From Escherichia phage AV101: a stretch of DNA of 64,000 nucleotides. The stretch is taken from sequence record OQ973471.1; one strand, 5' to 3'. Of the stretch, positions 1-64,000 are shown piece by piece. Both the position numbers and the translations under genes were made by a program. The notes under the pieces were generated by a model. It saw only the letters and a list, made by a program, of their open reading frames with translations. It did not search any database and was not told the DNA's origin. How positions within the stretch are numbered: position 1 is the first letter of the stretch; the number at the start of each line of letters is the position of its first letter.

Positions 1-498
1 GGCGCGGGTATTGCCCTGCACATCGGCAACAACTTCCCAGCGCTGCGCGAAGTCGATGCGAACGACCCTCGTGGTCCAGAGCAACGCCTGGGTGGCATGT
101 CCTATGCATTTGACCACAGCACTGGTGTCTGGGGTGCGAACCTCTACACTCAGTTTTATCCAGGTCCGAACGCTCGCATGCCGTCTGTCATCAGTTCTGT
201 TCAGACCCTGTTTGAGCAGGTGCATGAAATTGTGGAAGCAACTAAAGACGAAACTGTCTATGTCGGCCTGCCTGCTATCGGCTGTGGCATTGGTGGCCTG
301 AACCTCTACAGTGTAGTGCGCCATATCAATCGAATCTCTGAAAGCGTGTATGAAGAGACCCGCCGTCGTGTCGTCCCAGTCTTCTATATCAGGGAAGGAG
401 ACGGGTTCGATGATGATCTGATGGAACTTTCTCATCTGGACACAGAAAGTATCATGATTGTCGAAGATGAGCAAGAAATCATCGACGAGGAGGGGTGA
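1..498 (+). CDS. macro-domain-like protein (ADP-ribose binding/hydrolase family), 5' end outside window
   Basis: Frame 1 is open from position 1 (the ORF track's 97..498 is its internal-Met part); motifs GAGIALHIG and VGLPAIGCGIGGL resemble macro-domain glycine loops; acidic C-terminal tail. Confidence 0.35.
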   Translation, partial: GAGIALHIGNNFPALREVDANDPRGPEQRLGGMSYAFDHSTGVWGANLYTQFYPGPNARMPSVISSVQTLFEQVHEIVEATKDETVYVGLPAIGCGIGGLNLYSVVRHINRISESVYEETRRRVVPVFYIREGDGFDDDLMELSHLDTESIMIVEDEQEIIDEEG

Positions 499-501
499 AT
501 A

Positions 502-753
502 ATGATATGCGCGTTTGATCAAGAATTTTATAAAAAGGTCAATATTCTAAAACTTGTCATGTCTGGAACTAGTTCGAAAGAAGTATCAGAAATTTATTGT
601 ATTTCACAGGCCAGGGTGAGCCAGATTTTGAGGGAAACTATAGGGTTACTTTGCCCAGAGATAGAAATTAAGCGCGTCAACAAAAAGTTCATTGATGAAA
701 ATTATTATACAGTAAAAGCCAAAATAAAGTGTTGGGAGAATAAGCATGTATAA
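502..753 (+). CDS. small helix-turn-helix protein
   Basis: ATG at 502 with GAGGAGG RBS; SEIYCISQARVSQILRE resembles sigma region-4/HTH. Confidence 0.4.
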   Translation: MICAFDQEFYKKVNILKLVMSGTSSKEVSEIYCISQARVSQILRETIGLLCPEIEIKRVNKKFIDENYYTVKAKIKCWENKHV

Positions 754-1378
754 ATCAAATTTTTTGGCTGTGGCTGACAGTGAAACCTTGGGGCGCTGGG
801 ATGATGCAGTCATGCTGTCTTGGGCACACACCATCGCTGACTTGACCAAGCGTTATACTCTTCAGCAGCTGGTTGAGGAGCGCACGACGTTCATTAAGCT
901 GAATGTCAAAGAGCAGATCGAACTCGGTCGCGTGAAGGACCAGGGGACGGTAGAATGGTGGTTGGGGGCGGGCAAGCGCAACCCGTGTGATGCGGCTCGC
1001 GCCGTCAGTCTGTATCCCAAGGAAGATGACATCTCTATCTTCCAGCTGGCCGATGAAATCCGCAAGGGTTGTCATCGTCTTGGGGTAGACCCGCGCTCGG
1101 TTGACTGGTGTGACCGTAACTTGTTCGATCTGCGCAAGGCTCAACACATCATTGAGGTGACGTGTAAGCAGGACTCCAACGAGCCATGGGATTACCACCA
1201 CACGTTCGACATCGTGAGCTGGCTGAAGGGTGTCGGACAACAGGATCGCTACGCTGGCATCAAGGCGTGGGAACTGGAAGGTATGGTCTATCATGACCCT
1301 CGTTATGATGCGGCGCTTGACTGGCTGCGTATTCAGAAGACCATGGAAGATCTGATGGGGCTGGAGGTTGTGGGATGA
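746..1378 (+). CDS. dexA: DnaQ-like 3'-5' exonuclease (T4 DexA-like)
   Basis: N-terminal AVADSETLG (Exo I DxE) and C-terminal HDPRYDAALD (Exo III) motifs; size 210 aa. Confidence 0.55.
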   Translation: MYKSNFLAVADSETLGRWDDAVMLSWAHTIADLTKRYTLQQLVEERTTFIKLNVKEQIELGRVKDQGTVEWWLGAGKRNPCDAARAVSLYPKEDDISIFQLADEIRKGCHRLGVDPRSVDWCDRNLFDLRKAQHIIEVTCKQDSNEPWDYHHTFDIVSWLKGVGQQDRYAGIKAWELEGMVYHDPRYDAALDWLRIQKTMEDLMGLEVVG

Positions 1379-1677
1379 TTGTATTCACTGTCATCGGTGT
1401 GATCGTAACAGCTGGGGTGTTCGCAGCCATATTGGGCTACCTGTACTTCATGTTCCTTCATCCGTTATTTCAGGCGTTCAGTCTCACGAATTGGTACTTG
1501 GCCTGCCTAAAGGCCGACGGCGGCGTGAACATGGCCTCTCTTCCTTACTGGCGGCTGGTGGCGCATTACTACTCGGTCGGTGGCTGGCCTGGGGAAAGGA
1601 CATGGAACTCTATCGGTGAGTGGTATGGAATAGGTCGATGGCGTATATTCCCTGATGAAGACGATCAAGCCCCGTGA
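1375..1677 (+). CDS. small membrane protein
   Basis: ATGA overlap with upstream stop; N-terminal hydrophobic helix IVFTVIGVIVTAGVFAAILGYLYF. Confidence 0.45.
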   Translation: MIVFTVIGVIVTAGVFAAILGYLYFMFLHPLFQAFSLTNWYLACLKADGGVNMASLPYWRLVAHYYSVGGWPGERTWNSIGEWYGIGRWRIFPDEDDQAP

Positions 1678-1740
1678 GGGGCTTTTCTATATCCGGGATA
1701 GAGTATCATTGTTCACCAACGAATCCTCGGGAGAGGCGAT

Positions 1741-2082
1741 ATGAAACGTTCGGTTGTTGTAAATGACATCACGAGATTGATAAACCTTGTCAAAGATGTG
1801 TTTCCACAACAGGTGGATGTCGAGTACGTGGGGAAGAACGGGAAGTGTTACCAGGTCGCTCTGTTGTTGAAGCACGTGTACCCTCAAGCAGAGATCCATT
1901 ACAGTCAGATTGAAGGTCATGTGTATACTCTGATTGATGGGCATTACTACGACATCGACGGCATCCACTTCAGTGTCCCACCGGACACGTGTTTGCTCGA
2001 ACACAACAGAGGTCACAAACCACATCGCTGGCATAAAGGGTTTGTGAACGTACCGATTTTAGAATGGTTGAGGAGACCATAA
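1741..2082 (+). CDS. hypothetical protein
   Basis: ORF 113 aa with GGAG-type RBS upstream; no recognisable motif. Confidence 0.4.
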
Positions 2083-2642
2083 TGGCAGGAATTGTAAAGT
2101 ATCTGGGCGACACCCACCTCGGACACAAGAAGATCTTCAAGCCCCGTGGGTTCGATACCCAAGAGACGCATGATGCTGCAGTCATCGACAGTATCTTTCA
2201 GGGGCTGAAGTCTCGAGACGTCCTTGAACTGGCTGGGGACATCTGCTTCATCGGGGCTGAGGGGTTCATTCGCCTGATGCGCGAGGGTGCCAAGCGGAAT
2301 ATTGATGAGTTCAAGCGCCGCCCGGTTCCCGATGACTGGCGACCGAACTTTATCATCAGGGTGGCACAAGGCAACCATGACAGATTCAAGATGTTGATGC
2401 AGCTGTATCAAGAGGGATGGATTAGATCCTTTGGTGCGATGTATGAGCGTGATACTCCAGTTGGTCGTGTATTGACCACTCACGTTCCTTATCAATTAGA
2501 CCGCTGGGTGTATAATATCCATGGTCATCTTCACGAAAATATTCGCGAAGAGCGCGAATACCTGAACTGCAGCTGGGAACAATTCAAGCGTCCTGTAACC
2601 CTGTCTGAGTTGTTATACACAAATTTAGGAATTGTGCTATGA
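2082..2642 (+). CDS. calcineurin-like metallophosphoesterase
   Basis: Motifs GDTHLGH, GNHD, GHLH; ATG at 2082 overlaps upstream stop (TAATG) with GAGGAG RBS. Confidence 0.65.
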
Positions 2643-2971
2643 AAATATTCTTTCCTGGTCAGAAAGTACCCGAAGAAATAGAAAAGGTCGAGTTATTTGG
2701 TTATAAAATCGGTGATCCGTTCCTGCGATTTTCTTCACCATGTATCGTGAAGCGCGATCATGAAGGGTATTATGTGCGCCCAATCATTCTCATGGGTTCT
2801 GTCATGACGCTGAGAGCCAAAACAGACTCCGTCGTTATTACCGGAAGTCCTAACATACCCAATGGGAAGACCACACTCAATGGAAAGCCTATCCTGTCGT
2901 CTTGGGCGTTAATTGGATTTCTGTCTATAATCTTGTTTTATCGTTACCTTACCGACTTGGGGATCTTATGA
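2639..2971 (+). CDS. hypothetical protein with C-terminal transmembrane segment
   Basis: ATGA overlap start; C-terminal [13 protein letters not shown] hydrophobic stretch. Confidence 0.4.
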
Positions 2972-3297
2972 AAAAGCCACGCATCACAGGACATCAACTC
3001 TGCGTCCTTTTAGGAATGTTGAACTTTGAGAAAGGTCATTGCCGTTATGGTGAATGGTACTTTCATCCCAAATCCTGGACCAATGACAAGGGCAACACCG
3101 TCTGGACGTTCCGGGTATGCCCGAACGCTGGTGGTTTCACCTCCGTCAAAGGCAACCCCCGCACTGGGGCTTCCCTGTTGTCCAAAGGGTTAATTGAACC
3201 AGCTGGCTCAATGGTTCATGACGGTTCTTACGTGAACTGGCCGAACACTGAGGTGACGTTCTATCGCCTGACCGAACTCGGTAAATCTTATCTCTGA
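2968..3297 (+). CDS. hypothetical protein
   Basis: ATG at 2968 overlapping upstream stop (ATGA); track ORF 2902..3297 trimmed to this ATG. Confidence 0.4.
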   Translation: MKKPRITGHQLCVLLGMLNFEKGHCRYGEWYFHPKSWTNDKGNTVWTFRVCPNAGGFTSVKGNPRTGASLLSKGLIEPAGSMVHDGSYVNWPNTEVTFYRLTELGKSYL

Positions 3298-3367
3298 ATA
3301 AAGATTCAGCGGTTATTGAAGAAGGGGGAGTATATACTTCCCCTTAGTTTATTAAGAGGAACCGGAA

Positions 3368-3682
3368 ATGACCCCATTAAAAGAAATGTATGAGCGCCTG
3401 TCTGAACTACAGGCGAAGGAAAAGCGCTTCTCAGAAGAAGAGACAGAGCTGTCCGAGCTGAACACTTTGATCGCCACTCGTGAGAAGTACCTGCAGCGCT
3501 ACATTAATCACCCGCCGCGCATGGTAGACCGCGTCAGCACTATCATGGACCTGGATGAAGTTACTCCTGGCAAAGAAATCATTGTCAGGGAAGTCCACCA
3601 GATGGTCGCCATGGGTCAGATCTTTGGTCGTGCAGACCAAGACGACATGATCTTCCTCCTTGAAAAGAAACTGGTGATGTGA
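3368..3682 (+). CDS. hypothetical protein
   Basis: AAGAGGAA RBS before ATG 3368; 104 aa. Confidence 0.45.
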   Translation: MTPLKEMYERLSELQAKEKRFSEEETELSELNTLIATREKYLQRYINHPPRMVDRVSTIMDLDEVTPGKEIIVREVHQMVAMGQIFGRADQDDMIFLLEKKLVM

Positions 3683-4188
3683 TGGCTATCAAACCCCGTA
3701 TGTTGTTTGCGCATATGCGCTCGGCTCATGCATACGCTCTGTCCAGCTATGCACAACGCCTGAAGGTCGGCTGTGTTATCGTTGACCCGCGTGTTGACCA
3801 GCCCCTGTCTATCGGTTGGAACGGGACTGCTCCTGGCGCTCCTAATGTCTGTGAGAAGGAAGTAGACGGTCAACTGGTATCGGTGGGTGTTATCCACGCC
3901 GAGGAGAATGCTCTGAGCAAACTCCCCCAGCACACCGAAGACTGTTGTGGCCTGGTGATGTTTGTCACTCATAGTCCATGCCCAGAGTGCACCCGTCGTA
4001 TTATCGACAGTGGCAAGATCGCTAAAGTATTCTATGACCGACCATATCGTATCATAGACGGTATTATTGAAATGCTGGCTGCTGGGATTGAAGTATATCG
4101 CATGGTCGATCAGATTGTTGTAGTCCAGCATTCTGTGAAGAACGGCGAACTGGTATCCACCCCTGTTTTAGTGAACCCTGACAAATAA
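3682..4188 (+). CDS. cd: dCMP deaminase
   Basis: Zinc-deaminase motifs HAEENA and PCPEC; start ATG overlaps upstream stop (TGATG). Confidence 0.8.
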   Translation: MAIKPRMLFAHMRSAHAYALSSYAQRLKVGCVIVDPRVDQPLSIGWNGTAPGAPNVCEKEVDGQLVSVGVIHAEENALSKLPQHTEDCCGLVMFVTHSPCPECTRRIIDSGKIAKVFYDRPYRIIDGIIEMLAAGIEVYRMVDQIVVVQHSVKNGELVSTPVLVNPDK

Positions 4189-4198
4189 GGAATTTATC

Positions 4199-4606
4199 AT
4201 GCGTTATGTAGATCGTATGCTCGGCAAAGACGAGCACGTTATTGCCTTCACCCGCCCGACTTGGTGGAGCGGTTTTTGGATTTACGTTCTGGTTATTTTA
4301 ACGTTTATTCCAACATTTGGATTCAGCTTGTTATTTCTGATACCAACAATTTTAAATGTATTGACAACTGAATTCGCTGTGACTAACAAGCGCGTCATCG
4401 TCAAACGTGGTTTCATCCGTCGTGATGCTGATGAGTTGCGCATTGGTAAGGTGGAGACAGTGAAGGTTGATCAGTCCATCACAGGCCGCATCTTGGGCTT
4501 CTCAACAATCAGCGTGATCGGTACGGGTGGCACCCGCCTGCTGGCCAAGGGTTGTGCTGGTGGTAATGCTTTCCGTCAGAAGATCTACGATCACCTAGAA
4601 GACTGA
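4199..4606 (+). CDS. membrane protein with bacterial PH-like domain
   Basis: Two N-terminal hydrophobic helices followed by TNKRVIVKRGFIRRD...RILGFSTISVIGTGG pattern. Confidence 0.4.
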   Translation: MRYVDRMLGKDEHVIAFTRPTWWSGFWIYVLVILTFIPTFGFSLLFLIPTILNVLTTEFAVTNKRVIVKRGFIRRDADELRIGKVETVKVDQSITGRILGFSTISVIGTGGTRLLAKGCAGGNAFRQKIYDHLED

Positions 4607-4608
4607 TC

Positions 4609-4821
4609 ATGATCATTTCAGGTTACACCATCGATCTTTATTGTGAATGCTCAGATTGCAAGGCATGCAGTTGGGCTTGGGAAGAGCATCACCCCAAGTG
4701 CGGGTTCAAACAATACACTGGTGAGACTTGGGGTGAGTGTGTCAGGCAGGCTCGGGCTGATGGTTGGAAAATCGGGCGCGACAGACATACCTGTTACGCC
4801 CCTGGCCACAAGAGAAGTTAA
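4609..4821 (+). CDS. small Cys-rich protein
   Basis: 70 aa with CxC...CxxC...C..C pattern; no identified family. Confidence 0.35.
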   Translation: MIISGYTIDLYCECSDCKACSWAWEEHHPKCGFKQYTGETWGECVRQARADGWKIGRDRHTCYAPGHKRS

Positions 4822-5432
4822 GGTAAGAGCAGCCCATCATCCCGCTCCGTTGGGGCGGGTTTAATCTCCTTCCGCATCTGTTCCTTCAGCACCCTGACAC
4901 GTTCGGCATGTCGGCGATCTTGCATCTCCATATCCCGTTTCTTTTTCGACTTCAATTCGAACTGTTTACGAACATCCGGATCTTCACCTGGAACAAGATG
5001 CTCTTCAGTCCAGATAATGAACTTCCAGTTCTTCTTGGCACACAGTTCGCGGGTGGCCTCCCACTTGGCAGAATTGACCAACCAGGTTCGCATCGCATTG
5101 TTGAATGTCGACTCCTTCATGTTCGGAGTCTTCTTCGGCTGCTTGATCTGGTCTTTGGGCTTGATCTCAATGAGGGTGACCTGTAGTTCCTCTTGCCCTT
5201 CACGGCGCGTCCAGACCTTGAGGTCCATGAAGTAACGATGGGTGCGCCCGTCGACTGGGGAAATGTAAGGGATTACGGTCTCCTCACTAGACCACTTCAC
5301 TATCGCGGAGTTCATATCACAGAACTTGAAAGCCACCAACTCCAGCGAAGAGCGGAAGATGATGTTGTTCACATTCCCCTGATACTTCTTGGGATTAACC
5401 GGGGTGTACTTCCCCTGAAGATAGTTGCTCAT
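4818..5432 (-). CDS. head completion / DNA end protector family protein (gp4/gp2-like), tentative
   Basis: N-terminal KYxxVNPKKYQGNxNNIIFRSSLE...VIPYISPVDGRTHRYFMD pattern recalled from T4 gp4/gp2; ATG at 5432. Confidence 0.3.
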   Translation of the reverse strand: MSNYLQGKYTPVNPKKYQGNVNNIIFRSSLELVAFKFCDMNSAIVKWSSEETVIPYISPVDGRTHRYFMDLKVWTRREGQEELQVTLIEIKPKDQIKQPKKTPNMKESTFNNAMRTWLVNSAKWEATRELCAKKNWKFIIWTEEHLVPGEDPDVRKQFELKSKKKRDMEMQDRRHAERVRVLKEQMRKEIKPAPTERDDGLLLP

Positions 5433-5482
5433 AATCTAGTCCTAAATAGCCATAACACTCTATCTATTTAAGGGCTGAGACC

Positions 5483-6451
5483 ATGGCCGACTTCAAGAAG
5501 ACAATCGATAAGATCAAGGTTCTGAACACGAAGGGATTGTCCCAGGCTCAGAAGCAATTGTCTTATCCCCTGGACGTTACTGGGGGTAAAACCTTGGGAC
5601 ACTATGTCCTATTCAACATCAACCGCATCTCCGGTTCATCTTATGGCAACACGGCTACTCAGACTATCGAGAACCCAATACAGAACCCTCTGGGGAATAC
5701 TCCTGTGGTCTATGGGTCCAAGTCTGGTTCCATCACCAAATATGCATGGGCGCGTCACGTTCGTTCAAACGAATCTATTGTTCTGTGTATGCCGGAGTCC
5801 ATTACAACCAACTATGGCGTTGGCTGGAACGGTAGCGAGCTGGGGCTGGCTGGTATGGGGGCACAGTTCCTTTCCCGCGCCGCCCAAGACATGACTCAGT
5901 TTAAACTGGGTGATGCGCTCAACGTCGGGAAGGAGATGGGGCGATTCGCTGCCACCAAGGCTATCCAATCTGCGTCGGAGGCTATTCCATTCCTGCCGAG
6001 CATTAACGCCCATGACACCCTTGAGTTGTTCACAGGCACCATGACCAACCCATATGTGGAGATGATCTTCCAGGGTGTACGCAACCGTGAGATTCCATTT
6101 ACATTCAAATTCACGCCGCGATCTCAGAAGGAAGCCAAGATGGTCCGTGAGATCATCCGCATGTTCAAGATGCACATGTACCCAGAGTACAAGTACAACA
6201 AGAACTCCAGTGCCTTCTATCTGCATCCATCGACCTTTGATATCACGTTCATGGTCAATGGTGAGCGTAACCAATGGCTCCACCGCATCTCCACCTGCGT
6301 GCTGTCCAACATGTTCGTCAACGAAACGCCGGACAGTTCATATGCAGTACACAAGGATGATGGGATCGTGTCTACACAGGTTGACATGACCTTCATCGAA
6401 CTGGAGCCTCTGCATAAAGGGCGCTTTGAAACCGAAGGCGATAGCTTCTAA
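5483..6451 (+). CDS. baseplate/tail-tube-associated structural protein (gp48-like, tentative)
   Basis: 322 aa; beta-rich C-terminus typical of tube-fold proteins; CTAAATA-like motif upstream; precedes tape-measure-like gene. Confidence 0.35.
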   Translation: MADFKKTIDKIKVLNTKGLSQAQKQLSYPLDVTGGKTLGHYVLFNINRISGSSYGNTATQTIENPIQNPLGNTPVVYGSKSGSITKYAWARHVRSNESIVLCMPESITTNYGVGWNGSELGLAGMGAQFLSRAAQDMTQFKLGDALNVGKEMGRFAATKAIQSASEAIPFLPSINAHDTLELFTGTMTNPYVEMIFQGVRNREIPFTFKFTPRSQKEAKMVREIIRMFKMHMYPEYKYNKNSSAFYLHPSTFDITFMVNGERNQWLHRISTCVLSNMFVNETPDSSYAVHKDDGIVSTQVDMTFIELEPLHKGRFETEGDSF

Positions 6452-6462
6452 GAGAGGATGCC

Positions 6463-7017
6463 ATGAAATATTTTGAGAAGTTTCCACTTGTTTGGCATCA
6501 ATTGCAAGATGTCCAAGAGAATGATCAGGTGCTGTTACAGAACTTAACGCGCCGGGTGATGATCTTACAGAAAATTAAGGACATCGAAGGGCTTCTCCTG
6601 CCGTATACGATCCAAGAGGGGGAAACCCCAAGGTCTTTTGCAGAACGCGTTTACGGATCCTTCGAGTTGTTTTGGATACCTTGTCTGATAAATGGCATCA
6701 TGGACATCAATAAGGACTGGCCGAAACCGGAACGCCGTATTATTGAAGAACTGACTGCAGATTATGGCATCGATGGTATGTGGGATACAGCCTATTATGT
6801 CGACCAGTTCAACAATGTGACCGACGCCCGTGCTATCAAATTTGCATATAACCTAGACCTGGATGAGCCGTCCATAATTGCTAACTATGGTCTGACGGCA
6901 GTTTCATACCATGATGATGCAATCAGTAAGAATGAAGCCAAACGGAACATCCAAGTACTCGACCCAGATTATGTGTCTTCGTTTGTCAATCAGCTGGAGC
7001 AGGAGTTGGCGAAATGA
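6463..7017 (+). CDS. structural-module protein, function unknown
   Basis: RBS GAGAGGA upstream; coupled to the following gene (ATGA overlap). Confidence 0.35.
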   Translation: MKYFEKFPLVWHQLQDVQENDQVLLQNLTRRVMILQKIKDIEGLLLPYTIQEGETPRSFAERVYGSFELFWIPCLINGIMDINKDWPKPERRIIEELTADYGIDGMWDTAYYVDQFNNVTDARAIKFAYNLDLDEPSIIANYGLTAVSYHDDAISKNEAKRNIQVLDPDYVSSFVNQLEQELAK

Positions 7018-8402
7018 TCGAAAACAGAGAGACCCAAGACGGTATTGTAACACCGTCAACAACATTTGACCTGAAGTATATGGCGATCCTCCCTCATACG
7101 CCCCAGGGTGGATCACCAACGCCATATGACCTGACGGCGTTGTTTGAGGAGTTCAACGTCTTCCAGGATCTGGGTCTTGAAGGGAAGTCATCTCCATCAC
7201 TTACAGCCAATGTCTTGATAAAAGAGGGGTGGGACATTCTTGACACAATGCCTATCTTGGGTGGTGAAGAAGTTGTGGTGTCATTCAAGAGTCCGGCAGC
7301 CTCGGAATACACCACTCTCTCCCTGCGCGTAGCGCGTGTTGGGCGCGTAGCTGATGAGTCCAACAGCTCGTCCAAGAAAGCATTCTGGTTGCACATGGTG
7401 ACCACCGATGCCTATAAGGACAGCATGATCCGATGCTCCCTCGGTCTTGACGGTTCGTATTCTGACATGGCGAAGACAATCTTCAATCAGCTGGAGTCGC
7501 GCACCAAGTTCGAAGACATCGACCCGTCGTATGGAATTCAAGAGCGGTTCGCCACCCCGCTCTGGCCTGTGCTGCGATCTATTGATTATATGGCGAGCCG
7601 TTCTTATGACGAATTGTTCATGCCATTCGTGTTCTATGAAGACTTCAATGGCTATCACTTCAAGAGCCTGACGACGTTGTTCAACCAGGGCAGCCAGTCA
7701 TTGACAGCAGAAGAGAAGCAGGAACTAGCTCAGCAGAACAAGTTGTTCCGTGATCCTCAGGACGCGCCGCTCATGCAGGATAACAACTTCAACTCTGAGC
7801 GCTTTATGCGCACGATCATCAAGGCAGAGAAGAAGCTGGCGCGTGACCAGTTCATGGCAAACTACCGCGATGTCCTGGCGGTGAACGAGCGCGTCTACGA
7901 CTTTGAGACCAAGACAGTCACCCCAACACAGCGCGTCTACACTGAGTGGTTTGCAGAGACGGCTCACCTTGATCCGTTCCCGATGTTCTCAGATGAATTC
8001 AATCGTCAGAACGTCCGTTACATTGAAGCCCAGCCGGATGGAGCGGAGCAGATTGATTATGCTCGTCGTGTTATCAACTTCAGTCTTGCCAGCACTGTGA
8101 TGCGCGTGTTGCTCGTTGGTGATAACCGCCTGAACGTCGGTCAGGTGTTCTACGTTGAAGACCAGTCCAACCGTCCTAAGAAGAACGAAAACCTGGCAGA
8201 GTTAAGTAAGCTATCGACAGGCCACTATATCGTGACCAAAGTGCGTCACAAGATTTCCCGCCTGACCAAAGATTATCAGTGCATCGCTGAGATTGCCAAG
8301 GACAGTTTGCTGGAGCAGGTGCTTCCACCTCAGACCAATCAGACAACTGCTTCCACCACTACTCCTCAGGCGATTGAGAAAGGCCAAGCACAGAAGGTTT
8401 AA
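7014..8402 (+). CDS. putative baseplate hub protein (gp27-like, tentative)
   Basis: 462 aa; position between structural genes and upstream of tape-measure-like gene. Confidence 0.3.
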   Translation: MIENRETQDGIVTPSTTFDLKYMAILPHTPQGGSPTPYDLTALFEEFNVFQDLGLEGKSSPSLTANVLIKEGWDILDTMPILGGEEVVVSFKSPAASEYTTLSLRVARVGRVADESNSSSKKAFWLHMVTTDAYKDSMIRCSLGLDGSYSDMAKTIFNQLESRTKFEDIDPSYGIQERFATPLWPVLRSIDYMASRSYDELFMPFVFYEDFNGYHFKSLTTLFNQGSQSLTAEEKQELAQQNKLFRDPQDAPLMQDNNFNSERFMRTIIKAEKKLARDQFMANYRDVLAVNERVYDFETKTVTPTQRVYTEWFAETAHLDPFPMFSDEFNRQNVRYIEAQPDGAEQIDYARRVINFSLASTVMRVLLVGDNRLNVGQVFYVEDQSNRPKKNENLAELSKLSTGHYIVTKVRHKISRLTKDYQCIAEIAKDSLLEQVLPPQTNQTTASTTTPQAIEKGQAQKV

Positions 8403-8413
8403 CGAGGTGACCC

Positions 8414-10360
8414 ATGGCACAGGAAGCAACGAACAATGATGTTGTCAAAGTTCTAGACAAGATCAAGGCGGAGATGATGCAGCGCAAACAACTCCGTGCT
8501 CAGAATGAAACCAACAGACAGCTTGACCGGATGAACAAGAATCTGGCCAAGCTGGAATCTGCCACTAAACAGGGCACCAAGGCCGAGTCCAAGCCATTTG
8601 AAATCCGTATCCCGACAGTCAATGAGATCGTCATGGGATTCGCTCGCATGTCTCCGATCTTCACCCGCGACTTCAGCGTATGGATGAAGGATACTGTCGA
8701 TGTGGGTAACGAAGGCAATCGGGAACTGGAGAATATCGCAGGCAAGATTGACCGCCTCGGTGAGATCACCCGCATGCCAACAGATGACACGTCCCTGGAG
8801 TATCTTAACCTGATCTCAGACCAGCTGAAGTCTGCCAATGATGACACCCTCAAGCGCATGGACGAGCAGAGCGTGTCTCTGGTCCGCGTAGGATCATTCT
8901 TGAACATGATCGACGGAGTGATGATCGAGGTTCGTGACGATGTTGCTGAACTGAAAAAGAACTCCGATGACAACCTTACTCGCTTGTCTAGCATTGAAAA
9001 CAAGATTGGGCGCACGGGCGGTCATATCGTTGGAGTTCTGACACGCATCTTTGATGAAGACCAGAAGTGGCGTGAGAAGGACGAGATGCGCCGTGGGGAA
9101 ACCGACAAAGAAACGGGTGGTCACCCTCAGGCGGGTTCTGTTATACCCAAAGACGATGACCAGAAAGACGATTCCTCCGGTATCGGGGCTGCTGTGGCGG
9201 CCATGCTTGGCCTGAATGCACTGAAGGGCTTCTTGCTCAAGCCGTTCAAGATCATCGGTGGTGTTGTCGGGACTTTCCTCGGCATGTTCTCCAAGCTGGG
9301 AGAAGGTATCACCAAACTTCTGGGTCCATTTGGGAAGGTGTTCAAGTTCCTGAAAGTCGGCCCACTGGCTCTCCTGTCTATGATCTGGGACTTCGGTAAA
9401 GGCTTCATTGATGCGAAGGAGATCCTGGGTAAAGGTGCTGTCACGATAGTTGACCGAGTACGGGCGGGGATATCAGAACTGGTTGGTGGATTTGGTGATC
9501 TATTTGACTGGGTGTCCAAGATCTTTGGCTTTGATACCAAGGCGGGAGAAACCCTGCGCAAATACACCCTCATGATCACTGAGGCTCCCGCTCGTTGGCT
9601 GAATGGTATTATCGACTGGATTAGCAACGACTTGTTTGCAGGGATCGGGAGAGACACGTCTCTTACGGATATCCCTGGCAAGTTAGCAGACAACCTACAG
9701 TCCGAGTTGATGAAGCTGGTAGACTGGATCACAGGGGGTATCAGTAGTGTGATCGACGAGGGCATGGGTGTGGCCAACAAGGTTATTGACGAAATCAAGA
9801 AGGGATTTGCCGAAAATGTGAAGAAACCTTTCTTCAACATGCTGAACACAATCACCAATGCGATGTTCGATATCGTTGACAAGTTCGTCAGCATCATCCC
9901 TGACGCTCTGGGTGGACAGGCTGCGAAGCAGAAGATGGATGAGGCTCGCCAGTCTATGCTGATTGACACTGATGAGAATCCGTCTCCTAATGTGACAGAG
10001 ACCCAGCAGCCACAGACGCCAGCACAACCGAACGTTGATCCACAAACGCTGACTCCAATACCTTCTGGTGTGTCTTCAGATTACAAGAATATGACTAATG
10101 ACCGCACCTCTCAGCTGAAAGCCGCGTATGGTTCTATCGGGGGTGGTACTCTGGGCGGGGCCATGCCATCACAAGGGAGGGCGCTGTCTAATATCGAGCA
10201 AGTACAAGGCGGCTATTCACCGCCTCCAGCCAGCGTCGTGATGCCAGTACAGCAGAATGTGGATGCTTCTAAGAGGATCAACACGACCAATAACTTCAAC
10301 AGCTCATCTCTTGAGCCTGAGAACAAAACAGATAATTCCCGCATCCTGTGGGAATGGTAA
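8414..10360 (+). CDS. tail tape-measure-like protein (gp29-like)
   Basis: 648 aa; N-terminal coiled coil, central Gly/hydrophobic repeats (GGVVGTFLGMF, FGKVFKFLKVGPLALL), Gln/Pro-rich C-terminus. Confidence 0.5.
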   Translation: MAQEATNNDVVKVLDKIKAEMMQRKQLRAQNETNRQLDRMNKNLAKLESATKQGTKAESKPFEIRIPTVNEIVMGFARMSPIFTRDFSVWMKDTVDVGNEGNRELENIAGKIDRLGEITRMPTDDTSLEYLNLISDQLKSANDDTLKRMDEQSVSLVRVGSFLNMIDGVMIEVRDDVAELKKNSDDNLTRLSSIENKIGRTGGHIVGVLTRIFDEDQKWREKDEMRRGETDKETGGHPQAGSVIPKDDDQKDDSSGIGAAVAAMLGLNALKGFLLKPFKIIGGVVGTFLGMFSKLGEGITKLLGPFGKVFKFLKVGPLALLSMIWDFGKGFIDAKEILGKGAVTIVDRVRAGISELVGGFGDLFDWVSKIFGFDTKAGETLRKYTLMITEAPARWLNGIIDWISNDLFAGIGRDTSLTDIPGKLADNLQSELMKLVDWITGGISSVIDEGMGVANKVIDEIKKGFAENVKKPFFNMLNTITNAMFDIVDKFVSIIPDALGGQAAKQKMDEARQSMLIDTDENPSPNVTETQQPQTPAQPNVDPQTLTPIPSGVSSDYKNMTNDRTSQLKAAYGSIGGGTLGGAMPSQGRALSNIEQVQGGYSPPPASVVMPVQQNVDASKRINTTNNFNSSSLEPENKTDNSRILWEW

Positions 10361-11020
10361 TCAGATTCCGTGGGCTTGTATTAGCTCACGGAGTCTCTGT
10401 TTTGAATATGTGGTATCCTCATCCGGAACCACAGCATTCGTCTTCCTGAGCAAGAACGCCTCTGAGTTCCAGTAGATGTCATCACGCAGAATCGTATCAT
10501 ATAGATGAATGAAACCAACGATCTTGTTCAGACCGACAAGGAACCAAATCGGGAACTTCTTGATGATGATGTCTGTCAGCAACGGTGGATGGCCTGTACC
10601 CGTCCCCTTGATGTACTCAATGAAGGTGCAGTTGCGCTCCCTTATGGCAGGGATCATCGCCCGCTCGAACTCCTCAAGGAAGTTATATGTGAAGTTCTCG
10701 TACAGCTTACGGTATTCATCATAATTGGCCTGAGCCTGGCGTGTAAGTAATGTCGTCACCCAGGTCTTGGGTGATTTGATGAAGTTGGCAATGATGTAGT
10801 TCTCTACCACTTCACCCTGTGATGACTCGAACCGACGGGCAAGGCGAGCAAACTGTTTGCACACGGCCTCCTTCGCCAAGAACGTCTCGAACTTGTAATT
10901 CATCGGTCCATACAAGCTGTAATCGAAGTCCTTAGTGGTGAAGTGCAGCTTGATCGCCATGAAGACACAGTAAACGTTGAACGCCCGCTCGAACTCCATC
11001 TTCTGCCACTCTGTTAGCAT
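10361..11020 (-). CDS. helicase loader (gp59-like)
   Basis: 219 aa; segment pattern matches the T4 gp59 sequence recalled from memory; AGAGGAA RBS. Confidence 0.45.
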   Translation of the reverse strand: MLTEWQKMEFERAFNVYCVFMAIKLHFTTKDFDYSLYGPMNYKFETFLAKEAVCKQFARLARRFESSQGEVVENYIIANFIKSPKTWVTTLLTRQAQANYDEYRKLYENFTYNFLEEFERAMIPAIRERNCTFIEYIKGTGTGHPPLLTDIIIKKFPIWFLVGLNKIVGFIHLYDTILRDDIYWNSEAFLLRKTNAVVPDEDTTYSKQRLRELIQAHGI

Positions 11021-11268
11021 TTGCGTTCCTCTTCTTTAATAAATTGCAATAACTCTTCCATCAGCCCTTTCTTCTTGATGAACTGTAACACCAGGATGAA
11101 GCGACGGAAGGAGCGGGGGACAACACGATAACCCTTCGCCCAGTAGTTCACAACATTAGAACAATCCAATAAACGAGCCAGCCCAGATTGTGACACCCCG
11201 AGGCTCAGCAGAACCTTGTACATGTACTTCTTGTCATTTACCGGAAGCTCTTTCATTCTTAAACTCAT
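11014..11268 (-). CDS. XRE-type helix-turn-helix protein
   Basis: LLSLGVSQSGLARLLDCSNVVNYWAKG HTH signature. Confidence 0.45.
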   Translation of the reverse strand: MSLRMKELPVNDKKYMYKVLLSLGVSQSGLARLLDCSNVVNYWAKGYRVVPRSFRRFILVLQFIKKKGLMEELLQFIKEEERKC

Positions 11269-11491
11269 GATACTTGTCCGCTAATGTCTTGTAATATTTG
11301 TTAGGATTATACTCCTGTTTGGAATAGTGAAGAGTAAGGGAAGTACTCAGACCTAGGATAATCACGACAACGAGCGCCTTGTGGTTATTGATCTCGGGAA
11401 TAGCTATCCACACCAGCAACAACACGAGCGAGCTGATAATCAAGGACAGCAAGAACGTTAATGTAATCACCAATGCGAATAGCTCGTCCAT
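11234..11491 (-). CDS. small membrane protein
   Basis: Two hydrophobic helices (LVITLTFLLSLIISSLVLLLVWIAI; LVVVIILGLSTSL). Confidence 0.4.
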   Translation of the reverse strand: MDELFALVITLTFLLSLIISSLVLLLVWIAIPEINNHKALVVVIILGLSTSLTLHYSKQEYNPNKYYKTLADKYHEFKNERASGK

Positions 11492-11495
11492 CAGA

Positions 11496-11729
11496 TCACA
11501 CCTCTTTGTGATTCTTCATCTTGCGGACAGTGCCCACAAACCCAAGATCCTTCCCGCAATGGGTGCAGATAGCATGGCAAGCACGGTTCTCACGATAGGT
11601 GCTGTGTTTGCAGCGCCATTGCTTGAACGCCGAACGGGCAACTGGGATCACGGCGATCAAGAAGACGATGCCGGATATCTGAAGTTCAACCAAGAACTTC
11701 GCCCACCAGAAACTTATGTACTCACCCAT
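11496..11729 (-). CDS. small membrane protein with C-terminal Cys cluster
   Basis: Start ATG at 11729 overlaps ligase stop (ATGGGTGA); TM helix then C..H..C.HC. Confidence 0.4.
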   Translation of the reverse strand: MGEYISFWWAKFLVELQISGIVFLIAVIPVARSAFKQWRCKHSTYRENRACHAICTHCGKDLGFVGTVRKMKNHKEV

Positions 11730-13152
11730 TACTCTTCTCCAACAGGAATGCGATGTTTTCGATATACGCTTTCTGTATCGCATAGACTTCATCCAGTGTG
11801 TTGGCCACTTTCTTGTCAATGCGGACTTCTACAAGGCGAGGTAGGAACAAAGACTTCATCGCATCATCTGTCTTATCCTGTACGCCATTGGAGAGCACTG
11901 CGGCGATCTTGCCAATGTAGTCGCCCTGGTTCTCCCACATATGGCGTCTCAGCTCATCTGAGATCCCTGATACACCAACAACAAGCAGGCCGTCGGAAGT
12001 TTTACAAATCAGTGAGCCAAAAGTCTTGGCGTGTTTACCCTTCTTGTCGGCCTCGTTAAAGCCCACGATTTCAAGGTCACACTCAACCTCCATCTTCAGC
12101 TTCAGACCTTCAGAAGAAGTACCATCTTCCCACGGCATGTCTGCGGCCTTACATATCGTGCCTTCTTCTTTGCGAGCCAGCGCGTCTTTGAAGTGGTCGA
12201 CGGCTTCGGCAAATGAGTGAACAACACGAGTTTCCTGAACCTGAACCAGACCGTCGTCTTCATCAAACAGTTGCTGGATGATATCGAAGCGGCGCTCATA
12301 CGGGGTGTCCACGCGCTGGGCGTTGAACCATTGTTCATATGGCACAACATCCCACACCCGGTAGATCACCCGATAACGATCTTCTAGGGGTTCTCCTGTC
12401 TGAATCACGCTGTTGAGTTTACCGTTACCGACAGCACGAGGCAGGATGGTATTCGACTTGAGGTCAACAACGAGAAGTTCACCATGGAACACACTCTCAC
12501 CAATCCCCGCATCGTAGATCAGGTCTTTGAACACCAGTGAAAGGTTATCAACCGAACCACCTGCGATAAGGGAACCGGAGCGAGAGCGAATCTCAGGCTC
12601 TTTATTGTAACGACAGATGATGTTGGCGAACATACCGTCTGACTTCAGCTGGCTGTAGACACCACGCTTGAAGTCCATCTTCTTCAGCAGGTCAATCGTC
12701 ATGTTGTCATAACGATGATATGGAAGGATGTTGATCAGGCGTCCAGTACCTCCGGCGGCGTTGAATGCAGCGTTGATGCCCTTCTCAGCGATACCCGCCT
12801 TGATATCACGGTCTAGGATCATCTGAATGAGTTCGTGGTATTGGGGATCCATCTTCAGGGCGACAGAGGCCAACAGGGCATCAGCCTTTTGGCCACCGAC
12901 AAGGCGCTGCGCCATCTGGTCGAGGACGTCATAGACTTCGCTGATGTCATCAGTCTTCTCACGGACGAGCATGCGAGGATACGCGCTGAGTTTCAACTCA
13001 GTCCGATAGAACGACATCATTGGGTCATAGACATACTGCAGGAAGTCTGCCAAGTCTGGGTTGTTCTTGAATGCTTCGGTCAGCACGGCTTTCTTCGCAT
13101 TGCTGCCTTTGGTTTCGCGAAGTCGGTGGACTGTTTCAAGGATAGGGATCAT
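11722..13152 (-). CDS. ATP-dependent DNA ligase
   Basis: Adenylation motif KSDG (..QLKSDGMF..), 476 aa; GGAG RBS. Confidence 0.8.
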   Translation of the reverse strand: MIPILETVHRLRETKGSNAKKAVLTEAFKNNPDLADFLQYVYDPMMSFYRTELKLSAYPRMLVREKTDDISEVYDVLDQMAQRLVGGQKADALLASVALKMDPQYHELIQMILDRDIKAGIAEKGINAAFNAAGGTGRLINILPYHRYDNMTIDLLKKMDFKRGVYSQLKSDGMFANIICRYNKEPEIRSRSGSLIAGGSVDNLSLVFKDLIYDAGIGESVFHGELLVVDLKSNTILPRAVGNGKLNSVIQTGEPLEDRYRVIYRVWDVVPYEQWFNAQRVDTPYERRFDIIQQLFDEDDGLVQVQETRVVHSFAEAVDHFKDALARKEEGTICKAADMPWEDGTSSEGLKLKMEVECDLEIVGFNEADKKGKHAKTFGSLICKTSDGLLVVGVSGISDELRRHMWENQGDYIGKIAAVLSNGVQDKTDDAMKSLFLPRLVEVRIDKKVANTLDEVYAIQKAYIENIAFLLEKSNG

Positions 13153-13265
13153 GTGGTGTCTCCAGGGTTATATGTGCTGCTATTATAACCCTGGGGACTT
13201 CAATAGATTATTGGCGGGTACGGGATCTTGCCTGGCCGATAATGAGGTCAGTGTGTAGTCCTCGG

Positions 13266-13607
13266 TTATTTCTTCGGGGGTTCAATTGAGGTGAAAGAAT
13301 CCTTCCAACTCTTGAATTTTTCAACCAGAGCTTCTTTACCCAGCTCGTCATTTGACACGCTGTGAATATAGGCGAATGCTCCATAGCCGGATCCTGACAT
13401 AGCCTTGCAGATGCGCAGACTGACCAAAGAATCTCCTACGGAAACAAGATAGTGGTCACGACGATTGTTCAGGGCATAATGGTTGTCGTGAAACTTGTCA
13501 ACAATAACACAGTTCTGAGGTTCGACGTCAATCGGTAGCCCGTTGGCTTCGGATCCGCCGCGCCCAAGTACGCAGCCTGGGAATAATGTTTCTACGAGTG
13601 TGGTCAT
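13266..13607 (-). CDS. hypothetical protein
   Basis: 113 aa; AGGAA RBS; TATAAT -10 element upstream. Confidence 0.4.
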   Translation of the reverse strand: MTTLVETLFPGCVLGRGGSEANGLPIDVEPQNCVIVDKFHDNHYALNNRRDHYLVSVGDSLVSLRICKAMSGSGYGAFAYIHSVSNDELGKEALVEKFKSWKDSFTSIEPPKK

Positions 13608-13859
13608 GGTATGTTCCTTCTGTAAGTTCCCATGTATTATATGGGTGAATCGTTTAATGAATTATTTGTTATGGAAACCCAGAGCCTTGTGGACTTCTTC
13701 ACGATTTTAATTTCGGCCTGAGCCTCTGTGTGATTATCCGGTGCTTGTGATGTCAGACGAGGACTTTGTAAACAGCATTGGCGTCAATGGCATCGATTAG
13801 ACAACGGATCTCAGCGCATCAGGGGCTTACCCAACAGCCAGTTGAAATACTTGCGCATG

Positions 13860-14072
13860 TCACTTCCTCATCAGTGAGAGCAGGTTGACCGTAGCCGGGC
13901 GCGCATCAGGGGCGTAGAAGACGTCCTGAGAGTGCCTCTTACAGCACGGGCAATCCTTCGTGGCGATTACACAGGGAGCCTTGTCCACGGCAAATCCAGC
14001 GGCTTCGGCTTCCTTCACAGTGGTGAACGGCAGGTAAGCACTTGTGCCCTGCCCTCCGCATGAACATTCCAT
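13860..14072 (-). CDS. small Cys-rich protein
   Basis: ATG at 14072 after AAGAGGAAA RBS; C.CGG...C....C.CC pattern. Confidence 0.4.
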   Translation of the reverse strand: MECSCGGQGTSAYLPFTTVKEAEAAGFAVDKAPCVIATKDCPCCKRHSQDVFYAPDARPATVNLLSLMRK

Positions 14073-14188
14073 CAACGTTTCCTCTTAAAGGGGATGACCA
14101 GGGCTATGATGAGAAGCATAGCTGTAATCATCCCACATGCTATCAGACCGAAGGCGAACGACTTCAGAACAAACTCAATCAAATTCAT
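14072..14188 (-). CDS. 38-aa hydrophobic peptide (not in ORF track)
   Basis: ATG overlaps stop of upstream gene (ATGA) and its own stop overlaps next ATG (TGATG); translation MNLIEFVLKSFAFGLIACGMITAMLLIIALVIPFKRKR. Confidence 0.35.
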   Translation of the reverse strand: MNLIEFVLKSFAFGLIACGMITAMLLIIALVIPFKRKR

Positions 14189-15378
14189 AATTTCCTCAAT
14201 TTGGCTCTGGTGACCTGAGTTTGTTTAACGCCGTTGTACTCAGTCAGTTCTTTGACACGACCACGGATGATCATATCGCCCTGCAAGAACTCTGTATCCA
14301 TATAAGAGGTCTTCCAGGTAATTGTATTACCTTCTGCTGTTTTGAAAGTAAACAGGTAGCTATCACCATATTCATTGGAGAAGAGGAAGGTGCGCTTGTC
14401 GAACCTGACTTGCACTTCCAGCATTTCACCGACTTCACCCACCCATTTGTTCTCCGCCTTGCGGTCAGCACGAGGACGATGGATGTAATCGTAATACTTC
14501 TTGGCACCCCAGCGGACTGTGTTGTTATCCTTGATGAGGTGATAACCGGGTTCACACATGCGTTTCAGGCGAACATTGAACTCATTAGATTCGGACAGCG
14601 CACTGATGAAAAGCTTCATATGGTACATTTCCGACTCGGCGTCTTCACAGTATTCGTGTGCCTTGTTTACGAAATACTCTTCATCGGAACCTGCTTTTGG
14701 TTTCTGATGAGACCGGACATAGCCCAGTACTTTGTCAAACAGTTCAGACTTGATATCCACGCCTGCCAGCATCACCTGGAAGCATGCACGCAGGAAACTG
14801 TGGGTGTCAGTGAAGCGCTCATTTTGGACGCGATATATACCCTCTGGGTCGTCCTCGTCTGGCATGAAGAACTCTTGGATTTCCAGATAGTAAGACATAA
14901 TCGCGTCAAGCGATTTCTGATGAGGTACATAATGATGCATACAGGTGCTACCAATCAGCATCTGGGCATGCGTTTCCTCATTTTCAATCACATACGTGTT
15001 CTTGCGACGGATGACTAGATTGCAATGCTGACACCAAGAGACGTTCTCTGTCTCGAAGCGACGGATGAATTCTGGGTTGATGTTGTCAACCAGTTTGTTC
15101 AGAATGACCTTTGGATATTCATGATTGAACTGACCGATGATCTTCCAGCCACCATAAGAGACGGGGCGGTCAATGCCTTCGCCTTCGAGAGTAACAGGTT
15201 TCCACCAGTGAGTAAGGATCTCACCAGTGAAGTCGCGGGTGTGGGTTTTGAAGGGTTCACCATAAGTCACAGTCGGAAACGGAACACCCAACCTTTCGGC
15301 AGTGCGCTCGAGCTTCTTCAGTCGCTCAACTACCAACCCTTCATTGTCGATCGGAATATTGAATGTTTTGACGTTCAT
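14185..15378 (-). CDS. hypothetical protein with putative zinc-binding Cys/His cluster
   Basis: Start refined to ATG 15378 (GAGG RBS); WCQHCN...STCMHH cluster; own promoter and terminator. Confidence 0.45.
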   Translation of the reverse strand: MNVKTFNIPIDNEGLVVERLKKLERTAERLGVPFPTVTYGEPFKTHTRDFTGEILTHWWKPVTLEGEGIDRPVSYGGWKIIGQFNHEYPKVILNKLVDNINPEFIRRFETENVSWCQHCNLVIRRKNTYVIENEETHAQMLIGSTCMHHYVPHQKSLDAIMSYYLEIQEFFMPDEDDPEGIYRVQNERFTDTHSFLRACFQVMLAGVDIKSELFDKVLGYVRSHQKPKAGSDEEYFVNKAHEYCEDAESEMYHMKLFISALSESNEFNVRLKRMCEPGYHLIKDNNTVRWGAKKYYDYIHRPRADRKAENKWVGEVGEMLEVQVRFDKRTFLFSNEYGDSYLFTFKTAEGNTITWKTSYMDTEFLQGDMIIRGRVKELTEYNGVKQTQVTRAKLRKL

Positions 15379-15421
15379 TTCCAGCCTCATGATGTAGTTG
15401 TAACTCTTCAATACAGATTAA

Positions 15422-15450
15422 ATATTAGGCGATTATTTCTTGAAAGTAAA
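15422..15450 (-). promoter_or_regulatory. putative sigma70-type promoter TTTACT-17-TAATAT
   Basis: Minus-strand hexamers with 17-nt spacer upstream of gene starting at 15378. Confidence 0.4.
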
Positions 15451-15462
15451 GTTATTGAAGTT

Positions 15463-15486
15463 AAAAAGCCCAGTACTTGACTGGGC
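15463..15486 (-). terminator. intrinsic terminator
   Basis: Stem GCCCAGT/ACTGGGC with 5-nt loop followed by T-run on minus strand. Confidence 0.6.
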
Positions 15487-15505
15487 TTCTTGGTGTTCTA
15501 TTGAC

Positions 15506-15820
15506 TTATTCGCCACTGGCATTCGGATCTCGATCGGGCTTGGCGTTCGGGAATAGAGACTCGTATAAGTCTTGATATTTCTCGCTCGTTTCGATCGTCT
15601 TATGGTAAGTTCCATTGGCGCGGTCGGATACAACCTTGCGCAAGTCGCTGGCCTTGATACCCGTGTCTTTCGCCAGCTCGGCCAGAGTCTCAGTAATGAA
15701 AGTCTGTTCTGACTTGATGCGGACCTGGGCGGCACGACAGTTTTCAATTGCACCTATCAGCTTGCGACGGGATTCAGGATCAGATGGTAGTACATAAAAG
15801 CCGATTTGTTCTACAGACAT
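15506..15820 (-). CDS. hypothetical protein
   Basis: AGAGGAA RBS; 104 aa; followed by intrinsic terminator. Confidence 0.45.
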   Translation of the reverse strand: MSVEQIGFYVLPSDPESRRKLIGAIENCRAAQVRIKSEQTFITETLAELAKDTGIKASDLRKVVSDRANGTYHKTIETSEKYQDLYESLFPNAKPDRDPNASGE

Positions 15821-15835
15821 TTGGTGTTCCTCTTG

Positions 15836-16171
15836 TTAAGATCTCATACCTTGTGGGATCAGATTAGTCCCGCAACGGCGTAAAAAGAAGTTTACGATTG
15901 AGTGATACTGGAACTTCGGGATGATCTCTACACCATCTTCCGTCGTATACCATTCCACTGTGTTGGTGCGCACTGGAAGGGGAAATGACGGCAGATCCAG
16001 CTGTACGAGTTCACCCTCTTGGCATATCATACCAATTCCATATTCCTCCCAGATTTTACGATTGTTGAAGAACTCCAGAGTCTGCTCCGGACTCAGCTCA
16101 ATCGCTTGTTTGGTGTGGCACACCTGTTTGGCGGCCTGCACCAGGCCAGCCATAAAATCATTGTGTGACAT
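15836..16171 (-). CDS. hypothetical protein
   Basis: AGGAG RBS; TTCAAT-16-TATAAT promoter upstream. Confidence 0.45.
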   Translation of the reverse strand: MSHNDFMAGLVQAAKQVCHTKQAIELSPEQTLEFFNNRKIWEEYGIGMICQEGELVQLDLPSFPLPVRTNTVEWYTTEDGVEIIPKFQYHSIVNFFLRRCGTNLIPQGMRS

Positions 16172-16203
16172 GATGTGCTCCTGGTTTACATTCAGATCAT
16201 AGA

Positions 16204-16231
16204 ATTATACCCTATGACCTGCTTTATTGAA
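16204..16231 (-). promoter_or_regulatory. putative sigma70-type promoter TTCAAT-16-TATAAT
   Basis: Minus-strand hexamers with 16-nt spacer upstream of gene starting at 16171. Confidence 0.4.
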
Positions 16232-16235
16232 TTGC

Positions 16236-17660
16236 CTAGAATTTCCAATTATTGACTGTTTGGGCTTTCTGCTCATCACTGGCAGTAGCCCCGGACTTGT
16301 TGAGGTCATGTTTGATGTGTACGTTTTCGACATATTTGGCCTCAGCCTCAGTCAGGTCCTTCTTAACTTCGTTCCAGTCCAGGTCAAACAGGATCTGTTT
16401 GTCTTGGTCCATACCAAACAGGAATGATTTCAGCTTCTGCTTGTTGGCATAACGGTTCTTGAGTATTGAGGCTCGGGCTTTCTTGACCGCCGCCAGTTCG
16501 TCAGGAGCATAGAATGCCATGATGAAGTCGGCCACCTTCGGAATACCGATAGCATCTGCCAAATCACTGATTCCACCATCAGTGCTATTCTGATTCTCAC
16601 GATTGAACTGCATACCAGTCCATACAGGGACATCAAACTCAAATCCCAGCGCACGAAACTCACGAGCCACAGACGTGTAATAGACGTTCGTGTTCTGCAT
16701 CAGGTGGGCAGGCAGGCGCGAGGAAGCAGCTTCGCCAAGATAGTCAATAACGATAACATCAGGAGCACGACCAGTTGCCTGGATGTACTCAAGGATATCG
16801 CGGCGGAATAAACCTGTGTGTCCGGTACCGGAAGGATATTCCTTGATGACGATATCACCCTTGGGCGCACCATCTTGGCGACTGCGGAGCTTCTCTATCG
16901 TTGCAATATACTCGTGCCTTGTGAGTTTCTCTAAAGACTCAAAGTCACGACGCATGATACGGGCATCAAGACGGTGTCGCCAGACGTTCTCGGCCACTTC
17001 AAGGGTGAAGACAAAGACGTTCAGCCCCTGCTCCGAGTACCCTGCGGTCAGGTCAATCAGCGTTGTGGTCTTACCTGCGTTGATCGCACCTGTTACGATG
17101 TTCAGTGTCTTCTTACCAACGCCACCACGTGTCGCCTTATTGAATATCTCAACTGCGAACGGGATCTTGGCCTCGTTGGAGTTCATGTGGTCATACTGCT
17201 CTGCCGCCATCTCCCAATAGATGTGACCGAGGTATGAATCAAACCGGATCGCCAGGGCTTCCTGCAACATGGTCGGGATGTTGTTCATCTCGTCCTTGCG
17301 CTTCTCGTCACCGTAGATGTTAACGGCGGTCTTGATTGCGTTGTGTACGGCCTTTTGCCGCGCCCAAGCCTCGGTTTCCTTCGCCAGCCACTCTTCATTG
17401 AAGGTGTTGTCGTTGATGTTCTCCAGGGCAGATACCGCCTGGTCAAACACATATTCGTTCAGCTTTGTCCGTTCAAGAATTATAGATAGTGCTTCGACAG
17501 ACGGGCGGGCATTGTACTCTGAGGTATAACTGTCAATCAGACCAAAGATGACCTTTTCGCCTTCGTTGTCAAAATAATCGGCTTTCAGGTACGGCAGGAT
17601 CTTTCTTTGGTAATCTTCATTGTAAATCAACTGTGAAAGCACGACAGATTCGAGTAACAT
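16236..17660 (-). CDS. replicative DNA helicase (DnaB family, gp41-like)
   Basis: Walker A GAINAGKTT, DnaB-like architecture, 474 aa. Confidence 0.85.
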   Translation of the reverse strand: MLLESVVLSQLIYNEDYQRKILPYLKADYFDNEGEKVIFGLIDSYTSEYNARPSVEALSIILERTKLNEYVFDQAVSALENINDNTFNEEWLAKETEAWARQKAVHNAIKTAVNIYGDEKRKDEMNNIPTMLQEALAIRFDSYLGHIYWEMAAEQYDHMNSNEAKIPFAVEIFNKATRGGVGKKTLNIVTGAINAGKTTTLIDLTAGYSEQGLNVFVFTLEVAENVWRHRLDARIMRRDFESLEKLTRHEYIATIEKLRSRQDGAPKGDIVIKEYPSGTGHTGLFRRDILEYIQATGRAPDVIVIDYLGEAASSRLPAHLMQNTNVYYTSVAREFRALGFEFDVPVWTGMQFNRENQNSTDGGISDLADAIGIPKVADFIMAFYAPDELAAVKKARASILKNRYANKQKLKSFLFGMDQDKQILFDLDWNEVKKDLTEAEAKYVENVHIKHDLNKSGATASDEQKAQTVNNWKF

Positions 17661-17666
17661 TGGCCA

Positions 17667-17996
17667 CTACCCCACCAAAAATTTATTATATTCCTGAGCA
17701 TTACGCTGCATGAGGTCTACAAGGATATCCCCTGACACCTCAGTGAACAAGTCATTTTCTTTCAAATTCACAAACATCAGACGCAATGGTTTCTTCAATA
17801 TATCAGTCACGAAAGACAGGCGGGGTTCGCCGTCCACTTCGTTGATGGCCACCTTGCCGAACCGGAATTGAACACCACGGAATTTGCCAGAAGTGATCTT
17901 GATGATCGCCAGCTGTTCAGCACCAGGGTCGATGATTGTGTAGTTATTGGGGGAGTCTCCTCCCCCTCCACTGTTATTCGCTTGTGTTGATAACAT
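17667..17996 (-). CDS. hypothetical protein (position equivalent to T4 gene 40)
   Basis: Between uvsX and helicase; ATG at 17996 (track start 18047 is GTG). Confidence 0.35.
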   Translation of the reverse strand: MLSTQANNSGGGGDSPNNYTIIDPGAEQLAIIKITSGKFRGVQFRFGKVAINEVDGEPRLSFVTDILKKPLRLMFVNLKENDLFTEVSGDILVDLMQRNAQEYNKFLVG

Positions 17997-19059
17997 GGTC
18001 CATTTGCTCCAGCATGTTCGCAGGCATAACAGTACCGTTAGAAACACCGAACATCTTCTTCACGTCATTGGCGAAGTCAACATTCTCCAGTAGCGGATAC
18101 CAGAAATCATCGCCCATCTGGCGCTTCTGATATTTCTTTTCCTTCTCGGGATCGAAACCACCCTTGGCTGTACGCACATACCAGCCGGAAGACGGCATAT
18201 CAACATAACCCAGAGCACGAGCGATCTCAAGCAGGCCGCTCCAGCGATCAATACCGCCGTTGTACAGTACCGTCACAGGGAGCTTGGCTTTCTCTTTGAC
18301 ATGGCGACCTTTCATGATGCTTATGTTGAAGTTCCAGCCCAGCAGATCTTTGTCTTCCTTCACCTGAGAACGGGTGATAAACCAGATCAAGTTGGATGAT
18401 AAGAAGCCCTGCTTGCCGCCTTTGATGTTAGGCTCGGCATACTGGTTGCCGATCTCATCGTAATAGGAGTTGATCCAAACACACACGAGATTTTTGCTGT
18501 TGATTTCAGGAGTCATGACACGCCAGAAGCTGTTGAGGGCACGGGCGCGGGTCATGTCTTGAGTGTCGTTCCCTTTGATCGCATCTTCAACTTCCTTGGT
18601 GGAGGGAAGTTGGCTGATAGAGTCGATGAAGATTATAACATGGTCGCCTTTCTTGACTTCCTGTAGGATCTGCAGCAAGCGGATCTTGGTCTGTTCAACG
18701 TTGTCGATCGGTACGTACAGGACGCGGTCCATGTCAATGCCCATAGAGGTCCAGTAATCAGCGTTGGCACCCTTTTCCGAGTCAGCAAATACACAGATAG
18801 CATCAGGGAACTTGTCCATATAAGCCTTGACGTCCACCAGACCGAACATCGTTTTGAAGGTACGGGAATCACCCACCATCATCTTGATACCGGAGATCAG
18901 GCCGCCGTCAATACGCCCAGACCATGCGATGTCGATCAGGGGAATACCAGTAGAACATATGATAGACGGTTCCAGAGCGTCTGATTGGGACAGTACTGAA
19001 GCCTGGTCGTCATGTTTCTTGGCAACCTTCAGCATGCGGTCCATTAATGAACTGGCCAT
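17974..19059 (-). CDS. uvsX: UvsX recombinase (RecA-like)
   Basis: RecA-fold motifs (MMVGDSRTFKT, IIFIDSISQL); 361 aa; AGAGGAAG RBS. Confidence 0.85.
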   Translation of the reverse strand: MASSLMDRMLKVAKKHDDQASVLSQSDALEPSIICSTGIPLIDIAWSGRIDGGLISGIKMMVGDSRTFKTMFGLVDVKAYMDKFPDAICVFADSEKGANADYWTSMGIDMDRVLYVPIDNVEQTKIRLLQILQEVKKGDHVIIFIDSISQLPSTKEVEDAIKGNDTQDMTRARALNSFWRVMTPEINSKNLVCVWINSYYDEIGNQYAEPNIKGGKQGFLSSNLIWFITRSQVKEDKDLLGWNFNISIMKGRHVKEKAKLPVTVLYNGGIDRWSGLLEIARALGYVDMPSSGWYVRTAKGGFDPEKEKKYQKRQMGDDFWYPLLENVDFANDVKKMFGVSNGTVMPANMLEQMDHVINTSE

Positions 19060-19586
19060 TTCACTTCCTCTTTGTTGTTAATCGTCGTTAGTAAGTCTAC
19101 ACCCATAACCTTCTGGGACAAAATGTTAACCGCCTCTTGGATGCTCTTCAGGGACATTGTCTCAACAAGCGACGATGCGTCATTATGCCGGTCGGTTAGG
19201 TACATATTGCGCAGATTGTTGTAGTTCGTGCGGTTGATGCACGCAGTGTTCAGTGCTATATTCAGGATATACATTATCTGTTCAATGGTTACATCCTTTG
19301 GCATAGCGTGGATGTAATAGATCGAGCCTTCAAAATAGACGTCTACCAGTTCATCTGGTATCTTGATGCCACCACTGGCATACTCTTCGATCATTCTGAA
19401 CAGAGACTCTGGTTGCTCGCTGGCGATCTTATGCGTAACAGTCGCCGAAAGACCGTCGCCCGGTTTAACAGGCCTGTTGTATTCAGTAAGGAATACATTA
19501 TGTCCGCCGCCGATGATGTGCTCGGCGAATTTGGAAGATGCCTGAGCAGCGTTCTCCGCATGGTATGAAACGACGACTGTAAACAT
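19044..19586 (-). CDS. hypothetical protein (last gene of nucleotide-modification operon)
   Basis: Start ATG overlaps upstream stop (TAATG). Confidence 0.4.
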   Translation of the reverse strand: MFTVVVSYHAENAAQASSKFAEHIIGGGHNVFLTEYNRPVKPGDGLSATVTHKIASEQPESLFRMIEEYASGGIKIPDELVDVYFEGSIYYIHAMPKDVTIEQIMYILNIALNTACINRTNYNNLRNMYLTDRHNDASSLVETMSLKSIQEAVNILSQKVMGVDLLTTINNKEEVKWPVH

Positions 19587-20140
19587 TAGAACTCCAGGGT
19601 CAGAGGGGTTTCTGCGGACTTATCGTAATCCGCGCCACCAGCAGCACGCAGGCGATTGCGATCGTTCTTGCGTTTGTGTGCCAGTATGTAAGTCTCAATG
19701 TCGATCTCCATATAAGAACACGCAGACGACAGGAAGAACATGAGAGTCTCAACGCAAGGATCGTTCATGAATTGCCCAAGGCGGTACGTAACATTGCGAT
19801 GCCCTACAACACCCAAAGCAGGTGGGGTGAATTCGCGATTACTAAGGACTTCAAATTCTTCTTCGATCTCACCTTTGGTGCGGTCCACAAGGATGAAGCA
19901 CAACATGAAGTGTACCACGTCCACCAGTTCATAAACTGCGTTCGTATGGTCAAACCCGATGTCGTTGCCATAGACCTTCCAGTCACGGGTGGTTTCATCA
20001 AGGAACTCTGCCCACTCACGATAGATAGAGTTGATGACTGCGTTCTGACTCCATACATTCTTCCACTCTTCCCCAAAGTAGGCCACGTTAGTGGCCTTTT
20101 GGAGTTCGAGCAGGCTTTTGATATGCCCTGCTGTGATCAT
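19586..20140 (-). CDS. MazG-like all-alpha NTP pyrophosphatase (dCTPase gp56-like)
   Basis: REWAEFLDE and YELVDVVHFML motifs resemble MazG/gp56 acidic helices; ATGA coupling. Confidence 0.45.
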   Translation of the reverse strand: MITAGHIKSLLELQKATNVAYFGEEWKNVWSQNAVINSIYREWAEFLDETTRDWKVYGNDIGFDHTNAVYELVDVVHFMLCFILVDRTKGEIEEEFEVLSNREFTPPALGVVGHRNVTYRLGQFMNDPCVETLMFFLSSACSYMEIDIETYILAHKRKNDRNRLRAAGGADYDKSAETPLTLEF

Positions 20141-20706
20141 TTACGTTCTCCGTAGAATTTAACGAACGGCTCCCAACCATCAAATGGATTGAGGAATTCG
20201 TAGTCCACTTTCATTTGGTCAATGAAAGCCTCTATATCGTCCTCTATGATACCAGCACGGTCGGCCTTTGAAATACGGGTGATAGGACATTTCGTACTCA
20301 GCGCCCATTCATATTCCTGAGGGGTACGCAGATCGCTCACGATATAATGGACGTGGGGGTTCTGCTCTACCAGAGGAAGCTGGAAACGCTTGAAGAATGC
20401 CAGGAACAGATCGGGTTGTACGTAACGCAAGCCCGTATCGCTGCCTAGATGAAGCCAGATCTGCCGGGGAGTTAAGCCCTTGGGGTTATCAGGGTGCACG
20501 TAAGGAACGTCCTTCACGGCATCCTCTACCTCCGCTGGCAGCCATGGATAGATGAAGTTGGCAACCCGGCGCAGTTCATCTGAGAACGAAAGGCGCTGGA
20601 TGTCCATATCACCCTGTAGTTGGTGATAGCTGATGAGGGACTCCAAACAGAAGTCCTTGCCGGAACGCTTGCGCCCCGTAAAGAATTCAAGATTTGGGTA
20701 CATCAT
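20137..20706 (-). CDS. deoxynucleoside monophosphate kinase (gp1-like)
   Basis: N-terminal FFTGRKRSGKD P-loop matching T4 gp1 FLSGVKRSGKD; coupled to neighbours. Confidence 0.65.
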   Translation of the reverse strand: MMYPNLEFFTGRKRSGKDFCLESLISYHQLQGDMDIQRLSFSDELRRVANFIYPWLPAEVEDAVKDVPYVHPDNPKGLTPRQIWLHLGSDTGLRYVQPDLFLAFFKRFQLPLVEQNPHVHYIVSDLRTPQEYEWALSTKCPITRISKADRAGIIEDDIEAFIDQMKVDYEFLNPFDGWEPFVKFYGERK

Positions 20707-21749
20707 ACTACACCTTCCAGGAACTTAGGATCAACGATCTTGCGGTCAACCGGAGAATGGGTGAGCGCGGTGTTCAATCCATGATCCTGAATCAGGTCCA
20801 GGTTAATGAGCTTGTTATTCAATTTGCAGTGCAGGCAGTATGCCATCTGCACAATCAGACCGCGATCCGCATCATACTCCTTCAGGAAGGCAACAACAGT
20901 TTCCCAAGGACTACCGAAGTCACAATGAACAAGCACGCCAGTGAACAGATCGCGGATATGGTTCTGGTTGGTCACGTTCGTGAAGTGGATCATGGAGTTG
21001 ATGAACCCAGCTTCTACTTTGGTGTCCTTCGTGATCTTGCCCAGCTGCTTCTGGCTGACTTCATTGTTGTAGTAATGAAGATTGTTGGAGAAGAGCTTGT
21101 ACTGGCCGACGTCAACATCCAACACCCGAGCAATCACTTCCTGAAGAATAGAGAACTCAATGAAGTTGATTGAACTCATACCCCACAGAACATCCTGTGA
21201 GCGATTGATAACCGTCAGGTTCAGGCGACCTTCAACGATGGCGAACAACAGAGCCAGGTTACACACCATGTCCTTGGTCTTTGCTTCGCCACTCTCACTG
21301 AACTTCGCCAGACCAGCATCTGAATCCAGAGCCGGATCATAGATGGTGAGGTACGCCTGGCGAGTGTTTGGATTCTTGCGCAGGCGGTTGATGACGCTAT
21401 CCAGCTGGCCATGGGCGTACAGACGCGGACCATAAGCGGCTCGCCATGTGTGGCCGTTGTCGGAAAAGTTGGCGGCGCGGGGCAACACGCGGGACAGGAA
21501 GCGAACGTCATCGCGCCCGGACAGAACCCAGAAGGTCTCGCCGATGGCGGCGATAGCCGATGAGTTACGACCTTCAACGGATAGCCAGCGGTCACGGATG
21601 TCGGCGACGGTTATGGTCACGCCATCAAGGAAGCGGGTGCTATCAGTATTGATTTCAGCATTACCAGGATCAGATTCGATCCCGAATTCACGGATAGCCA
21701 AGACAGCCTGTTTCAGCATGTCATTGTTGTTTATTGCTTTGATTTCCAT
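20703..21749 (-). CDS. thymidylate-synthase-family pyrimidine hydroxymethylase (gp42-like, divergent)
   Basis: TS-fold motifs: catalytic Cys in DMVCN, NRSQDV matching TS QRSCDV / gp42 MRSNDV; 348 aa, about 100 aa longer than T4 gp42. Confidence 0.7.
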   Translation of the reverse strand: MEIKAINNNDMLKQAVLAIREFGIESDPGNAEINTDSTRFLDGVTITVADIRDRWLSVEGRNSSAIAAIGETFWVLSGRDDVRFLSRVLPRAANFSDNGHTWRAAYGPRLYAHGQLDSVINRLRKNPNTRQAYLTIYDPALDSDAGLAKFSESGEAKTKDMVCNLALLFAIVEGRLNLTVINRSQDVLWGMSSINFIEFSILQEVIARVLDVDVGQYKLFSNNLHYYNNEVSQKQLGKITKDTKVEAGFINSMIHFTNVTNQNHIRDLFTGVLVHCDFGSPWETVVAFLKEYDADRGLIVQMAYCLHCKLNNKLINLDLIQDHGLNTALTHSPVDRKIVDPKFLEGVV

Positions 21750-22408
21750 CAGATACTCCCAAAATCACGACAGAGGAATGCCATCACAGCCTGGTCTACT
21801 GTTAGGCCGTGAGACTTCATCATACCCGCAGCCACCGTAGGGAACAAGTCTTTATGTCGTTGACGATGGTCATGAACTCTCTCCCACTTCTCGACCACCA
21901 GACTTTCATTGAAATCCACACCGCCGTTGCGTGATTTAACGCGGGTGATACACGTTTCAAGAGGAGTGTCCATAAAGAGCACAACCAATTCACGTGGTGG
22001 GCGTGTCAGGCGGGGGATCCAAGAACTCAATAATGTGGATGGAATGATACCTTCGAAAATCACATCATATTTCAAGTATTCTGGTTGGTCAGCAATAGAC
22101 AACGCGAACAACATCTGCTCAGTGTCCTTCAGGGAATCAACCCCCTTGGACTTCGACTTGTCATATTTACCGATACAGACCACGTTGAACGAAGGACAGA
22201 CAGTCAGCATGACCTTGCCGTTATGGGTCACGACATACGCCTGAGGATCCCTCTCCGCCAGCTGAGACGGCACAGTGGATTTACCGCTACCATTGGAGCC
22301 TTTGACGTAGTAGATTTGCCCTCGTGCTGGGTAGATCCCCTTTACGACGGGTGGTTTAAAGAATGTGTGGACGGGGCGCTTCATCAGCCCCTTCAGGGAG
22401 TAGGACAT
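21749..22408 (-). CDS. P-loop kinase, polynucleotide-kinase-like
   Basis: Walker A GSNGSGKST and downstream LFMDTPLETCITRVKSRNGG resembling T4 Pnk kinase domain FDVPWTELVKRNSKRG; no phosphatase domain. Confidence 0.5.
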   Translation of the reverse strand: MSYSLKGLMKRPVHTFFKPPVVKGIYPARGQIYYVKGSNGSGKSTVPSQLAERDPQAYVVTHNGKVMLTVCPSFNVVCIGKYDKSKSKGVDSLKDTEQMLFALSIADQPEYLKYDVIFEGIIPSTLLSSWIPRLTRPPRELVVLFMDTPLETCITRVKSRNGGVDFNESLVVEKWERVHDHRQRHKDLFPTVAAGMMKSHGLTVDQAVMAFLCRDFGSI

Positions 22409-22443
22409 AAACTGCTCCGATAAACAAAAGGAGCTGCTATTAT

Positions 22444-22474
22444 AGCAACCCCTTCATCTATTGAACAGTTTCTG
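22444..22474 (-). promoter_or_regulatory. putative early promoter (TTCAAT ... TGCTATAAT) overlapping 13-bp palindrome TGCTATTATAGCA
   Basis: Minus-strand extended -10 TGCTATAAT; perfect palindrome 22444-22456; sits before the modification operon. Confidence 0.4.
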
Positions 22475-22483
22475 AACTTAAAT

Positions 22484-23323
22484 TTACACAGCTTTCGCTT
22501 CAGCCAGAGCCTGTGGAAGCCATTCATTGATCGCCTTAACCAGAGACTCAGCATCAGACTCTTTGATCTTCTGACGTTTGGTGAAGGACTTGCCGTTCAC
22601 GTACAGACTGAAGCCCCAGCCACCGGAAACGATAGGCGCAACGTCGACATACGTATTGGTGCGGGCGTGAAGGTTTTCAGGGTTAGCCAGTTCGGTGACC
22701 GGGAACTGGAACCAACGCATGTCTGGGTTCACGTAGCTCAGGAACACGCCGGGGACAACACCAGCTTCAATCGCCGCCAAGACCGGACCGTGATTAGAAG
22801 CGCGAGCCACGTCAACCATTTCCTCACGTTTGGTGTGACGGCGTTTACGCTCTACCAGCGCCGCCTGCGGGGTCAGGGTCTTACCCTTCGATGCTTCTTT
22901 CAGCATAGAAGACGCCAAGGAACCGATTTTCGCGTCGGACGGCTGATTGCCTTCTTCCAGCGCCGCGTTGACTGCATCTTTAACTGCGTCTACCGGGGCG
23001 TCGGACACTACTGGGGCTTCACATGCATCGGCAGAGATCGGTGCTTCAGCATCAACGGTTTCAGCGACTTTCAGGGATACTTCAGCTTGGGCTTGCTCTT
23101 GGGCTTGCGCCAGAGCCTGCTGAGTTTCTTCCTTCTCTTCGGCGCTCAGACCTTCAATCAGTTCGAAGCCGTTGGCAGCCTGAAGAACACCTTCAACCAT
23201 ACGGCGCAGGGTAACGTTTCCGATGATCAGACCTGCTTCTTTGATTTCAGCCTGGATAGCCGCAACGTCTTTGCCTTCAATTTCAATTTTGGTTCCAGAA
23301 TCCACATGAAGAATATATGACAT
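22484..23323 (-). CDS. hypothetical protein with Ala/Glu-rich linker
   Basis: 279 aa; low-complexity acidic middle; no identified motif. Confidence 0.4.
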   Translation of the reverse strand: MSYILHVDSGTKIEIEGKDVAAIQAEIKEAGLIIGNVTLRRMVEGVLQAANGFELIEGLSAEEKEETQQALAQAQEQAQAEVSLKVAETVDAEAPISADACEAPVVSDAPVDAVKDAVNAALEEGNQPSDAKIGSLASSMLKEASKGKTLTPQAALVERKRRHTKREEMVDVARASNHGPVLAAIEAGVVPGVFLSYVNPDMRWFQFPVTELANPENLHARTNTYVDVAPIVSGGWGFSLYVNGKSFTKRQKIKESDAESLVKAINEWLPQALAEAKAV

Positions 23324-23512
23324 AATAAAAACCCTTTCGTTATTAAGACCGTATCCGCAGCATATTGTTGTTCTGACTGTGTAGTGAGAACATAATATAC
23401 TGCATTTTCATAGATGTAAACTACTTTTTATTGAAAAGAAAGTTAACACCTTAGTGTTATAAGGTGCGCGACCAAGCGGAGCGCGAACTTGCGTGAATAT
23501 TAACTTTCTACG

Positions 23513-23788
23513 TCAATATAGAAAAACCATTTCCGGTGGCCAACAATTTGTTAGCTCGACTTTTGCGAACCGTGGTTGGCAGTACGCATCAACCGACTCA
23601 TCAAACAGACAGTGTTCTACATTTGCAATCATCAGATCATCATCCACCACTTCAACAGAATGGACAATGATCTTGTGGTCATACGTCAGGCAACCGTCTA
23701 AATGCATGTTGTCAGCGCGGAGGTGTTGCATGATGAAATACTCTATGATCGACTCAAGGACAGTCGTCAGCTTCAGATAACGTTTCAT
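23513..23788 (-). CDS. hypothetical protein
   Basis: ATG at 23788 after GAGAGG RBS; overlaps a plus-strand ORF judged less likely. Confidence 0.3.
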   Translation of the reverse strand: MKRYLKLTTVLESIIEYFIMQHLRADNMHLDGCLTYDHKIIVHSVEVVDDDLMIANVEHCLFDESVDAYCQPRFAKVELTNCWPPEMVFLY

Positions 23789-23808
23789 ACACACCTCTCA
23801 CAGTGGAG

Positions 23809-24558
23809 TTATTTGGACAGATAGAAGTTTGGAACTTCAGGGAAATGCTCTGGTAGATATCCCACCAGAACATCCTGTTTCACCTTCCCTTCGATATCTT
23901 CGCGGATACGACGAATCACATCTTCCTGTTGTTCTGCTGCCATCACTTCTTCCATGGCTGAGTACAAGTTTTCTAGAATGACACCTACGTAGTTGTGGAT
24001 GGCACGACAGGAGTTCTGATCATACTCCATATCCGGATGAATCGCCAGGTCGACCTGATCACGCCCTACCAGCAGATGTCCAGACACCAGATTTATCGGG
24101 TATTTGAATACTTCACTAGATTTGACAGCAACTCCGTCGGCTTGCTCCAGCAGGAATTCGGTTTCAGAGAAGCGTTCAAGTAGTTCCGATGGGAATACCA
24201 TATCGAGATTCTGACGCTTGCGACCAAAGAAGTATAGACAATGCGCCAGCTTCAGGCAAGCCTCTGTCGCCATCTTCATATGCGCTTTGGCATGTTCATA
24301 TCCAGCGATCACATCACGGACATAATCGTACAGGTCGGCATGACCAAAACGAATGTCTTCGCTGAACTGAATTGCGGTTTCGCTGTCTTCTTTCAGACCC
24401 AGCACGTCGAAGATATTGTGTTCACGGACAGATCTGCCGTTTCGATCGAAACCCAGAACGCAACCGACTTCGAATCCACTCTTTTCAAAATTTGGGAGTT
24501 TCATATCAAGGCGAGCTGGGGTAAACTCTAACCCGAACATACGATAAATTTGTGACAT
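23809..24558 (-). CDS. hypothetical protein
   Basis: 249 aa; GAGG RBS. Confidence 0.45.
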   Translation of the reverse strand: MSQIYRMFGLEFTPARLDMKLPNFEKSGFEVGCVLGFDRNGRSVREHNIFDVLGLKEDSETAIQFSEDIRFGHADLYDYVRDVIAGYEHAKAHMKMATEACLKLAHCLYFFGRKRQNLDMVFPSELLERFSETEFLLEQADGVAVKSSEVFKYPINLVSGHLLVGRDQVDLAIHPDMEYDQNSCRAIHNYVGVILENLYSAMEEVMAAEQQEDVIRRIREDIEGKVKQDVLVGYLPEHFPEVPNFYLSK

Positions 24559-24620
24559 GTTATAGCCTCATCATTTAGGATTACCTGTTCACGAATTATC
24601 CCTCGGAACGGGTTATAGAA

Positions 24621-25325
24621 CTATTTCTTCTTATGCATACGACGTGCATCTTTCCACACAGACATCTGGCTCTGTTTCTGGAAGCGGGCAGTGCGCATGA
24701 AGAGAACGATCTCCCAGTACTGTGGCTCAATCTCGTAAAGCTGTGAACGGAACTGATCGGCGCGGTACAGCTTCACACAGTGATTGTACAGCGGATGGTT
24801 GGCGAAGCGCTTCAGGGCTTCCCAGGTGAGCTTCAGACGCGTCTTTGAGCGGTATGCCCGTTCGTTACGCAACTTGATCAGATCCTCAAACACCAACAGC
24901 CTGAGCTTCGGTGGCAGGTAGTGCATGTTGAGTCCCCAGAGGTATGTCACACCCTTCTCTCCAAAGGTGATACCATCACCCTTGACAAAGTTGAAGAAGA
25001 ACACCAGAGGGTACATATCCCAGTAGGGTAGTTCATTCTTCGTCAGAGCATCATATTTGAAATAGAACATACGCCCGACTATATACCGCACACCTTGTAC
25101 CGGACGTTTATGATCAGCGAATGCCTGTTTCATATGGTTGGGGCTCAGGTTGGCGTCCTTAGACACACGCTCCATGAACCACACATGCGAACGGCGGATG
25201 TTACGCTTCGCCTCTGGGCCGAAGTGTTGACGGTACTTGCGGATGTAACGCTTGACCAGCTCGGGGGCGTCCATCTCGGCCGGAAACAGCAACGGATCTT
25301 CTTCGCCAGCTGCATTCTTTGCCAT
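24621..25325 (-). CDS. hypothetical basic protein
   Basis: 234 aa, Lys/Arg-rich; AGGAG RBS; divergent from gp54-like gene. Confidence 0.45.
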   Translation of the reverse strand: MAKNAAGEEDPLLFPAEMDAPELVKRYIRKYRQHFGPEAKRNIRRSHVWFMERVSKDANLSPNHMKQAFADHKRPVQGVRYIVGRMFYFKYDALTKNELPYWDMYPLVFFFNFVKGDGITFGEKGVTYLWGLNMHYLPPKLRLLVFEDLIKLRNERAYRSKTRLKLTWEALKRFANHPLYNHCVKLYRADQFRSQLYEIEPQYWEIVLFMRTARFQKQSQMSVWKDARRMHKKK

Positions 25326-25336
25326 TTGTCAACTCC

Positions 25337-25344
25337 TATAAATA
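25337..25344 (+). promoter_or_regulatory. T4-type late promoter motif TATAAATA upstream of gp54-like gene
   Basis: Exact TATAAATA 35 nt before start codon. Confidence 0.55.
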
Positions 25345-25378
25345 ATAACAGTTATTTTATTTAAGTGGAGTCCTCATC

Positions 25379-26323
25379 GTGGAAGACTATCGCAATTTTA
25401 TCACACAGATGTTACATCGGGGCTTGTCGCGCAAAAACCGCTTCAGAGTGACCATCCCTCTACCACCAGGGATCTTTGACTCCAATGCCACTCTGGCTAA
25501 TGACGGAAAGGCGTACAGAACCAATTCATCTTTTGGTGACTTGTTTAAGCAGTCAGCCCGTATTGTAAACGCTTTCTTTGGAGGGACAAACCAGACGTCC
25601 CGTTCCCTTCAGATGATGTGTATGGTTGCCTCATTGCCAGGGGTTGGTATCGACACCACTCCAATGACAAGCAACGGTAATCACATCAAGATGCCGAACA
25701 ACAAGTCCAACGTCGACCTCGACTTGTCATTCTTATTAGCCAATGACTATTATGAGAAGTCTGTGATGGACAAGTGGAAGAGTCTGATCTTTGATCCACA
25801 CACCACCAAAATGGGATATTACGAAGACTTCGTGACTGACATATGCATTGAACAGCTTGATACCGAAGATCAAGTGGTCCACCGCGTCTACATCGTCGAG
25901 GCTCACCCAATAAATTTCAGTTCTATTGAGCTGGATAAAGGTGCCACAGACCAGTTCAACCAGTACAACATTTCTTTCTCTTACAACAAAGTGCTTTCGG
26001 AGACAGAATATGAAACACGCAGCCTTTCCAGCGATTTTCTTCCTCTCGGCATTGCTGACGCTCTTACCAGTGGTGACTGGGAAACTGCGGCCTCAAAAGC
26101 CGGACAACTTTATCGCAAGGTGAAAGAAGGGAACTTCACAGGAGAGGCTCTCCTGGCTTACAAACAGCTTGACCAACTTGTAAACAACCTGGCTGGGATA
26201 AGCATACAGGACTTCGAGCGCATCTCGGTAGGTATCTCTCGTGACATCATGGGTAACGATAACCTGACGGCGGCGGAGAAGACAAGCCTGTTGGGGTTAT
26301 TGAAAGACGTGATGGGAAAATAA
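25379..26323 (+). CDS. baseplate tail-tube initiator (gp54-like)
   Basis: N-terminus and tube-fold C-terminal strands resemble T4 gp54 as recalled; GTG start with GGAG RBS; TATAAATA at 25337-25344. Confidence 0.5.
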   Translation: MEDYRNFITQMLHRGLSRKNRFRVTIPLPPGIFDSNATLANDGKAYRTNSSFGDLFKQSARIVNAFFGGTNQTSRSLQMMCMVASLPGVGIDTTPMTSNGNHIKMPNNKSNVDLDLSFLLANDYYEKSVMDKWKSLIFDPHTTKMGYYEDFVTDICIEQLDTEDQVVHRVYIVEAHPINFSSIELDKGATDQFNQYNISFSYNKVLSETEYETRSLSSDFLPLGIADALTSGDWETAASKAGQLYRKVKEGNFTGEALLAYKQLDQLVNNLAGISIQDFERISVGISRDIMGNDNLTAAEKTSLLGLLKDVMGK

Positions 26324-26325
26324 AA

Positions 26326-26343
26326 AGCCATCCGAAGATGGCT
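26326..26343. terminator. bidirectional terminator hairpin between convergent gp54-like and gp32 genes
   Basis: Stem AGCCATC/GATGGCT, 4-nt loop, A-run on one side and T-rich on the other. Confidence 0.55.
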
Positions 26344-26349
26344 TGTTGA

Positions 26350-27360
26350 TCAGTTAGACTTGAGATACTGCTCGAATTCGTCAATGGAAGCCGTGTTTCT
26401 GGCATTCGGTTGAGCCTGAGCCTGAGACGGCGCGGCCTGTTGCTGTTTCAGGCTATCTTGAGCAGTTGGCTGATGCGTAGTCTGGGTGCTAGGAGCATGA
26501 GCCATCGTGGCTGCACCACCTTCAACCAGAGGCTGGTCATCAGGGATTGCCAGAACTTTGCGCAGGCGCTTTTCCAGGGAGTCGTAGTCTTTGAAGTTAG
26601 CCGGATTGAAGAATTCAAACAGGCTGTGCTCGCGAGACCAGACGTCTTCCATATACGCTTCGTCATCACTCAGCGGGGCAGGGTTCTCCCACACCACCTT
26701 ACTGAAGTTTGCCACCAGACCTTCCCAGTTCCCAAACTTCTTCTGCTCGCCAAAGAGCTTCAGGTTCAGGTTGGCACCTTCCCACAGATCGAACGGATCG
26801 AATTTAGGGTCGGTTGGGAACTTAGGATTCTGCGCCTGATCCAGGATTTTCTTGATGGCGTTACCAAATTCCAGCAGGAAGACCTTGCCGTTGTTTTCCG
26901 GTACGTTGACATCTTTGATCACCAGAATGTTAGCGTAGTATTTGGTGTCGGGTAGACGTTTCTTCAGGATGTCCTTCAGCTTTTCGTCGTTCGTTTCTTT
27001 CTGCTGCGCCCACAGCGGACGGTCATGGTCGCGCACCGGATCGTCGTTACCGAACGTCTGAGGTGAGTTCTCAATATACCAACCACCAGGTCCCTGGAAC
27101 TGATGCTTCATGATCATGGCACAAGGGGTAAGGATCTGATCTTTATCGATCGTTCCTTCTTCCTGTGCCTTGAGGTCTACCAGCGGGACTGGCAGGAAGC
27201 GGATGATGTTCTCAGAGATACCATCTTTGTTCCAAGTCCATTTCCAGATGCGAGGATCCTTCTGGAAACCGGACTTCTGGCCTTGCTGTGCAAGACGAGC
27301 CTGCATTGCTTCAGTTTGCTGGCCGCGAGACGCTTTCAGACGATCGAATAAATTACCCAT
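26350..27360 (-). CDS. single-stranded DNA-binding protein gp32
   Basis: IRFLP, YYANILVIKD, PENNGKVF, WEGANLNLK match T4 gp32 core; acidic/Gln-rich C-terminal tail. Confidence 0.85.
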   Translation of the reverse strand: MGNLFDRLKASRGQQTEAMQARLAQQGQKSGFQKDPRIWKWTWNKDGISENIIRFLPVPLVDLKAQEEGTIDKDQILTPCAMIMKHQFQGPGGWYIENSPQTFGNDDPVRDHDRPLWAQQKETNDEKLKDILKKRLPDTKYYANILVIKDVNVPENNGKVFLLEFGNAIKKILDQAQNPKFPTDPKFDPFDLWEGANLNLKLFGEQKKFGNWEGLVANFSKVVWENPAPLSDDEAYMEDVWSREHSLFEFFNPANFKDYDSLEKRLRKVLAIPDDQPLVEGGAATMAHAPSTQTTHQPTAQDSLKQQQAAPSQAQAQPNARNTASIDEFEQYLKSN

Positions 27361-27428
27361 TTCTTAATTTCCTCTGTTTCCGCCCCTCAGGGCTATTCTG
27401 TTACATGTATTTTCAGTTTGCTACAAAG

Positions 27429-27446
27429 CGGGGTAATTATACCCCG
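27429..27446 (-). repeat. third copy of CGGGGTAAT(T/C)ATACCCCG hairpin in gp32 leader region
   Basis: CGGGGTA-ATTA-TACCCCG between upstream gene and gp32. Confidence 0.5.
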
Positions 27447-27459
27447 ATCTTACATTGAA

Positions 27460-27699
27460 TTAACCTTTAAGCACTTGATTTGCTGGGTCAATTTCAATAA
27501 TGTCGAACACGTCCGAAAACGTCTTCTTGCCTTCGTCGTGCGTGTGATACTCAACGACATATGAGCGACCATCAGGGGTAACGTAACGAATACGATCCGT
27601 CTGGTCGGCATTCTCGTTCAGACTACCCACACGCCAGCGCATTGCGCCAGGAAGAAACTCGGCAGCTTTCATTGCGCTGTAAATTGATTCTTTGCTCAT
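27460..27699 (-). CDS. hypothetical protein
   Basis: 79 aa. Confidence 0.4.
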   Translation of the reverse strand: MSKESIYSAMKAAEFLPGAMRWRVGSLNENADQTDRIRYVTPDGRSYVVEYHTHDEGKKTFSDVFDIIEIDPANQVLKG

Positions 27700-27706
27700 A
27701 ATAGAC

Positions 27707-27952
27707 CTACACTAATTTCTTAGACTTTAGCGCGTCTTTGATCAGGCGCGCATCGGAGCACTCAGCTGTCAGTCGTGACAACAATGGTGCTGTAATCATC
27801 TTTTTGACTTTGGTCTCGTCTATGTCGTTCTCTTCACAGACAGCTGCCAGAGTCTCAAGGATACTATCCTTGGTTTGGGCGGCGCGTAGTAGGACGATTT
27901 CAGAAAATAATTCTGGTGTCATCACAAGCGCTGGCTGTTTTTCGTCAGACAT
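27707..27952 (-). CDS. hypothetical protein
   Basis: 81 aa; overlaps upstream gene end. Confidence 0.4.
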   Translation of the reverse strand: MSDEKQPALVMTPELFSEIVLLRAAQTKDSILETLAAVCEENDIDETKVKKMITAPLLSRLTAECSDARLIKDALKSKKLV

Positions 27953-28190
27953 CGATTGTGTTCCCCTTACCCGAACCCTTCTTTATCGTACGCAAGACGT
28001 CCTTGAAGCCGTCTGGAGCTGATTGTGGTCCCTTCACCCCAGAGACAATCTTGGGAGCACCCACGATCATTTTAATCTCCCCTCCGCACTCAGTGCAGGG
28101 GTTGGATTCAGGCTCATGGCGATCTGCAATAGATTTACGCAGTGTCATCGCGTTACCACAGCCCTTGCATTGATAATCATACAGCGGCAT
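27945..28190 (-). CDS. zinc-ribbon protein
   Basis: CKGCG...CTECGG two CxxC pairs. Confidence 0.45.
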   Translation of the reverse strand: MPLYDYQCKGCGNAMTLRKSIADRHEPESNPCTECGGEIKMIVGAPKIVSGVKGPQSAPDGFKDVLRTIKKGSGKGNTIDV

Positions 28191-28491
28191 GGAACACCCC
28201 CACGGTTGTCAGCACGAAACGAACCATAATGATAACCAGCAACATCACTGTAGAAAACACTACACGCTTGATCATTTTATCGCGCATGTGGATGAACTGA
28301 TATGAGAGGATAGCCTCGGCCTGTTGATCGGCACGAACGTTCGTGTCACGATGTGGGGACAGTGTGTAGAAGTTGATCTGGTACACATACGCATGAACCA
28401 GAGTGAAGAACGACTTCACCCAGACCAAGACAACCACTAACAACAAAGCGAACGTCAGGAAGTTCGCCAACAACCAATAATCGACCATCAT
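28177..28491 (-). CDS. membrane protein
   Basis: Three hydrophobic helices; 104 aa. Confidence 0.4.
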   Translation of the reverse strand: MMVDYWLLANFLTFALLLVVVLVWVKSFFTLVHAYVYQINFYTLSPHRDTNVRADQQAEAILSYQFIHMRDKMIKRVVFSTVMLLVIIMVRFVLTTVGVFHAAV

Positions 28492-29078
28492 ATACCTCTG
28501 TTGAAGTCTGGATTATTCTCAATGAAGTAAGAGCCACAAGCCATTATCGCAAACGAATCCACGAGGTCATCGATTGGCTTGGGATCCTTAACTTCCAACA
28601 TATCCATTATACCGCGCATGCTAACATTGAACAGTGACTCGAAGTGAGCGATCATGGCATGTTTATCCGCGTTGCCCTTGTCGGTGAACATCTTCTTCAC
28701 GTGTGATGGCGTGACGATCTGGAAGTCGAAATTGTTACGGCGCAGGGCTTGCTTCAACAGTGAGGTATTCTCTGCGGTCTGGCATATGTTGTTGGAGTTC
28801 TTAGAGTTACCCATAGCATACCCTTCAAGAGTGATCGCATCCGGCTTCTCAGTCAACAGGACAGCCTCAGCCCATTTACAGATGTTATAGAAGCGTTCTT
28901 CTGGGGTCTCCCATTTCGGTTGCTTCATGATAAGGATGTTCTGACGAATCTGAGTGCAGTACTTCTCCACAGTATAATATGCGTAGAAGCGCAGATGATC
29001 AAAATCAAGAGGGTCTTTATCATCCCAGAAGCACAGGGATGGACAGCCATAGGAGTAGTCGATTCCGCAATATTTCAT
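28488..29078 (-). CDS. RuvC-like Holliday junction resolvase, tentative
   Basis: N-terminal CGIDYS, central ITLEGYAMG, C-terminal DDLVDSFAIMACG resembling RuvC catalytic acidic residues. Confidence 0.4.
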   Translation of the reverse strand: MKYCGIDYSYGCPSLCFWDDKDPLDFDHLRFYAYYTVEKYCTQIRQNILIMKQPKWETPEERFYNICKWAEAVLLTEKPDAITLEGYAMGNSKNSNNICQTAENTSLLKQALRRNNFDFQIVTPSHVKKMFTDKGNADKHAMIAHFESLFNVSMRGIMDMLEVKDPKPIDDLVDSFAIMACGSYFIENNPDFNRGI

Positions 29079-29129
29079 GTAAATAGCCCATAACGAAGTT
29101 TCATTGGTGTATGGGCTATTTACGCCGGG

Positions 29130-29621
29130 TTAACGGGTGATGATTTTGCTGTCAGGCAGGATCAGACCAGGGTGGTCCAGGTTCTTCTGCATCTGTTGGA
29201 TACTCTGCAGGATCACGGTAGTGTCGATGTGGCGTTTCACTTTGCGCGCTTCATCACCGTAGGAGATCTGCCCCTGAGGATCGATGTAGTGGGCTGTCAC
29301 AACCTGCAGATCATAACCACACTTGATCAGGTACTTAGCAATGTTGCTAACTTCGAGAGACAGGGACTCACCGTCCACACCGATGTTGGCTGAGTAGACG
29401 ATTACGCCATTTTCTACTGCTTTTGGTTCAAACAAAACCATACCAGCGATCGTCTGGATCAAAGGAACTCCCTCGGTATCGAAAGCCACCTGATCGAACG
29501 CACCGATGAACTCATCCGGCACTTTACCTTCGGCATCAGAAACTGTGTGTTTCATAAGGTCCAGGACGTGTTGTTGTACTTCCTCAATCGGAGCACGTTC
29601 AACGGGTTTTTCGTTTTGCAT
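29130..29621 (-). CDS. hypothetical protein
   Basis: Start refined to ATG 29621 with GGAG RBS. Confidence 0.4.
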   Translation of the reverse strand: MQNEKPVERAPIEEVQQHVLDLMKHTVSDAEGKVPDEFIGAFDQVAFDTEGVPLIQTIAGMVLFEPKAVENGVIVYSANIGVDGESLSLEVSNIAKYLIKCGYDLQVVTAHYIDPQGQISYGDEARKVKRHIDTTVILQSIQQMQKNLDHPGLILPDSKIITR

Positions 29622-30123
29622 TACTTTTCTCCAGTTCATAATCGCGCTCCACAACGTATTGGTAGACACGCATCTTAATATAGTCAGCACTGCCTGATGA
29701 AGACAGCACCATCCATCCACTACTAAGGGCATTCATCTTATATTGACCAACACCCTCTTGAAAATAACTTTTAATCTGTTCCAGCTTTCGCACACGATGA
29801 TAATACGAAATGAGTTCGCCGATGACAATACAATCTGGATAATGCTTTTCCAATGTATTGATGTTGCGGTGAACATATACGGGTAGAACTTCTTCATCGT
29901 CGATAGGGCTGTAGTATGGGTCTACGATGACCACTTGTAGACCATAACGCAGCAGGTCTTTGACACCCAGCCGACAGAACTTATAATCTTCGTGTTTCAT
30001 TGCCACATGGAGGATATTCTCTTTCTTGGCATAATCGGTCAGGAAGATAAAGAAGTCTGTGTTGGGATCGGGATATTGTATAGACAGTTCTTTGCCTATT
30101 TCACTAAAACAAAATCCGCGCAT
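29599..30123 (-). CDS. hypothetical protein
   Basis: 174 aa; GAGGA RBS. Confidence 0.4.
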   Translation of the reverse strand: MRGFCFSEIGKELSIQYPDPNTDFFIFLTDYAKKENILHVAMKHEDYKFCRLGVKDLLRYGLQVVIVDPYYSPIDDEEVLPVYVHRNINTLEKHYPDCIVIGELISYYHRVRKLEQIKSYFQEGVGQYKMNALSSGWMVLSSSGSADYIKMRVYQYVVERDYELEKSNAKRKTR

Positions 30124-30172
30124 TTTCATTCCTCGTTATAATTACTCTTACAATATACCGTGGAGATACATT

Positions 30173-30979
30173 ATGAATTTACCATCATTGCCCAGAACAG
30201 AAAAGACATATAAAAGCGACTTTTGGCCTACTGTGATCAAATATCGCGCCTTTACTGCGGGGCAACAAACTTTATTACTTCAGGTGTCAGATCCGCAAAC
30301 GCCGATTGAAGAACGCGCAGCCATGATGGAGAGTCTCTTTAGCGAATGTGTAAATGCAGGCGCACCTTTCAGCAAACTGCCAATCGGCGTTGTTGAAGAA
30401 GTGTTCATCCGCATGCGCATGATATCCATCGGTGAATTGATGAAGATTCGTTATAAGTGCAATAATCAGATTGAAGAAACGATCGATCTGGGAGATGGTC
30501 AAGAAAAGCGTCAGATGGTTCCCTGTGAGCAGGAACTGACTCTACCTATCCCGTTGAACAATGTCAAATGCATTGCTCAGGACGGCTTCCGGGAAACGTT
30601 TGACCTGCCAGGTGGATATCACCTCAAGATGCGCCAACCTTCCTTCTCGGACGCTACGGCACTGTCTGATGCTGCAAGCGTTGAGATGATGCTGGCCACC
30701 TTTATCGACTGTCTGTACGATGATGACGGTCAGGTGTGGAAGGTTGAGAATCCTGAAGAAATCGGAATCACTCCGGAAGAGGCTACTGAGCGCCGCCGTG
30801 TGAAAGAAGCGTTTGGTGGGTGGGTGAAGGATAACATCGAATCAGATGTTATTGACAGCATTACGAAGAACTTCTTCCACAAAATACCGCGCATCCACTA
30901 CAAGAGTTCGATCAAGTGTCCGAAATGTGGTAAGGAGCACAAAATCGAATTCAATAGTATTAATGAAATTTTCATTTAA
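30173..30979 (+). CDS. hypothetical protein with C-terminal CxxC zinc ribbon, upstream of gp5
   Basis: ATG 30173 after GTGGAG RBS; C-terminal CPKCGKEH; followed by intrinsic terminator. Confidence 0.45.
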   Translation: MNLPSLPRTEKTYKSDFWPTVIKYRAFTAGQQTLLLQVSDPQTPIEERAAMMESLFSECVNAGAPFSKLPIGVVEEVFIRMRMISIGELMKIRYKCNNQIEETIDLGDGQEKRQMVPCEQELTLPIPLNNVKCIAQDGFRETFDLPGGYHLKMRQPSFSDATALSDAASVEMMLATFIDCLYDDDGQVWKVENPEEIGITPEEATERRRVKEAFGGWVKDNIESDVIDSITKNFFHKIPRIHYKSSIKCPKCGKEHKIEFNSINEIFI

Positions 30980-31127
30980 TGTTTGAAACTGATTTATTAT
31001 CCTACTTCGTGATGTGTGATGAATTGAAGTTACACGGCTATAGCATATTTGAAATCAACGAGTCGATGCCATGGCATCTTGACTTGTTAACCGAAGCCCT
31101 CAAGGTCAGGTTGTCTAAGAAACAGTA

Positions 31128-31149
31128 ATCCCGCTTCGGCGGGATTTTT
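31128..31149 (+). terminator. intrinsic terminator
   Basis: ATCCCGC-TTCG-GCGGGAT followed by TTTTTA. Confidence 0.65.
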
Positions 31150-31169
31150 ATTGGCTTAACTGTAAAATC

Positions 31170-31207
31170 GGTTAACACGTACTCTCTTTACCTGAAATTG
31201 CTATAAT
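31170..31207 (+). promoter_or_regulatory. putative sigma70-type early promoter with extended -10 (TGcTATAAT)
   Basis: TTGCTATAAT at 31198-31207 in the long intergenic region. Confidence 0.4.
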
Positions 31208-31449
31208 GGGCTTGTTCCCGAGTCATTTGTTGGTGTTTGTCTGTTTTGAATCAGATTGCCAGTAAAATACCATTTTTCAAGGAGTGTTCTGGGGTGTACA
31301 GTTATTGCCTCGCCCTTATGCCTCCATGGCATTGGAATGGTGCTGCCCGCATAGGGCGGTTTGATGAGCGAAGCGAATAGGATCGAATAAAACAAATAAA
31401 ATGAACGGAAGCAGAGCTTCCTATAGTATATAAGGCAAAATCAGCTGCG

Positions 31450-31457
31450 CATAAATA
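31450..31457 (+). promoter_or_regulatory. putative late promoter (CATAAATA) upstream of gp5
   Basis: Near-consensus late motif about 35 nt before ATG 31492. Confidence 0.35.
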
Positions 31458-31491
31458 CCTTCAAATCCTTGTTTGACAACCGGAACTCAAT

Positions 31492-33102
31492 ATGTTAGAC
31501 AATATGAGATGGTTTTACGGCACCGTTGAAGATGTCAACGATCCAGACCAAAACGGGCGCGTCGCCGTCCGCATCTATGGCGTACACACCGACGATCCCG
31601 TCCTCCTGCCTACGGACAAACTCCCATGGGCGAAGGTACTGATGCCTGCTTCAAACGCCTCCTCTGCTGGTTTAGGTTGGTCTCCAACGGGTATCATTCC
31701 TGGCACTGAGGTTATGGGGTTCGCCCTTGACGAAGCATACCAGAATTTACGCATCACCTGGACTTGGACTGGTTCAAGTCCTACTGATGGTGCCGACACA
31801 AACCCACTGGCCCTCGGGCAGGTCGTTCAATCTGTGGAACGTCAGGCGTACAACGCCGTCACTGACGTTCCTGTGAAACAAGAAGACGAACCACAACCAG
31901 ATCCACAACCACCTGTTGGCGGGTATGATCCAGAGAAGTGGATGACAATCGCTCGTGGTGAATTGGGTATCAAGGAGTACGCCGGAAAGTTCAACAACAA
32001 CCCGCGCATTATAGAATATCACAAGACAACCTCCCTTGGTGCTTCTGAAGATGAAGTGTCGTGGTGTGCGGCGTTCGTGGGTTGGGTTATGATACAGGCT
32101 GGATACACGTCTACACGCTCCGCTCTTGCCCGATCTTACCTTACATGGGGCACTCCACTGTCAGCACCACAATATGGCGCTATCGTAGTCTTCCGGCGTG
32201 GTAACAACCCCACATTTGGACACGTAGCGTTTGTGCAGAAGTTCGATGCAAACTATGTCTGGTGTATTGGTGGCAACCAATCCGATTCAGTGAAGGTTAG
32301 TCGTTTCAGACGTTCTTCGGTCTTGGGATATCGTTGGCCTGGTCCTGCTAACACAGCCACAGCCGCGCCTGCGCAGCAGAATGGTAAATGGTCAGAACCT
32401 ATCCCAGATCGTACTCCAAAGGAACAACCGACTCCGGCTCCTACTGGGCGAGTACAGGATATTGACAACACTGGAGAAACCATGGTTCCGGCTGCGGGTG
32501 GATCTAAATACCCGTACAATAACGTCATGGTGTCCCGAGCTGGGCATATTATGGAAGTGGATGACACCCCTGGCGGTGAACGTCTTCACTGGATGCATAA
32601 GTCTGGGTCTTACAAGCAAATGTTGCCGGATGGTGATGTGGTCAACAAGTCCGTCAAAGACCACTATGACCTGACGATGTTCAACAAGCGTTATTATGTC
32701 GGCGGGGACCACAACCTGACGGTCAAAGGAACTGAAGTTCAGCGCAAGACAGGTGAGGTCTATCATTTGCATTCCAACAATTACTCCAACGTGGTTGCGG
32801 GCACAGCGCTGATGAAATTCAGTGACCTAGCGGAAATGCAAGCGCAGAATATTCTGCGCATTATCTGCGAGACTCTGGAGGTCGGTGGGACATTGAAGGT
32901 TCCTAAGATTCTAACGACTGAGATCATCGCTGACAAACTGACGGTTGCTCAGACGATCAATGGTAACATTATATATGCCGAAGGTGCTGGTCGTGCTTCT
33001 TCTCTGTCAGGTGCAACCCCTGCATCCCCTACGGGTCCGGGTGAGATTGACATCAAGGCAGAATTAAAAGACAATGGTGGTAATTTCGGCACCAAAGAGT
33101 AA
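31492..33102 (+). CDS. baseplate hub / tail-spike protein gp5 with NlpC/P60-type peptidase domain
   Basis: N-terminal OB-fold RWFYGTVEDVNDPDQNGRVAVRIYGVH as in T4 gp5; central Cys/His domain (WCAAFVGW...GHVAFV); C-terminal beta-helix-like region. Confidence 0.75.
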   Translation: MLDNMRWFYGTVEDVNDPDQNGRVAVRIYGVHTDDPVLLPTDKLPWAKVLMPASNASSAGLGWSPTGIIPGTEVMGFALDEAYQNLRITWTWTGSSPTDGADTNPLALGQVVQSVERQAYNAVTDVPVKQEDEPQPDPQPPVGGYDPEKWMTIARGELGIKEYAGKFNNNPRIIEYHKTTSLGASEDEVSWCAAFVGWVMIQAGYTSTRSALARSYLTWGTPLSAPQYGAIVVFRRGNNPTFGHVAFVQKFDANYVWCIGGNQSDSVKVSRFRRSSVLGYRWPGPANTATAAPAQQNGKWSEPIPDRTPKEQPTPAPTGRVQDIDNTGETMVPAAGGSKYPYNNVMVSRAGHIMEVDDTPGGERLHWMHKSGSYKQMLPDGDVVNKSVKDHYDLTMFNKRYYVGGDHNLTVKGTEVQRKTGEVYHLHSNNYSNVVAGTALMKFSDLAEMQAQNILRIICETLEVGGTLKVPKILTTEIIADKLTVAQTINGNIIYAEGAGRASSLSGATPASPTGPGEIDIKAELKDNGGNFGTKE

Positions 33103-33174
33103 GTTGGTATAAGTTTAGTGGCAGAGGGCAGCACGTCTCTCTGCTCCTTATAGGCATCCTGAGAGGATCGCGAA

Positions 33175-33555
33175 ATGAAAGAGTACAAAGATGTCGATCT
33201 GAAGTTCGGCATGCATCCGGTGACCAAAGATGTCACCATGAAATCAGGTGTATATGCTGTCTTACAATCCGTGCGGAATATCGTCATGTCTTCAGTCGGG
33301 GACTGGCCCACTTATCCTGGGATCGGCGCAGGGTTGTATAATCTCCTCGGAGAGAACACCACCCCAACGATTCAGGTAGATGTGAAGAACAAAGTAGAGG
33401 ACGCTATCGCCCTGTATGAACCCAGAGCAGAGGTAGAAGAAGTCACGGTGAGTCTGTCAGAGGATTACCATTCTCTGGGTGTGACCATCACATTCTATGT
33501 GGTCAACAATCCAGATCCAATAACAGACACCGTGTGGTTGAAAAGGACGAATTAG
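33175..33555 (+). CDS. baseplate wedge protein gp25-like
   Basis: YEPR motif and overall match to the T4 gp25 pattern as recalled; 126 aa. Confidence 0.65.
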   Translation: MKEYKDVDLKFGMHPVTKDVTMKSGVYAVLQSVRNIVMSSVGDWPTYPGIGAGLYNLLGENTTPTIQVDVKNKVEDAIALYEPRAEVEEVTVSLSEDYHSLGVTITFYVVNNPDPITDTVWLKRTN

Positions 33556-33902
33556 AGTTTCGTCCTGAATGCCGGAGCCACGACTAACATGAAGTGGCTC
33601 AATAACCTGAACATTTCTTTGCCGTTGAAGTAGTAGAGGATAATCATCGGCCTGACGTCAACCACTGATCCCTCCAGCTTCTTGTTCAACATAAATCTGG
33701 AACCGACACTGACCTTCCCGCGCTCTTCGTCTCCTGGTTTGTCGTAGACCACGCAACTGGTGGCATAACCGATCTGAGATCCATCCTCAGACCGCAAGGG
33801 CAGCATATGCCCTTCAGACATCAGATGATGCAGGTTTTGGTATAAACCTTTGTCTGGTATGGGGACTGCCAGCTGCATTCTCAACTCTTTGTAATCTTGC
33901 AT
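33552..33902 (-). CDS. hypothetical protein
   Basis: 116 aa. Confidence 0.4.
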   Translation of the reverse strand: MQDYKELRMQLAVPIPDKGLYQNLHHLMSEGHMLPLRSEDGSQIGYATSCVVYDKPGDEERGKVSVGSRFMLNKKLEGSVVDVRPMIILYYFNGKEMFRLLSHFMLVVAPAFRTKL

Positions 33903-33907
33903 GAGGA

Positions 33908-34368
33908 CTACTCCGCCAGGGTGATCACAACCATATTTAAGACTGTGTCGATAGCTCGGCCTGTTTCCTCTTCATGGAGGGTTTCGGCGCGGAGGTGCAC
34001 GTCGGTGATGAAATTGTCGATGTGCATTGAAGTCAGATACGGGCGGTGTTGACTGACCGGGCGGTTGACCAGAACATAATTGCGCAATGTGTTGAAGTCC
34101 TGATGAGAGCACCCCGTTGTATCGATACGAAGGAAGCGTTCGTTGTGGCTTGTCTTCAACTCAGTCACCTTGCCGAGGTAGGCCAGAGGTCCATTGCGAC
34201 CGATACGGAACATGACATCAACAACAGACTTGAAGATTTCGCGTTCAATCAGTGCGGTGGGTGACCAGCAGATCTCTTCTTTGTCGTCGGCGTACAGGGT
34301 GTCGATCACCAGAGGAAGTTGAATGTAACCGAAGTTGTGCAGTGGGTTGGTGAGTACTTTGTTTGTCA
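33908..34368 (-). CDS. hypothetical protein
   Basis: Start refined to ATG 34368 preceded by conserved AGGAACTATATC cassette. Confidence 0.4.
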
Positions 34369-34467
34369 TGATATAGTTCCTGCTTTCAATTTGTGGCGAA
34401 TGCCAATGAATTACTGGGAAGTATAGGGGAGGGCGTTTCAAAAGTAAAGCCCCTCATTGAGGGGCTT
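34369..34467 (-). repeat. conserved intergenic cassette copy: GC hairpin + CCCTATACTTC + TTGAAAGCAGGAACTATATC-ATG
   Basis: Near-identical in 3' part to copy at 47284-47378. Confidence 0.6.
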
Positions 34468-34474
34468 TGACAGA

Positions 34475-34699
34475 TCAGCGTTTGAGGCTGGCGGCGAGTC
34501 CATTAACGTCGGTCACGGTCTGGTCAGCGAGGACGATTACAGGCATCGACACGCGCGGCTTACCCGTCAACTGCTGAAGTTCTTCCAGCCGGTAATCTTT
34601 GTCCAGCTTGAGGATCTTGTGCTCCAGCCCTTTCATTTTGCACAGATTTTCGGCTGTTACACACTGAGCGCAACCTTGTTTGGAATAGATCGTAATCAT
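34475..34699 (-). CDS. glutaredoxin/NrdH-like redoxin
   Basis: 74 aa with CAQC active-site motif, immediately downstream of nrdB. Confidence 0.6.
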   Translation of the reverse strand: MITIYSKQGCAQCVTAENLCKMKGLEHKILKLDKDYRLEELQQLTGKPRVSMPVIVLADQTVTDVNGLAASLKR

Positions 34700-34708
34700 T
34701 TCTCACCT

Positions 34709-35812
34709 TTAAGCGAATTTGAGGCCATCGGATACCGAACCAGTCAGTACACCCATTAGATAATCAGGAGCTTCCGCTTCCTGCAACGCGTACTGCATTG
34801 CCTTATTATCTAGCCAGTCATTAATCCATGGGACTGGGTTCTCCTTGCGAGGTTCACCGGGATATGGGTGCCCGATAGCGCCCATCCGGTGGGTTGCCAG
34901 CCAGTCTACCATCTGATGAAGGATCTTGGCGTTCAGCCCCAGGATGGAACCGTCTTTGAATAGGTAGTTCGCCCACTCCTTCTCTTGATGAACCACGTCC
35001 AGGAACATCTGGGTCATCTCACCACGCAGTTCCTCACGGATGATTGCAAAGTCGGGGTCCATACCAGGCAGGCGGTTTAGCAGCGTCTGGGTCAGGATCA
35101 GGTGATCCTGCTCATCACGGGCGATCTGTCGAATGATTTTGGCATTGCCTTCCATTTTCTTCTGGAACTGTGTGAATGCCCAAGAGCATGCAAAGGACAC
35201 GTAGAAGCGGATGCCTTCCAGTGTGTTGGCAGCAAACAGAGCACGCCAGAATGCGCGTTTGGCATTCATCAGATCTTCTCGGGTGAAGATGCGTCCGGCC
35301 ATACGCATGCCACTGTACTGTACCATGTCATCGTAGTACACACTGATCTGGTGAGCGCAGTCCACGATCTCTGCAACATCCAGTACGTGGTCAAACACGA
35401 TACCTGGATCGTTCACAGTGTTGCGCAAAATGTGGGTGTACGATAAAGAGTGAATGGCTTCTTGGCGCGTCCATTCAAGGACAGCAAACTGCATTTCAGG
35501 GGTAGACGCCCATGGACCAAACGCCTCGAACGGAGCCGCACCCTGGATAGAGTCCAGCATGGTCTGGCGCTTCAGGTTGCTGAAGTAGACATGTTTCTCT
35601 GCTTCGTTCAGAGTAGCGAAGTCTGCCTTGTCCTTGGTGATGTCCACCTCTTCAGGACGCCAGAACTGGCTGAGACCTTTCTCATACCACTTCTGTACGA
35701 ATGGCCAGGCCACGACATCGTAACGCTGGATGCTCACTGGGTCACCGAAGAACGGTAGACCAGTGTTGTCCGAGCTTGGGTCGAATACGGAGAATTGTTT
35801 CTGTTCGCTCAT
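34709..35812 (-). CDS. nrdB: ribonucleotide reductase class Ia beta subunit
   Basis: Ferritin-like di-iron fold pattern, 367 aa, adjacent to nrdA. Confidence 0.85.
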   Translation of the reverse strand: MSEQKQFSVFDPSSDNTGLPFFGDPVSIQRYDVVAWPFVQKWYEKGLSQFWRPEEVDITKDKADFATLNEAEKHVYFSNLKRQTMLDSIQGAAPFEAFGPWASTPEMQFAVLEWTRQEAIHSLSYTHILRNTVNDPGIVFDHVLDVAEIVDCAHQISVYYDDMVQYSGMRMAGRIFTREDLMNAKRAFWRALFAANTLEGIRFYVSFACSWAFTQFQKKMEGNAKIIRQIARDEQDHLILTQTLLNRLPGMDPDFAIIREELRGEMTQMFLDVVHQEKEWANYLFKDGSILGLNAKILHQMVDWLATHRMGAIGHPYPGEPRKENPVPWINDWLDNKAMQYALQEAEAPDYLMGVLTGSVSDGLKFA

Positions 35813-35882
35813 GTTTCTTTCCTGATTAATAAGGGGTGATCTCTCACCCCTGATGATATAACGGTAGTAGGTTTAGACCAAT

Positions 35883-38165
35883 TTATACAACACAGCTGTC
35901 GCACTGAGTTTCCTCAGCCTGCTTCAGCTCTTCGTCTTCCTTGGCGTCCTTGTTTGTGTTGTAATATAGAGTCTTGCCACCCCACATATAGAACGACAGG
36001 ATATCCTGCATCATCTTGGCGCGAGGGATCTTGCTGTCAGGGTACTTCTCTGGGTCATACCACGTGTTGGTACTAATGGACTGGTCAACCCAGCGCTGGA
36101 TGACAGCAGCGGTCTTCAGGTACTCAATACAGTCCAGATCCCACTTGAGGTCATACATCGGTCCAAGGGTCTCAACGTCCGGGACGACCTGCTTATAAGT
36201 GCCGTCCTTGCTACCCTTGATGCTCACCAAGCCCTTCGGTGGCTCAATGCCGTTCGTTGCGTTGAGGACCTGTGAGGAGCTTTCGGTAGGGGCTACTGCC
36301 AGCAGGGTGGCGTTGCGGATACCATAGGTCTTCAGATTATCCTTCAACTCATCCCAATCCAGCCCATATGCCATCCCTTCCGGCTTCTTGCCATTTGGTA
36401 GGATATCAAGTGGAAGCGGCTGAAGGTCGGCGGTGACCTGCCCATTATTGTGGATGGTTCCGCGTTTACACGCCCCGAACTTCATAGCCAGACGGTTGGA
36501 TGCCTTGACCAGATAGAAGTGCAGGTGTGCCATCCACGCATCCAACATTTCAAGACCAGCTGGTGAGCCATAGCCCGTGAAGTTCTTGGCCAAGAAGTGA
36601 GCCACGTTCACGATACCAACACCCAGAGGACGATAGTCTTCAACAGCTTTACGAGCCTGAATCGCTGGATAGTCCTGATATTCCAACAGCATGTCCAGCG
36701 CAGACACCAACACGAACGCCACGTCTTCCATTTCGGTCGGGTCTTCGAATGCTGTCAGGTTGAAGGAAGCCAGGGTGCACAGAGCCACGCGCCCGTTTTC
36801 ATCGTTGTACTGCTCAAACTCACGGGTCGGCAGGGCGATTTCTAAACAAAGATTTGAAGAATAAATCGTGTCTAGGTTGAACGGGCTGTATTCATTCATG
36901 TGATCGACAAATGCGATGTAGATGCGGCCTGTGTCTGAACGCTGGTCTAACAGCATCTGGAACACCTCTTCTGCCTGCAACTTTTTAGCACGAACCAAAC
37001 CAGCATCAGCGGCCTTGATCATGTTCTCATACAGAGTACGGAACTTGTCAACGTCAGCGAAGTATGCTTCATACATTTCGCGGTTGTCTTTCGGGTCGAA
37101 CAGATACAGAGGCTGCTTGGCAACAAGGCGCTCAAACATCACGCGGTTGATCTGAATGCCATAGTCGATACGGCGTTCGCGGTTTTCTTCAGTACCACGG
37201 TTGTTCTTCAGAACAACGACGTCATCGAACTGGTAATGCCACAGAGGGATGTACGCTGTTGCTGCACCACCACGAATGCCGCCCTGAGAGCACGATTTGA
37301 GTGCCCCAGTGAGATACTTGATGAACGGGATCAGGCCTGTGTGAACCATCTCTCCGCCGCGAATAGGACTACCAATCCCACGGATTGCCCCGACGTCGAA
37401 GCCGATACCCGCACGTTTGGACACATAGTCAACGATGGTCTTGGCTGTTGCGTTGATAGAGTTCAGGGTGTCACCAGTTTTGATCAGAACACAAGAGCTG
37501 AACTGGCGGGTTGGTGTACGAACACCAGCCATGATAGGCGTTGGAAGACTGAACTTGCCTGTGCTGGCGTATTCATAGAACTTCTTGACCATATCCAGGC
37601 GGCTTTCTTTGTCCCAGTTGGAGAACAACGCCATGGCGATTGCCATGTACATGACCTGAGGAGTTTCGTAGAAGATCTTGCTATCCTTCTTGGAACGGTC
37701 ACGCAGCAGATACTTCTCTGTCAACTGGCCCATGGCCGCCCAGGTGAAGTTCTTGTCACGTTTGTGGTTGATGACATCGTTCAGCTCGTTGAACTCTTCA
37801 GTCGTGTAAAGGTCGAGGAACTCACGATCATACACGCGTTGCTTGATGTTCTTGACGAAGATATCCAGCAGGTGAGGTGGCTTGTACTGGCCATAGACAG
37901 CCTTGCGCAGATCATATGACTTCAGGCGAGCAGCCACATACTGGTAATTGGGTTTCTCTACGGAGATCAGTGAAGCCGCAGCCTGGATGAGGATATCCTG
38001 AATGCGATCTGTTCTCATGTTGTCGGTGAACTGAATCTTCGATGCAGCGATCACCTCTGACATTGATACGCCAACCAGTCCGTCACATGCGCGGTCTACG
38101 ACTTCGTGTGGTTTCTCAATATCAAAGGGGACAGAAGATCCGTCCCGCTTAATGACGTTAATCAT
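35883..38165 (-). CDS. nrdA: ribonucleotide reductase class Ia alpha subunit
   Basis: N-terminal ATP-cone (VIKRDGSSVPFD), 760 aa, C-terminal CxxC tail. Confidence 0.9.
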   Translation of the reverse strand: MINVIKRDGSSVPFDIEKPHEVVDRACDGLVGVSMSEVIAASKIQFTDNMRTDRIQDILIQAAASLISVEKPNYQYVAARLKSYDLRKAVYGQYKPPHLLDIFVKNIKQRVYDREFLDLYTTEEFNELNDVINHKRDKNFTWAAMGQLTEKYLLRDRSKKDSKIFYETPQVMYMAIAMALFSNWDKESRLDMVKKFYEYASTGKFSLPTPIMAGVRTPTRQFSSCVLIKTGDTLNSINATAKTIVDYVSKRAGIGFDVGAIRGIGSPIRGGEMVHTGLIPFIKYLTGALKSCSQGGIRGGAATAYIPLWHYQFDDVVVLKNNRGTEENRERRIDYGIQINRVMFERLVAKQPLYLFDPKDNREMYEAYFADVDKFRTLYENMIKAADAGLVRAKKLQAEEVFQMLLDQRSDTGRIYIAFVDHMNEYSPFNLDTIYSSNLCLEIALPTREFEQYNDENGRVALCTLASFNLTAFEDPTEMEDVAFVLVSALDMLLEYQDYPAIQARKAVEDYRPLGVGIVNVAHFLAKNFTGYGSPAGLEMLDAWMAHLHFYLVKASNRLAMKFGACKRGTIHNNGQVTADLQPLPLDILPNGKKPEGMAYGLDWDELKDNLKTYGIRNATLLAVAPTESSSQVLNATNGIEPPKGLVSIKGSKDGTYKQVVPDVETLGPMYDLKWDLDCIEYLKTAAVIQRWVDQSISTNTWYDPEKYPDSKIPRAKMMQDILSFYMWGGKTLYYNTNKDAKEDEELKQAEETQCDSCVV

Positions 38166-38250
38166 AGCGATCCTCGGTTTGTGTTATAAGCAGGTTTTAT
38201 TATACGCCGCCCTCGTAGATTGAAGGCGGCGGGGAGTGTTGGTGAGTTAC

Positions 38251-39093
38251 TTAAATGTCGTACAGATCGTTGACTTCCAGCATCAGGCGGGTGAAGTCGC
38301 CGCGCCCGTTGCGGTCAGACTTGTCGAACTCGATGACACTGAACGGCTGAACCCATTCAGGGTACTCATCACCGACGCCAACACCATCGATCTTCAGGGT
38401 TCCGGCCTCCAGCTTGGCGTTGAAGTCGCGGAAGGAACTGACGTACTTTTCAAGGGCGCTGTCGCGCAGGCGCTTGTTGGACTGTTTGATGTCACCGTTG
38501 ACAAAGATGTAAGTCGAGTCGGATGCGCGGGTCAGTAGGTTCTTCAGCTGCTCCATATCACATTCCTGCGCTTCTTCAATGATCAGGAAGGTGTCGTCGA
38601 AGGTCATCCCCTTGATGGTCTCCAGATCCTGGATCTCAATGATCCGCTTCTCCCACAGATAGTTGAAGAAACCGTCGCTACCTGTGTCAGTCTTCAGCAC
38701 CTTCTTCAGCGTCTGAATCAGGGGCATCAGATATGGCATCAGCTTTTCGTATGTGTCGCCAGGGCGGAAGCCTGCAGTCTGGCCTGTTGGCAGCGGAGAG
38801 CGCGTGATGACGATCTTGCTGACCACTTTATCGATCAGGAGCTTGGCGGCGGCTGAGGCACCACAGTACGATTTACCTGTGCCTGCCGGACCGATTGCGA
38901 TGGTGAGGTTTTCTTCAAGAGCAGATTGATACGCGAGGTTCTGATTTTCTGAGAGGCCATTGAACGGAGCGATTCTGAAGTCACCTTTAGAGAACTTCAT
39001 CCAGTCATCTTCTTTCTGGATTGTCTCTTTCTTACGTGCTGACTTGGTCTTGCCCGCTGGCTTCTTACTTACAACTTTGGTGGCAGATTGCAT
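38251..39093 (-). CDS. phoH: PhoH-like ATPase
   Basis: Walker A GPAGTGKS and PhoH-like architecture. Confidence 0.75.
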   Translation of the reverse strand: MQSATKVVSKKPAGKTKSARKKETIQKEDDWMKFSKGDFRIAPFNGLSENQNLAYQSALEENLTIAIGPAGTGKSYCGASAAAKLLIDKVVSKIVITRSPLPTGQTAGFRPGDTYEKLMPYLMPLIQTLKKVLKTDTGSDGFFNYLWEKRIIEIQDLETIKGMTFDDTFLIIEEAQECDMEQLKNLLTRASDSTYIFVNGDIKQSNKRLRDSALEKYVSSFRDFNAKLEAGTLKIDGVGVGDEYPEWVQPFSVIEFDKSDRNGRGDFTRLMLEVNDLYDI

Positions 39094-39195
39094 GGGAACC
39101 TTCCTATATCTCAGGGTGTCATCACCTCTAATTAAGGTGACAACCCCAGCATACCTGGGGATTGGATAAAGAAAAGGCCGTTTCCGGCCTTTGAG

Positions 39196-39990
39196 TTAAC
39201 TGAAACTCTTGTATGCTGCTGCGAGCTTCGCGTCGTACTGGTTCTTGGCATACGCCGGACCATTATAGCGCCGTGCAAACTCAGCCCAGTTCTTGTCCTT
39301 CAGAGCCTGCCAGAGCTTGGCGTCAGCCTTGATGAACTTCACGAATGCCATCAAATGAGCACGTTCTCCTGTCAGGAAGTCGTTGAACATCTCCTTGGCG
39401 TTGGCATATCCACAGACCTGGCAGTTGAATCCCATGATCTGGAAGAGACCGTAAGAGGCGCTCTCGTACGCACAATCCTCATCGATGTTGATCGCTGCAT
39501 GAAGTCGATCCAACTCCGCGTCGCCTCCCGTGTACCCGCCTGCGGAAGGACTGACCAACGTCGGGTACATATGTCCCATGGCATTCGCCCGAGCCTGTCC
39601 GAACTTCGCCATCAGCTTCTTATACATGATGTGGCGCTCAAACAATGTCTTGATCTTACCTGACTTGGTGAAGCCCGTGCCGCGCGACTCAACCTGATTC
39701 ACCGCCTTGACAGAGGCAAGGTCAACACCCAGATCATTAGCAGCATCAATCAGGTCTGACTCAGTTAGATGATCCTGATGGGCGTCTCCGGCGTTGCGAA
39801 TAGCATAGGAGGTCTTTGGACCCACGATACCATCAATGACAAGTCCCGCACCCGCCTGAACCGTCTTGACGGCGTTCTCTGTTGCCTTACCAAAGATACC
39901 ATCAGCGACGAGGGTGAAGCCGATTTTGTTGAGGCTATTCTGAAGTGCCTTCACTTCAGTGCCACGGTTGCCAAGTTTTAGAATGGCCAT
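39196..39990 (-). CDS. endolysin: peptidoglycan-binding domain plus muramidase-like catalytic domain
   Basis: N-terminal PG-binding repeat (LQNSLNKIGF...DGIFGKATENAV...DGIVGPKTSYAI), C-terminal YGLFQIMGFN motif; GGAGG RBS. Confidence 0.65.
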   Translation of the reverse strand: MAILKLGNRGTEVKALQNSLNKIGFTLVADGIFGKATENAVKTVQAGAGLVIDGIVGPKTSYAIRNAGDAHQDHLTESDLIDAANDLGVDLASVKAVNQVESRGTGFTKSGKIKTLFERHIMYKKLMAKFGQARANAMGHMYPTLVSPSAGGYTGGDAELDRLHAAINIDEDCAYESASYGLFQIMGFNCQVCGYANAKEMFNDFLTGERAHLMAFVKFIKADAKLWQALKDKNWAEFARRYNGPAYAKNQYDAKLAAAYKSFS

Positions 39991-39993
39991 AAG

Positions 39994-40024
39994 AAATACC
40001 TCCACAATGAATGCAGAGGTATTT
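39994..40024 (-). promoter_or_regulatory. stem-loop sequestering endolysin RBS
   Basis: 9-bp stem AAATACCTC/GAGGTATTT; the 3' arm on the mRNA contains GGAGG RBS, ATG 4 nt downstream. Confidence 0.4.
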
Positions 40025-40175
40025 AAAGTGAAAGTGAACTACTCGAGAAACTGAGGGAAAACTTTGTTCGGAATGTGGTCAGCAACCCAGAGAGCGCCTA
40101 AAGAGGATTGAATGGCTGCGATCTCCTCCCAAGACCTGATAGGGGGAGTTGTCTCCCCTATGTTACACGTCGGGA

Positions 40176-40664
40176 TTAGGCCAGTTTGCTCACCAGAGCT
40201 TCAACTGCGTCGGCGCTCAGTTTACCCATTTTGACGTATTGAGCTTTTGCTTCGCCGCCAACTGCTTTCACGATGTCGGTGTTGTCGTACCCCTTCTTAG
40301 GGAAGACCATCACAGAGAAGGAACCGTTGTTCAGCGGGTTCAGCTGGATGCGACCTTTACCGACTACGATGGTGCCGTAAGTTTCGGTGTTTGCTTCGAC
40401 AATGTGGATGTCGTGACCCAGGTTTTTCAGCATACCAACTTTGTCGGCAGTCTTAGCAACCACAGCTTTATCAACCACAACCTGCTCTACCAGGGTGAAG
40501 CCGTTAGTCGCTTTCACTTTACCGTTCAGCAGGTTCATGAAGGAAGTTTTGCCACCAGTGAAGCCAGCTGCCTGAGCGATGCGGAACATTTCAACTTTAG
40601 CAACTTCGGTGTTCAGTTCGAAAGAGATGGTGCCGTTGGTGATCAGAGTTTTGGTAGTAGCCAT
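40176..40664 (-). CDS. hypothetical protein, likely abundant
   Basis: Strong GAGGA RBS, structured leader, terminator on both sides; Thr/Val/Gly/Lys-rich. Confidence 0.45.
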   Translation of the reverse strand: MATTKTLITNGTISFELNTEVAKVEMFRIAQAAGFTGGKTSFMNLLNGKVKATNGFTLVEQVVVDKAVVAKTADKVGMLKNLGHDIHIVEANTETYGTIVVGKGRIQLNPLNNGSFSVMVFPKKGYDNTDIVKAVGGEAKAQYVKMGKLSADAVEALVSKLA

Positions 40665-40802
40665 GATGTAATTCCTCATAATGTAGTTGGTTCATTTCAC
40701 TTTTCATTCGGCGGTGTGTTACCGCCCTATGTGAACTATAATAGTGTATCATTATTGAAGAGTAAAGTCTTTTTCAATAAATTTTTAAATAATTTTGAAG
40801 TA

Positions 40803-40829
40803 TTTTAAAAGGCCTCATTCGACGAGGCC
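40803..40829 (-). terminator. intrinsic terminator
   Basis: Stem GGCCTC/GAGGCC with 7-nt loop; T-run on minus strand. Confidence 0.55.
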
Positions 40830-40858
40830 TGGAGGGAGGTGATGTGAAGTAAAAAGTT

Positions 40859-41065
40859 TTAGCTCGGGCGAAATCTTACAAACTCGCGAGCCAATTCGGC
40901 CTGCTCAGCACTGATAGGAACTCCATGGAAGTCCACCTGACCATTCTTCCAGCCGTGGATGAAACTCGGAGACTCTTCCCCAGATAAGACATACCCCTCA
41001 CGAGATTTCAAGTACCCCCGCAAGATCTCTCCGTCGTCCAGTTTGTTCAGTTCTTCTAACGTCAT
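40859..41065 (-). CDS. hypothetical protein
   Basis: 68 aa; coupled to primase gene (ATGA). Confidence 0.4.
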   Translation of the reverse strand: MTLEELNKLDDGEILRGYLKSREGYVLSGEESPSFIHGWKNGQVDFHGVPISAEQAELAREFVRFRPS

Positions 41066-42120
41066 CGCACTTTCCTCAGTTCAGCGAATTGTAATGATGC
41101 GGCCATACCTTGGTAAACGTTCTTGGCGATCAGCTTCAGGAGGTCTTGTATGGACATGTTGCCCTTTGATGGCATGACCATGTCGTTGATATCCTTCCAA
41201 GGAACGTCTGGTGGGAACAGTACAACCTTGACACCTTTATCTATCATCTTCTGAATACCGTCACACACCTGCGGGTTCCGGTACTGATTATCAGGGATAT
41301 AAATGTCGCCCTTCACGCTCAGTAGATCAGCATCGGCCGATGCAAGACAGTTGGGTAGGAACAGGCTGTCAATCGGACCTTCCACAACCAGCTTGGTCTT
41401 GTGAATGTTCACCCGGTCTTCACCATACACCTTAGTGTCTTCATCCTTGGGCTTGACTGTTGCGTAGCGCAGTGTCGCACTCTTGTCGAATGCACGCCCC
41501 TGAACGATCTTCATGCGACCATCCTGAGTCCAGAACGGAATCACCAGCCGCTCATCGTCGGGGATCTTCAGCTGCTTCTCAGGGTTCGTTTCGAACTGGA
41601 GTAGATCCTGGCGGAAGTGCTGTGTGTAATACAGGAGGGTCAAAGTGCTCTCCGGCAGTCCACGCCACTGTACGTACTGTCGAGCCTTATGGTCAGGCGG
41701 TAATAGATCAAGCCGTAGCATATTGCCGAGGAGGCTCTCGTCGCGTTTCGCCGCCACTGAGCCAATACGGGCGGTCTGTGTTAGCTTTGGTAACGGCTTC
41801 AGGGAAGGAAGTGGTCTGCCCGACGTATCACCCAGCAGACGGAACTTCTCCATGTTGTACTCTGTTGAGAGGCGTTCGTCGAACTTCTTCAGCCAGAACT
41901 CAAATGACCAGCCATTCATCTGGTTGCAGTTATGGCACTTGAACCGGAAGCAGTCATGATCCCGATCATAGAAGAAGTATCCACGGCGCTTGTTAGCAGA
42001 CTTCGTGGAGTCACCGCACAGAGGGCAACGGAAGTTCGCAACAGAACCCACGCGCTCCCACTTGAACTTGTCAAGGCGGGGCGACAAGTTGTTGATAAAT
42101 TGCTCGTCAAGAAATTTCAT
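41062..42120 (-). CDS. DNA primase (gp61-like)
   Basis: Zinc ribbon FRCPLCGDS...CHNCN matching T4 gp61 FRCPVCGDS...CYNCN; Toprim VVEGPIDSLFL. Confidence 0.85.
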   Translation of the reverse strand: MKFLDEQFINNLSPRLDKFKWERVGSVANFRCPLCGDSTKSANKRRGYFFYDRDHDCFRFKCHNCNQMNGWSFEFWLKKFDERLSTEYNMEKFRLLGDTSGRPLPSLKPLPKLTQTARIGSVAAKRDESLLGNMLRLDLLPPDHKARQYVQWRGLPESTLTLLYYTQHFRQDLLQFETNPEKQLKIPDDERLVIPFWTQDGRMKIVQGRAFDKSATLRYATVKPKDEDTKVYGEDRVNIHKTKLVVEGPIDSLFLPNCLASADADLLSVKGDIYIPDNQYRNPQVCDGIQKMIDKGVKVVLFPPDVPWKDINDMVMPSKGNMSIQDLLKLIAKNVYQGMAASLQFAELRKVR

Positions 42121-42391
42121 TTACCCACCCGGTACGGAAAAGGATAGATTTATACTCTTCCACCATGTCCTGGTCGTAATCAGTTTGACGGGAATACGAT
42201 TGGGCTTCAGCACAATCAGCGCCAAGTTCCACAGAAGCCATAGCGGCTTGCATGTTCAATTTATTTTTGTACTCAGAAACCATCCCATGTCTTTCCAAAT
42301 ATTCACTTGCCTGGATAAATCGTTTTTCTCTGGCGAACATTAGACCATAGTTGATTTCTGAAAACTCTCTGTTGTATGCTTTTAATGACAT
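42107..42391 (-). CDS. hypothetical protein
   Basis: 94 aa. Confidence 0.4.
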   Translation of the reverse strand: MSLKAYNREFSEINYGLMFAREKRFIQASEYLERHGMVSEYKNKLNMQAAMASVELGADCAEAQSYSRQTDYDQDMVEEYKSILFRTGWVNEIS

Positions 42392-42400
42392 AATGACCTC

Positions 42401-43012
42401 TTAAATCGCTGGTCTCTGGAACACTTCGGTCACAGTATAGTCTACACCACGACTTTGAGCTATACACAGTTGACGCCAAGCCCCATACAGGATATTCTGT
42501 TCCCCAGCCATGTTGCGCTCAAAGTGGGCGAAGCCGTCGAGGAGTTCCATGTAGCTGCGCATATGCCGGGTAATGGTTCTTCCTCTCTTGATCTGTTCAT
42601 CAAGGTACTTCTGATAATGCTCTGGTGATGACAATAAAGAGTACTTCATGTCTGGCACATGAACTGGCATCAGGGACTTGCGGGGTGTGAAATAGAACAG
42701 CCCCCACTTCGGCGGTAGGTCTTCAACCCTGATCACGTCCTGAGGGCAGACATAAAAGCGGTATGCGCCCATGCCCGTCGTCGGATCCATGCGATGAGGC
42801 TTCTTCTTGTCGGTAAGGAAATCAGAGCGAGACACCTTCACTTCCATCAGGATAGAGCAACCGCCGGAACGGAACCCGATGGCATCAGGTGATTCTTTGT
42901 TGTCAAACGAATTTGGCTCGATGAAGACAGCGCCGCAGTTCATGCGACCGCGCAGGTAGTTGGCCGCGATCTCACATCCTTCGCGGTGTGACGGGATAAA
43001 GATTTTGCTCAT
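42401..43012 (-). CDS. PD-(D/E)xK-like nuclease, tentative
   Basis: D...ILMEVKVSRSD pattern; start ATG 43012 after AAGGAAAGGA RBS. Confidence 0.35.
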   Translation of the reverse strand: MSKIFIPSHREGCEIAANYLRGRMNCGAVFIEPNSFDNKESPDAIGFRSGGCSILMEVKVSRSDFLTDKKKPHRMDPTTGMGAYRFYVCPQDVIRVEDLPPKWGLFYFTPRKSLMPVHVPDMKYSLLSSPEHYQKYLDEQIKRGRTITRHMRSYMELLDGFAHFERNMAGEQNILYGAWRQLCIAQSRGVDYTVTEVFQRPAI

Positions 43013-43069
43013 TGTCCTTTCCTTTTGGTGAATAATGAGCAAAATTATATGCCTTTATTTCGTATTGAC

Positions 43070-43423
43070 TTACGACAGCTGCTTCAGTTTGTAGATCGTC
43101 TGATAGCACAGTGTCTTGATTTCATCAAGCGTGTTCTGAAGGTGGGAGTCACACTGCTTGTAGATGCCATCGACGTCTATCACCACACTGTTGACATAGG
43201 CAATTGGGTCTGGGTTGTAGAGCTTGATGTTCTCGAATGATGGAACATACTGACCACCCGCACCGATGTATGCTTCGGTAAACGTGTCCAGCAAGTCCTC
43301 TAGATCCCCGTAGAACTCCCCGAGTGCCTTGTGCTTGGCATAGGATGTTGTAACGAAGTGCAAGGCATGAGAGTGGGCTATAGCAAGCAGTCCACGGTTG
43401 ATGAAAATACTCGCATTGACCAT
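43070..43423 (-). CDS. hypothetical protein
   Basis: GAGGA RBS; 117 aa. Confidence 0.4.
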   Translation of the reverse strand: MVNASIFINRGLLAIAHSHALHFVTTSYAKHKALGEFYGDLEDLLDTFTEAYIGAGGQYVPSFENIKLYNPDPIAYVNSVVIDVDGIYKQCDSHLQNTLDEIKTLCYQTIYKLKQLS

Positions 43424-43516
43424 GATGTTGTCCTCAGAAAAAGAAATCCCCCTGTATTTAGGGGGATCCAGTTACAGACCAAGTTCTTTCGTCGTGGCGT
43501 CGTCTAGTGCAACCTC

Positions 43517-44095
43517 CTAGACAGGCTTAACACCGAGGAACTTGGCAATGTCAGCAGCCAGGTTTTTACCCTTGCTGATGTCGTGTTCTTTACCGCCGAC
43601 AGTAACGATAACATACGGGTCATCTTCACCACCGAAGTTCACGGTGATCGCCTTGCCGATGCCAGGGATGCCAGGGATGCCAGAGTATTCGAACTCAGTA
43701 CGACCACTCTTGCGAGACTTGCCAGCACCCAGTGCTTTACCGATCATCTTGTCCATGTTCGCCAGTTCCTGAGCATAGGATTCGGTCACCTGGCCTTTGT
43801 CGGCAGACTTGCCAAAGAAGAATTCGAAGCCGTCATGGACAGCAACGACTTCCTGACCTTGGGAAATACCGTGAGTCTGGTCTGGGGTCAGCTTCACCTT
43901 GATGGTGTTGCCGTTGGTTAACTCCAGGTTGTAGACATCCGCCTGATTGTCAGGAGTGATCTGGGTCACGGTAGCGCCGGAACACCACTGGGTGCCGTCA
44001 GCTTGCTTGGTGATGGATACGGTCTTACCCTGGACACCAGCATGTGTCTGAGGTTTAGCGGCTTGTTCTTTAAAGTATTGAAGGAACGGTTTCAT
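43517..44095 (-). CDS. late protein of unknown function (likely virion-associated)
   Basis: TATAAATA late-promoter motif on minus strand (44110-44117) and GAGGAGA RBS. Confidence 0.5.
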   Translation of the reverse strand: MKPFLQYFKEQAAKPQTHAGVQGKTVSITKQADGTQWCSGATVTQITPDNQADVYNLELTNGNTIKVKLTPDQTHGISQGQEVVAVHDGFEFFFGKSADKGQVTESYAQELANMDKMIGKALGAGKSRKSGRTEFEYSGIPGIPGIGKAITVNFGGEDDPYVIVTVGGKEHDISKGKNLAADIAKFLGVKPV

Positions 44096-44109
44096 CTTGA
44101 ATCTCCTCG

Positions 44110-44117
44110 GGATTTCA
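44110..44117 (-). promoter_or_regulatory. T4-type late promoter motif TATAAATA
   Basis: Minus-strand TATAAATA immediately after terminator hairpin, before gene starting at 44095. Confidence 0.55.
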
Positions 44118-44118
44118 G

Positions 44119-44132
44119 TTATTTATAAGCCC
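44119..44132 (-). terminator. stem-loop (GCCCC-CGAA-GGGGC) separating large gene from late gene
   Basis: 5-bp GC stem with tetraloop, immediately before late promoter. Confidence 0.45.
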
Positions 44133-44151
44133 CCGAAGGGGCTTTAGATGA

Positions 44152-46872
44152 TCAGATTTTAATCTGCATGTTGCCGCCCAGGGACTGCTCATACTCACTG
44201 TATGCGCTCTCCCCGTTGCTTGCAGCCCATTCGTCCGACTGCTGAGCACGAGCCAGAGTCATCAGGTTTGGTTCAGTCGGGTTGTATCCCTTGGACTTCG
44301 CATCCTGATACACGGTCTGCAGGTACTGGTTGGCACGGTCGATCTGCCCTTTGAACTCGCGGAAAGCCCCTTCGGTTGTGTTGCGGCGGAAGGTGATATC
44401 CCAATCGACGTTCAGGGTTTGCCCATCACGGCTTGCATAGATCTGCCAATCCAGGTCGCGACCTTTTGGAGCATTGTCGCGGATGGATCCGGCGTATGTC
44501 GCAAGGTCAACGCCAGTCTTCTTCGCAGTACTCGACTCTTTCTCCAGTCTCTCGGTTTCTTTGGACAGGATACCCAACATAAATTCATTAGTGCGGCGAT
44601 CCGCCATGTCGTACCCGCGCCAAAGGACTGAACCGTTGTCGTCAACAGAAATGTCGTCCAAGAATACTTGTTTCGGATTATGCGACGTGCTTTTCAGAGT
44701 TTGCATATTCCGAGATATCATTTCCATTTTAGAAGAAATTTCATCGATCACGGCCTGAACAATATCTTTCTTCAAAGTAAGTTCATATGTCTTCGGATTG
44801 TTCAGGGTACGACCTTTATTGGATACCATAGGCGTGATCGCCACTTTGCCTTTGTCGTAGTAATAGGTCACATTCGTGGTCAATACAGCACCATCATACT
44901 TCCCAGTTTTCGGGAAATTGACGCCAGACCAAGTGATGGACATACCGTTGACAGTCTCACCAAACACCATGGCGTTGCGTGGCATCTTCAGGGTTCCAGA
45001 GTTGACCAGATCAGCGCCTTGGGCATTCAGGTCGATAGAACCATAGATGGCCCCGGTAATACGATCTTTCAGCATCAGGGTCTTGTCGCCCTTCTCTGGG
45101 ATGATTTCCAGCGGGTGCTTGCCACGCGGAGGCTCTTTGATGAGTTCCAGCAGAGCAGTGTTCCCAGGCTTCACACGATTCAGGACAGCGTCGGACACTG
45201 TCAGAGTCCAGTTTGCGGTTTCCACATAACCCCAGCCCCGAGAACGGCGAATGGCTTTGATAGGATATGGAGCGCTTGTTGGCACTGCGCTAATTTCCCA
45301 TTTGCCAGTGTACTGGGTCTTGGCAACCTCAAAGATGGACGCAATTACCGCATTGGCGACGTCACGGGCGCTACCTTTGGCCACGTTCTCCTCTTCAGCA
45401 ATTTCGCTGAAAACTGAGTATTGAACGAAACCAGCGAGGACGTTTGTGAAGTTGACAACGATAACCAACCCGCCTGCCGTCGTGTAACGACCAGCGCCCA
45501 CGCGACGGATGTTTTCACCAGGAAGAATAGAAGTGTCCAGCCCAACGTTGGTATCAATGATACCCAGAACACGAGCGATGAAACCGCTGTCACGTAATTG
45601 ATCAACACTGGTTGCACTCTCGGTCGAATCCGATGCGGATTTAGACACTTTGTTCAACTTGATAGAGACAAGGGTTTCCCCGTTGACACCGATGATATCC
45701 CATTCAGTACCCTGCTCGTTCGAGGTGCGGGCAATCTTGCGCTTTGAATTGATGGCACCTTCGTAACGCCCGTTCTTGACCACAACAGAGGCAGTAGCAG
45801 CATCAGTAGCACTTGCTGCATTTGAAAAGTCTGGGTCAGAAATACTGATGTCGACGTCACCGTTTTGAGAACGCATGCGAACACCGTTTTTGAATCGTTC
45901 CACGTTTACTTCTCGAGCACCAAGTCGTTTGGCATCAATAACAGCAGTTCCAGAACCGATAATGTTGGCTGGGTTATTTCTGTCTGAACTGTTTTGAGAA
46001 CCTTTCCAAAATTTTGTGGACGCCGTGGTGAAATCATTCAGGATACTGATAGGGACTTGCGGTAATTTCAACTGACGAGCAATGAAATCAGCACTTTGCC
46101 CACGCACAGGTTTCTCATTCATGTATGCGCCAACATACACGCCCGGCTCATTGTAGTGGGGAGCGATATTTGCCGTGTTCATGCGGCCTCTCTCCTTACC
46201 AGCCCATAACAACATGGGCTGATCCCCGTTTGAAGTTAATTTCCATCCGTTGGAATTATCAACAGAAGATGACACACCCACATCCGGAGTATTGTTCTGA
46301 ACCGGAACGTCACCGACCTTGTCTGGATCATCCCAGGTGATACCCTGCATCTTCGGACCGTCGAATACCTGAGCCGGATCTTTACCCTTGCGGACCAGCC
46401 ACACATAACCACGGTCAGGGACAGGCGCGTAGGTCAGGTCCATGACATTCAGTTTCTGTTTCAGGCCGGACTGGCGGATGATCTTAGGAATCAGGGTCAT
46501 ACCGCGATCCAGCGCTTTCTTAGAGAAGTTGACAGCAAAGCCATCGATGGTCTTACCCAGAGGAGTCGCCATGAATTGTTTGGTCGCTTCGATCATGGAA
46601 GCGATAACGCGCATTGGGTTCTTGAAGCGAGCGATGGCGTCAGGATAGACGGAGCCGCGCTTCTGGCCGATGAAAACCTGACGAACACTCTTACCCAGCC
46701 CCTGAGGGGTATAGAACTGAATACGGTATTCCTTTTCATCTTCGTCGATGAAGGTGAAGAACACATCGCCTGCGTTCTTCTTGCCCATGGTCAGCTCATA
46801 CGGAGCGGAGTTGAACGCTTCGTCCAACTGATCTCTTTCCTGCATGAACTGGAGGAAACTTAGCTTTGACAT
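44152..46872 (-). CDS. large hypothetical protein (907 aa)
   Basis: Start refined to ATG 46872 with GGAG RBS; no clear catalytic motif. Confidence 0.5.
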   Translation of the reverse strand: MSKLSFLQFMQERDQLDEAFNSAPYELTMGKKNAGDVFFTFIDEDEKEYRIQFYTPQGLGKSVRQVFIGQKRGSVYPDAIARFKNPMRVIASMIEATKQFMATPLGKTIDGFAVNFSKKALDRGMTLIPKIIRQSGLKQKLNVMDLTYAPVPDRGYVWLVRKGKDPAQVFDGPKMQGITWDDPDKVGDVPVQNNTPDVGVSSSVDNSNGWKLTSNGDQPMLLWAGKERGRMNTANIAPHYNEPGVYVGAYMNEKPVRGQSADFIARQLKLPQVPISILNDFTTASTKFWKGSQNSSDRNNPANIIGSGTAVIDAKRLGAREVNVERFKNGVRMRSQNGDVDISISDPDFSNAASATDAATASVVVKNGRYEGAINSKRKIARTSNEQGTEWDIIGVNGETLVSIKLNKVSKSASDSTESATSVDQLRDSGFIARVLGIIDTNVGLDTSILPGENIRRVGAGRYTTAGGLVIVVNFTNVLAGFVQYSVFSEIAEEENVAKGSARDVANAVIASIFEVAKTQYTGKWEISAVPTSAPYPIKAIRRSRGWGYVETANWTLTVSDAVLNRVKPGNTALLELIKEPPRGKHPLEIIPEKGDKTLMLKDRITGAIYGSIDLNAQGADLVNSGTLKMPRNAMVFGETVNGMSITWSGVNFPKTGKYDGAVLTTNVTYYYDKGKVAITPMVSNKGRTLNNPKTYELTLKKDIVQAVIDEISSKMEMISRNMQTLKSTSHNPKQVFLDDISVDDNGSVLWRGYDMADRRTNEFMLGILSKETERLEKESSTAKKTGVDLATYAGSIRDNAPKGRDLDWQIYASRDGQTLNVDWDITFRRNTTEGAFREFKGQIDRANQYLQTVYQDAKSKGYNPTEPNLMTLARAQQSDEWAASNGESAYSEYEQSLGGNMQIKI

Positions 46873-46947
46873 TTTATATCTCCTGATGGAATTATGACGG
46901 TTTCTTCTAATTAGCGAAACCAAAAGAGAGCCGAAGCTCCCCTTATC

Positions 46948-47283
46948 TTATTTTTGAACTTGGGCTACAGACATCGCCCAGAGCGGGAGGGTGTGGGGGT
47001 CCAGGGCTTCCAGTAGATATTCGACGCGCTCTGACATGATACCTTCAGGGAAGTTTACTTCTTCTGGTTCGTTGTTGGCCGTCCAACCCAAGGTCAGTCC
47101 TTCAGCGTGATGGATGATATAAACGAAGTCGCCCGATTCGTAGTCCTTTTCCATCAGGTCGAAGAAATGGAAGATTTCTTCGTCGGAGAAGTAGTAGATG
47201 CGAGGTACAGAGCCGTCAGCAAAGTGCTCAGCACCCTGGAAGGCAAACATGTCATCGGCAGTGAAGTTCTTGAGTTGTGTCAT
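46948..47283 (-). CDS. hypothetical acidic protein
   Basis: Start ATG 47283 preceded by AGGAACTATATC cassette. Confidence 0.4.
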   Translation of the reverse strand: MTQLKNFTADDMFAFQGAEHFADGSVPRIYYFSDEEIFHFFDLMEKDYESGDFVYIIHHAEGLTLGWTANNEPEEVNFPEGIMSERVEYLLEALDPHTLPLWAMSVAQVQK

Positions 47284-47378
47284 GATATAGTTCCTGCTTT
47301 TCAAGTTGGTGTCGTACTGCTTATGGAATGAAGTATAGGGAAGGATATTGAAGAAGTAAAGGGGCGTTTGCCCCTTTT
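47284..47378 (-). repeat. conserved intergenic cassette copy
   Basis: Shares CCCTATACTTC and TTGAAAAGCAGGAACTATATC-ATG with copy at 34369. Confidence 0.6.
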
Positions 47379-47389
47379 ATTGAATTATT

Positions 47390-48025
47390 TTACGGCGTTG
47401 TAACCACCGGGATATGAGACCGAATTCCAGCGATGATGTCCTTCAGCTGAGGCTTCCATCCATCCACCAAACGGGGTAGAGCGATAGCACCAGGCTGGAC
47501 CAAAATGATGTCGCTGCCTGTGATATTGTGCTGAGGGAACTGGGCAAGGTACTGCTCCATGGTGACACCCTCATCAATCAGAACCGCACCGACGTCAGAC
47601 GATGCGTAGGTCGCACCCAGACCGTCAACGCCCCATGCCAAGATACCCCAGTCAGGGATGTTGGCTTCAGATGTGATGGTGAATCCAAACACAGTGTTCA
47701 GGGAGGTGAAGGAATAGACATCGTGAGTTATGTCATACACCAGATACCCCTTGGCCAGCATATCGGCAAATATCGCGTCCGTATCGCCAGCAGCCGGAGT
47801 CGGTACAGTAAACAACAGCTCACCCTCAGGAGGAGCAGGATACGTGCCGAGGGCATAGAGGCACCACGCATCGATGCACTTCTTGATAAATGCCTCCGGT
47901 GCGACATAATCAGCAAGGCGAACCGTACCTGAGTACTCTGATACGATAATGCCTTCCTTCGCACCCTGTAGAGCAATGAAGACCAAGATATGTTCATATC
48001 CGGCCTGAGATGGAGTGATGTTCAT
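47390..48025 (-). CDS. hypothetical protein
   Basis: Start ATG 48025 overlaps stop of upstream gene (TAATG). Confidence 0.4.
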   Translation of the reverse strand: MNITPSQAGYEHILVFIALQGAKEGIIVSEYSGTVRLADYVAPEAFIKKCIDAWCLYALGTYPAPPEGELLFTVPTPAAGDTDAIFADMLAKGYLVYDITHDVYSFTSLNTVFGFTITSEANIPDWGILAWGVDGLGATYASSDVGAVLIDEGVTMEQYLAQFPQHNITGSDIILVQPGAIALPRLVDGWKPQLKDIIAGIRSHIPVVTTP

Positions 48026-48639
48026 TATCTTGTCCTCTTCAGTTTCTCTATTGTGTGCCTGTTCATGGCGATCACCTGAGGATCTACCTCGGAGATGGTC
48101 CGGCCTTCGAAGGACACACATTTCTGAAGATATTTAGCTTTCTTCACGACGTCGGCAGCATAAGCGTTCGATGCAGGATTACGGGCGAAGCCAGCATTGT
48201 AAGAGGAGAGGGATTTGCGGATATTCTGATTGTGATAGGTCAGCCAGAACTGCATCTCATCGAGGGCGGCTTGCGCGGCATATTCTTGGTCGGTCAGCAA
48301 CTTTATGGCGACATTGGCATAGCACTTGCGATTCTTACAACCTTCGCGATCACCAACTGTCTTCACCTTGTTCTGAAAGGCTCCCATGTTGGCCGCCTTG
48401 AGGCCGTATCGCATTGACACTACATCTTCGCCAGCGCGGCTCTCACGCCAAGATATGGCGGCCAGAGTGTAGCCAAGATCTTGTGTCTTGCCCACGTGAT
48501 AGGCGGTTGCCATCGTATTAAGTTGTTGCTCAGAGAAATTATAAACACATTGACTTGTATTTTGGGAAGCGTGCACATTCCCGCTGGCAATGGTAAAGGT
48601 CACGGACAAGGCCATGGCCTTCAACGTTGTCATCGTCAT
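48025..48639 (-). CDS. secreted lytic-transglycosylase-like protein
   Basis: N-terminal signal peptide MTMTTLKAMALSVTFTIASGNVHA; SLT-like ISWRESR...GAFQ...YNAGF. Confidence 0.45.
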   Translation of the reverse strand: MTMTTLKAMALSVTFTIASGNVHASQNTSQCVYNFSEQQLNTMATAYHVGKTQDLGYTLAAISWRESRAGEDVVSMRYGLKAANMGAFQNKVKTVGDREGCKNRKCYANVAIKLLTDQEYAAQAALDEMQFWLTYHNQNIRKSLSSYNAGFARNPASNAYAADVVKKAKYLQKCVSFEGRTISEVDPQVIAMNRHTIEKLKRTR

Positions 48640-48735
48640 GATGGCGTTCCTTATGTTTGTCGACTTGCAGCTCGATTGAGCCTCCTGACAGGGGTTAAAA
48701 GATAAAGGGCACGTGATATTTAGTGCCCTTCAGCC

Positions 48736-49020
48736 TCATTCGTAGATGAGGTGGTAGGATTCCTCGATGCACTCCAGCCAGCCGTAGACGAACTGTAGAG
48801 GGTCATCCCATGCCGTCTTGGTCGCGACGGTAAAGTTGCCGTCCAGGATCTGCATATCTTGGTACTTGTTGAAAGCGAGTACAGCATCAACCACAATCAG
48901 GCCACCCTGCTCAAGATAACGATTCGGAGTGACGGTCACTTGGTAATGAGGATTCCTGCGATTCCATATCTCCACAGCAATGTCACAGGATTCCTGAATT
49001 TCATCTTTGTTTTCTGACAT
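48736..49020 (-). CDS. hypothetical protein
   Basis: 94 aa. Confidence 0.4.
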   Translation of the reverse strand: MSENKDEIQESCDIAVEIWNRRNPHYQVTVTPNRYLEQGGLIVVDAVLAFNKYQDMQILDGNFTVATKTAWDDPLQFVYGWLECIEESYHLIYE

Positions 49021-49331
49021 ACGTTTGTCTCAGATGTTCGGTAAAGGATTTACCCAGCTTGCGGAATAGTTTAATACGACCAATGACTTTGACGTAAACA
49101 TCTCCGTGGCAGGGGCGCGGCTTACACCAGCACCCCAATACCTTCCCGTCAAGATCAAGGAGTTCATCCTCAGTGATATCCCCCTTCAATCAGGCGCACA
49201 TACAGGTCGTCCTCAAACAGTTCGATACAGACGCCTCGTCCATGGTCTTTGACCTCAAACGGGTTTCCCCATTTACCAGGCCGACCAATGTAAACGTCAT
49301 ATGGCTCCTTCTTGAAGTGGACGACTTTCAT
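49001..49331 (-). pseudogene. DUF4326-like gene interrupted by a 1-nt frameshift in a C5/G5 homopolymer
   Basis: N-terminal half (MKVVHFKKEPYDVYIGRPGKWGNPF...) in one frame stops at 49170-49172; C-terminal half (LDLDGKVLGCWCKPRPCHGDV) in the +1 frame; shift at homopolymer 49180-49184. Confidence 0.5.
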
Positions 49332-49492
49332 TTCAGGATTTGACCTGCAAGTAGATAACAGAACCAGACAGAGAACCCGAGATACCCCAGTGCTTTCAGG
49401 TAGTTTTTCCTTTCGACTTCACGAGAAAACGCAACGATGTCAATGATGCATGCAAAGACCAGGATTGCGAGTTTAATTTGTTCGTAGTTCAT
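49328..49492 (-). CDS. 54-aa small hydrophobic protein (not in ORF track)
   Basis: ATG just downstream of gp46 stop; stop overlaps next ATG (ATGA); translation MNYEQIKLAILVFACIIDIVAF... Confidence 0.35.
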   Translation of the reverse strand: MNYEQIKLAILVFACIIDIVAFSREVERKNYLKALGYLGFSVWFCYLLAGQILK

Positions 49493-49494
49493 GA

Positions 49495-51840
49495 TCAATC
49501 CTTCTTGATAACTTCAGTCAGGCCGTTTCGCAGGCCGTAGCGAATGTTGTGTTGGAAGTATTCCTGGAACTCCTGCTCACGCTGGCTGATGACAAACAGG
49601 TTGTTCCCACCGAACTTATGCTTCAACATCTCAACCGATTCCTGCACCCCGCGCTCGCTCATGTTCTCAAGGATCTCGTCCAACACGAACAGGTTACATT
49701 GTACAGACGCCTTGAGGTTAGCCACATCGCGCAGAGCTAATGTCACAGCCAGGTTCAGACGACTGCGCTGACCAGTAGACAGGGAGAAGATGCTCTGTCC
49801 TTTGCGGCCTGCTGCGCTCATGGTGATCTCAAAGGTATCGTCAACAACGATGTCCAAGAACATGTTGAGGGCTTCAAGATACTCGTTGATCTTGCTATTG
49901 AGGAATGGAAGATACAGGGCGATGATACGCGCCTTGGTCTGGTCATCTTTCAAGAAGAACAGCAGGTGCTGTAAGTCCTGGAGTTCCTGGTCGGCATCCT
50001 CGCGGCGCTGGTATAGATCCTCCAGTTCACCCTCCAACGCAGCGATAGAGTTCTCTAGGTCGGTGGTAGGTGTTGGCTGTACAGCCAGTTTACGCTCCAG
50101 ATCGGCAATAGACGCCACGAGAAGAGCACGACGGGCTTTCAGCTCGGCGATCTTATCATCGACGGCTTTAATCCCGCTGACGGCATTCTCTCGCTTCTGT
50201 TGCAGCGACGCAGTGATGTCTTCAAAACGAACGTTCAGCGCCTTGCGGATGTCAAGGATCTTCTGTTGACATTCACGGTTCAGGGAGTTGCATTCAATCG
50301 TGGCAGCGTCATGGAACCCCTGAATATCACGACGCAGCTGCTTGATGTTGTCAACGATTTCGTCGGCCTTCTTGCGCATTGCATCCAGTTCAGCATCCAA
50401 CACAGCAATGTCAGCAACCAGCTTGTCGTCCTGGGCTTTGTGGTCATCGATCAGGACATTGATATCGGCGGTAACTTTGTCCAGTTGATCTAACTTCGAC
50501 TGTAGTTCCTGGATCTGAGGATTGTACTCACTCTCAATCCGCGCCTTGGTGTCATCAGACACCAGTTGGGTACATGTTGGGCAAGTCCCCATGTCGTGGA
50601 AGCGCTTGATGGCCGACTGATGTCCATCCATTTCGGTCTGGAACTTGATGCGGAAGTTCTCACCCTGCTGGCGGCGCTGAATAGCAGCGTTCAGGGCGTC
50701 CAGGTTTGTGTTGCGCTCGGTGAGCAGGGTGTTCTTGCGTTCGGCCACTGTAAAGGCGCGGTCACGCAAGACCTGAAGATCATGCTCCGCAGTAGACACT
50801 TCGATGCGCTCATAATCATCGGCCTTTTCCTGAGCGACATCCTTCACCGCCTGGATCTTGGCATCAAAGTCTTTCTTGACAGCCTCGATTTCCACCATGG
50901 ATTCATCATGCAGGCGGCTTTCTACCGTCTTCATTTCCTGGCTGGCTTCGAACTCAACCGCAGTGAGGCGGGTGCGCTCTTCGTTCTGGGCGGCGATGTC
51001 AGCATCCAAGGAATTCAGGGCTTCCTGTTGCTGTACAAGGATATCGGCCGATTGCTGTTGGATCAGGGCGTTGGATTGCTCGATCTGCTGAAGCTGCGTC
51101 TTCTTGTTGGTGTGGTCAACAACCTTCAACGCACATTCATTCGCGATCGTGTCCAGCTTTTCGTTCGCTTTCTTGATGGATGCCTTGACATCTTCGTTCA
51201 TCAGGCTGAAGAAGCCCAAGTCCCAGATAGTCTCCACCATGGCGCGGCGGTCGGCTGTGTACATCTCCGTGAACGGAATGAACTTCTCTTTGCCCAGCAC
51301 CAGAGAGTTCTCAAACATCTTCTGGTCCACGCCGATGAGGTTCACGATGTACTTGTTCATGTCGGCTTTGGCTGCTTCGTTATCGATCTGCAACCACTTG
51401 CCGTCCACCATCTGGTAGACTTCAACAAAGTCAGGTTTAATACCACGGCGAACCTTCCATTCGTTACCACGGCAGGCAAACTCCACCTCACCCACACATT
51501 CCTTGCGGCTTTGTGAGTTTACCAGGCCTGCCTTCTTCTCCTTCTTACTGTACGTGTCGTTGTACAGTACGAAAAACAGCAGCCATACCAGCATCGTGGA
51601 TTTACCCGCGCCGTTGTCATCAGACGTAACAAGGGTGGCCGGGTTGCGCTGATAATCAATCTCCATGAACTGATTGCCGATGGAGCGGAAGTTCTTGGCG
51701 CGGCCTTTGCGGAAGGTCAGTTTGTGTGTAACAACGTTACGCACTTCAAATGGGACTTCAACCTCGACCGGGGCGTCGGCTTCCTTCAAAAGATTACCAA
51801 ATTTGGTCAAGATATCTGTGCTCTGAGTCATGTTATGCAT
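49495..51840 (-). CDS. recombination endonuclease subunit gp46 (Rad50/SbcC-like)
   Basis: Walker A DDNGAGKST, long coiled coil with zinc hook CPTC, signature SLSTGQRSRL, Walker B LFVLDE. Confidence 0.85.
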   Translation of the reverse strand: MHNMTQSTDILTKFGNLLKEADAPVEVEVPFEVRNVVTHKLTFRKGRAKNFRSIGNQFMEIDYQRNPATLVTSDDNGAGKSTMLVWLLFFVLYNDTYSKKEKKAGLVNSQSRKECVGEVEFACRGNEWKVRRGIKPDFVEVYQMVDGKWLQIDNEAAKADMNKYIVNLIGVDQKMFENSLVLGKEKFIPFTEMYTADRRAMVETIWDLGFFSLMNEDVKASIKKANEKLDTIANECALKVVDHTNKKTQLQQIEQSNALIQQQSADILVQQQEALNSLDADIAAQNEERTRLTAVEFEASQEMKTVESRLHDESMVEIEAVKKDFDAKIQAVKDVAQEKADDYERIEVSTAEHDLQVLRDRAFTVAERKNTLLTERNTNLDALNAAIQRRQQGENFRIKFQTEMDGHQSAIKRFHDMGTCPTCTQLVSDDTKARIESEYNPQIQELQSKLDQLDKVTADINVLIDDHKAQDDKLVADIAVLDAELDAMRKKADEIVDNIKQLRRDIQGFHDAATIECNSLNRECQQKILDIRKALNVRFEDITASLQQKRENAVSGIKAVDDKIAELKARRALLVASIADLERKLAVQPTPTTDLENSIAALEGELEDLYQRREDADQELQDLQHLLFFLKDDQTKARIIALYLPFLNSKINEYLEALNMFLDIVVDDTFEITMSAAGRKGQSIFSLSTGQRSRLNLAVTLALRDVANLKASVQCNLFVLDEILENMSERGVQESVEMLKHKFGGNNLFVISQREQEFQEYFQHNIRYGLRNGLTEVIKKD

Positions 51841-52948
51841 CCAGTTTGTTCAGGCGTTGTTGGGCAGCATTATAGAAGTGCTCTGCTAGTTTACAGACGT
51901 TGTCGGGGCGCTGAATGTTGTTCCCTGCGCGGATATCCTTCTTCAGGACTTCCACCGCATCGGTCGCCACCATCTCTTCGGTGACCTCAACCTTCTCGGC
52001 AGCAACAGTAATCGTCCGGTCGATGAAGTTGTAGTCAATACACTTGCATCGCTTCATCGCATCACAGAACTTTTCATAATGCTTAGCATTGTCACGGTTC
52101 TGTACAATAACCTTAACAATTTGCCCTTCAATACCCAAGCCTGTGTTCAGCCATTCCGGGTCGATCCAATTACCTTCTTCATCAGAGGACAACTTGGTGT
52201 AATCATATTCCACATAGCGGAACAGCGTCTGGTGCTCGGCGTTCGGGATAAAGATCTCACCACCACGCATGTCGTCTACATAGAAACCACGATTGGTGCC
52301 GTCTTTGTAGTCTTCCCAGTTCAGGTGATATGGAGTCCCAATATATTGAATGTTACCTTCCATCGAACGGGTATGGAAATGCCCCGTGTCGACCCTGGTA
52401 AACTTGGAAAGCAGAGCAACGTCGATCTGACCGTGATCACAAGTAGAAGACTGGTACATTTTGAACCCCGCCAGCTCCAGATGCGCAAAACAGTACTCGG
52501 CGTCTGTATCTTGTATCGCTTTAATAGACGCATCATAGTTCTCCTTGTTGATCCAAGGCAGCAGCAGAGTCTTGACACCCTCGATCATCACTTCGGTCGG
52601 TTCGCTGTAATAGCAGTACACATCCGGGTCGAGTTCGTTCAGGTAGGATGGCCAGTTGATGCGGTTGGACTCTTCCAGGGTGATGTCATGGTTGCCCACG
52701 ATGCCATTCCACTTGATACCAGCCGCTTTCAACGCAGGGGTGAGTTCATCCTTCAGCCAGTCTTTGTCGCGCCCGTACATGAATTTGCGGACATCAAACG
52801 TATCACCGAACTGCCAGACCTCTTTGATATCAGAGTCGGCAAGTTCAGGAATGAAATAATTGATGAGATAGTTCTTGATGAAGTCGCGAACGTATCGAGA
52901 ACCATTACGGCTCCCGATATGCAGATCACCAATTTTAGCAATCGCCAT
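51833..52948 (-). CDS. recombination nuclease subunit gp47 (Mre11/SbcD-like)
   Basis: Phosphoesterase motifs GDLHIG, GDTFD, GNHD, GHFH. Confidence 0.85.
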   Translation of the reverse strand: MAIAKIGDLHIGSRNGSRYVRDFIKNYLINYFIPELADSDIKEVWQFGDTFDVRKFMYGRDKDWLKDELTPALKAAGIKWNGIVGNHDITLEESNRINWPSYLNELDPDVYCYYSEPTEVMIEGVKTLLLPWINKENYDASIKAIQDTDAEYCFAHLELAGFKMYQSSTCDHGQIDVALLSKFTRVDTGHFHTRSMEGNIQYIGTPYHLNWEDYKDGTNRGFYVDDMRGGEIFIPNAEHQTLFRYVEYDYTKLSSDEEGNWIDPEWLNTGLGIEGQIVKVIVQNRDNAKHYEKFCDAMKRCKCIDYNFIDRTITVAAEKVEVTEEMVATDAVEVLKKDIRAGNNIQRPDNVCKLAEHFYNAAQQRLNKLDA

Positions 52949-53726
52949 TATTCTGTTTCTCCCGTTCTTCTAATCTTTGTTTGAGGGCTTCCCAATCTGG
53001 TTCCATCGCACAGATATCATCTTCCAGATTGAATTGGGTTTTGCCGAAGTCTTGATCTGAATTGTCTTCGGCCTGCGCTGTTACCGTATTCTTAGCCTGC
53101 GCCATGTATTGAAGTATGCCTTTCGCAATCTTTTTATTCGATTCTGCGAGACGAGCTGCCTCCACCTTCTCTCGCTCCTTCTGCCTTTGAGCGTCCTTTT
53201 TGTTCTCAAAGTTGCCGATACGTTCACGGAAGTCCATGCCAATTCCTGTAGCATCAACAAAGACCTCTTGTTGGAAGTCGGGATCGTCTGCCAGGCCTGC
53301 GAACCCACCCGCCTCTTCAAATGAGCGCAATTTAATGTACGTGTGCTCTTCTTCGATATTCAGTTTACGAGCGAATGATCGATCAGCACACATGGTCACC
53401 CAAGAGAAGAAGTTGATCTTCCCTTTCTTTCCAATGTGTTCGACGTCAAATGTGTGGAGGTAGCGCAAGATGTTGACTATTGCTTCAGAGACCATGTCTT
53501 CACGGAAGGGATAGTCGCGATAGTTGTAGCGGGTGCTCATCTTGGTGATGATGCGCTGGACCTGTAGAGCAACATAGTTGGGGATCTTTGGAAGCCTGGT
53601 GCCTTCAGCCAGAGCCTTCTTACGAGCAGGGATCCAATCACGAAGGATACTGATGACACGCTCGTTATCTTCGTCTGTGAAATATTTGACGACATTCTCC
53701 CCTCTGTCCACGAAGTTCATTCCCAT
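52935..53726 (-). CDS. late-transcription sigma factor gp55-like with C-terminal extension
   Basis: N-terminal 150 aa follow the T4 gp55 pattern as recalled; extra charged C-terminal region of about 80 aa. Confidence 0.55.
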   Translation of the reverse strand: MGMNFVDRGENVVKYFTDEDNERVISILRDWIPARKKALAEGTRLPKIPNYVALQVQRIITKMSTRYNYRDYPFREDMVSEAIVNILRYLHTFDVEHIGKKGKINFFSWVTMCADRSFARKLNIEEEHTYIKLRSFEEAGGFAGLADDPDFQQEVFVDATGIGMDFRERIGNFENKKDAQRQKEREKVEAARLAESNKKIAKGILQYMAQAKNTVTAQAEDNSDQDFGKTQFNLEDDICAMEPDWEALKQRLEEREKQNNGDC

Positions 53727-53737
53727 TATGAAATCCC

Positions 53738-54265
53738 TCAGATACCGATAAATTCATCAAAAGATCCAACAACCTTCTTCACCGAGATCTTGTCATTCTC
53801 AATCAGGAAGTTGCTGTCGTTTTTGGCTGCTGTGGCCCAGTCATCGGCAAGTTCGTTGCCTTCGTGCCCCGCATGACCCTTAACCCATTTTAGTTCAACA
53901 TCACAAATTGAACAAACGAGATCATAGATTCTGAACAGATCTTTGATGAGTTCAACGTTCTTTTCTGGGAAACCCTGATACTCCCACTTCGCTCGCCATT
54001 CGGTGACGCTCTTGATAGCATATTGGCTGTCAGACCAAATTGTTGCCTTTGGTATTCTGCGCTCACCCTTTCCTGAGAATGCCCACAGTAGCTTCAATGC
54101 GTTGGTCACACCCAACAACTCGGCGATATTGTTAGTGGACGGGGGAGGTAGATGACCGAAGAACACCTTCCATTGCATACCCGTTATTGGCCTGATGACA
54201 AATGCCCATCCTGCGGCCTGGTTGGTCTTCGGGTTAGAACCCCCGTCAGAATAAATTTCTATCAT
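53738..54265 (-). CDS. rnhA: ribonuclease HI (bacterial type)
   Basis: IYSDGGS, GWAFV, NNIAEL, IWSDSQY, VKGHAGHEGNELAD motifs; start refined to ATG 54265. Confidence 0.8.
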   Translation of the reverse strand: MIEIYSDGGSNPKTNQAAGWAFVIRPITGMQWKVFFGHLPPPSTNNIAELLGVTNALKLLWAFSGKGERRIPKATIWSDSQYAIKSVTEWRAKWEYQGFPEKNVELIKDLFRIYDLVCSICDVELKWVKGHAGHEGNELADDWATAAKNDSNFLIENDKISVKKVVGSFDEFIGI

Positions 54266-54267
54266 GA

Positions 54268-54275
54268 TATAAATA
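54268..54275 (+). promoter_or_regulatory. T4-type late promoter motif TATAAATA
   Basis: Exact TATAAATA 36 nt before ATG 54311. Confidence 0.55.
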
Positions 54276-54310
54276 TCCCAAACTGGTTTTATAGAAAGAG
54301 GAATGAAACT

Positions 54311-55078
54311 ATGGCACCCCGCGCATATCGTTTCAGTCTCACCGCCCCGCAGATTGAGCAATTGCTCCTCTCTATCTATGATGCTATCAAGTCAGAAGAT
54401 ATCATCTATGATTATGCTGCAGGTGGGACTGCTGGACAAGTCGCAGCAGCTTCTGCTGTCAAGAACATGTGGTTGAAGCTCAACGAGATGGTGACAGGCC
54501 AAGGTCTCAAAGATGCCATCAACGATGCAGAAGACAGCAACGTGTTCACCGACTATTATAAGTCTTTACTGGATCGCGAAGGTTGGAAATTTATTGGATC
54601 TCCAGCAGATGAACTTCAGCGAGGCGACATCGATACCTCGAACTTCAAAGGTGGTGAGGTCATTCTACTTCAGAAGAACGCTTCGGGCAACCCAGAATTC
54701 CAATACTGGAAGCGAACCCCTGTTGCTGGGGGTGATCCTACCTTTGCATGGGCTTCGGTCTATGAAGGGAACTCCAATGATTCCAGCATAGAGATTCCCG
54801 TGGTTGGCACCAGCGTACTCAAGGACATCCCCAAGGCACTCTTCCATATGATCGAGTTCAGAGTGCATGTCTACGATGAGACACTGGGTCATTGGCAAGA
54901 CACCGACGGGAAGGTAGGGTATCGTGGCGAGGATCTGATCTACAGTGTCTACAACCATATTCAGACCAAACCTCTCGCCACCATTGACTTCAGCCAAGAT
55001 ACGGACAATATGACGGTTTCTGTGACGTCGTTGGAACCGAATGTCAAGTGCCATCTGTCCTTCGTTGCGGGTTACTAA
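54311..55078 (+). CDS. late protein of unknown function
   Basis: TATAAATA at 54268-54275 and GAGGA RBS precede ATG 54311; only plus-strand gene in a minus-strand block. Confidence 0.5.
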   Translation: MAPRAYRFSLTAPQIEQLLLSIYDAIKSEDIIYDYAAGGTAGQVAAASAVKNMWLKLNEMVTGQGLKDAINDAEDSNVFTDYYKSLLDREGWKFIGSPADELQRGDIDTSNFKGGEVILLQKNASGNPEFQYWKRTPVAGGDPTFAWASVYEGNSNDSSIEIPVVGTSVLKDIPKALFHMIEFRVHVYDETLGHWQDTDGKVGYRGEDLIYSVYNHIQTKPLATIDFSQDTDNMTVSVTSLEPNVKCHLSFVAGY

Positions 55079-56793
55079 ACCTCAAACACGGCATCAGTGA
55101 ACCAAGCGGGGAAGAACTCTGGGTTGCGCATCATCAGTGATTCGAAAGAAGAATCAAGGATGTACGTCGCAGCCCAGTCATTCACGCCCCTGACCGAACG
55201 CCCACACATCTGAACGATACGCAGTACCGCCATCCTGAAGTACGCCGATGGGTCCACACTGTTGACGTGGGCCACCAGAGGATCACCAAGGTAATCGTAT
55301 GGCACCTTGATCAAGATCTGAAATCGACTATAATCGCCTTTGAAGTCATACCCCTCTTCCATGGCCGGACTGGCGATGACACAAGGTGTCTTCGTCCTGA
55401 ACGCGTGTTCCATGATGTCCATCAGAGCCTTACGAGTACGAGGAACGTGAATCATATTCCGGTACTTACTGAACTTTTGTAGAGCCAGGGCGCGGTCATA
55501 ACTGACTGTGTGAATGATGCCAGACTGCCCAGGGTGGAATGCGATGATTTCATCCACGTATTCAGCCAGCTTCTTCATCTCGTAGTCACCCATGTTCGCC
55601 GTCATCTTCATGATGGGCATGTAGTTGACTTTCCGGTTCTCAATCGGGATAGGGTTGCCGATCTGAATCTTGTGGTACTCACCCTCGCGGATACCCAGTG
55701 ACCTGGCGTACGAGTCAATCCCACAAATGGTCGCCGACATGTGGACGTGGTAGTCACCCTTGCGGAAAAGACCGAACTGGGATACATCAGAGGCGATGAC
55801 AGGCTTGAACTGAATCATACCCTTGTCCTTCTCCTGTACGATGAAAGTGCTGGCGTTGGTCTGCCCCATGATACCACAGTAGTCGCTGAGGTTGTGAAGA
55901 GTATCAATAATATCAGACAGCTTCATCACCTGGGCTTCAGTCAGGCGCTCGTCTTCTACCAGTTCCTCAAGAGTTTCCAGCAGAGATTCAACCTTGCCGT
56001 GTAGTTCATCAAATATCGCATGCATCTCACCAGACAGGGAATACAGCTTGCCCAATTCATAGTTCTCTGTGCGGATGATGATATCCTTGATGGTCTCCAC
56101 GATAGGCACTCCCTCGGGGATCGTAAGCAGCCCTTCCACAGCCTTTGTGCTGTATTCCATGATAGTATGCTCTAGGAGCGTAGAGGGCATTTTATGACAC
56201 TCGTCAAGGATCAGCATATCGGCGCGGTTTTCCGGCTTCATACAGATCGTCGTGCACATCTCCACCATCATGGCGGCGTTGGTGCAGCGCAGGGAGGAGA
56301 CGTCGGTCCACTGTCGACGCGCCTGAACATATGGGCAACGATTCTTACTACAGTGGCCATCACGGCATGCCATACGACACTGAATGGCGTTGTAGTATAG
56401 GTCGGGACTGATGTGGCAACGATAGTTCTTCTTGCCCTTCAGGATGTCTATCGCCACGGCTTTCTCTGCTGCATACTGATCCTGTAAACCTTTGGTCGGC
56501 GTCGTGATAGACGTGCGAAACTGACCATACGGGTTGTGCTCAAGAACCAAATGGCGAAGCACGTTATGGATGGTAGTGCCGATGAGGGATTTACCCACAC
56601 CAGTCGGAGCCTCGATGATCACGTGTTTGAATTTCTTATTCACAAGGGCATCAATGGCTTCAACGATGCACTCCATCTGGCCGGGGTTGGCGGTGTCATA
56701 CGGGAAGAACTCAGTGGCAAGAGACTTGATGCGGTCTATGCTGACTGGTCCGACGCCGCCAAGCGCCTTGGTATATTGGTTGAATGCTGTCAC
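55075..56793 (-). CDS. DinG/XPD-family Fe-S DNA helicase
   Basis: Walker A APTGVGKS, DECH box, four-Cys cluster (C..C..C..C between helicase motifs); GTG start with AGGAGGAAG RBS. Confidence 0.65.
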   Translation of the reverse strand: MTAFNQYTKALGGVGPVSIDRIKSLATEFFPYDTANPGQMECIVEAIDALVNKKFKHVIIEAPTGVGKSLIGTTIHNVLRHLVLEHNPYGQFRTSITTPTKGLQDQYAAEKAVAIDILKGKKNYRCHISPDLYYNAIQCRMACRDGHCSKNRCPYVQARRQWTDVSSLRCTNAAMMVEMCTTICMKPENRADMLILDECHKMPSTLLEHTIMEYSTKAVEGLLTIPEGVPIVETIKDIIIRTENYELGKLYSLSGEMHAIFDELHGKVESLLETLEELVEDERLTEAQVMKLSDIIDTLHNLSDYCGIMGQTNASTFIVQEKDKGMIQFKPVIASDVSQFGLFRKGDYHVHMSATICGIDSYARSLGIREGEYHKIQIGNPIPIENRKVNYMPIMKMTANMGDYEMKKLAEYVDEIIAFHPGQSGIIHTVSYDRALALQKFSKYRNMIHVPRTRKALMDIMEHAFRTKTPCVIASPAMEEGYDFKGDYSRFQILIKVPYDYLGDPLVAHVNSVDPSAYFRMAVLRIVQMCGRSVRGVNDWAATYILDSSFESLMMRNPEFFPAWFTDAVFEV

Positions 56794-56843
56794 TTTCTTC
56801 CTCCTATGGGATTCGCCTATAGTTTACCCGATCCCCAAGAACG

Positions 56844-56879
56844 AAAAAGCCGGAGTACAATGCTCCGGCTTTCTCTTTT
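56844..56879. terminator. bidirectional terminator hairpin between HU and helicase genes
   Basis: Stem GCCGGAG/CTCCGGC, 7-nt loop, A-run upstream and T-run downstream. Confidence 0.6.
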
Positions 56880-56922
56880 GCCATGCCCTGTATTGCAGAG
56901 TCTGGCCGCGCGTCAGATAGAA

Positions 56923-57201
56923 TTACTTGCCGTTGGCAGCGTTCTTCAGACCTTCGCCCACTTTGAATTTCACAACGTTTTTCGCCGCGATCTGAATGGT
57001 CTGGCCGTTCAGAGGGTTGCGGCCTTCACGCGCTTCTTGGTGTTTCACTTCGAACGCACCGAAGCCGACCAGCTGTACAGATGCGCCTGCAGCAACTGCA
57101 GTTTTAACACCGTCGATAAAGGATGCCACTACTTTCTCCGCTTCGCCTTTGGTGATATTCTGGGTCGAAGCAATGTGGGCAACAAATTCAGTACGATTCA
57201 T
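56923..57201 (-). CDS. HU/IHF-family DNA-binding protein
   Basis: Strong HU signature (VQLVGFGAFEV...GRNPLNGQTIQIAAKNVVKFK), 92 aa. Confidence 0.85.
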   Translation of the reverse strand: MNRTEFVAHIASTQNITKGEAEKVVASFIDGVKTAVAAGASVQLVGFGAFEVKHQEAREGRNPLNGQTIQIAAKNVVKFKVGEGLKNAANGK

Positions 57202-57326
57202 CTGGATTTCTCCGTTGGGTTAATGTTTACTTTCATGTTCACTACAAGAGGGCTACAGTTTAACTAACAAATTTTATTGAATAAAGCGGAATTAATAGCC
57301 TTTCACCACGATTACAGTCTTTGTGC

Positions 57327-57767
57327 TCATATTTGCTCCGTTTGTTTCTCAACGCCCAGTGCGGCGGCATAGATACCACGAGCCATGCGATCATCACAAA
57401 ATCCATGCGTGAATAATCCAGCAATGGCATCAAGGCGTTCCTGTGTTGGTGTGACAGGCACAGACGCCGTTTGAACTTCAGTCTTTTCGGTGCCTTCCGG
57501 TTTCATCAAGACCTCCATTTCTTGACGGCTAACAATAATGGTTTCTACCTTATCTTCATCGATCAACATTTCGTTCAGAAGATCGTATCCCAACACTTGT
57601 GTATCGCCGATATATGTTTTCGCGTTCAGTTCTGCTTCGATACTTAACACCCTCTGAGCTGTAAGGCCACCAGAGGAGAACGGTACTGGATAGAAGGCGG
57701 AACGCACTTGGGCACACCCATTTACGCTGTAACGAACCAGCAAGACATCACACCATACGCCAGCCAT
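57327..57767 (-). CDS. hypothetical protein
   Basis: GGAGG RBS; 146 aa. Confidence 0.4.
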   Translation of the reverse strand: MAGVWCDVLLVRYSVNGCAQVRSAFYPVPFSSGGLTAQRVLSIEAELNAKTYIGDTQVLGYDLLNEMLIDEDKVETIIVSRQEMEVLMKPEGTEKTEVQTASVPVTPTQERLDAIAGLFTHGFCDDRMARGIYAAALGVEKQTEQI

Positions 57768-57768
57768 A

Positions 57769-58431
57769 TTACACCTCCACCGCGTGAGACTTCAGGAGTT
57801 CATCAATCTCTTTCTGTCCCATGTATGAGAACGGGGTGCGCTGGTAGAACGCCCAGAGTACTAACTGGACAACAGCACGGGAACGGGTTTCGGCCGTCAT
57901 CACCAGGCCACTGAAATGAGGAGACTCAGCTGTCCATTGTATCTCTTCGCCCAGGTCTTGATTACAGGTCACCGAGATGCGGAACTTGTTGCACAGATTG
58001 TCGACTTCTTTGTACGCATCGGTAGACACACGAAGTTGTTCCGCATGCACCCACGGAGTTGTGATGATTCTTTCACCCATCACTTTATCAGAGATAAACC
58101 AATCAATACATTCGGTAAACTCACTAAAATGGTCGATACGATAAATGCAGTCTCCCCCTTCCATAGAACGCATGGCATGATAGCGAGCGTCAATTTCGTT
58201 GTTATGCATAGCGTTGAAGTCGATGAACACGCGACGCGCCAGCACAACATCTTCTGGTTGAAGTGCCAGGAAATCGTTCAGGCGGCTATAATGGAGGACA
58301 TTGGAACCGTCGTGGCCACGTGTGCAATATGCGTAATGGCTACCGATACGGGCGTGGGCAATATAAGACAACGGGGCGAAGAATAATCCGTCAGGATCAG
58401 GACCGACGATAATAGAATAAAGTTTTTCCAT
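57769..58431 (-). CDS. hypothetical protein
   Basis: Start ATG 58431 preceded by GAGACTATATC cassette. Confidence 0.4.
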   Translation of the reverse strand: MEKLYSIIVGPDPDGLFFAPLSYIAHARIGSHYAYCTRGHDGSNVLHYSRLNDFLALQPEDVVLARRVFIDFNAMHNNEIDARYHAMRSMEGGDCIYRIDHFSEFTECIDWFISDKVMGERIITTPWVHAEQLRVSTDAYKEVDNLCNKFRISVTCNQDLGEEIQWTAESPHFSGLVMTAETRSRAVVQLVLWAFYQRTPFSYMGQKEIDELLKSHAVEV

Positions 58432-58487
58432 GATATAGTCTCTCAAATGAAAGGGTAGCTTTATGATAAGCCGCCCGAGGTTATTGA

Positions 58488-59354
58488 TTATTGGAAATCG
58501 CCAACATACATGTTCAGCTTGTCATCCCAATTCAGAACAACACGGATCGTTCCGGTATCTTCTGGGAAGGTCAGTTTGTCACACATGGCGCGATTAACAT
58601 AAGTCCCGCTCTGGTTGACGTTGTAGTCCTTGCCTTGCATGATACCAAAACGCTTGAAGTCGCGAGTGACCATCATGTTCAACGTGGTCCACGGAATGAT
58701 GTCACGCAAGGCTTTGCACAGGATGATCTTGCCATCCGACCTGAACGACACAAACAGCTCGTTGGCGACACGACGGCGAGTAGGCGGTTCAAGTTCACGC
58801 AGGGAAATGAATTGTGAATTCTTTACCTTTTCTGCCAGCGCCTGTACTTCTGCTGGATCCGGCTTGAACGGCTCCACTGAAGAGTCAGACTTCATCACAA
58901 CGTCACCCTTGCGCTTCTCAACCAATTGCTCCACAGCCTTTTGACTCACGGGAGGGAGGTATTTGGACTTAGGAACAACCGCTGGCTTGATGACAGGGCT
59001 TGCATCTGGTTTCGCCTTTGGAGTACTCCGTGCCGCACGCAGCTTTTCCTGGGCTTGTAGAATGCGCTCTTGACGAGAAAGCGGAGCCTTTGGGGTGATC
59101 TTCGTACTGAAGTCAGAAACGCCGACCCAGTCACCCTGGTCATTACGCTTGGCTACCAGAGTCAGTTTGTGGATGATACCCTGAAGTTTGCTCTCACGCA
59201 AGTTGTCAGCATACCAGAACTTCGCGCCCATCTCGAACTTCTCGGCGAAGATCACGCGAGCGTCTTCGTGTACCAACATAACTTTGGCTGCGTTGGGGGC
59301 AAAAGCCTTATTCTTTTCGATAATCGCCGCAGCGATTGTTTTGGTCAGGAGCAT
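58488..59354 (-). CDS. hypothetical protein with Lys/Pro-rich central linker
   Basis: ATG 59354 after GAAGGAA RBS. Confidence 0.4.
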   Translation of the reverse strand: MLLTKTIAAAIIEKNKAFAPNAAKVMLVHEDARVIFAEKFEMGAKFWYADNLRESKLQGIIHKLTLVAKRNDQGDWVGVSDFSTKITPKAPLSRQERILQAQEKLRAARSTPKAKPDASPVIKPAVVPKSKYLPPVSQKAVEQLVEKRKGDVVMKSDSSVEPFKPDPAEVQALAEKVKNSQFISLRELEPPTRRRVANELFVSFRSDGKIILCKALRDIIPWTTLNMMVTRDFKRFGIMQGKDYNVNQSGTYVNRAMCDKLTFPEDTGTIRVVLNWDDKLNMYVGDFQ

Positions 59355-59393
59355 CACAGTGTATTCCTTCAGTTCACAATGTAGGGCTAAATT

Positions 59394-59720
59394 TTAACCC
59401 GAAACTTTATTTTGAAATCCGACAAAGTCCTGGGCAATCCCCCGGCAATACATCAGGTCTTTCTTCGTTTGTGGACTGTTGTCAGCCGCAGTCAGCATCA
59501 TGGGAAGATCCAGCGCATTCTCTATCTGATCAACACTGAACAGATCAAGGCGCTTCAGCTCTCCCTCAAAGTCAGACAGGAGGATAGATGTGTCTTTGTC
59601 ATCTGGGTGGAACTGCTGATACGTCTCCATCCATGCCACACATGTGTTCAGTTTGGACGGTGGCGCAGCGTTTACACACCCGGCTATCAGTACCAACAAG
59701 AGCAGGATTTTACATTTCAT
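59394..59720 (-). CDS. putative lipoprotein
   Basis: Signal peptide with lipobox-like LIAGC (MKCKILLLLVLIAGCVNA); coupled to upstream gene (TGATG). Confidence 0.5.
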   Translation of the reverse strand: MKCKILLLLVLIAGCVNAAPPSKLNTCVAWMETYQQFHPDDKDTSILLSDFEGELKRLDLFSVDQIENALDLPMMLTAADNSPQTKKDLMYCRGIAQDFVGFQNKVSG

Positions 59721-60406
59721 CACTCGTTCTCCTTCATCATATTGTCGCAGTCAACACGAGTCTGCTGGAGTTCGCGCGACATGCGAGGATCATCAAGGTT
59801 CACGCTCAGATTCGTGGACAGGTCTTTCAGACCGTTCTGAACCCTGTCTTCAAAGTAATAATCGTTCTCAACCAACCAGGCTCTGAGACCGAGAGCGCGA
59901 GTGCGCCATTCCTTCTTCAGGACGCGATCAGAGGTCTGCGTAGCGCTGTATTCGAATACTTTGATGCACTGGTTGCCATCGTTGATGAGGTTCAGGTGAC
60001 GGCGGCCTATCTGCACACCCTTCTGTAATGCCGGAGAAGGGAGCGAACGGCACTGTCTTACGGTCATTCGGCCTTGGGTGCCCATACGCCCAGTCATGAT
60101 TAAATCGCCAGCCTCCATGCCTCCACGGTTAAATTCGTCGTCATTGAGGTAGCCCTTGAGGTTATAGGCTCCCTGTTTGTAACGGTTGAACTCAATTCCG
60201 GCATTGACGACAGCGGTGAAGACGTTGCCTGTGTTCCAGAGTTCAGCGAAGTTCTCTATGGAACCGGACTTGTCGATGGCAACCGCCTGGGAGAACCCAG
60301 CACAATAGGAAAGGTCGGACCACAGTTTATCACCTGTGGAGTTCAGCTTGGCAGCGGCGGGTAATGCCAGACCAGCCAGCACAACCCCGAGGATTAAACG
60401 TTTCAT
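59720..60406 (-). CDS. secreted (periplasmic) protein
   Basis: ATG 60406 after AAGGAGA RBS; signal peptide MKRLILGVVLAGLALPAAA. Confidence 0.5.
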   Translation of the reverse strand: MKRLILGVVLAGLALPAAAKLNSTGDKLWSDLSYCAGFSQAVAIDKSGSIENFAELWNTGNVFTAVVNAGIEFNRYKQGAYNLKGYLNDDEFNRGGMEAGDLIMTGRMGTQGRMTVRQCRSLPSPALQKGVQIGRRHLNLINDGNQCIKVFEYSATQTSDRVLKKEWRTRALGLRAWLVENDYYFEDRVQNGLKDLSTNLSVNLDDPRMSRELQQTRVDCDNMMKENE

Positions 60407-60485
60407 GGTGATTCTCCTTATTTCATTGGATGAAATGATAGGCGGCTCACCATGTTGAGTAAAGGGATTCAATAAACTATCGTAT

Positions 60486-60935
60486 TCAGAAACGGGTATC
60501 GCTGACCGTTCTGTATCGCACACCCTGAAACTGTTTAGCGAGTTTAACAAATTCCATCGCTGGCAAATCAACTTTGTAGACCTTCATGCGCTGTTTGCCG
60601 TCCATGTTCAACGCAGCGACAAATCGGTGAGAACCGTCAACAACGTAATTGTCAGAAGATACCCAAACTCGACCCATAGGTTTCTTATTTCTGATCTGCT
60701 TCATAATCTTCCAGACCTTCATTTTATTGATTTCGTTCTGGGTAAGACGAAGTATTTTGATGGGCACTTGCACAGCATCTATGGACACGCCGTTGTCTTC
60801 AAGATATTTGTGAAAATCTTCTTGTTTGTCGGCATCGATTTGTGGCATAGAAGAACGCGAAAGCCCGAGGTTCCCAACAGGAATCCTCAGGCCGTTAATG
60901 ATGTTCAACCAGTCAATAAAAGATGTAAGGAACAT
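60486..60935 (-). CDS. ParB/sulfiredoxin-like nuclease-domain protein, tentative
   Basis: VPIKILRLTQNEIN and VVDGSHRFVAA resemble the ParB N-terminal domain DGHHR motif. Confidence 0.35.
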   Translation of the reverse strand: MFLTSFIDWLNIINGLRIPVGNLGLSRSSMPQIDADKQEDFHKYLEDNGVSIDAVQVPIKILRLTQNEINKMKVWKIMKQIRNKKPMGRVWVSSDNYVVDGSHRFVAALNMDGKQRMKVYKVDLPAMEFVKLAKQFQGVRYRTVSDTRF

Positions 60936-60967
60936 GACACACCTCGGGATATAGGGTTATCCCTTAG

Positions 60968-61159
60968 TTAGCGCATCCATCGATCCTTTCTCTCTTTCTC
61001 CTTGCGTTCGCGACGTTTCTGGTCGGATCGGAATAACCAATAGAAGAAGTTCCCACCCAAGATGAAAACCACCGCGATTATTACTAGGACACCCTTCACA
61101 ATTTCCCAAACCAATTCTTTATCCAAATTATACCTCGTCTTCTTCAGGTCCACCGTCAA
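60968..61159 (-). CDS. small single-pass membrane protein with basic C-terminus
   Basis: TM helix IVKGVLVIIAVVFILGGNFFYWLF then KRRERKEKERK; non-ATG (TTG) start so uncertain. Confidence 0.3.
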   Translation of the reverse strand: MTVDLKKTRYNLDKELVWEIVKGVLVIIAVVFILGGNFFYWLFRSDQKRRERKEKERKDRWMR

Positions 61160-61415
61160 TCAGGATACGAGCGGTGTCGAAAGTTTCCCCGCCCGTGTTC
61201 AGCAGCTTAGTCAGATCGTCAAGATATCGAACCGTGCCAAGATCAGATGACCGCGATATAAACTCCAGCATACCATACAACGCTGTTTGGAATCGGCTGT
61301 TATCGATATCGTTCTTTATTACCATCAGGCGCAAGATGTTCTCTGACTGAGTATGGCCAACACACGCCTTGTCTCTGATCATCTCCTTGATAGAACTTCT
61401 CTCTGATGGTGTCAT
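61128..61415 (-). CDS. hypothetical protein
   Basis: ATGA coupling with upstream gene. Confidence 0.4.
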   Translation of the reverse strand: MTPSERSSIKEMIRDKACVGHTQSENILRLMVIKNDIDNSRFQTALYGMLEFISRSSDLGTVRYLDDLTKLLNTGGETFDTARILIDGGPEEDEV

Positions 61416-61785
61416 AACGTACCCCCGACAGAGATCAAGAACTCTTCTTGCATGGTCTTGACCGGGTGGTGGTTGCGGGTTTCGATCATGAAGCCCCAGC
61501 CGCCGTCGGCGACGTTGCCAAAGGTCTTGACGCCAAAGGACTTCGTCCCGTTGGAGCAGGAATAGATGTCCAGGACGTATGGGCTACCCTGATTGTCGAT
61601 CCCACGATTCACGTCGTCTGATACGCAGCGCTCAATCATCTTCCCGTTCTTATACAGAACGAGGTCTTGGCCATACGCCTTGAAAGCATAAACACCGTTG
61701 GTAGACACTCCGGTGATGACAGGAGGGGCGGAAACAGCAGCAAAGGAAGCGCCTAGCAGGGCAACAGCGAGGATTAACTTTTTCA
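61412..61785 (-). CDS. secreted protein
   Basis: Start ATG about 61785; signal peptide MKKLILAVALLGASFAAVSA; two Cys pairs. Confidence 0.45.
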
Positions 61786-61832
61786 TGATATAGTCTCTTG
61801 GTTTCAAATGGGCGGGGTAATCATACCCCGCC
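61786..61832 (-). repeat. cassette variant with GGCGGGGTA-ATCA-TACCCCGCC hairpin + CATTTGAAA + GAGACTATATC-ATG
   Basis: Hairpin and flanks repeated at 62346-62392. Confidence 0.6.
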
Positions 61833-61838
61833 GTGGGT

Positions 61839-62345
61839 TTATAGAGTAACAAGTGATACGGTAAAAACCATCGTCCCGTCTGTTGCCATTTTTCTTGAAA
61901 CTGGTATGACGCGAGGCTGGCAGAATATCCATTCTTTCTCCATGGACGCCAAGTCCAGCATATCCATTTCTGATTCATCGCCTTTGTTCACAAATTTTTC
62001 TAGAGAACCATAGACATTAAGCCCCTCCGGGAGTCTGTTTCGATGTTTGTAACAAATGCGGGCAACAGCTTTGGTTCCGTACGATTTAGAAAATTTTTTG
62101 GCCACATGCTTCAGTTCACTGAAGCTAAGACAAGAGTCCCATGTCTGGAACATGTCGCCTCGTTCAAACATTATCTCTAAACGCGCAACGTCCTCTTTAG
62201 GCAACCCACGATAAAGTGTGGTCGTCTGTGGTTCGCGCAATTCTTGCACCAGATCGCGGACGGCAGGGGAAACAGTACCGGGGCGCATGATGTGGGACTT
62301 ATCATGGACGAGGTAAAATAAATCTTGAATTTGTTGATCGGTCAT
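61839..62345 (-). CDS. candidate mono-ADP-ribosyltransferase (R-S-E type), tentative
   Basis: Spaced TLYRG (Arg), SCLSFS (S-x-S) and DESEMD (E-x-E) in order and spacing reminiscent of T4 Alt/Mod-type ARTs. Confidence 0.3.
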   Translation of the reverse strand: MTDQQIQDLFYLVHDKSHIMRPGTVSPAVRDLVQELREPQTTTLYRGLPKEDVARLEIMFERGDMFQTWDSCLSFSELKHVAKKFSKSYGTKAVARICYKHRNRLPEGLNVYGSLEKFVNKGDESEMDMLDLASMEKEWIFCQPRVIPVSRKMATDGTMVFTVSLVTL

Positions 62346-62392
62346 GGTATAGTTCCTGCATTTCAAATAGACGGGGTAATCATACCCCGCCC
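62346..62392 (-). repeat. cassette variant copy
   Basis: GACGGGGTAATCATACCCCGCC hairpin + TATTTGAAATGCAGGAACTATACC-ATG. Confidence 0.6.
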
Positions 62393-62404
62393 AAAGTTAT
62401 AGAA

Positions 62405-62644
62405 TTAACTGATGTGCTTCAGAAGAGCGAAGAGGATCGCGGCCTTGGCCTTTACCTTTCCCACGATGCCTGTCTCGACATCAACTTCTTCAGCAACCCA
62501 CTCTTTTCCCTTCTTGCTGATGATAACGTCACGGCGCTGTGCGTAGACTTCTTTGGTCGCATACACACGGCGGAACCCTTTAGCGCGGAGCAATCCCCAA
62601 TTGCGATCAATTTCTACTGAGGTTTCTACCATTTTGTTCTTCAT
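62405..62644 (-). CDS. hypothetical protein
   Basis: 79 aa. Confidence 0.4.
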   Translation of the reverse strand: MKNKMVETSVEIDRNWGLLRAKGFRRVYATKEVYAQRRDVIISKKGKEWVAEEVDVETGIVGKVKAKAAILFALLKHIS

Positions 62645-62766
62645 GTTATAATCTTACCTTTCAACCCGGTGAACCCATCGTTCGCCAGTTATTGAATAAT
62701 AGGACATTCCTTAGAGGAAGTAAACCCCTAAAAGTAAAAATCCCCAACGTTTGTTGGGGACTTCTG

Positions 62767-63090
62767 TTATTTGCGCAGGGCAACCACGAGTTCAGAGAGT
62801 TCACCCATGGTCGGGTCATCGCCTTTACTACCTAGCCACCCGTCGTCGATTTCGACCTGAAACTCTTCTTCGAGGTCCATTACAATTTCGATAGCGTCCA
62901 GTTCATCACCGCCGAGGTCTTTCTTGGTACGGAGGCCAGCCAGCTTGTCCAGGGCGTCCTCGTTCTGAGATGCCACGTCGTCCAGCAATTTGCGCTTGTC
63001 ATCGTCACGCCACAGATCCATATTCAGATTGTCGGTGGCGTACTGAGCCAGATGACGCATGACTTCAACATATGTTGGTTTACTGCTCAT
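62767..63090 (-). CDS. acyl-carrier-protein-like protein with Glu replacing the phosphopantetheine-attachment Ser
   Basis: KDLGGDELDAIEIVMDLEEEFQVEIDD aligns to ACP [27 protein letters not shown]; GGAG RBS. Confidence 0.55.
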   Translation of the reverse strand: MSSKPTYVEVMRHLAQYATDNLNMDLWRDDDKRKLLDDVASQNEDALDKLAGLRTKKDLGGDELDAIEIVMDLEEEFQVEIDDGWLGSKGDDPTMGELSELVVALRK

Positions 63091-63132
63091 GCTACTTCTC
63101 CCAAAGAAAGGCGGGTTGCCCCGCCCGTTGGA

Positions 63133-64000
63133 TTAGATTTTGATTTCTTTCTCTGTCAGTTCGGCAGTGACCTTGTACTTCACGCCATCCACTTCAACTT
63201 CCATGGTGGACTCTTCCAGGTCGAGGTCGGTGAACCAGCCGTGGCCAGCAACGATACCATACACCACTTTAGACAGTGTCTTGTTCAGGGCACGGACTTC
63301 GGTGATGGCCGCCTTGGCAGCAGCGTCGATCCAGTTTTCGATCAGCTGTTTCTGTAAGGCTTCAGGCACGGCAGTGATCATAGGAGACTTCACGAATGCT
63401 TCGTACTCTTTCAGAGCATTGGCGATGAACAAGTCACCAGCATTGAGTTTCTTGTTCTCGGCAATCTTCTTCTGTACCGCTGCGATAGACGGTAGAGATG
63501 AAGCGCCAGCGATCTTCACGTTCAGCTCACGGCTCATGTAGAAGTCGGTAGACTCTTTGGTCTCAGTCTTCGGTGAGAAGCCGTAATCGCGGATGCCGTA
63601 GGAGGACAGGAACTCGGCCGCCTCAGCGCCGTACTGTACTGCCAGGCCTTTGGCGTTACCCTTACCAACCAGGGCGTCTCGATAGAACTTCAGCACCTTC
63701 TGCTTGCCTTTCAGGGCTTCCAGACGGACATTATCCGCAAAGAACTGAGCAGCACTGATGTTCTTGACCATGGCGCGGTTGACCAGCGGTACGCTTTCCA
63801 GGTTCAGGACAAACACTTCCGGACCACCAAACACGTGGACGCCCATTTCGATCAGCTTTTGTACAACTTCGATATCAGCCTTGAACGGCAGAGTCTTCAC
63901 GTTAATGATACCGTCTTTGACGATGGTGTAGTTGCGCCACTGGAAGGTGTCCAGTTCTTCAGGTAGACCAAACTTCTTCTGTGCGAATTCAGGCACAGCC
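63133..64000 (-). CDS. hypothetical protein, N-terminus outside window
   Basis: Frame open to window edge; track's apparent start is GTG at 63996. Confidence 0.45.
   Translation of the reverse strand, partial: AVPEFAQKKFGLPEELDTFQWRNYTIVKDGIINVKTLPFKADIEVVQKLIEMGVHVFGGPEVFVLNLESVPLVNRAMVKNISAAQFFADNVRLEALKGKQKVLKFYRDALVGKGNAKGLAVQYGAEAAEFLSSYGIRDYGFSPKTETKESTDFYMSRELNVKIAGASSLPSIAAVQKKIAENKKLNAGDLFIANALKEYEAFVKSPMITAVPEALQKQLIENWIDAAAKAAITEVRALNKTLSKVVYGIVAGHGWFTDLDLEESTMEVEVDGVKYKVTAELTEKEIKI

Follow-up and report, generated by a model that had tools for sequence, protein, structure and literature searches.

Canonical two-component spanins, in which the i-spanin has a type II anchor and coiled coils are present, bridge the periplasm and fuse the membranes after the endolysin clears the peptidoglycan. 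In lambda Rz/Rz1 and in the "separated" spanins PseT.3/PseT.2 of T4, two envelope-targeted proteins with periplasmic cysteines are encoded by adjacent overlapping genes, which in T4 are unlinked to the endolysin gene. Among other envelope-directed phage proteins, T4 Spackle (Sp, gp61.3) is a small helical periplasmic protein with a Sec signal peptide, whose gene, like that of Imm, is early; T5 Llp stands with the receptor-masking phage lipoproteins; and T4 antiholin RI and holin T combine a small secreted protein with a larger one, in which a hydrophobic segment at the N-terminus is joined to a periplasmic domain of ~200 residues. In the Ackermannviridae (relatives of Vi1, CBA120, and LIMEstone), phages that find wide use in therapy and biocontrol, no spanin or holin has been recognised (PMC6139136, PMC9686305), and no holin is known in Kuttervirus (PMC9686305).

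Here, we analysed a stretch of 64,000 nucleotides of Escherichia phage AV101 (OQ973471.1), the window, which derives from an Ackermannviridae (Vi1-like) phage with 98% identity to Escherichia phage vB_EcoM-ZQ1. Genes g1 to g6 all lie on the minus strand within positions 59394-61786 (Table 1), and a hydrophobic export or membrane segment is found in four of these six genes versus 10 of 89 other ORFs, obtained by greedy ORF calling in the rest of the window (Fisher one-sided p = 0.004). This bears out the clustering of exported and membrane genes that an initial sequence-only reading had proposed, and we likewise recovered, at the stated coordinates, the lipoprotein with the lipobox LIAGC (g1), the two classical signal peptides (g2 and g6), and the single-pass membrane protein with a very basic tail (g4, with 11 K/R in 20 residues of the tail). 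The genes had also been described as mostly translationally coupled, which holds for three of the five junctions, namely, g2/g1 (TGATG, the g2 stop overlapping the g1 start by 1 nt), g6/g5 (ATGA, 4-nt overlap), and g5/g4 (TAA-T-TTG), but not for g4/g3, where the gap is 32 nt, or g3/g2, where a gap of 79 nt contains a promoter. Overlooked at that stage was that public records already annotate g2-g1 as i-spanin/o-spanin. A scan of the window for tRNAs found none.

Table 1. Positions and main characteristics of the genes, promoters, repeats, and hairpin of the locus (window coordinates; ↓ marks a predicted cleavage site)
Feature	Position	Strand	Characteristics
g1	59394..59720	-	108 aa; exported, as predicted from the sequence; database label "Rz-like spanin / o-spanin"
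g2	59720..60406	-	228 aa; predicted from alignments and AF2 to be Sec-secreted and periplasmic; database label "i-spanin"
Sigma-70 early-type promoter of g2-g1	60435..60476	-	TTTATTGAAT-N3-TTTACT-N17-TATCAT
g3	60486..60935	-	149 aa; no export signal; invariant DGSHR motif
Hairpin	60946..60963	-	6 bp, GGGATA-loop-TATCCC; conserved; directly 5' of the g3 ribosome-binding site
g4	60968..61126	-	52 aa (63 aa from TTG 61159); single TM segment, predicted N-out/C-in
g5	61128..61415	-	95 aa; acidic; no export signal
g6	61412..61786	-	124 aa; predicted Sec-secreted, AVSA↓PP; two Cys
50-nt direct repeat, copy 1	61783..61832	-	9-bp stem-loop GGCGGGGTA-TGAT-TACCCCGCC, then ribosome-binding site and start region
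g7	61839..62345	-	168 aa; ADP-ribosyltransferase-like; PHROG 832 "RNA polymerase ADP-ribosylase," E = 2.5e-15
50-nt direct repeat, copy 2	62342..62391	-	Upstream of g7
Second sigma-70 early-type promoter	62696..62724	-	TTTACT-N17-TATTAT; upstream of g8 (62405-62644)

The explanation that we put forward, and to which we give about an even chance as a whole, is that the region of 2.4 kb is mosaic, with at least three units, and lies in a part of the genome which, judging from its promoter motifs, is transcribed early, and that g2-g1 encode an early-expressed periplasmic heterocomplex which acts on the envelope and is not a canonical spanin. The only conserved functional unit in the region is g2-g1. 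The second unit would be g3, unrelated to the pair, and the third would consist of the exchangeable genes g4 (a small membrane protein), g6 (a secreted protein), and g7 (an ADP-ribosyltransferase-like cassette).

The g2 protein opens with MKRLILGVVLAGLALPAAA↓KLN, and its residues 1-19 form a classical Sec signal peptide ending in P-A-x-A↓K, with a 16-residue h-region and a helix-breaking Pro; P16, A17, and A19 are invariant. Remote homologues (P0068, P0069, P0075-P0080, phiMAM1, and Bue1) have differing h-regions and a canonical A-x-A site in every case. By sequence rules, the signal peptide is most likely cleaved after Ala19, while the N-terminus may instead function as an uncleaved signal anchor. 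Once exported by Sec, mature g2, with 209 residues, would be soluble in the periplasm, all-helical, and folded in two domains, and its four cysteines, invariant in the family alignment, would probably form two disulfides. The AF2 model (pLDDT 83.8, pTM 0.73), for which remote homologues had to be included in the alignment, as the 16 close homologues alone gave a pLDDT of 33, is globular, all-alpha, and two-domain; it comprises nine helices, the longest of 25 residues, with no coiled-coil rod, residues 1-20 are disordered, and no helix is formed within residues 1-22. A fold search with g2 retrieved no structural relatives beyond the g2 family. The protein matches PHROG 4260 (E = 2e-154), labelled function unknown, and its C-terminal half is missing in two genera.

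The g1 protein, which matches PHROG 3843 (E = 9e-55), starts with MKCKILLLLVLIAGC and carries the lipobox IAGC at Cys15, with Val at +2; its gene is the only convincing lipoprotein gene of this genome type. A mature domain of ~88-93 aa follows. Strict lipoboxes were found in 6 of 36 g1 homologue clusters and in 5 of 26 loci, and all the others have A-x-A↓xP signal peptidase I sites and no Cys. According to the family alignment, the A-x-A cleavage site and the two cysteines C27 and C92 are invariant and the lipobox Cys is not conserved, the lipobox being missing from the main Kuttervirus clade, Taipeivirus, Limestonevirus, Miltonvirus, Nezavisimistyvirus, and two remote metagenomic relatives. 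Across most of the family, g1 would stay soluble in the periplasm, as a protein of ~85 residues with these two conserved cysteines. In the sub-lineage of this phage, instead, the signal peptide was shortened, which created the lipobox, so that an outer-membrane tether is probable for g1. The g1 protein is acidic and g2 is near neutral. A unimolecular spanin of the T1 gp11 type was ruled out for g1, which has no C-terminal TMD: its C-terminus (…RGIAQDFVGFQNKVSG) is not hydrophobic, and residues 1-17 are its sole hydrophobic segment.

When we inspected 281 phage records and carried out an exhaustive HMMER search, the g2-g1 pair (59394-60406) turned up in all the Ackermannviridae genera examined and nowhere outside the family. 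The g2 stop and the g1 start overlap in all the relatives where both genes were located, i.e., Marshall, CECAV_050, ZQ1, LIMEstone1, L005, L006, phiMAM1, and Bue1. Both genes are under strong purifying selection, with dN/dS values of at most 0.09; the g1 range of 0.02-0.07 rests on closer relatives, since dS saturation made the ratio not computable against distant ones. A dS breakpoint, indicative of recombination, lies between g3 and g2, and g2 and g1 therefore travel together. In remote relatives, g3 retains 62-71% identity versus only 27-47% for g2 and g1. The six invariant cysteines of the pair, four in g2 and two in g1, constitute at the sequence level a periplasmic redox signature.

The hexamers of the g2-g1 promoter are kept in Taipeivirus-type loci, with a diverged spacer sequence, and 9 of the 15 matches to this promoter class in the window fall in intergenic DNA. 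The second promoter, for which LIMEstone1 has the annotation "putative early promoter" at the same site, is probably the one that drives the genes from g8 to g3; for both, the early assignment is based on motif conservation. The late-promoter motif of the family, CTAAATA, has no copy across 57-64 kb, the T4-type late promoter TATAAATA is not enriched in the window, and a search for CTAAATACCC alone was uninformative. A literature search for Ackermannviridae transcriptomes returned nothing relevant, and a T4 omics paper does not mention spanins. The early-type sigma-70 promoters, together with the absence of the late motif, fit a role at the envelope early in infection, e.g., in exclusion.

As a bicistronic operon under its own promoter, g2-g1 would be expressed from early infection on, with g1 translated via coupling to g2 and then exported, and the two proteins would assemble into a stoichiometric periplasmic complex which shields the envelope of the already infected cell. 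Its target may be a family-specific partner arriving from outside or active in the periplasm, e.g., the hub or tail lysozyme with which sibling phages superinfect. Our leading guess for the role of the pair, drawn by analogy, is self-exclusion or protection of the envelope. With T4 Spackle, g1 would share its small size, helical nature, and Sec-dependent periplasmic location; furthermore, the g2-g1 promoter is of early type, as would suit a comparison with the early genes sp and imm, and both sets of genes are phage-lineage-specific. However, a PDB-sequence profile search at E ≤ 10, where Spackle entries would be expected, gave no match, the PHROG assignments of g1 and g2 are families other than Sp/Imm, and here two coupled proteins are involved, one of which has 209 residues. 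The likeness to T5 Llp lies in g1 of this phage, a probable outer-membrane lipoprotein with a putative early promoter, although g1 lipidation is not family-wide, g1 is not located beside a receptor-binding protein gene, and there is no sequence similarity. The pairing of a small secreted protein with a larger one also recalls T4 RI and T, but neither sequence nor fold similarity to them was detected in the PDB, g2 has a cleavage site and no cytoplasmic N-terminus, and the promoter is early-type. More generally, the proteins of the cluster showed no resemblance to Sp, Imm, Llp, RI, or defence and exclusion models (PADLOC, Pfam, PDB): PDB sequence and profile searches with g1, g2, g3, and g6 returned nothing, and no significant match was obtained in the Pfam, NCBIfam, and PADLOC libraries. 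The gene annotated "superinfection exclusion" in the same neighbourhood of phiMAM1 and Bue1 encodes a protein with no export signal, which matches none of eleven window proteins (g0 to g8 and those of the two genes downstream of g0).

Genes for exclusion are in many cases accessory. The g2-g1 pair, instead, is core and under strong purifying selection, as would also be expected of an essential function in lysis. It could then fill the role of a spanin (or antiholin) with no membrane bridging, acting as an anchor-free system for outer-membrane disruption or lysis control, a reading that we consider unlikely. A lysis role for the only conserved periplasmic pair is attractive because neither a spanin nor a holin has been recognised in the family; in addition, as in T4, the endolysin is a cytoplasmic protein with an unlinked gene, and one clade tolerates lipid anchoring of g1. 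This reading has to contend with the early-type promoter and the absence of the late motif nearby, as well as with the composition of g1 and g2, which are neither cationic nor amphipathic, unlike disruptin. Soluble periplasmic proteins made early would, moreover, need a trigger, and none is evident; nor was any PDB similarity to T4 RI or T found. More doubtful still is the specific proposal that g2-g1 breach or control the outer envelope layers with no membrane anchor and that the lipidated g1 is an evolutionary intermediate towards a tethered system. If true, it would add a third route to outer-membrane disruption, besides spanins and cationic "disruptin" peptides.

That g2 and g1 form a canonical two-component spanin, as the databases have it, is in our judgement very unlikely. 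Marshall_94/95 are annotated as i-spanin/o-spanin, PHROG 3843 carries the name "Rz-like spanin," and g2 homologues in UniRef are called "I-spanin." The name of PHROG 3843 presumably derives from the annotations of its members. Like the lambda and T4 pairs, g2 and g1 are encoded by adjacent genes, here with a 1-nt overlap, and have cysteines in both periplasmic parts; like the T4 genes, they are unlinked to the endolysin; the g1 lipobox of the window is perfect; and no other spanin candidate was found in the family. The pair was also included as a "separated" spanin in the census of Kongari 2018. For the Marshall homologue, however, the same census has zero coiled coils in its Pepcoil table and a helix content of 35%; it lists Vi01, CBA120, AG3, Maynard, and RC-2014 as spanin-less, and g1 and g2 are singleton families in it. 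We found no homology to characterised spanins (Rz/Rz1, PseT.3/.2, LysB/C) and no Pfam or NCBIfam match. We found the i-spanin/o-spanin label unsupported, because the g1 lipobox is rare (30 of 36 clusters lack it), the g2 signal peptide seems cleavable, with a short h-region and a conserved signal peptidase I site in place of an uncleaved type II TMD, and the g2 model is a globular bundle rather than a coiled-coil rod. The loss of the g2 C-terminal half in two genera and a promoter of early type only also argue against it.

The restriction of the lipobox to one sub-lineage explains the inconsistency of the census, where one member is spanin-positive and its siblings are spanin-less. The "i-spanin / Rz-like spanin" labels propagated on hundreds of genomes rest on features that are not common to the family. 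What we define here, instead, is a family-wide and strongly constrained pair of predicted periplasmic proteins, one with a predicted fold that has no known relatives, and hence a concrete pair of candidate genes, either in self-exclusion or in some unconventional step of lysis.

The g3 protein, the most conserved of the region, is a cytoplasmic or virion protein inherited apart from g2-g1. The sequence-only reading had it as ParB-like and stated that no gene of the cluster resembles a structural protein. In line with the first claim are the DGSHR motif of g3, which with a length of ~150 aa recalls the ParB/sulfiredoxin-fold "ParB-like nuclease" domains (ParBc and ParBc_2, DGxHR), and a PHROG 1033 match (E = 1.2e-3). 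Profile matches are nevertheless weak and below curated thresholds: Pfam ParBc_2 reached E = 0.081 in one of seven homologues, g3 itself has no Pfam match under the cutoff, and no PDB sequence matched. The second claim does not hold for g3, whose homologue in LIMEstone1, ORF101, is packaged in virions and annotated "confirmed structural protein." We would describe g3 as a putative virion-packaged protein, weakly ParB/Srx-like. The hairpin upstream of it lies inside a conserved block (CTAACTAAGGGATAA...) that begins with the stop codon of the gene upstream, whichever this may be, and the 40-nt g3 leader has a predicted fold of -13.0 kcal/mol.

These features of g3 bear on the proposal of the initial reading that all genes of the 2.4-kb cluster belong to a single module for superinfection exclusion or envelope remodelling, which we judge very improbable. 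Its envelope-directed character is real, with two Sec-secreted proteins, one probable lipoprotein, and one single-pass membrane protein in 2.4 kb; in line with it are the enrichment of exported proteins, the early-type promoters, and the further lipoproteins and membrane proteins in the same neighbourhood of related phages, i.e., small TM proteins and, for L005 and Bue1, a lipoprotein of the Band_7 type. A single module, however, would have to accommodate a virion protein with no export signal (g3) and a cytoplasmic protein (g5, widely present and fast-evolving, with dN/dS 0.16-0.29), it is split by two promoters and the conserved g3 leader, and its units differ in evolutionary history and in presence or absence.

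Accessory and patchy in distribution, the genes g4, g6, and g7 occur in 11, 12, and 6, respectively, of the 24 related loci that have the flank in view. The g4 start, TTG 61126, is preceded by the Shine-Dalgarno sequence GAGG, and the protein matches PHROG 14464 "membrane protein"; positional analogues occur in Taipeivirus. It is most improbable that g4 is the missing holin of the family and that g4...g2-g1 form a dispersed lysis cluster, since the architecture of one TM segment with a highly charged basic C-terminus, as in small holins such as T7 gp17.5, the Pfam Phage_holin_2_4 match (E = 0.061), and the lack of a known holin in Kuttervirus are set against the non-significance of that match, the absence of g4 from the main Kuttervirus clade and LIMEstone1, the early-type operon, and other multi-TM candidates in the window (11234-11491 and 28177-28491).

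The g6 protein has a classical Sec signal peptide (MKKLILAVALLGASFAAVSA↓PP), and its Taipeivirus homologues carry an AHA↓D site. Outside positions 59394-61785, g7 is an indel cassette between the two copies of the 50-nt direct repeat, for which no match is expected by chance; it is missing from many relatives (matches at 85% coverage). The repeat has a predicted fold of -19.6 kcal/mol.

The 3.4 kb around the minus-strand genes g1 to g6, numbered upward by coordinate, matches 231 phage records, with 98% identity to the Escherichia phage vB_EcoM-ZQ1 and 91 to 97% identity to other Ackermannviridae (Agtrevirus, Kuttervirus). The layout of the genome in the window resembles that of T4, with scattered lysis genes: the sole recognisable one, encoding a cytoplasmic endolysin (PG_binding_1 and muramidase; 39196-40005), lies about 20 kb from g1-g6, which are flanked by early/middle functions (helicase, HU-like protein, RNase H, gp55, gp46/47). 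The sequence-only reading had proposed a single superinfection-exclusion or envelope-remodelling module here. The clustering of exported genes holds, since an export signal or membrane segment is found in four of six genes versus 10 of 89 ORF calls in the rest of the window (Fisher p = 0.004), and these are, as described, a lipoprotein (g1, a probable one), two signal-peptide proteins (g2 and g6) and a single-pass membrane protein with a basic tail (g4); membership of g3 does not hold. The supposed translational coupling is seen at g2/g1, g6/g5 and g5/g4 but not at g4/g3 or g3/g2, which have spacers of 32 and 79 nt.

Features of the region, with arrows at putative signal-peptide cleavage sites
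Feature	Coordinates	Strand	Description
g1	59394-59720	-	108 aa; starts MKCKILLLLVLIAGC…; lipobox IAGC
g2	59720-60406	-	228 aa; starts MKRLILGVVLAGLALPAAA↓KLN…
g2 promoter	60476-60435	-	predicted; g3-g2 spacer; TTTATTGAAT-N3-TTTACT-N17-TATCAT; early-type site 60435-60463
g3	60486-60935	-	149 aa; export signal absent
g4	60968-61126	-	52 aa; best start TTG, SD GAGG; one TM segment, very basic tail
g5	61128-61415	-	95 aa; acidic; export signal absent
g6	61412-61786	-	124 aa; …AVSA↓PP
g7	61839-62345	-	between two copies of the 50-nt direct repeat
50-nt direct repeat	61783-61832 and 62342-62391	-	9-bp stem-loop GGCGGGGTA-TGAT-TACCCCGCC, then ATTTGAAA, RBS, start region
Second promoter of the class	62724-62696	-	upstream of g8; labelled putative early promoter by the LIMEstone1 authors

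Both g2 and g1 are already known, as hypothetical proteins or as "spanins." The record of phage Marshall annotates the g2 homologue as i-spanin and the g1 homologue as o-spanin, g1 is an "Rz-like spanin" in RefSeq and PHROG 3843, and homologues of g2 are entered in UniRef as "I-spanin." The "separated" spanin entry in the census of Kongari et al. 2018 is exactly this Marshall pair, both members being singleton families and the periplasmic length the longest of the data set, while Maynard, Vi01, SFP10, CBA120, ECML-4, PhaxI, AG3, and Dickeya RC-2014 are reported there as spanin-less (PMC6139136). The label is thus purely bioinformatic, and it varies inside a single phage family, with Marshall counted as spanin-positive and its siblings as spanin-less.

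According to our analysis, a strict lipobox is present in 6 of 36 clusters of full-length g1 homologues (90% identity), all six within the immediate clade of AV101. Among 26 loci, the lipobox belongs to the window-type allele, carried by ZQ1, CECAV_050, Marshall, and the related locus L009, and P46FS4 has a looser form, LMAGC. A signal-peptide Cys was not found in g1 of the main Kuttervirus clade, Taipeivirus, LIMEstone1, phiMAM1, Bue1, or two remote metagenomic relatives, whose signal peptides carry a canonical signal-peptidase I site, A-x-A↓xP; in g1, the -1 Ala and Pro+2 are invariant, as are two Cys of the mature part. The census entries contradict each other because the lipoprotein-like g1 is the Marshall-type allele only. 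This allele is common to Agtrevirus-like phages and the Kuttervirus Marshall.

The h-region of g2 has 16 residues; Pro-6 is present and A-x-A↓K is invariant. Its remote homologues (21 to 35% identity) have unrelated h-regions but, in every case, a canonical predicted cleavage site (…SAWS↓E, …HASA↓A, …TANA↓G, …TAHA↓T, …VAHA↓A, …NAVA↓Q, …NAQA↓R). In an AF2 model built with remote homologues added to the alignment (pLDDT 83.8, pTM 0.73), residues 1 to 20 are disordered, and after them come nine helices, none longer than 25 residues; the model is a compact bundle, not a rod. For the Marshall g2 homologue, the census tables list 35% helix, and the number of Pepcoil coiled coils is 0 (PMC6139136). 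Comparisons with Pfam, NCBIfam, and PHROG revealed no homology of g2 or g1 to characterised spanins. With lipobox, anchor, coiled coil, and homology all failing, gene adjacency is the only canonical spanin feature found, and g2-g1 is therefore not filed as a spanin.

The g2 family occurs in Ackermannviridae only (281 phage records). When 1.84 billion representatives were scanned exhaustively with HMMER, 10 g2-family proteins were retrieved at E ≤ 0.001, four of them non-fragmentary 50%-identity clusters, and a profile search with g2 added just short N-domain versions (123 to 176 aa), carried by phages including Serratia 3M and phiMAM1 and Erwinia Bue1 and phiEa2809. The conserved Cys, four for g2 and two for g1, are kept even by the remote relatives, which fits oxidised periplasmic proteins. 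In all lineages examined, the stop codon of g2 and the start codon of g1 overlap. Judging from dN/dS (0.01 to 0.09 for g2, 0.02 to 0.07 for mature g1), both are under strong purifying selection, amino-acid change in g1 being about three times that of g2. The g3 gene of the window is of Kuttervirus type (dS 0.13 to 0.15 versus the related loci L007 and L010, 2.2 versus LIMEstone1), whereas its g2-g1 is of Marshall/LIMEstone type (g2 dS 0.59 versus LIMEstone1, 1.26 versus L007). These opposite patterns place a recombination junction between g3 and g2, at about 60407-60485, and therefore indicate that g2-g1 is inherited as a unit.

A search of the window for the promoter class TT[TG]AC[ATC]-N16-18-TANNNT gave 15 matches, nine of which fall in intergenic DNA (about 9% of the sequence), with six correctly oriented upstream of minus-strand genes. 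The Taipeivirus g2 promoter retains the hexamers (TTTACT, TACTAT) with a diverged spacer. The apparent late-promoter motif of the family, (a)CTAAATA, precedes head and tail genes in ZQ1 and has eight copies in the window, e.g., 5448(+), 48131(-), 43455(-), and 48717(-), with none within 57-64 kb. We infer that g2-g1 is probably transcribed early, by host RNA polymerase. Further sites of the sigma-70 early type TTTACT-N17-TAtxAT, often preceded by TTATTGAA, lie at 47332, 40738, 23392, and 15422 (-) and 29987 (+).

On sequence grounds, g2-g1 is thus a co-translated, co-inherited, Cys-containing pair predicted to be exported, with cleavable-type signal peptides in nearly all lineages, and g2 is modelled as a novel globular helical protein. 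Both proteins would be made early and released into the periplasm, g1 being lipid-tethered in the AV101 sub-lineage, and would form a complex. Restriction to one family, together with strong constraint, suggests a family-specific phage partner, not a generic host structure. Given such a partner and early expression, our leading guess, a tentative one, is that the pair protects the infected cell from sibling phages, by Spackle-like neutralisation of an incoming tail lysozyme or hub or by resistance to lysis from without. Second comes an anchor-free role in lysis or its control, which is favoured by the fact that no spanin or holin is known in Ackermannviridae and which we hold to be unlikely; a canonical spanin is more improbable still, and what is left goes to some other periplasmic function. 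New here are the failure of the spanin label in its defining tests across the family, an explanation for the contradictory census entries, and the recognition of g2-g1 as a periplasmic pair present throughout the family, the predicted fold of g2 being an orphan; a lysis specialist would find this moderately surprising and would gain a concrete starting point.

The most conserved gene of the region is g3 (62 to 71% identity where g2 and g1 have 27 to 47%). Its ParB-like character is weak, judged by the profile matches, and its DGSHR motif is invariant; the earlier statement that nothing here resembles a structural protein is wrong for g3, because its virion-associated LIMEstone1 homologue was confirmed as a virion protein by mass spectrometry. 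The g3 leader (60936-60975) contains a conserved block, CTAACTAAGGGATAAC…TATCCCGAGG, with a hairpin just 5' of the RBS, retained across the genera examined regardless of the upstream gene. We place g3 outside any envelope module; it could be a packaged nuclease or CTPase under its own translational control.

Gene g4 is present in 11 and g6 in 12 of 24 loci. At the g4 position, Taipeivirus has divergent single-TM proteins with basic tails, and no single-TM gene was found there in the main Kuttervirus clade or LIMEstone1. The ADP-ribosyltransferase-like g7 (PHROG 832, E = 2.5e-15; 6 of 24 loci) forms a cassette of about 560 bp, bracketed by the 50-nt repeat. Many close relatives lack it, which suggests that it is gained and lost when the regulatory stem-loops in the two repeat copies recombine, as with the PeSL cassettes of T4-type phages. 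The signal-peptide coding regions of g2 (60377-60407, MKRLILGVVLAG) and g6 (61757-61787, MKKLILAVALLG) share 77% identity over 31 nt, and the RBS/start region of g6, AGAGACTATATCATG, is found again at 58424-58443, which hints that translation-initiation and signal-peptide cassettes may be shuffled. Distant Ackermannviridae-like phages have more envelope genes downstream of g1 (L005, 7237-8028; Bue1, 4759-5538; L006, 5782-6189), among them a Band_7/SPFH lipoprotein (LLTGC/LLAGC) and a Phage_VG64 lipoprotein-like protein, which makes this genomic position a hot spot for accessory genes with exported products.

Elsewhere, the 64-kb window contains no tRNAs. Small hydrophobic proteins are encoded at 11234-11491 (-) (85 aa, three TM segments, PHROG 12914), 28177-28491 (-) (104 aa, two TM segments), 49328-49498 (-), and 1375-1677 (+); since a holin is annotated nowhere in Ackermannviridae and the endolysin has no signal sequence, one of these four may be the missing holin. 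The greedy gene model leaves two unusually long stretches without an ORF call, 48122-48735 (614 nt) and 40006-40858 (853 nt), the latter holding AT-rich TTATTGAA/TTCAATAA repeats as well as a promoter of the early type.

Follow-up and report, generated by a model that had tools for sequence, protein, structure and literature searches.

Three copies of a GC-rich hairpin, each with a TAnnnT hexamer at its apex, occupy intergenic positions in an Ackermannviridae (Aglimvirinae) phage, within the 64-kb stretch of DNA analysed here (the window). The repeat is real and is conserved across the family. Our main reading, to which we give a probability of about 0.6, takes each copy for a composite intergenic cassette junction. 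Its analogue would be the promoter-early stem-loop (PeSL) of the T4-type coliphages RB49 and phi1 (Arbiol et al. 2010, PMC2839356). In sense order, each copy comprises the upstream stop codon, an A/T-rich TTCAAT-type box, a G-rich 5′ arm, a TAnnnT apex hexamer and a C-rich 3′ arm; a short leader containing AGGA or GAGA comes next, and the start codon follows 26-70 nt on.

The 18-mer CGGGGTAAT[CT]ATACCCCG occurs in the window as exact copies at 27429-27446, 61813-61830 and 62372-62389 only. This compares with 0.03 copies expected from 100 dinucleotide shuffles, none of which gave three, and a search of the window with up to three mismatches added no further copy. A preliminary description of this DNA had claimed three copies of the hairpin, each between a stop codon and the next minus-strand start, and both claims are borne out; its ranges of 61811-61832 and 62371-62392 take in outer base pairs beyond the 18-mer. 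The minus strand encodes the genes on either side of all three sites. At site 1 the flanking stop is at 61839-61841 and the flanking ATG at 61784-61786; at site 2 they are at 62405-62407 and 62343-62345, and at site 3 at 27460-27462 and 27358-27360, the latter being the ATG of gp32. The functional reading is therefore the reverse complement, CGGGGTAT(G/A)ATTACCCCG, and the sense-strand hairpin is CGGGGTA-T(G/A)AT-TACCCCG, with a TATGAT or TATAAT hexamer at the apex of the stem. A TTCAAT-like box is found 12-15 nt upstream of the apex hexamer at all three sites. Folding of the sense-strand RNA, a check that had been proposed for the three regions, gives stems of 9 bp at site 1, 10-11 bp with G-U pairs at site 2 and 7 bp at site 3, with a loop of 4 nt. 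The loop hexamer, the upstream TTCAAT-type box, a wider class of elements with different stems and the role as a cassette recombination seam go beyond the preliminary description.

Sites 1 and 2 form a 50-nt direct repeat of 84% identity (repeat family D4), with the copies 559 bp apart. In both, the sense-strand hairpin is followed by (C/T)ATTTGAAA and then by AAGAGACTATATCATG or CAGGAACTATACCATG, in agreement with the tail and ribosome-binding site first described for them. Hairpin 1 (61811-61832, minus strand, as are all features of the three sites given here) reads GGCGGGGTA-UGAU-UACCCCGCC; the 71-nt region around it has an MFE of -20.5 and z = -4.1. Its apex hexamer TATGAT is at 61820-61825, and the variant box CTCTAT (61841-61846), at a distance of 15 nt upstream, runs into the stop codon of the optional cassette gene described below and is the weakest match to TTCAAT. 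The leader CCATTTGAAACCAAGAGACTATATC, shared between sites, and the ATG of a 124-aa gene (61412-61786) follow at 61784-61810 (repeat families D2, D4 and D9; leader census). Hairpin 2 (62369-62392) has its core at 62372-62389, and its outer three pairs include G-U. The TATGAT hexamer is located at 62379-62384 and the box TTCTAT(AA) at 62399-62404, 14 nt before the hexamer, which is the modal spacing of the class. The shared leader TATTTGAAATGCAGGAACTATACC and the next ATG (62343-62368) belong to an optional 168-aa cassette gene that lies between the two hairpins (61839-62345), while a conserved 79-aa gene upstream of hairpin 2 (62405-62644; PHROG 804) anchors this variable locus. Site 3 shares with sites 1 and 2 an element of roughly 40 nt, GTTAATTCwAT...CGGGGTATrATTACCCCG. 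Hairpin 3 (27429-27446) has the loop UAAU, a perfect TATAAT at 27436-27441 and the box TTCAAT at 27454-27459, 12 nt before the hexamer and directly after the stop codon of the upstream gene.

A 62-nt query from site 2 matched 265 phage records, essentially all of them Ackermannviridae. The lack of the element in related phages had been named as part of what would refute a shared function, and the opposite was found. No Rfam covariance model matched at the gathering threshold anywhere in the window. Since retrieval by the exact 18-mer is biased towards conservation, orthologous sites were retrieved again through the neighbouring proteins. Across the family, the hairpin and the hexamer with its box part company, and the sites differ in which of them persists. 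Taken as a whole, these observations support a shared, non-random and conserved intergenic regulatory hairpin.

Site 2 keeps both parts. Among 17 genomes retrieved via the upstream gene, TATGAT is invariant and in sense orientation in all; the Taipeivirus orthologues have TAAAAT (cp21) or TATGAT (KWBSE43-6). The box TTCTATA is invariant in alignment A2 and reads ATCAATAA or ATCAATAT in Taipeivirus. In the stem, 95.6% of the cells are paired over the 17 genomes, as opposed to 43-65% when the partners are slid by 1-3 columns. Twelve one-sided changes all keep a G-U or U-G pair, one change from G-C to A-U is compensatory and a single cell is unpaired. The Taipeivirus orthologues likewise retain the hairpin with a U-G pair. 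This pattern shows that the stem is kept as an RNA structure on the sense strand, and the hairpin core is more conserved in the 17 genomes than both the synonymous sites of the adjacent gene and the flanking spacer.

The same conservation could be read in terms of DNA, with the palindrome CGGGGTA-N4-TACCCCG as the operator of a dimeric phage or host protein that switches the three downstream genes, for instance by shutting off pre-replicative promoters. A dimer would fit the 11-bp distance between the centres of the 7-bp arms; the three sites have identical arms, and the 16-nt core of site 2 is almost invariant across genera where the adjacent spacer varies. Such near-invariant arms also fit sequence-specific recognition by a protein and count to that extent against our main reading. 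The unrelated phage contig L020 (58% GC) carries the palindrome twice in tandem with variants nearby, an operator-like arrangement, and the authors of the PeSL study speculated on a protein binding GGGG...CCCC (PMC2839356). Nevertheless, the changes in the arms are of the G-U type, which keeps RNA pairing and breaks DNA symmetry; the Taipeivirus orthologues read TTGCCCC in place of TTACCCC; the palindrome is absent at the gp32 site of Kuttervirus; and many class members share the architecture with entirely different stems. As no candidate binding protein was identified either, we regard a DNA operator as decidedly improbable.

At site 1, it is the stem that persists in relatives, with the loop flipped or altered. 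The hexamer is inverted to TAATCA in ZQ1, the closest relative, and in L056, and reads TATCTT in L064; with L062, four of the six genomes that carry the element at this position have it inverted or mutated. A putative promoter at site 1 would thus be dispensable at best.

The reverse applies at site 3, upstream of the gene for the ssDNA-binding protein gp32 (26350-27360, minus strand; annotated as Gp32 in ZQ1). In alignment A1, GTATAA is invariant in 19/19 loci and the loop has the sense orientation in every one. The full TATAAT is present in 17 of them, at gp32 identities down to 70%, and the two most distant loci (54-55% identity) have TATAAATA instead. The box is kept as TCAAT in three lineages and as TTAAT in a fourth (L046/47), with a variable spacer. 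In Kuttervirus, TATAAT is kept and the stem has decayed to CGCAGTA/TACACCG.

This decay bears on the lead of the preliminary description, in which the hairpin would be a translational operator for gp32 or RegA that coordinates gp32 with the other two genes. One copy does lie upstream of gp32, T4 gp32 is autoregulated through its mRNA leader, and a RegA homologue is annotated in ZQ1. Against this, all three hairpins are outside the ribosome-binding sites: the 3′ end of hairpin 3 is 68 nt upstream of the gp32 ATG, and sites 1 and 2 are 24-26 nt before their start codons. The translational operator of T4 gene 32 consists of a leader pseudoknot and unstructured A/U-rich RNA, and the RegA target of T4 is an AU-rich sequence at the start codon; neither resembles a GC hairpin. 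A conserved structure beside the ribosome-binding site, as in T4 gene 32, is found here in a different leader hairpin, AAUAGCCC-N4-GGGCGG at 27382-27393, which is nearer the ribosome-binding site, conserved family-wide and in the position expected of an operator; hairpin 3 is simple, distant from the ATG and lost in Kuttervirus. Furthermore, if TATAAT is the -10, transcripts starting there would lack hairpin 3, which is probably upstream of the transcription start of the gp32 mRNA. The link to gp32 autoregulation is hence not upheld, and a translational operator is the least credible of the explanations considered, with hardly any probability left to it.

The three copies belong to a wider class that has the box and the hexamer in common and differs in the stem; a strict Watson-Crick census of hairpins missed the members with G-U pairs. 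The window contains at least four further members and the ZQ1 genome at least 15, and their stem sequences are unrelated. A fourth paralogue (58429-58488, minus) combines the box ATCAATAA-N14-TATCAT with a different hairpin at 58453-58476 (GGGCGGCUU/AAGCUACCC, TATCAT at the apex, then TTTCATTTGAGAGACTATATCATG), for which the ZQ1 orthologue (ZQ1 103075) has a perfect stem. At 22420-22465 (minus), TTCAAT-N15-TATAAT places its hexamer at the apex of GGGGUUGCUAU/AUAGCAGCUCC, followed by TTTTGTTTAT, a truly terminator-like tail, and at 16195-16231 (minus), TTCAAT-N16-TATAAT has it in the loop of GGUCAUAG/CUAUGAUC. Upstream of nrdA (38199-38231, minus), the hairpin CGCCGCC/GGCGGCG encloses TTCAAT and abuts TATAAT. 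Its stem covaries across genera (CGTCGCC/GGCGACG, CACCGCC/GGCGGTG, AACCGC/GCGGTT) while TTCAAT and TATAAT are invariant.

In the complete ZQ1 genome, TTCAAT-N14-hexamer occurs nine times against 0.35 expected (Poisson P = 1.5e-10), and the relaxed box [ACT]TCAAT at N14 occurs 13 times against 0.78. These sites are upstream of nrdA, the kinase/td operon, the clamp loader, rIIA, gp32 and small ORFs. The hexamer variants seen (TATGAT, TATAAT, TAAAAT, TATCAT) all fit TAnnnT. Strong hairpins, defined by MFE <= -11, surround 8/19 boxed hexamers as opposed to 57/623 other hexamers (Fisher P = 2e-4); this energy threshold replaced a first criterion of at least five enclosing pairs, which gave no discrimination (12/19 versus 372/623). 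At the level of sequence, the alignments and counts demonstrate that the hexamer and box are maintained as such, in one orientation and at a preferred spacing.

From this maintenance we infer promoter activity of the elements. Against it, a sigma-70 consensus scan of both regions called none of the three sites, and no -35 resembling TTGACA or TTTACT is found at 16-18 bp from any of their hexamers; those that come closest are GTTAAT, 17 bp away at site 3, and GTTAmT, 19 bp away at sites 1 and 2. The quality of the -10 itself is good (TATAAT/TATGAT), and TTCAAT, with 12-15 bp between it and the hexamer, stands nearer than a normal -35 would. T4 middle promoters combine a MotA box centred near -30 with a sigma-70 -10, lack a -35 and depend on sigma appropriation by MotA/AsiA. 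The geometry here is similar, with a conserved box ending about 12 bp upstream of a TAnnnT -10 and no -35: TTCAAT(AA)-N12-TAnnnT is conserved across genera at gp32, nrdA and site 2, and the sites precede genes of replication and nucleotide metabolism (gp32, nrdA, clamp loader, td operon) and rIIA. N12 is counted from TTCAAT(AA) and N14 from the hexamer TTCAAT; spacing nonetheless differs, being N12 at gp32, N15 at site 1 and N14 elsewhere. The box also differs, as it is TTCAAT(AA) here and TGCTTtA in T4. It is possible, and we suggest it tentatively, that the TTCAAT(AA)-N12-TAnnnT sites, including the three hairpin sites, are the pre-replicative ("middle-type") promoters of Ackermannviridae, and that host RNA polymerase reads them only with a phage factor that recognises the box near -30. 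If so, that factor would be a functional analogue of sigma appropriation by MotA/AsiA in T4. With the hairpin around its -10, each site would stop one transcription unit and also start the next in a factor-dependent way. According to a published report, Vi1-like phages lack a homologue of MotA or AsiA (PMC3184105).

Searchable literature yielded no transcriptome, promoter map or reporter data for Ackermannviridae. A paper on "Viunalikevirus" that mentions conserved regulatory sequences may deal with a TTCAATAA...TATAAT-type motif, and the present motif could then be less novel.

Other promoter and processing signals were considered and set aside. The late motif of this phage, CTAAATA(C/T)C, is found upstream of structural genes; the likeness of TATAATTAC to it is partial and that of TATGATTAC poor, and the genes downstream of the sites are not structural. 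A late promoter was thus rejected for sites 1 and 2 and is unlikely for gp32, with the caveat that the most distant gp32 lineage reads TATAAATA. An N4-type hairpin promoter was rejected as we know of no virion RNA polymerase in Ackermannviridae. Sites for RNase III have stems of about 20 bp, far longer than those found here, and were likewise rejected.

The hairpins resemble intrinsic terminators in their GC-rich stems of 7-11 bp, their 4-nt loops and their position directly after a stop codon. They differ in the conserved sequence and orientation of the loop and in their poor U-tracts, with 3-4 U in 8 nt. None of the tails CAUUUGAA, UAUUUGAA and CUUUGUAG reaches the scan criterion of at least five T in 8, and a terminator consensus scan of both regions did not call the three hairpins. 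Their score d (a re-implementation in the style of d'Aubenton-Carafa) is -17 to -25, whereas clear terminators in this window reach +6 to +14. The scan found true terminators at 26325-26344 and 63109-63126; consensus scans also characterised the TTTACT-N17 early promoters of this phage. The orthologous hairpin in Taipeivirus KWBSE43-6 is annotated in GenBank MK373783 as a putative terminator (ARNOLD). A role of the hairpin as a terminator or attenuator is plausible.

Could the hairpins be intercistronic RNA and nothing else? They would then be terminators or attenuators, stabilisers of the 3′ end, or guides for an RNase E-type cut at the AU-rich (C/U)AUUUGAAA, and the loop hexamer would be incidental. 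The wobble-compatible and compensatory changes that keep the sense stem, the persistence of the site-1 stem with a flipped or mutated loop, the ARNOLD annotation and the genuine T-runs of other class members (22430-22452, d = +14) are all in keeping with this. The transcripts could come from an early promoter upstream of sites 1 and 2, TTTACT-N17-TATTAT at 62724-62696. Processing by RNase E upstream of the gene in the T4 gene 32 mRNA is a precedent. What this explanation does not account for is the invariant TATAAT and the TCAAT box at a gp32 site whose stem has decayed, the fixed loop orientation at sites 2 and 3 when site 1 inverts readily, and the sharp N14 spacing between TTCAAT and TAnnnT. 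The poor U-tracts also speak against it, and the sequence after the stem is unlike the RAUUW-type preference of RNase E. We consider RNA function alone unlikely, though it merits serious weight. The early promoter could in itself express the downstream genes by read-through alone, a point against our main reading.

Evidence for recombination comes from the locus of sites 1 and 2. The cassette gene and one element, exactly 559 bp, are missing in RPN242, Maynard, pertopsoe and others, and the gene is present in 66 phage records as opposed to 271 for the 79-aa upstream gene. Its label of "RNA polymerase ADP-ribosylase" derives solely from a partial match, to the C-terminal part of the PHROG 832 profile, and the protein has no Pfam match. 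In RPN242, Maynard, pertopsoe, L005, L009, L049 and L053, a single chimeric element joins the upstream flank of site 2 to the downstream flank of site 1; the difference is exactly the 559-bp repeat unit, and the crossover falls inside the hairpin. At least five different genes, denV among them, are downstream of the same element in different genomes, and cassettes also occur in tandem with copies of the element between them. Judged by these genome comparisons, the element evidently serves as a crossover point for gene gain and loss.

The copies might for this reason be neutral scars or hitch-hiking repeats of cassette recombination, whose similarity gene conversion would preserve. A single indel does have sites 1 and 2 as its two ends, and the loop at site 1 has undergone inversion and decay. 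Neutrality is difficult to reconcile with a site-2 core conserved above synonymous sites and spacer in 17 genomes, with conservation of the gp32 hexamer and box over four lineages, and with spacing and hairpin statistics that hold class-wide. It is consequently a very improbable explanation.

PeSLs have a comparable organisation. They run from a stop codon in an A/T-rich stretch through promoter boxes and a GGGG...CCCC stem-loop to a Shine–Dalgarno sequence and ATG, and the stem-loop often overlaps with the -10, or else sits between the boxes or across them (PMC2839356). Many are present per genome, mostly before small genes of unknown function, and they are conserved up to the start codon. 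In indels between close relatives, the crossover is inside the element and in RB49 even within the loop (PMC2839356). The elements described here share this intergenic order, the conservation to the start codon, the crossover within the element and the presence of elements on both sides of a cassette. They too are repeated between a stop codon and the next Shine–Dalgarno sequence and ATG, with a bias towards small genes of unknown function, and have a stable stem-loop at the promoter boxes (GGGGTA/TACCCC with the apex hexamer; at nrdA, a stem around the box), and recombination between them leads to insertion, deletion and replacement of the flanked genes. There are also differences. PeSL promoters have consensus sigma-70 -35 and -10 boxes (PMC2839356), whereas the sigma-70 -35 is absent here and the only box is of the TTCAAT type, at 12-15 bp. 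For PeSLs, experiments have demonstrated activity as promoters and terminators as well as mini-circles (PMC2839356); here, promoter and attenuator activity are predicted from sequence, and the three focal hairpins have weak U-tracts. PeSLs belong to Straboviridae, the present elements to Ackermannviridae, and there is no sequence similarity: a blastn search using the 62-nt element (E up to 1) found no RB49 or phi1 PeSL and matched Ackermannviridae only, plus one spurious 25-nt match. The PeSL is therefore an analogue and not a homologue. The optional gene at 61839-62345, bracketed by its own transcription signals, also recalls a lambdoid moron, but here the flanking signals are mutual repeats and recombination sites, a distinction drawn by the PeSL authors (PMC2839356).

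Under the cassette-junction reading, each element would act at three levels. When transcripts continue from the upstream gene into the element, their hairpin would attenuate transcription or protect the 3′ end; owing to the poor U-tract, the three hairpins would be weak terminators only. The downstream gene would have a pre-replicative promoter with the hexamer as its -10, and transcription would start about 7 nt past the hexamer, within or just beyond the 3′ arm, so that the new mRNA would lack the hairpin. Finally, roughly 50-60 bp of shared sequence would allow the recombination system of the phage to insert, delete and exchange the flanked genes. The three sites would then share their stem since one inserted cassette has sites 1 and 2 at its two ends and site 3 is a paralogous copy of the element.

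The founding genome papers on Vi1-like phages reported few sigma-70-like promoters and could identify neither early nor middle control signals (PMC3184105, PMC3121705). These phages (Kuttervirus, Agtrevirus, Limestonevirus, Taipeivirus) include many that are used in biocontrol and phage therapy. The elements would provide a testable set of candidate promoters defined by box, spacing and -10, and an account of the terminator-like look of many of them. The genome comparisons also give evidence that they are seams for the exchange of optional genes between genera, such as denV, the putative ADP-ribosyltransferase-like gene and others. This may be of use in annotation, in predicting mobile genes and in choosing safe insertion sites and native expression signals for phage engineering. 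The PeSL concept would reach beyond one T4 subgroup into a phage family separate from it, and the analogy suggests that modules combining terminator, promoter and recombination functions evolved convergently in large lytic phages.

The 18-mer CGGGGTAAT[CT]ATACCCCG occurs exactly three times in the whole window, at 61813-61830 (site 1), 62372-62389 (site 2) and 27429-27446 (site 3, preceding gp32), and there is no fourth copy in the window with up to three mismatches permitted. The chance expectation is 0.03 matches (mean of dinucleotide shuffles) and none of 100 shuffles held three, which bears out the three hairpin copies claimed in the preliminary description. ORF maps also confirm its placing of each copy between a stop codon and the next minus-strand start, with the neighbouring genes on the minus strand at all three sites. 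Because the genes lie on this strand, the element is read as CGGGGTA-T(G/A)AT-TACCCCG. The folding proposed for the three regions is obtained in the sense RNA, with stems of 9, 10-11 and 7 bp at sites 1, 2 and 3 and a loop of 4 nt. The stem apex carries a hexamer, TATGAT at sites 1 and 2 and TATAAT at site 3, preceded by a box: CTCTAT at 15 nt (site 1), TTCTAT at 14 nt (site 2) and TTCAAT at 12 nt (site 3). On the 3′ side of each element come a short leader and a ribosome-binding site, AGGA or GAGA. Sites 1 and 2 lie within a 50-nt direct repeat running from the hairpin to the start codon (84% identity, copies 559 bp apart).

The window derives from an Ackermannviridae phage of the subfamily Aglimvirinae, and a 3-kb region is matched by 233 records. 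The nearest complete genome, that of Escherichia phage vB_EcoM-ZQ1 (97.6% identity), served as the reference for genome-wide motif counts. A near-identical translation-initiation leader, TTGAAA(N2-3)AGGAACTATATCATG, precedes five or more unrelated genes of the window (34366-34402, 47280-47316, 58424-58443, 61783-61810 and 62342-62368) and 12 in ZQ1, whichever promoter type stands upstream.

At the three sites, consensus scans called no terminator and no sigma-70 promoter. These scans did recognise clear terminators (26344-26325 and 63126-63109) and early promoters of the form TTTACT-N17-TATnAT (62724-62696 and 60463-60435). The U-tracts behind the three stems are poor (CAUUUGAA, UAUUUGAA and CUUUGUAG). 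A d’Aubenton-Carafa-style score, re-implemented here and of comparative use only, gives the three hairpins -17 to -25, against +6 to +14 for the true terminators of the window. This low score conflicts with one GenBank record, where the orthologous hairpin is annotated as a terminator. Thymidine hypermodification is known in Ackermannviridae, and promoter recognition may be altered by it.

The element is conserved in related phages. At site 2, the core GGGGTATGATTACCCC is nearly invariant in 17 sequences, namely the window, CECAV_050, pertopsoe and 14 IMG/VR genomes retrieved via the upstream 79-aa gene, a route unbiased as to the hairpin. Unlike the core, the adjacent spacer and synonymous sites are variable. 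Pairing in this set reaches 95.6%, compared with 43-65% when the partners are slid. There is one compensatory change from G-C to A-U, one unpaired cell, and 12 of 12 one-sided changes keep G-U. Since G-U is tolerated on the sense strand only, this points to selection on RNA. In Taipeivirus orthologues the box is retained (ATCAATAA or ATCAATAT), as are the hairpin, one pair being U-G, and a TAnnnT apex (TATGAT or TAAAAT).

Upstream of gp32, GTATAA is invariant in all 19 loci, across gp32 identities of 99% to 54%. Seventeen have a complete TATAAT, while the two most distant (54-55%) have TATAAATA. Three lineages keep a TCAAT box 11-14 nt upstream; in a fourth (L046/47) the box reads TTAAT. The stem is kept in Aglimvirinae, degenerate in Kuttervirus (CGCAGTA/TACACCG) and made of other sequences in two more lineages (GCGGGGGTA/TACTCCCGC and GCGGGTAT/ATATCCGC). 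At the nrdA site, four lineages share invariant TTCAAT and TATAAT, with covariation in the stem that lies between and around these two motifs (CGCCGCC/GGCGGCG, CGTCGCC/GGCGACG, CACCGCC/GGCGGTG, AACCGC/GCGGTT). At site 1, the stem GGCGGGG/CCCCGCC persists and it is the loop that changes. Relative to window 61813-61830, TGAT has become ATCA on the same strand with unchanged arms in ZQ1 (106420-106437, L027) and in relative L056 (~2315); it is inverted and decayed in L062 and reads TATCTTTG in L064. The element is absent from this position in L060. The flip, a micro-inversion mediated by the hairpin, abolishes the TATGAT of the sense strand.

The stem can thus be lost with hexamer and box kept, and the hexamer lost with the stem kept, the pattern expected of two overlapping functions. 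The loop inverts at site 1, yet hexamer orientation is fixed at site 2 (17/17) and at gp32 (19/19), so the apex matters strand-specifically, as a -10 would. From conservation, spacing and orientation, we infer promoter and attenuator functions for the element.

The preliminary description had further tied hairpin 3 to the autoregulation of gp32. This link is not supported: the stem in front of gp32 has not been kept in Kuttervirus, 68 nt separate the 3′ end of hairpin 3 from the ATG downstream, and transcripts started at the hairpin’s own TATAAT would omit it. The leader contains a second hairpin, AAUAGCCC-UGAG-GGGCGGA, at 27382-27393 (minus strand; flanks ~27378-27398), about 20 nt upstream of the Shine–Dalgarno sequence. 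Every Ackermannviridae lineage examined has kept this hairpin (AAUAGCCC-N4-GGGCGG), and the most distant (L046/L047) has it duplicated with covariation (stems GCCGA..UCGGC and GCC..GGC). Of the two hairpins, the second is the stronger candidate for an operator in the autoregulation of gp32.

The three sites belong to a broader class. Where a TTCAAT box in ZQ1 is followed by a TAnnnT hexamer (five or six of its six positions as in TATAAT), the spacing has a sharp maximum at 14 nt: nine N14 sites occur where 0.35 would be expected (Poisson P = 1.5e-10), and a relaxed box, [ACT]TCAAT, gives 13 against 0.78. Nearly all ZQ1 box-hexamer sites are intergenic and oriented as the downstream gene, these genes being nrdA, a kinase/thymidylate-synthase operon, the clamp loader, rIIA, gp32, a deoxyribonucleotidase and small ORFs. 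A strong hairpin (MFE ≤ -11 kcal/mol) surrounds 8 of 19 boxed hexamers in ZQ1 versus 57 of 623 others (Fisher P = 2e-4). In the window, further members lie at 22420-22465, 16195-16231, 38199-38231 and 58429-58488, the last with the leader of sites 1 and 2 and a different stem. T-runs are good in some members and absent in others. The stems of the class are unrelated in sequence (GGGGGA/TCCCCC, ACGGGGC/GCCCCGT, GGTCATAG/CTATGATC, GGGGTTGCTAT/ATAGCAGCTCC); the three copies are thus the members that have one stem sequence in common. TTCAAT(AA)-N12-TAnnnT is strongly over-represented in ZQ1 and precedes replication and nucleotide-metabolism genes. It differs from both the late class and the T4-early-like TTTACT-N17-TATACT class, and may be an undescribed promoter class. 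The ‘Viunalikevirus’ paper reportedly mentions conserved regulatory sequences, so part of the motif may already be in print.

Other signals were noted. In a second, PeSL-like subclass, a terminator hairpin is joined to the T4-early-like promoter TTTACT-N17-TATACT, its T-run passing directly into the -35 (CCCCTTTACTT); members lie at 47332-47375 and 34420-34466 in the window and 3535-3560 in L002. In phage pertopsoe, one such hairpin bears no annotation beyond ‘repeat_region’. Upstream of structural genes stands CTAAATA(C/T)C (ZQ1, L025-L027; window 43454-43461, minus strand) in place of the T4 late consensus TATAAATA, probably as the late promoter of the family. In the leaders of the ZQ1 tail-fibre and tailspike genes (L025, upstream of 5131 and 1909), AAATACCCC close to the promoter base-pairs with GGGGTATTT directly at the start codon. 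The palindrome of the three sites, GGGGTATAATTACCCC, is also present in unrelated viral contigs (L007, L008, L019 and L020; 17-44 kb, 58% GC). L020 (527-570 and ~1266, minus strand) has it twice in tandem with variants GGGGTTTATTTACCCC and GGGGTAAATTACCCC nearby, an arrangement that looks like repressor operators.

The element also marks a recombination seam. RPN242, Maynard, pertopsoe and several IMG/VR genomes have one element, with the upstream flank of site 2 and the downstream flank of site 1. They lack exactly a 559-bp unit, the 168-aa cassette gene plus one element. Of the two genes, the upstream one (79 aa) occurs in 271 phage records and the cassette gene in only 66. At least five different genes, including denV, stand behind the same element in different genomes, and tandem cassettes occur with element copies between them. 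Essentially all 265 records with the 62-nt element are Ackermannviridae, and this search found it in no other phage family. The cassette gene (61839-62345, minus strand) is called ‘RNA polymerase ADP-ribosylase’ in several GenBank records. It matches the PHROG 832 profile only at positions 1270-1425 of 1480 (E = 1e-14) and no Pfam family, and the CBA120 paper describes Vi1-like phages as lacking Alt and ModA; the label looks over-interpreted. Upstream of nrdA, some genomes (L075, L081, L083) have an extra gene between the promoter element and nrdA, with its own TCAATAA, hairpin and TATAAT-like element, making this another variable cassette site.

The geometry of box and hexamer recalls the MotA-dependent middle promoters of T4. 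Vi1-like phages are reported to lack MotA/AsiA (PMC3184105), and their early and middle signals as unidentified (PMC3184105, PMC3121705). The promoter-early stem-loops (PeSLs) of the T4-type phages RB49 and phi1 consist of an A/T-rich stop codon region, promoter boxes, a GGGG...CCCC stem-loop, a Shine–Dalgarno sequence and the ATG, with the stem-loop most commonly between the boxes or overlapping the -10 (PMC2839356). In PeSLs, lacZ fusions demonstrated both promoter and terminator activity, and ORFans are shuffled through these elements, with crossover even inside the loop (PMC2839356). The elements of the window match PeSLs in anatomy and behaviour, but share no sequence homology with them and have no -35, the TTCAAT-type box being too near the -10 for a normal one. 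On these grounds they are filed as PeSL-like but non-homologous: the element would work like a PeSL in another phage family, as an analogue and not a homologue.

Follow-up and report, generated by a model that had tools for sequence, protein, structure and literature searches.

Among the small genes that lie between the vWFA/ACP block and the spanin genes of Escherichia phage AV101, one open reading frame encodes a protein of 168 amino acids that is predicted below to be an ADP-ribosyltransferase and that we refer to as ART. Its coding sequence occupies positions 61839–62345 of the window (the whole 64 000-nucleotide stretch of DNA that was analysed), with the ATG at 62345 and the TAA stop codon at 61839–61841. 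The original prediction had placed the reading frame at exactly these coordinates and had left out its strand, which is the minus strand. An AGGAA ribosome-binding site (62353–62357) sits 8 nt 5′ of the ATG. A mechanical listing of reading frames also gives a TTG-started version of the same frame, 175 aa in length; the annotated orthologs all use the ATG.

The window region is 97.5–97.6% identical to the corresponding DNA of Enterobacter phage fGh-Ecl02 and Escherichia phage vB_EcoM-ZQ1, and the DNA surrounding ART is matched by 233 phage records, almost all of them from Ackermannviridae (Kuttervirus, Agtrevirus and relatives). At the protein level, ART shares 99.4% identity with a reading frame of vB_EcoM-ZQ1 that was left unannotated there, and 93–97% with its counterparts in CBA120 (orf140), PhaxI, Det7, MK-13 and many Salmonella Kutterviruses; orthologs remain full-length down to 56% identity. 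Comparison with six orthologs gave dN/dS values of 0.06–0.34. The gene appears to be under purifying selection and, as far as its sequence tells, to be functional. A search for a second Mod-type ART gene in the 64 kb window found none.

Transcription signals and flanking repeats

Upstream of ART on the same strand lies a gene of 79 aa that belongs to phrog_804 (62405–62644, minus strand) and that is also present in phages without ART. The ACP-like gene of the neighbourhood is followed by an intrinsic terminator (62729–62760, minus strand; TCCCCAAC-aaac-GTTGGGGA and then TTTTTACTTTTA), which was recognized from its sequence, its conservation and a palindrome scan. Next comes a candidate σ70-type promoter (62696–62725, minus strand; G-TTTACT, 17 nt, TATTAT) located upstream of the phrog_804 gene and about 350 nt upstream of ART. 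This candidate matches the consensus at nine of 12 positions, and it should be noted that σ70-like matches in the region are not enriched over shuffles (nine found versus 6.6 expected). Its hexamers are kept in six phages, in which the spacer diverges in sequence and is constant in length. The presence of a terminator and a candidate promoter after the ACP-like gene places ART in a unit with the phrog_804 gene, apart from the ACP-like gene, and the two members of this unit are probably co-transcribed. The candidate promoter also suggests that ART is transcribed by the host RNA polymerase, hence early. A stable hairpin (62370–62391) stands between the candidate promoter and ART, and might attenuate transcription. 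No relevant transcriptome data for Ackermannviridae were found in the literature.

This organization bears on the ACP-like gene, whose proximity had been mentioned at the outset. We attach no functional weight to it: a terminator and a candidate promoter separate the two genes, and ART is missing from most phages that carry the ACP-like gene (about two thirds of the relatives keep this gene and lack ART), so that we do not consider the two to be functionally linked.

Other candidate signals were tried and rejected. The T4-type late promoter TATAAATA is not found near ART, its three occurrences in the window all being far off. The pattern GTTTAC-N17–19-TAnnnT is unconvincing as a general early-promoter signature (four sites versus 1.6 expected). 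The heptamer TCTATAA was considered as a phage promoter motif on account of its eight copies on the minus strand versus one on the plus strand, and this idea was dropped because its position relative to gene starts is inconsistent.

ART is bracketed by two direct repeats of 61–62 nt, each with a hairpin inside. The upstream copy (62343–62403, minus strand) consists of TCTATAA, 5–6 nt, the hairpin GGCGGGGTA-tgat-TACCCCGTC at 62370–62391 mentioned above, TATTTGAAA, the AGGAA ribosome-binding site and the ATG. The ART stop codon is part of the TCTATAA of the downstream copy (61784–61845, minus strand); this copy has its hairpin at 61811–61832 and ends at the ATG of the gene that follows. When the two copies are aligned, a common layout emerges: TCTATAA, 5–6 nt, GGCGGGGTA-tgat-TACCCCG(C/T)C, (C/T)ATTTGAAA, approximately 10 nt and ACTATA-N-C-ATG. 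In the 64 kb there are exactly two occurrences of the hairpin core, compared with zero expected, and its RNA fold has an energy of about −19 to −20 kcal/mol (z about −3.3 to −3.5).

Phages without ART, such as RPN242 and Maynard, have a single hybrid repeat at this position, whose left half is that of the upstream copy and whose right half is that of the downstream one. This hybrid indicates that ART is an indel cassette that enters or leaves genomes through recombination inside the repeat. Moreover, the divergent orthologs of the phages bering and CRW-SP2 are flanked by the same repeat element. In total, the ART protein is encoded in 77 records, of which 11 are distant homologs in Erwinia jumbo phages and 66 are found elsewhere, compared with the 233 records for the surrounding DNA.

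Family assignment and predicted fold

A search of the PHROGs gave a sole clear match for ART, phrog_832 (the ModA/ModB family, described as ‘RNA polymerase ADP-ribosylase’), with E = 1.4e-14 over residues 2–159. The same part of this profile is matched by T4 ModA (1.7e-33) and T4 ModB (1.1e-41), and phrog_832 is also matched by 29 of the 32 aligned family members described in the next section. We further compared by hhalign a profile of the ART subfamily, built from 36 sequences without any Mod protein, with a second, independent one made from 11 T4-type ModA/ModB proteins. The two profiles align nearly end to end (166 columns), with a probability of 99.45% and E = 4.8e-22. The family link relies on these deeper profiles, because comparisons that use single sequences or shallow alignments are marginal: a shallow profile of ten close orthologs, compared by hhalign with the single sequences of T4 ModA and ModB, reached a probability of 54–58%. 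PF26816, in precomputed assignments, is present on every ModA/ModB cluster that we retrieved and on two orthologs of ART. ART has no match in the copy of Pfam-A that was searched, which is without the PF26816 model and in which T4 ModB is also unmatched. Searches against NCBIfam, and against the PDB with the single sequence, gave nothing meaningful; matches to RavZ_cat, a bacteriocin and citrate synthase were discarded as noise (all E > 0.05).

When 1.84 billion cluster representatives were searched exhaustively with HMMER, only 58 relatives were retrieved at E ≤ 1e-3, which makes the ART family small and divergent. Most of these relatives are stand-alone proteins of 160–215 aa, and ART itself, a single domain of 168 aa, falls within the size range of the stand-alone ModA/ModB family (approximately 160–210 aa). 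Fusion partners are found in distant relatives (TopoIB in one of them, classical ART domains in another) and give no clue to a target.

The fold was predicted using AlphaFold2. With an alignment of ten close orthologs the model has a pLDDT of 85.1 and a pTM of 0.79; with a 36-sequence alignment these values rise to 93.6 and 0.87; none of the five models falls below 91, and the topology is unchanged. The first model was used for structure searches in three libraries, including the PDB (Foldseek) and BFVD. The best 50 matches in the PDB are all R-S-E ARTs. Among the viral models of BFVD, the ortholog of ART itself came first (TM 0.93), together with one entry without a name; the nearest neighbours that bear a name are ModA/ModB proteins from T4-like phages (E down to 7.7e-11, TM about 0.68), the best of them being Sf22 ModA (E = 7.7e-11, TM 0.68), and a ModB is matched with E = 7.6e-10 and TM 0.63. 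At the sequence level, the family profile also matches Vis (2.7e-5) and ExoT (2.1e-4), in an alignment that passes through the YRG, S-x-S and E-x-E motifs. The model thus shows the split β-sheet fold of ARTs, and the motif residues are found on the canonical secondary-structure elements: Arg46 on strand 44–47, Ser74–Ser76 on strand 72–76 and Glu138 on strand 138–142. A predicted fold unrelated to ARTs, which would have spoken against the original prediction, is not what was obtained.

Profiles and model together place ART in the T4 ModA/ModB family, among the enzymes of the R-S-ExE type (ARTC clade). The proposal of an R-S-E, T4-type ADP-ribosyltransferase is borne out by the PHROG 832 match, the profile–profile alignment and the fold. 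Its more precise form, an enzyme of ‘Alt/ModA/ModB type’, stands for ModA and ModB and fails for Alt: PF03496 (ADPrib_exo_Tox), for which T4 Alt scores 5.8e-36, has no match to ART at E ≤ 1, and the hhalign comparison of the shallow ART profile (ten close orthologs) with the single Alt sequence has a probability of 0.2%. T4 Alt and the VIP2-type enzymes (PF03496, phrog_802) also differ in architecture, Alt being a protein of 682 aa that is packaged in the capsid and injected, whereas ART has 168 aa and no packaging domain.

Catalytic motifs

The motifs were mapped on an alignment of 30 relatives with T4 ModA and T4 ModB (32 sequences). Motif I is L44-Y45-R46-G47, on strand β1 (residues 44–47; 62205–62216, minus strand), in which Arg46 is the predicted NAD-binding catalytic arginine. 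It is kept in 31 of the 32 family members, and Gly47 in all of them. Arg46 corresponds to Arg72 of ModA and to Arg73 of ModB, and the R73A mutant of ModB is catalytically dead (PMC10468400). Motif II, the S-x-S/T motif, is L73-S74-F75-S76-E77 (62115–62129, minus strand), on the strand formed by residues 72–76 that is followed by helix 79–88. Ser74 is kept in 31 of the 32 sequences and position 76 is a serine or a threonine in every one; S74-F-S76 aligns with S96-A-S98 of ModA, with S99-F-T101 of ModB and, in the PDB profile alignment, with the STS of Vis. In homologs at 24–30% identity, R46-G47 and S74-x-S76 vary little or not at all.

Motif III is E136-K137-E138-W-I-F (61923–61940, minus strand), at the start of strand 138–142. 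Glu138 is kept throughout the alignment, and Glu136 and Trp139 are each kept in 31 of the 32 sequences. The two glutamates align with Glu163/Glu165 of ModA and Glu171/Glu173 of ModB, and also with the E-A-E-V-L-F of Vis. From this conservation, E136-K-E138 (EKEWIF) is predicted to be the conserved catalytic E-x-E pair of ART. The original prediction had quoted three strings, TLYRG (43–47), SCLSFS (71–76) and DESEMD (123–128), all of which are present in the protein. The arginine of the first and the serine of the second hold, as they align with ModA and ModB, but DESEMD had been taken for the E-x-E and has to give way to E136/E138. D123-E-S-E-M-D128 (61962–61979, minus strand) forms the acidic N-terminal end of helix 124–136, in the ARTT-equivalent region before the catalytic strand. 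It is helical in the model and is invariant in close orthologs only; in the wider family position 124 is mostly a proline and position 126 is mixed.

Taken alone, a motif pattern picked out by eye is weak evidence, because the loose pattern (aromatic-R…S-x-S…E-x-E) also appears in 2.5% of shuffles of the ART protein; within the window, it is found in one of 128 reading frames of at least 120 aa. The assignment of ART is carried by homology and fold and not by the motifs.

An additional motif is located near the N-terminus, H14-D15-K16-S17-H18 (62292–62306, minus strand), with the family consensus YLxHDKxH. Lys16 is invariant and corresponds to Lys48 of ModA and Lys47 of ModB. Over the 32 sequences, the invariant residues are Lys16, Gly47 and Glu138, and a further set is conserved to at least 90% (Leu9, His14, Leu44, Arg46, Ser74, Ala82, Phe85, Glu136 and Trp139). 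The invariant HDKxH, of which ModA and ModB retain only the lysine, could be the mark of a distinct substrate-binding feature of the subfamily.

Proposed activity in the host and its alternatives

ART may be compared first with T4 ModB (207 aa). The two proteins fall in the same PHROG, both are stand-alone single domains, and the LYRG, S-F-S/T and E-x-E-W motifs are near-identical. On the other hand, their identity is only about 17%, and ART has 39 residues fewer, most of them missing from the N-terminus. T4 ModA (200 aa) also belongs to this PHROG, with Arg72, Ser96, Glu163 and Glu165 equivalent to Arg46, Ser74, Glu136 and Glu138 of ART, and the identity is about 18%. Relative to ModA and ModB alike, ART lacks about 30–40 residues at the N-terminus. 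The positions adjacent to the motifs differ between the two T4 enzymes: Tyr45, Phe75 and Trp139 of ART correspond to Tyr72, Phe100 and Trp174 of ModB, whereas ModA has Trp71, Ala97 and Val166. At these positions ART looks more like ModB than ModA. The phage families and genomic contexts are different as well, ART being found in Ackermannviridae and ModB in Straboviridae, and, whereas the T4 ModA gene is part of an early host-takeover cluster, the ART gene is not. The bacterial ARTC effectors are more distant: Vibrio Vis, Pseudomonas HopU1 and ExoS/ExoT, and Serratia Tre1 share 8–18% identity with ART. They are secreted or injected and have delivery domains or immunity partners, whereas ART has no signal, no delivery domain and no adjacent immunity gene.

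We propose that ART is a cytoplasmic, stand-alone mono-ADP-ribosyltransferase of the ModA/ModB family, which acts on host proteins and is borne by an optional, repeat-bounded cassette; as a whole, we consider this explanation to be likely. The enzyme would be made in the host cell after infection, probably from a host-type σ70 promoter and together with the 79-aa gene product. NAD+ would occupy the cleft between strand β1 (Y45-R46-G47), strand β2 (S74-F-S76) and the strand starting at E136-K-E138, with Glu138 as the putative catalytic glutamate. ADP-ribose would then be passed on to the arginine side chains of at least one host protein, and the host function concerned would be reprogrammed or disabled to the benefit of the phage, as with T4 ModA and ModB. 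In this clade E-x-E, and not Q-x-E, is the arginine-specific signature, as in iota toxin, ExoS, ART2.2, Vis, ModA and ModB, which is why arginine is predicted to be the acceptor for ART. Mutagenesis of the ModA and ModB glutamates was reportedly performed by Tiemann et al. in 2004. In T4, ModA, an early and highly toxic gene product of the host-takeover cluster, acts on Arg265 of the α subunit of RNA polymerase (PMC2988021). ModB modifies ribosomal protein S1, L2, EF-Tu and trigger factor, and also attaches NAD-capped RNA, a reaction termed RNAylation (PMC10468400). That phage AV101 modifies host proteins by ADP-ribosylation, as T4 does with RNA polymerase, is by homology a plausible reading of the sequence, in line with what had been predicted. 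Our literature search found no experimental or descriptive work on ART function in Ackermannviridae.

With the fold and the chemistry unchanged, the target might be a host anti-phage defence protein, as for AcrIF11, and the cassette would then be a counter-defence accessory that widens the host range. The optional character of ART speaks for this (only 77 records encode the protein, whereas approximately 233 share the DNA), as do the recombinogenic repeats at its boundaries, as is typical for genes of accessory or counter-defence function; anti-defence phage ARTs are also mentioned in PMC12421852. However, the closest characterized relatives, ModA and ModB, act on RNA polymerase and on translation proteins, no AcrIF11-type ART appears among the top structural matches and no defence-related neighbour was seen at the locus. 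We consider a defence protein to be an unlikely target.

The likeness to ModB raises the question of whether ART might accept NAD-capped RNAs as substitutes for NAD+ and join RNA chains to host proteins. ART belongs to the family of ModB, for which RNAylation is documented (PMC10468400); it shares with ModB the Tyr45, Phe75 and Trp139 positions described above, and the alignment of a single-protein profile reaches further into ModB than into ModA. Yet the 17% identity to ModB is low, nothing in the sequence allows the acceptance of NAD-RNA to be scored, and among the T4 ARTs RNAylation has been reported for ModB alone (PMC10468400), so that we regard an RNAylating activity of ART as improbable. 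Taking the two together, it is rather unlikely that ART is either a ModB-like RNAylating enzyme or an ART directed at a defence protein, in both cases on a self-contained cassette that moves via the hairpin repeats.

ART could also be mainly an NAD+ glycohydrolase, which would deplete or rebalance the NAD+ of the host (for example against NAD-dependent defence signalling) with no specific protein target. In enzymes with the ART fold, attack of water on the oxacarbenium intermediate leads to hydrolysis of NAD+ (PMC9503650), and no protein target can be named for ART; but conservation extends to both E-x-E glutamates and to a ModA/ModB-like region before them, and both characterized members of the family are protein transferases, which makes this role very improbable. 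Finally, a degenerate, inactive protein with the ART fold, or a chance occurrence of motifs in an unrelated small protein, is scarcely credible and is effectively refuted by the fold, the conservation and the profile match: against the frequency of the loose motif in shuffles and the lack of matches in Pfam and NCBIfam stand catalytic residues that remain invariant, or conserved to at least 90%, over a sequence divergence of about 75%, purifying selection, a high-confidence ART fold and the E-value of 4.8e-22 to the Mod family.

The preferred reading, a ModA/ModB-type transferase acting on host proteins, adds a new and uncharacterized member to a family that is already known. T4 is the phage in which the ADP-ribosylation of host machinery is known best. 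The finding of an ART here will not surprise a specialist; such enzymes occur in roughly 30% of the myoviruses (PMC9503650). Only two features, the YLxHDKxH motif and the repeat-bounded cassette, take the gene past what is familiar from T4. The finding also corrects annotations. Most public records describe the orthologs as hypothetical proteins, and several others (RefSeq and Pharokka-style records) label them ‘RNA polymerase ADP-ribosylase’, a name that has been transferred from ModA and is over-specific. With 168 aa, ART is a minimal member of the family, and a small example for structure–function work. It places a confidently assigned Mod-type enzyme in therapeutic and biocontrol phages unrelated to T4, namely the Kuttervirus and Agtrevirus phages of Salmonella, E. 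coli O157 and Shigella. About one third of the relatives carry the cassette and the rest show a clean deletion, which provides a natural experiment on the contribution of ART to infection.

Repeats bounding the ADP-ribosyltransferase gene and the adjoining genes

The ADP-ribosyltransferase (ART) gene (61839-62345, minus strand), which encodes a 168-residue protein of the ModA/ModB family, is bounded exactly by two direct repeats of about 61 nt on the same strand (61784-61845 and 62343-62403), each of which contains a GC-rich hairpin of 9 bp. A single hybrid copy of the repeat is found in phages without the ART gene. Stem-loop-mediated shuffling of genes has been described in T4-like phages, and the hairpin repeats that flank the ART gene are reminiscent of this process. 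The hairpin itself may serve as a terminator, as an RNA-stability element or solely as a substrate for recombination.

A separate observation concerns a distant metagenomic relative of the ART (P0013, 763 residues), in which a Mod-like ART at the N-terminus is joined in one polypeptide with a DNA topoisomerase of type IB (PF01028, E = 8e-21). This is an unusual domain combination.

Directly 3′ of the ART cassette, on the minus strand, lies a gene for a small protein with a signal-peptide-like N-terminus (MKKLILAVALLGASFAAVSA...) (61412-61786; about 124 residues if translation starts at the ATG at 61786, the mechanical ORF listing extending the frame to 61978). Further along (60486-60935, minus strand) is encoded a 149-residue protein of phrog_2859 (E = 1.8e-44), which also shows weak similarity to ParB-like nucleases (phrog_1033, E = 1.2e-3). 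Public records disagree on its annotation: some list it as a ‘putative structural protein’, another as a ‘cytidyltransferase’.

An ACP-like protein lacking the attachment serine

The ACP-like protein (62767-63090, minus strand; PF00550, E = 5.5e-5; phrog_4154) carries a glutamate in place of the serine to which phosphopantetheine is attached, with DLGGDELD at this site compared with DLGADSLD in Escherichia coli AcpP. An acidic residue, Glu or Asp, occupies this position in all nine orthologs from Ackermannviridae that were compared. The protein cannot act as a conventional acyl carrier, and possibly serves to mimic ACP or as a decoy for it.

Terminator and candidate promoter

The ACP-like gene is followed on its 3′ side by a terminator with a 4 nt loop (62729-62760, minus strand). 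The loop is inverted between otherwise near-identical phages, a small loop-flip polymorphism: the window shares aaac with fGh-Ecl02 and RPN242, and MK-13 and Maynard have gttt.

The heptamer TCTATAA occurs eight times on the minus (coding) strand of the window (for example at 54289-54295 and 51870-51876) and once on the plus strand; no consistent placement of these sites relative to gene starts was seen.

A candidate σ70-type promoter is located at 62696-62725 on the minus strand (GTTTACT, 17 nt, TATTAT), and in six phages its hexamers are conserved while the spacer diverges. T4 early promoters carry GTTTAC, which the −35 element of the candidate resembles. The presence of this candidate would imply an early transcription unit lying within a region whose other annotations are of structural and lysis genes.

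Follow-up and report, generated by a model that had tools for sequence, protein, structure and literature searches.

What can a phage protein with the fold of an acyl carrier protein (ACP) do if a glutamate takes the place of the serine to which phosphopantetheine (Ppant) is attached? The question is raised by a 107-amino-acid reading frame near the end of the window, the 64,000-nucleotide stretch of Escherichia phage AV101 DNA (OQ973471.1) that was analyzed. An initial annotation had described the product as an ACP mimic which cannot be phosphopantetheinylated and which could interfere with the ACP partners of the host. Escherichia phages vB_EcoM-ZQ1, A221 and LHE287 and Enterobacter phage fGh-Ecl02, with which the window shares 97% identity, belong to the Ackermannviridae (Aglimvirinae/Agtrevirus type). 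The gene and the features directly around it are as follows:

62767..63090, minus strand: coding sequence of the 107-amino-acid ACP-fold protein, with its ATG at 63090.
63096..63102, minus strand: Shine-Dalgarno-like GGGAGAA, 5 nucleotides upstream of this ATG, read from the sequence.
63109..63126, minus strand: GC-rich hairpin with a 7-bp stem, of which 6 pairs are G-C, and then TTCTTT, between the vWA stop and the ACP-like start.
63133..63996, minus strand: vWA/MIDAS protein (phrog_2426, "unknown function"), C-terminal 287 of about 733 amino acids; the N-terminal part lies beyond the window end.
62728..62760, minus strand: 8-bp hairpin TCCCCAAC..GTTGGGGA, then TTTTTACTTTT on the minus strand, just past the ACP-like stop codon.

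Two GC-rich hairpins thus flank the ACP-like gene, the downstream one with a good T-run. The downstream stem was reported on the plus strand by the hairpin scan, and its minus-strand T-run was read from the sequence; together they look like an intrinsic terminator. The upstream hairpin looks like a terminator or attenuator; its location, after the stop codon of the vWA gene and before the ribosome-binding site of the ACP-like gene, suggests that the two are regulated separately or by attenuation.

The ACP-like protein (12.1 kDa, pI 4.2) has a net charge of about −14, as compared with −15 for E. coli AcpP. Against Pfam PF00550 (PP-binding) it scored 23.8 bits, above the gathering cut-off of 20.8, so the ACP-fold similarity proposed in the initial annotation is significant by profile search. 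Scores against PF14573 (PP-binding_2; 25.6 bits, cut-off 32) and the NCBIfam AcpP equivalog TIGR00517 (acyl_carrier; 33.6 bits over residues 54–83 only, cut-off 70.45) stayed below their thresholds. PHROG 4154 ("acyl carrier protein") was matched with E = 1.1e-56 over residues 1–107, corresponding to profile positions 1–108 of 108, and a phmmer search of all PDB sequences returned acyl carrier proteins only (best E = 2e-5). Structure prediction likewise gave the four-helix-bundle ACP fold, as an AF2 model of moderate confidence (pLDDT 79), and Foldseek aligned it to the Salmonella phage ViI protein (UniProt E1XTD1) with a TM-score of 0.86. The ViI protein, CBA120 orf142 and Sajous1 gp186 are members of the same orthologous group, PHROG 4154, as the window protein and show no structural difference from it. 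The 50-amino-acid N-terminal extension described earlier was an overstatement: alignments to ACPs begin near residue 30, helix I of the ACP fold is therefore retained, and the extra N-terminal piece amounts to about 27 amino acids. In the phmmer comparison the ACPs of B. subtilis and Plasmodium slightly outscored E. coli AcpP, and at the level of sequence the likeness to ACPs is generic and not host-specific. Mimicry tailored to the host ACP was considered and found no support, since E. coli AcpP is no closer to the phage protein than other bacterial ACPs are.

By tblastn, the ACP-like protein was found in 270 phage records at 35–99% identity, apparently all of them Ackermannviridae (270 of 270, the total being all tblastn-positive Ackermannviridae records). 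These phages have genomes of about 150–160 kb and infect mainly Salmonella, Klebsiella, Escherichia and Dickeya; the distribution points to a near-core gene of the family. Divergent versions were identified in Erwinia phage vB_EamM-Bue1 (MG973030.1 84601-84897; L028:5310-5609, plus strand), where a DEL-type reading frame of 99 amino acids directly follows the vWA gene and has a counterpart in Erwinia phage phiEa2809, and in Serratia phage KNP4 (90 amino acids, L035:2995-3267). Neither GenBank nor RefSeq annotates the reading frame of the two Erwinia phages. Metagenomic relatives share 29–47% identity with the window protein. Short ACP-like proteins of 86–98 amino acids, with DEL and not DSL, are encoded on three metagenomic phage-like contigs (L031:7079-7375, L026:1825-2085 and L025:936-1223); they carry a DDPT/DDK-type motif, have neither the N-terminal extension nor a vWA neighbor, and match PHROG 5934 best. 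Such sequences suggest that serine-less, acidic ACP-like proteins exist in other, uncultured phage lineages.

D[ED]L variants occurred sporadically among the best 150 profile matches from 1.8 billion representative proteins, for example in Streptomyces hainanensis; the query profile biases this list, in which the D[ED]L cases are mostly singletons. Tandem repeats of ACP-like domains were also among these variants. Five metagenomic proteins (P0046, P0066, P0090, P0094 and P0139) contain two or three such domains each, with the attachment serine replaced by P, T, F, G, E or D, and on sequence look like pseudo-ACP repeat proteins.

The residue on which the question turns is encoded by a single codon:

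62902..62904, minus strand: GAA codon of Glu63, at the position of the Ppant-attachment serine (AcpP Ser36), placed by sequence and alignments.

Glu63 was aligned under the serine of the DSL motif in the phmmer alignments with PDB ACPs, which bears out the serine-to-glutamate replacement first noticed in the initial annotation. The (D/H)S(L/I) serine typical of PF00550 carrier proteins is thus absent. All 19 database homologues have Glu or Asp at this position, as do each of the 26 different gene copies taken from the loci and the distant full-length relatives P0032–P0037 and P0040, and an acidic residue is kept in the Bue1 and KNP4 reading frames as well. Kuttervirus-type phages (ViI, CBA120) have Asp (DDL), in contrast to the Glu (DEL) of the window protein and of all others examined. 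Neither Ser, Ala, Gly, Thr nor Asn was encountered at this position among the homologues examined, and the restriction to Glu/Asp holds across genera which share only about 30% identity. That the residue is never Ser, Ala, Gly or Thr argues for selection for negative charge and not for simple loss; the missing serine appears to be a family-wide, selected feature.

Loss of the catalytic serine might also be expected if the gene had lost all function and were the decaying relic of a phage ACP that once worked. This reading is highly improbable, given that the median pairwise dN/dS of the gene is 0.19, that no genome examined has a disrupted reading frame, and that the substitution is limited to Glu/Asp over the range of divergence just described. 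A single peptide of the Sajous1 homologue is, moreover, listed in a proteomics table (PMC10892097), which would also speak against a remnant.

Databases and genome papers label the gene "acyl carrier protein", and this name, together with a nearby DNA-modification locus and a conserved threonine, might be taken to indicate a genuine carrier. Its loading would then use a non-canonical residue or enzyme, and it would serve some phage pathway, for instance the hypermodification of thymidine. About 6 kb beyond the window end, related phages have a gene for a 5-hmdU DNA kinase (PF18723, 8e-82; L001:19516-20739, minus strand), which the annotator of one record names an "aGPT-pyrophosphorylase"; a MazG-like gene belongs to the same region. 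This region is the thymidine-hypermodification cluster of Ackermannviridae; it is a near neighbor of the vWA and ACP-like genes, to which no connection was found. The threonine, Thr94 of a DDPT motif, is conserved in most members, but both are missing from the Erwinia and Serratia phage versions, so that the family has no nucleophile common to all members; no Ser, Thr or Cys was seen to be universal, and no member has a serine at or near the attachment site.

The machinery that loads and uses carriers was likewise not encountered in the regions searched. With E. coli AcpS as the single tblastn query, a search that a remote phosphopantetheinyl transferase (PPTase) homologue would escape, no Ackermannviridae record matched at E ≤ 1. 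The annotated 26-kb neighborhoods of two related phages contain replication, recombination, lysis and DNA-modification genes, and no enzyme that handles acyl groups, such as a ketosynthase, acyltransferase or adenylating enzyme, was found among them. To our knowledge, all known PPTases modify a serine at the N terminus of helix II. The earlier conclusion that the canonical site cannot be phosphopantetheinylated thus stands, as judged from the Glu/Asp in every homologue, the want of a universal Ser/Thr/Cys and the tblastn search for AcpS. Loading at another residue is very improbable, and the sequence data indicate with high confidence that the phage protein is not a carrier; the annotation "acyl carrier protein" is at odds with the missing serine. 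In the literature on phage ACPs, ACP mimics, anti-defense and Ackermannviridae transcriptomics, no paper was found which mentions the missing serine or assigns a function to the protein.

If no acyl group is carried, the parts of the protein that are conserved besides Glu63 become informative. Three were distinguished:

62860..62907, minus strand: residues 62–77, DELDAIEIVMDLEEEF, the ACP helix II "recognition helix", from the alignment.
62800..62844, minus strand: residues 83–97, DGWLGSKGDDPTMGE, a remodeled helix III/loop region, from the alignment.
63010..63090, minus strand: residues 1–27, the N-terminal extension outside the ACP fold, predicted to form a helix at residues 7–21.

Helix II is the surface by which partner proteins recognize real ACPs. 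In the 19-sequence alignment D62, L64, D65, I67, E68, E74 and E76 were invariant in this helix, with M71, E75 and F/Y77 almost invariant; the stretch aligned with D31–D56 of E. coli AcpP shows 17 identities in 26 residues. In comparison with AcpP, the helix III region has a 3-residue insertion and a conserved Trp (W85), with G87, D91, D92, P93 and T94 also conserved; the versions of the Erwinia and Serratia phages lack this remodeled region. The N-terminal helix, also an addition relative to AcpP, has conserved residues Y7, V10, M11, L14, Y17, A18, N21 and L22, all of which except N21 would form a hydrophobic face on the predicted helix.

Since the serine is permanently replaced by a carboxylate, the protein cannot be loaded and must act through protein–protein binding, and the preserved helix II with a carboxylate at the phosphodiester position suggests docking on an ACP-recognizing surface. 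ACP is among the most highly connected proteins of the bacterial cell: the synthesis of fatty acids, phospholipids, lipid A, lipoate and biotin makes use of it, and it has MukB, SpoT and IscS as further binding partners. We favor, at roughly even probability, a conserved ACP-fold protein that is not a carrier, a pseudo-ACP, and acts by binding an ACP-recognizing surface. Helix II and its fixed negative charge would dock onto a protein that normally recognizes ACP, most likely a host ACP client, which would then be occupied or modulated during infection by a partner that is not consumed by lipid metabolism. The Glu/Asp carboxylate may sit where the Ppant phosphate of holo-ACP would be and mimic that phosphate. 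A role as decoy for host ACP partners is plausible, and the chance that the target is a host protein is, within this reading, about even. Related DEL proteins on phage-like contigs without a vWA gene indicate independence from the neighboring genes and in this way support action as a pseudo-ACP. Two features temper this reading: helix III contributes to many ACP–partner interfaces, and its remodeling in most members would be odd for a faithful mimic, and the conservation of helix II could partly derive from fold stability.

Published work on unmodified ACPs provides points of comparison. According to the summary given in PMC3896788, over-produced apo-ACP inhibits growth of E. coli through the glycerol-3-phosphate acyltransferase PlsB, which is inhibited more by apo-ACP than by holo-ACP. 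This is the closest functional analogue; it is, however, a phenotype of artificial over-expression of the host's own protein, and the phage protein would resemble it by analogy only. Apo- and holo-AcpP are equally effective in stimulating the MukB ATPase (PMC8602292), and in the MukBEF structure R839 of MukB contacts the Ppant phosphate (PMC8669397), as does an arginine in the eukaryotic ACP–Isd11 complex (PMC8547962). SpoT, one of the partners named in the initial annotation, has by contrast been reported not to bind apo-ACP (PMC3896788, PMC8602292). By analogy, the apo-ACP, MukB and Ppant-phosphate data make a host target plausible, and the interference with host ACP partners put forward in the initial annotation would be compatible both with the PlsB and MukB findings and with how strongly the helix II surface is conserved. 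A more specific form of this proposal, which we regard as possible and hold tentatively, is that of a "phosphomimetic" pseudo-holo-ACP, present in Ackermannviridae and some uncultured phages, that locks onto a host ACP-dependent machine. Candidates for that machine are PlsB and phospholipid synthesis, the lipid A acyltransferases and the AcpP site of MukBEF.

The nearest functional precedent is the mitochondrial ACP of P. falciparum, which like the phage protein has the ACP fold, has lost the serine, is unmodifiable and is kept under selection (PMC8547962); a fold maintained under selection without the attachment serine is likewise what the dN/dS of 0.19 shows for the phage gene. The apicomplexan protein is a protein-binding subunit in which the replacement residue is part of the interface. 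That residue is Phe in Plasmodium and Cys or Gly in Toxoplasma (PMC8547962), whereas the phage replacement is strictly acidic. The apicomplexan partner, the LYR protein Isd11, is bound via a hydrophobic replacement residue, to which the acidic phage residue does not correspond. Outside Apicomplexa and Vitrella, serine-less ACPs were not found by the authors of that study (PMC8547962).

The strongly acidic character of the protein (net charge about −14, pI 4.2) would also fit a generic decoy, a DNA or nucleic-acid mimic or an anti-defense protein, for which the ACP fold was a convenient scaffold and the recognition surface irrelevant. Consistent with this, its gene is a small one of an early/middle region in which host-takeover genes lie; the second gene downstream gives an Alt-like match to "RNA polymerase ADP-ribosylase", and the PHROG category of the protein is "moron, auxiliary metabolic gene and host takeover". 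We consider such a decoy quite improbable. The Alt-like match concerns a 175-amino-acid protein (61839..62366, minus strand), whose relatives are annotated as RNA polymerase ADP-ribosylase and which corresponds to the C-terminal part of PHROG 832 only (positions 1265–1425 of 1480). Just downstream of the ACP-like gene, a 79-amino-acid protein of unknown function (phrog_804; 62405..62644, minus strand) is conserved in Agtrevirus-type phages; at the matching position Erwinia phage Bue1 has an unaligned 79-amino-acid reading frame (L028:5708-5947). A PADLOC scan returned no matches.

On its other side the ACP-like gene is preceded, on the same strand, by the vWA gene, whose full-length product is encoded in a related-phage locus (L001:13190-15331, minus strand). 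The vWA domain is N-terminal in this protein of about 733 amino acids, and its MIDAS motif (D24xS26xS28, T97, D127) was invariant in 22 diverse homologues. In the AF2 model (pLDDT 84.8) the N-terminal vWA domain and a beta-sandwich resemble 4fx5, ITIH and ArnB; no clear match was found for the C-terminal 450 or so amino acids. The protein has been annotated variously as "tail protein", "minor tail protein" and "virulence", and one peptide only is recorded for it in a virion proteome.

In integrin I-domains, the MIDAS is bound by an acidic residue of the ligand. The ACP-like protein could accordingly be devoted to one phage protein, as its partner or subunit; the most obvious candidate is the vWA protein, whose MIDAS would be completed by the Glu/Asp at the tip of helix II. 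A MIDAS needs an acidic ligand residue, for which this Glu/Asp is an attractive candidate; the motif is fully conserved, and the two genes are adjacent across the Ackermannviridae loci. By tblastn, however, 503 phage records encode the vWA protein; they include Ackermannviridae, Slopekvirus, pf16, Bacillus phages AR9 and PBS1 and Rhizobium phages, that is, unrelated large myoviruses, and no ACP-like gene adjoined it in any of the three non-Ackermannviridae loci inspected (Miro, pf16 and AR9). The two genes do not co-occur wherever either is found, tblastn having returned the ACP-like gene from Ackermannviridae only. The sole ACP of pf16 is encoded about 100 kb from the vWA gene and keeps the serine (DSL); this "carrier domain protein", a Foldseek match, had been considered as a second serine-less, vWA-linked case and was rejected on both counts. 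Conversely, the short DEL-type ACP-like proteins (PHROG 5934-like) of other phage-like contigs have no vWA gene in view. Within the Ackermannviridae, three reading frames separate the two genes in Serratia phage KNP4, a terminator-like hairpin stands between them in the window, and their adjacency may be mere conserved synteny inside one phage family. A partnership assigned from gene adjacency was for these reasons downgraded to a rival explanation, with the vWA protein occurring widely without the ACP-like gene and DEL-type proteins without vWA. Because it is so widespread without an ACP-like gene, the vWA protein is the weaker candidate partner, and we rate completion of its MIDAS by the phage protein as unlikely. 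Were it nevertheless the target, the ACP-like protein would be the first ligand for a vWA family present in more than 500 phage genomes.

The family thus has a real, conserved and selected pseudo-ACP, whose mechanism we infer from its fold, its helix II and its acidic residue. Ackermannviridae such as ViI, CBA120 and Limestone-like phages are widely used as candidates for biocontrol and therapy, and the label "acyl carrier protein" or auxiliary metabolic gene which their genomes carry for this gene is worth correcting. The strict requirement for Glu/Asp provides a clean experimental handle on its function. If the phosphomimetic proposal is true, the protein would be the first viral ACP mimic and the first serine-less ACP reported outside Apicomplexa and Vitrella. 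If it does act by binding an ACP-recognizing surface, a phage copy of the ACP recognition helix that is never loaded would offer a compact, natural means to probe or inhibit one ACP interaction, and would represent a new type of host-takeover factor.
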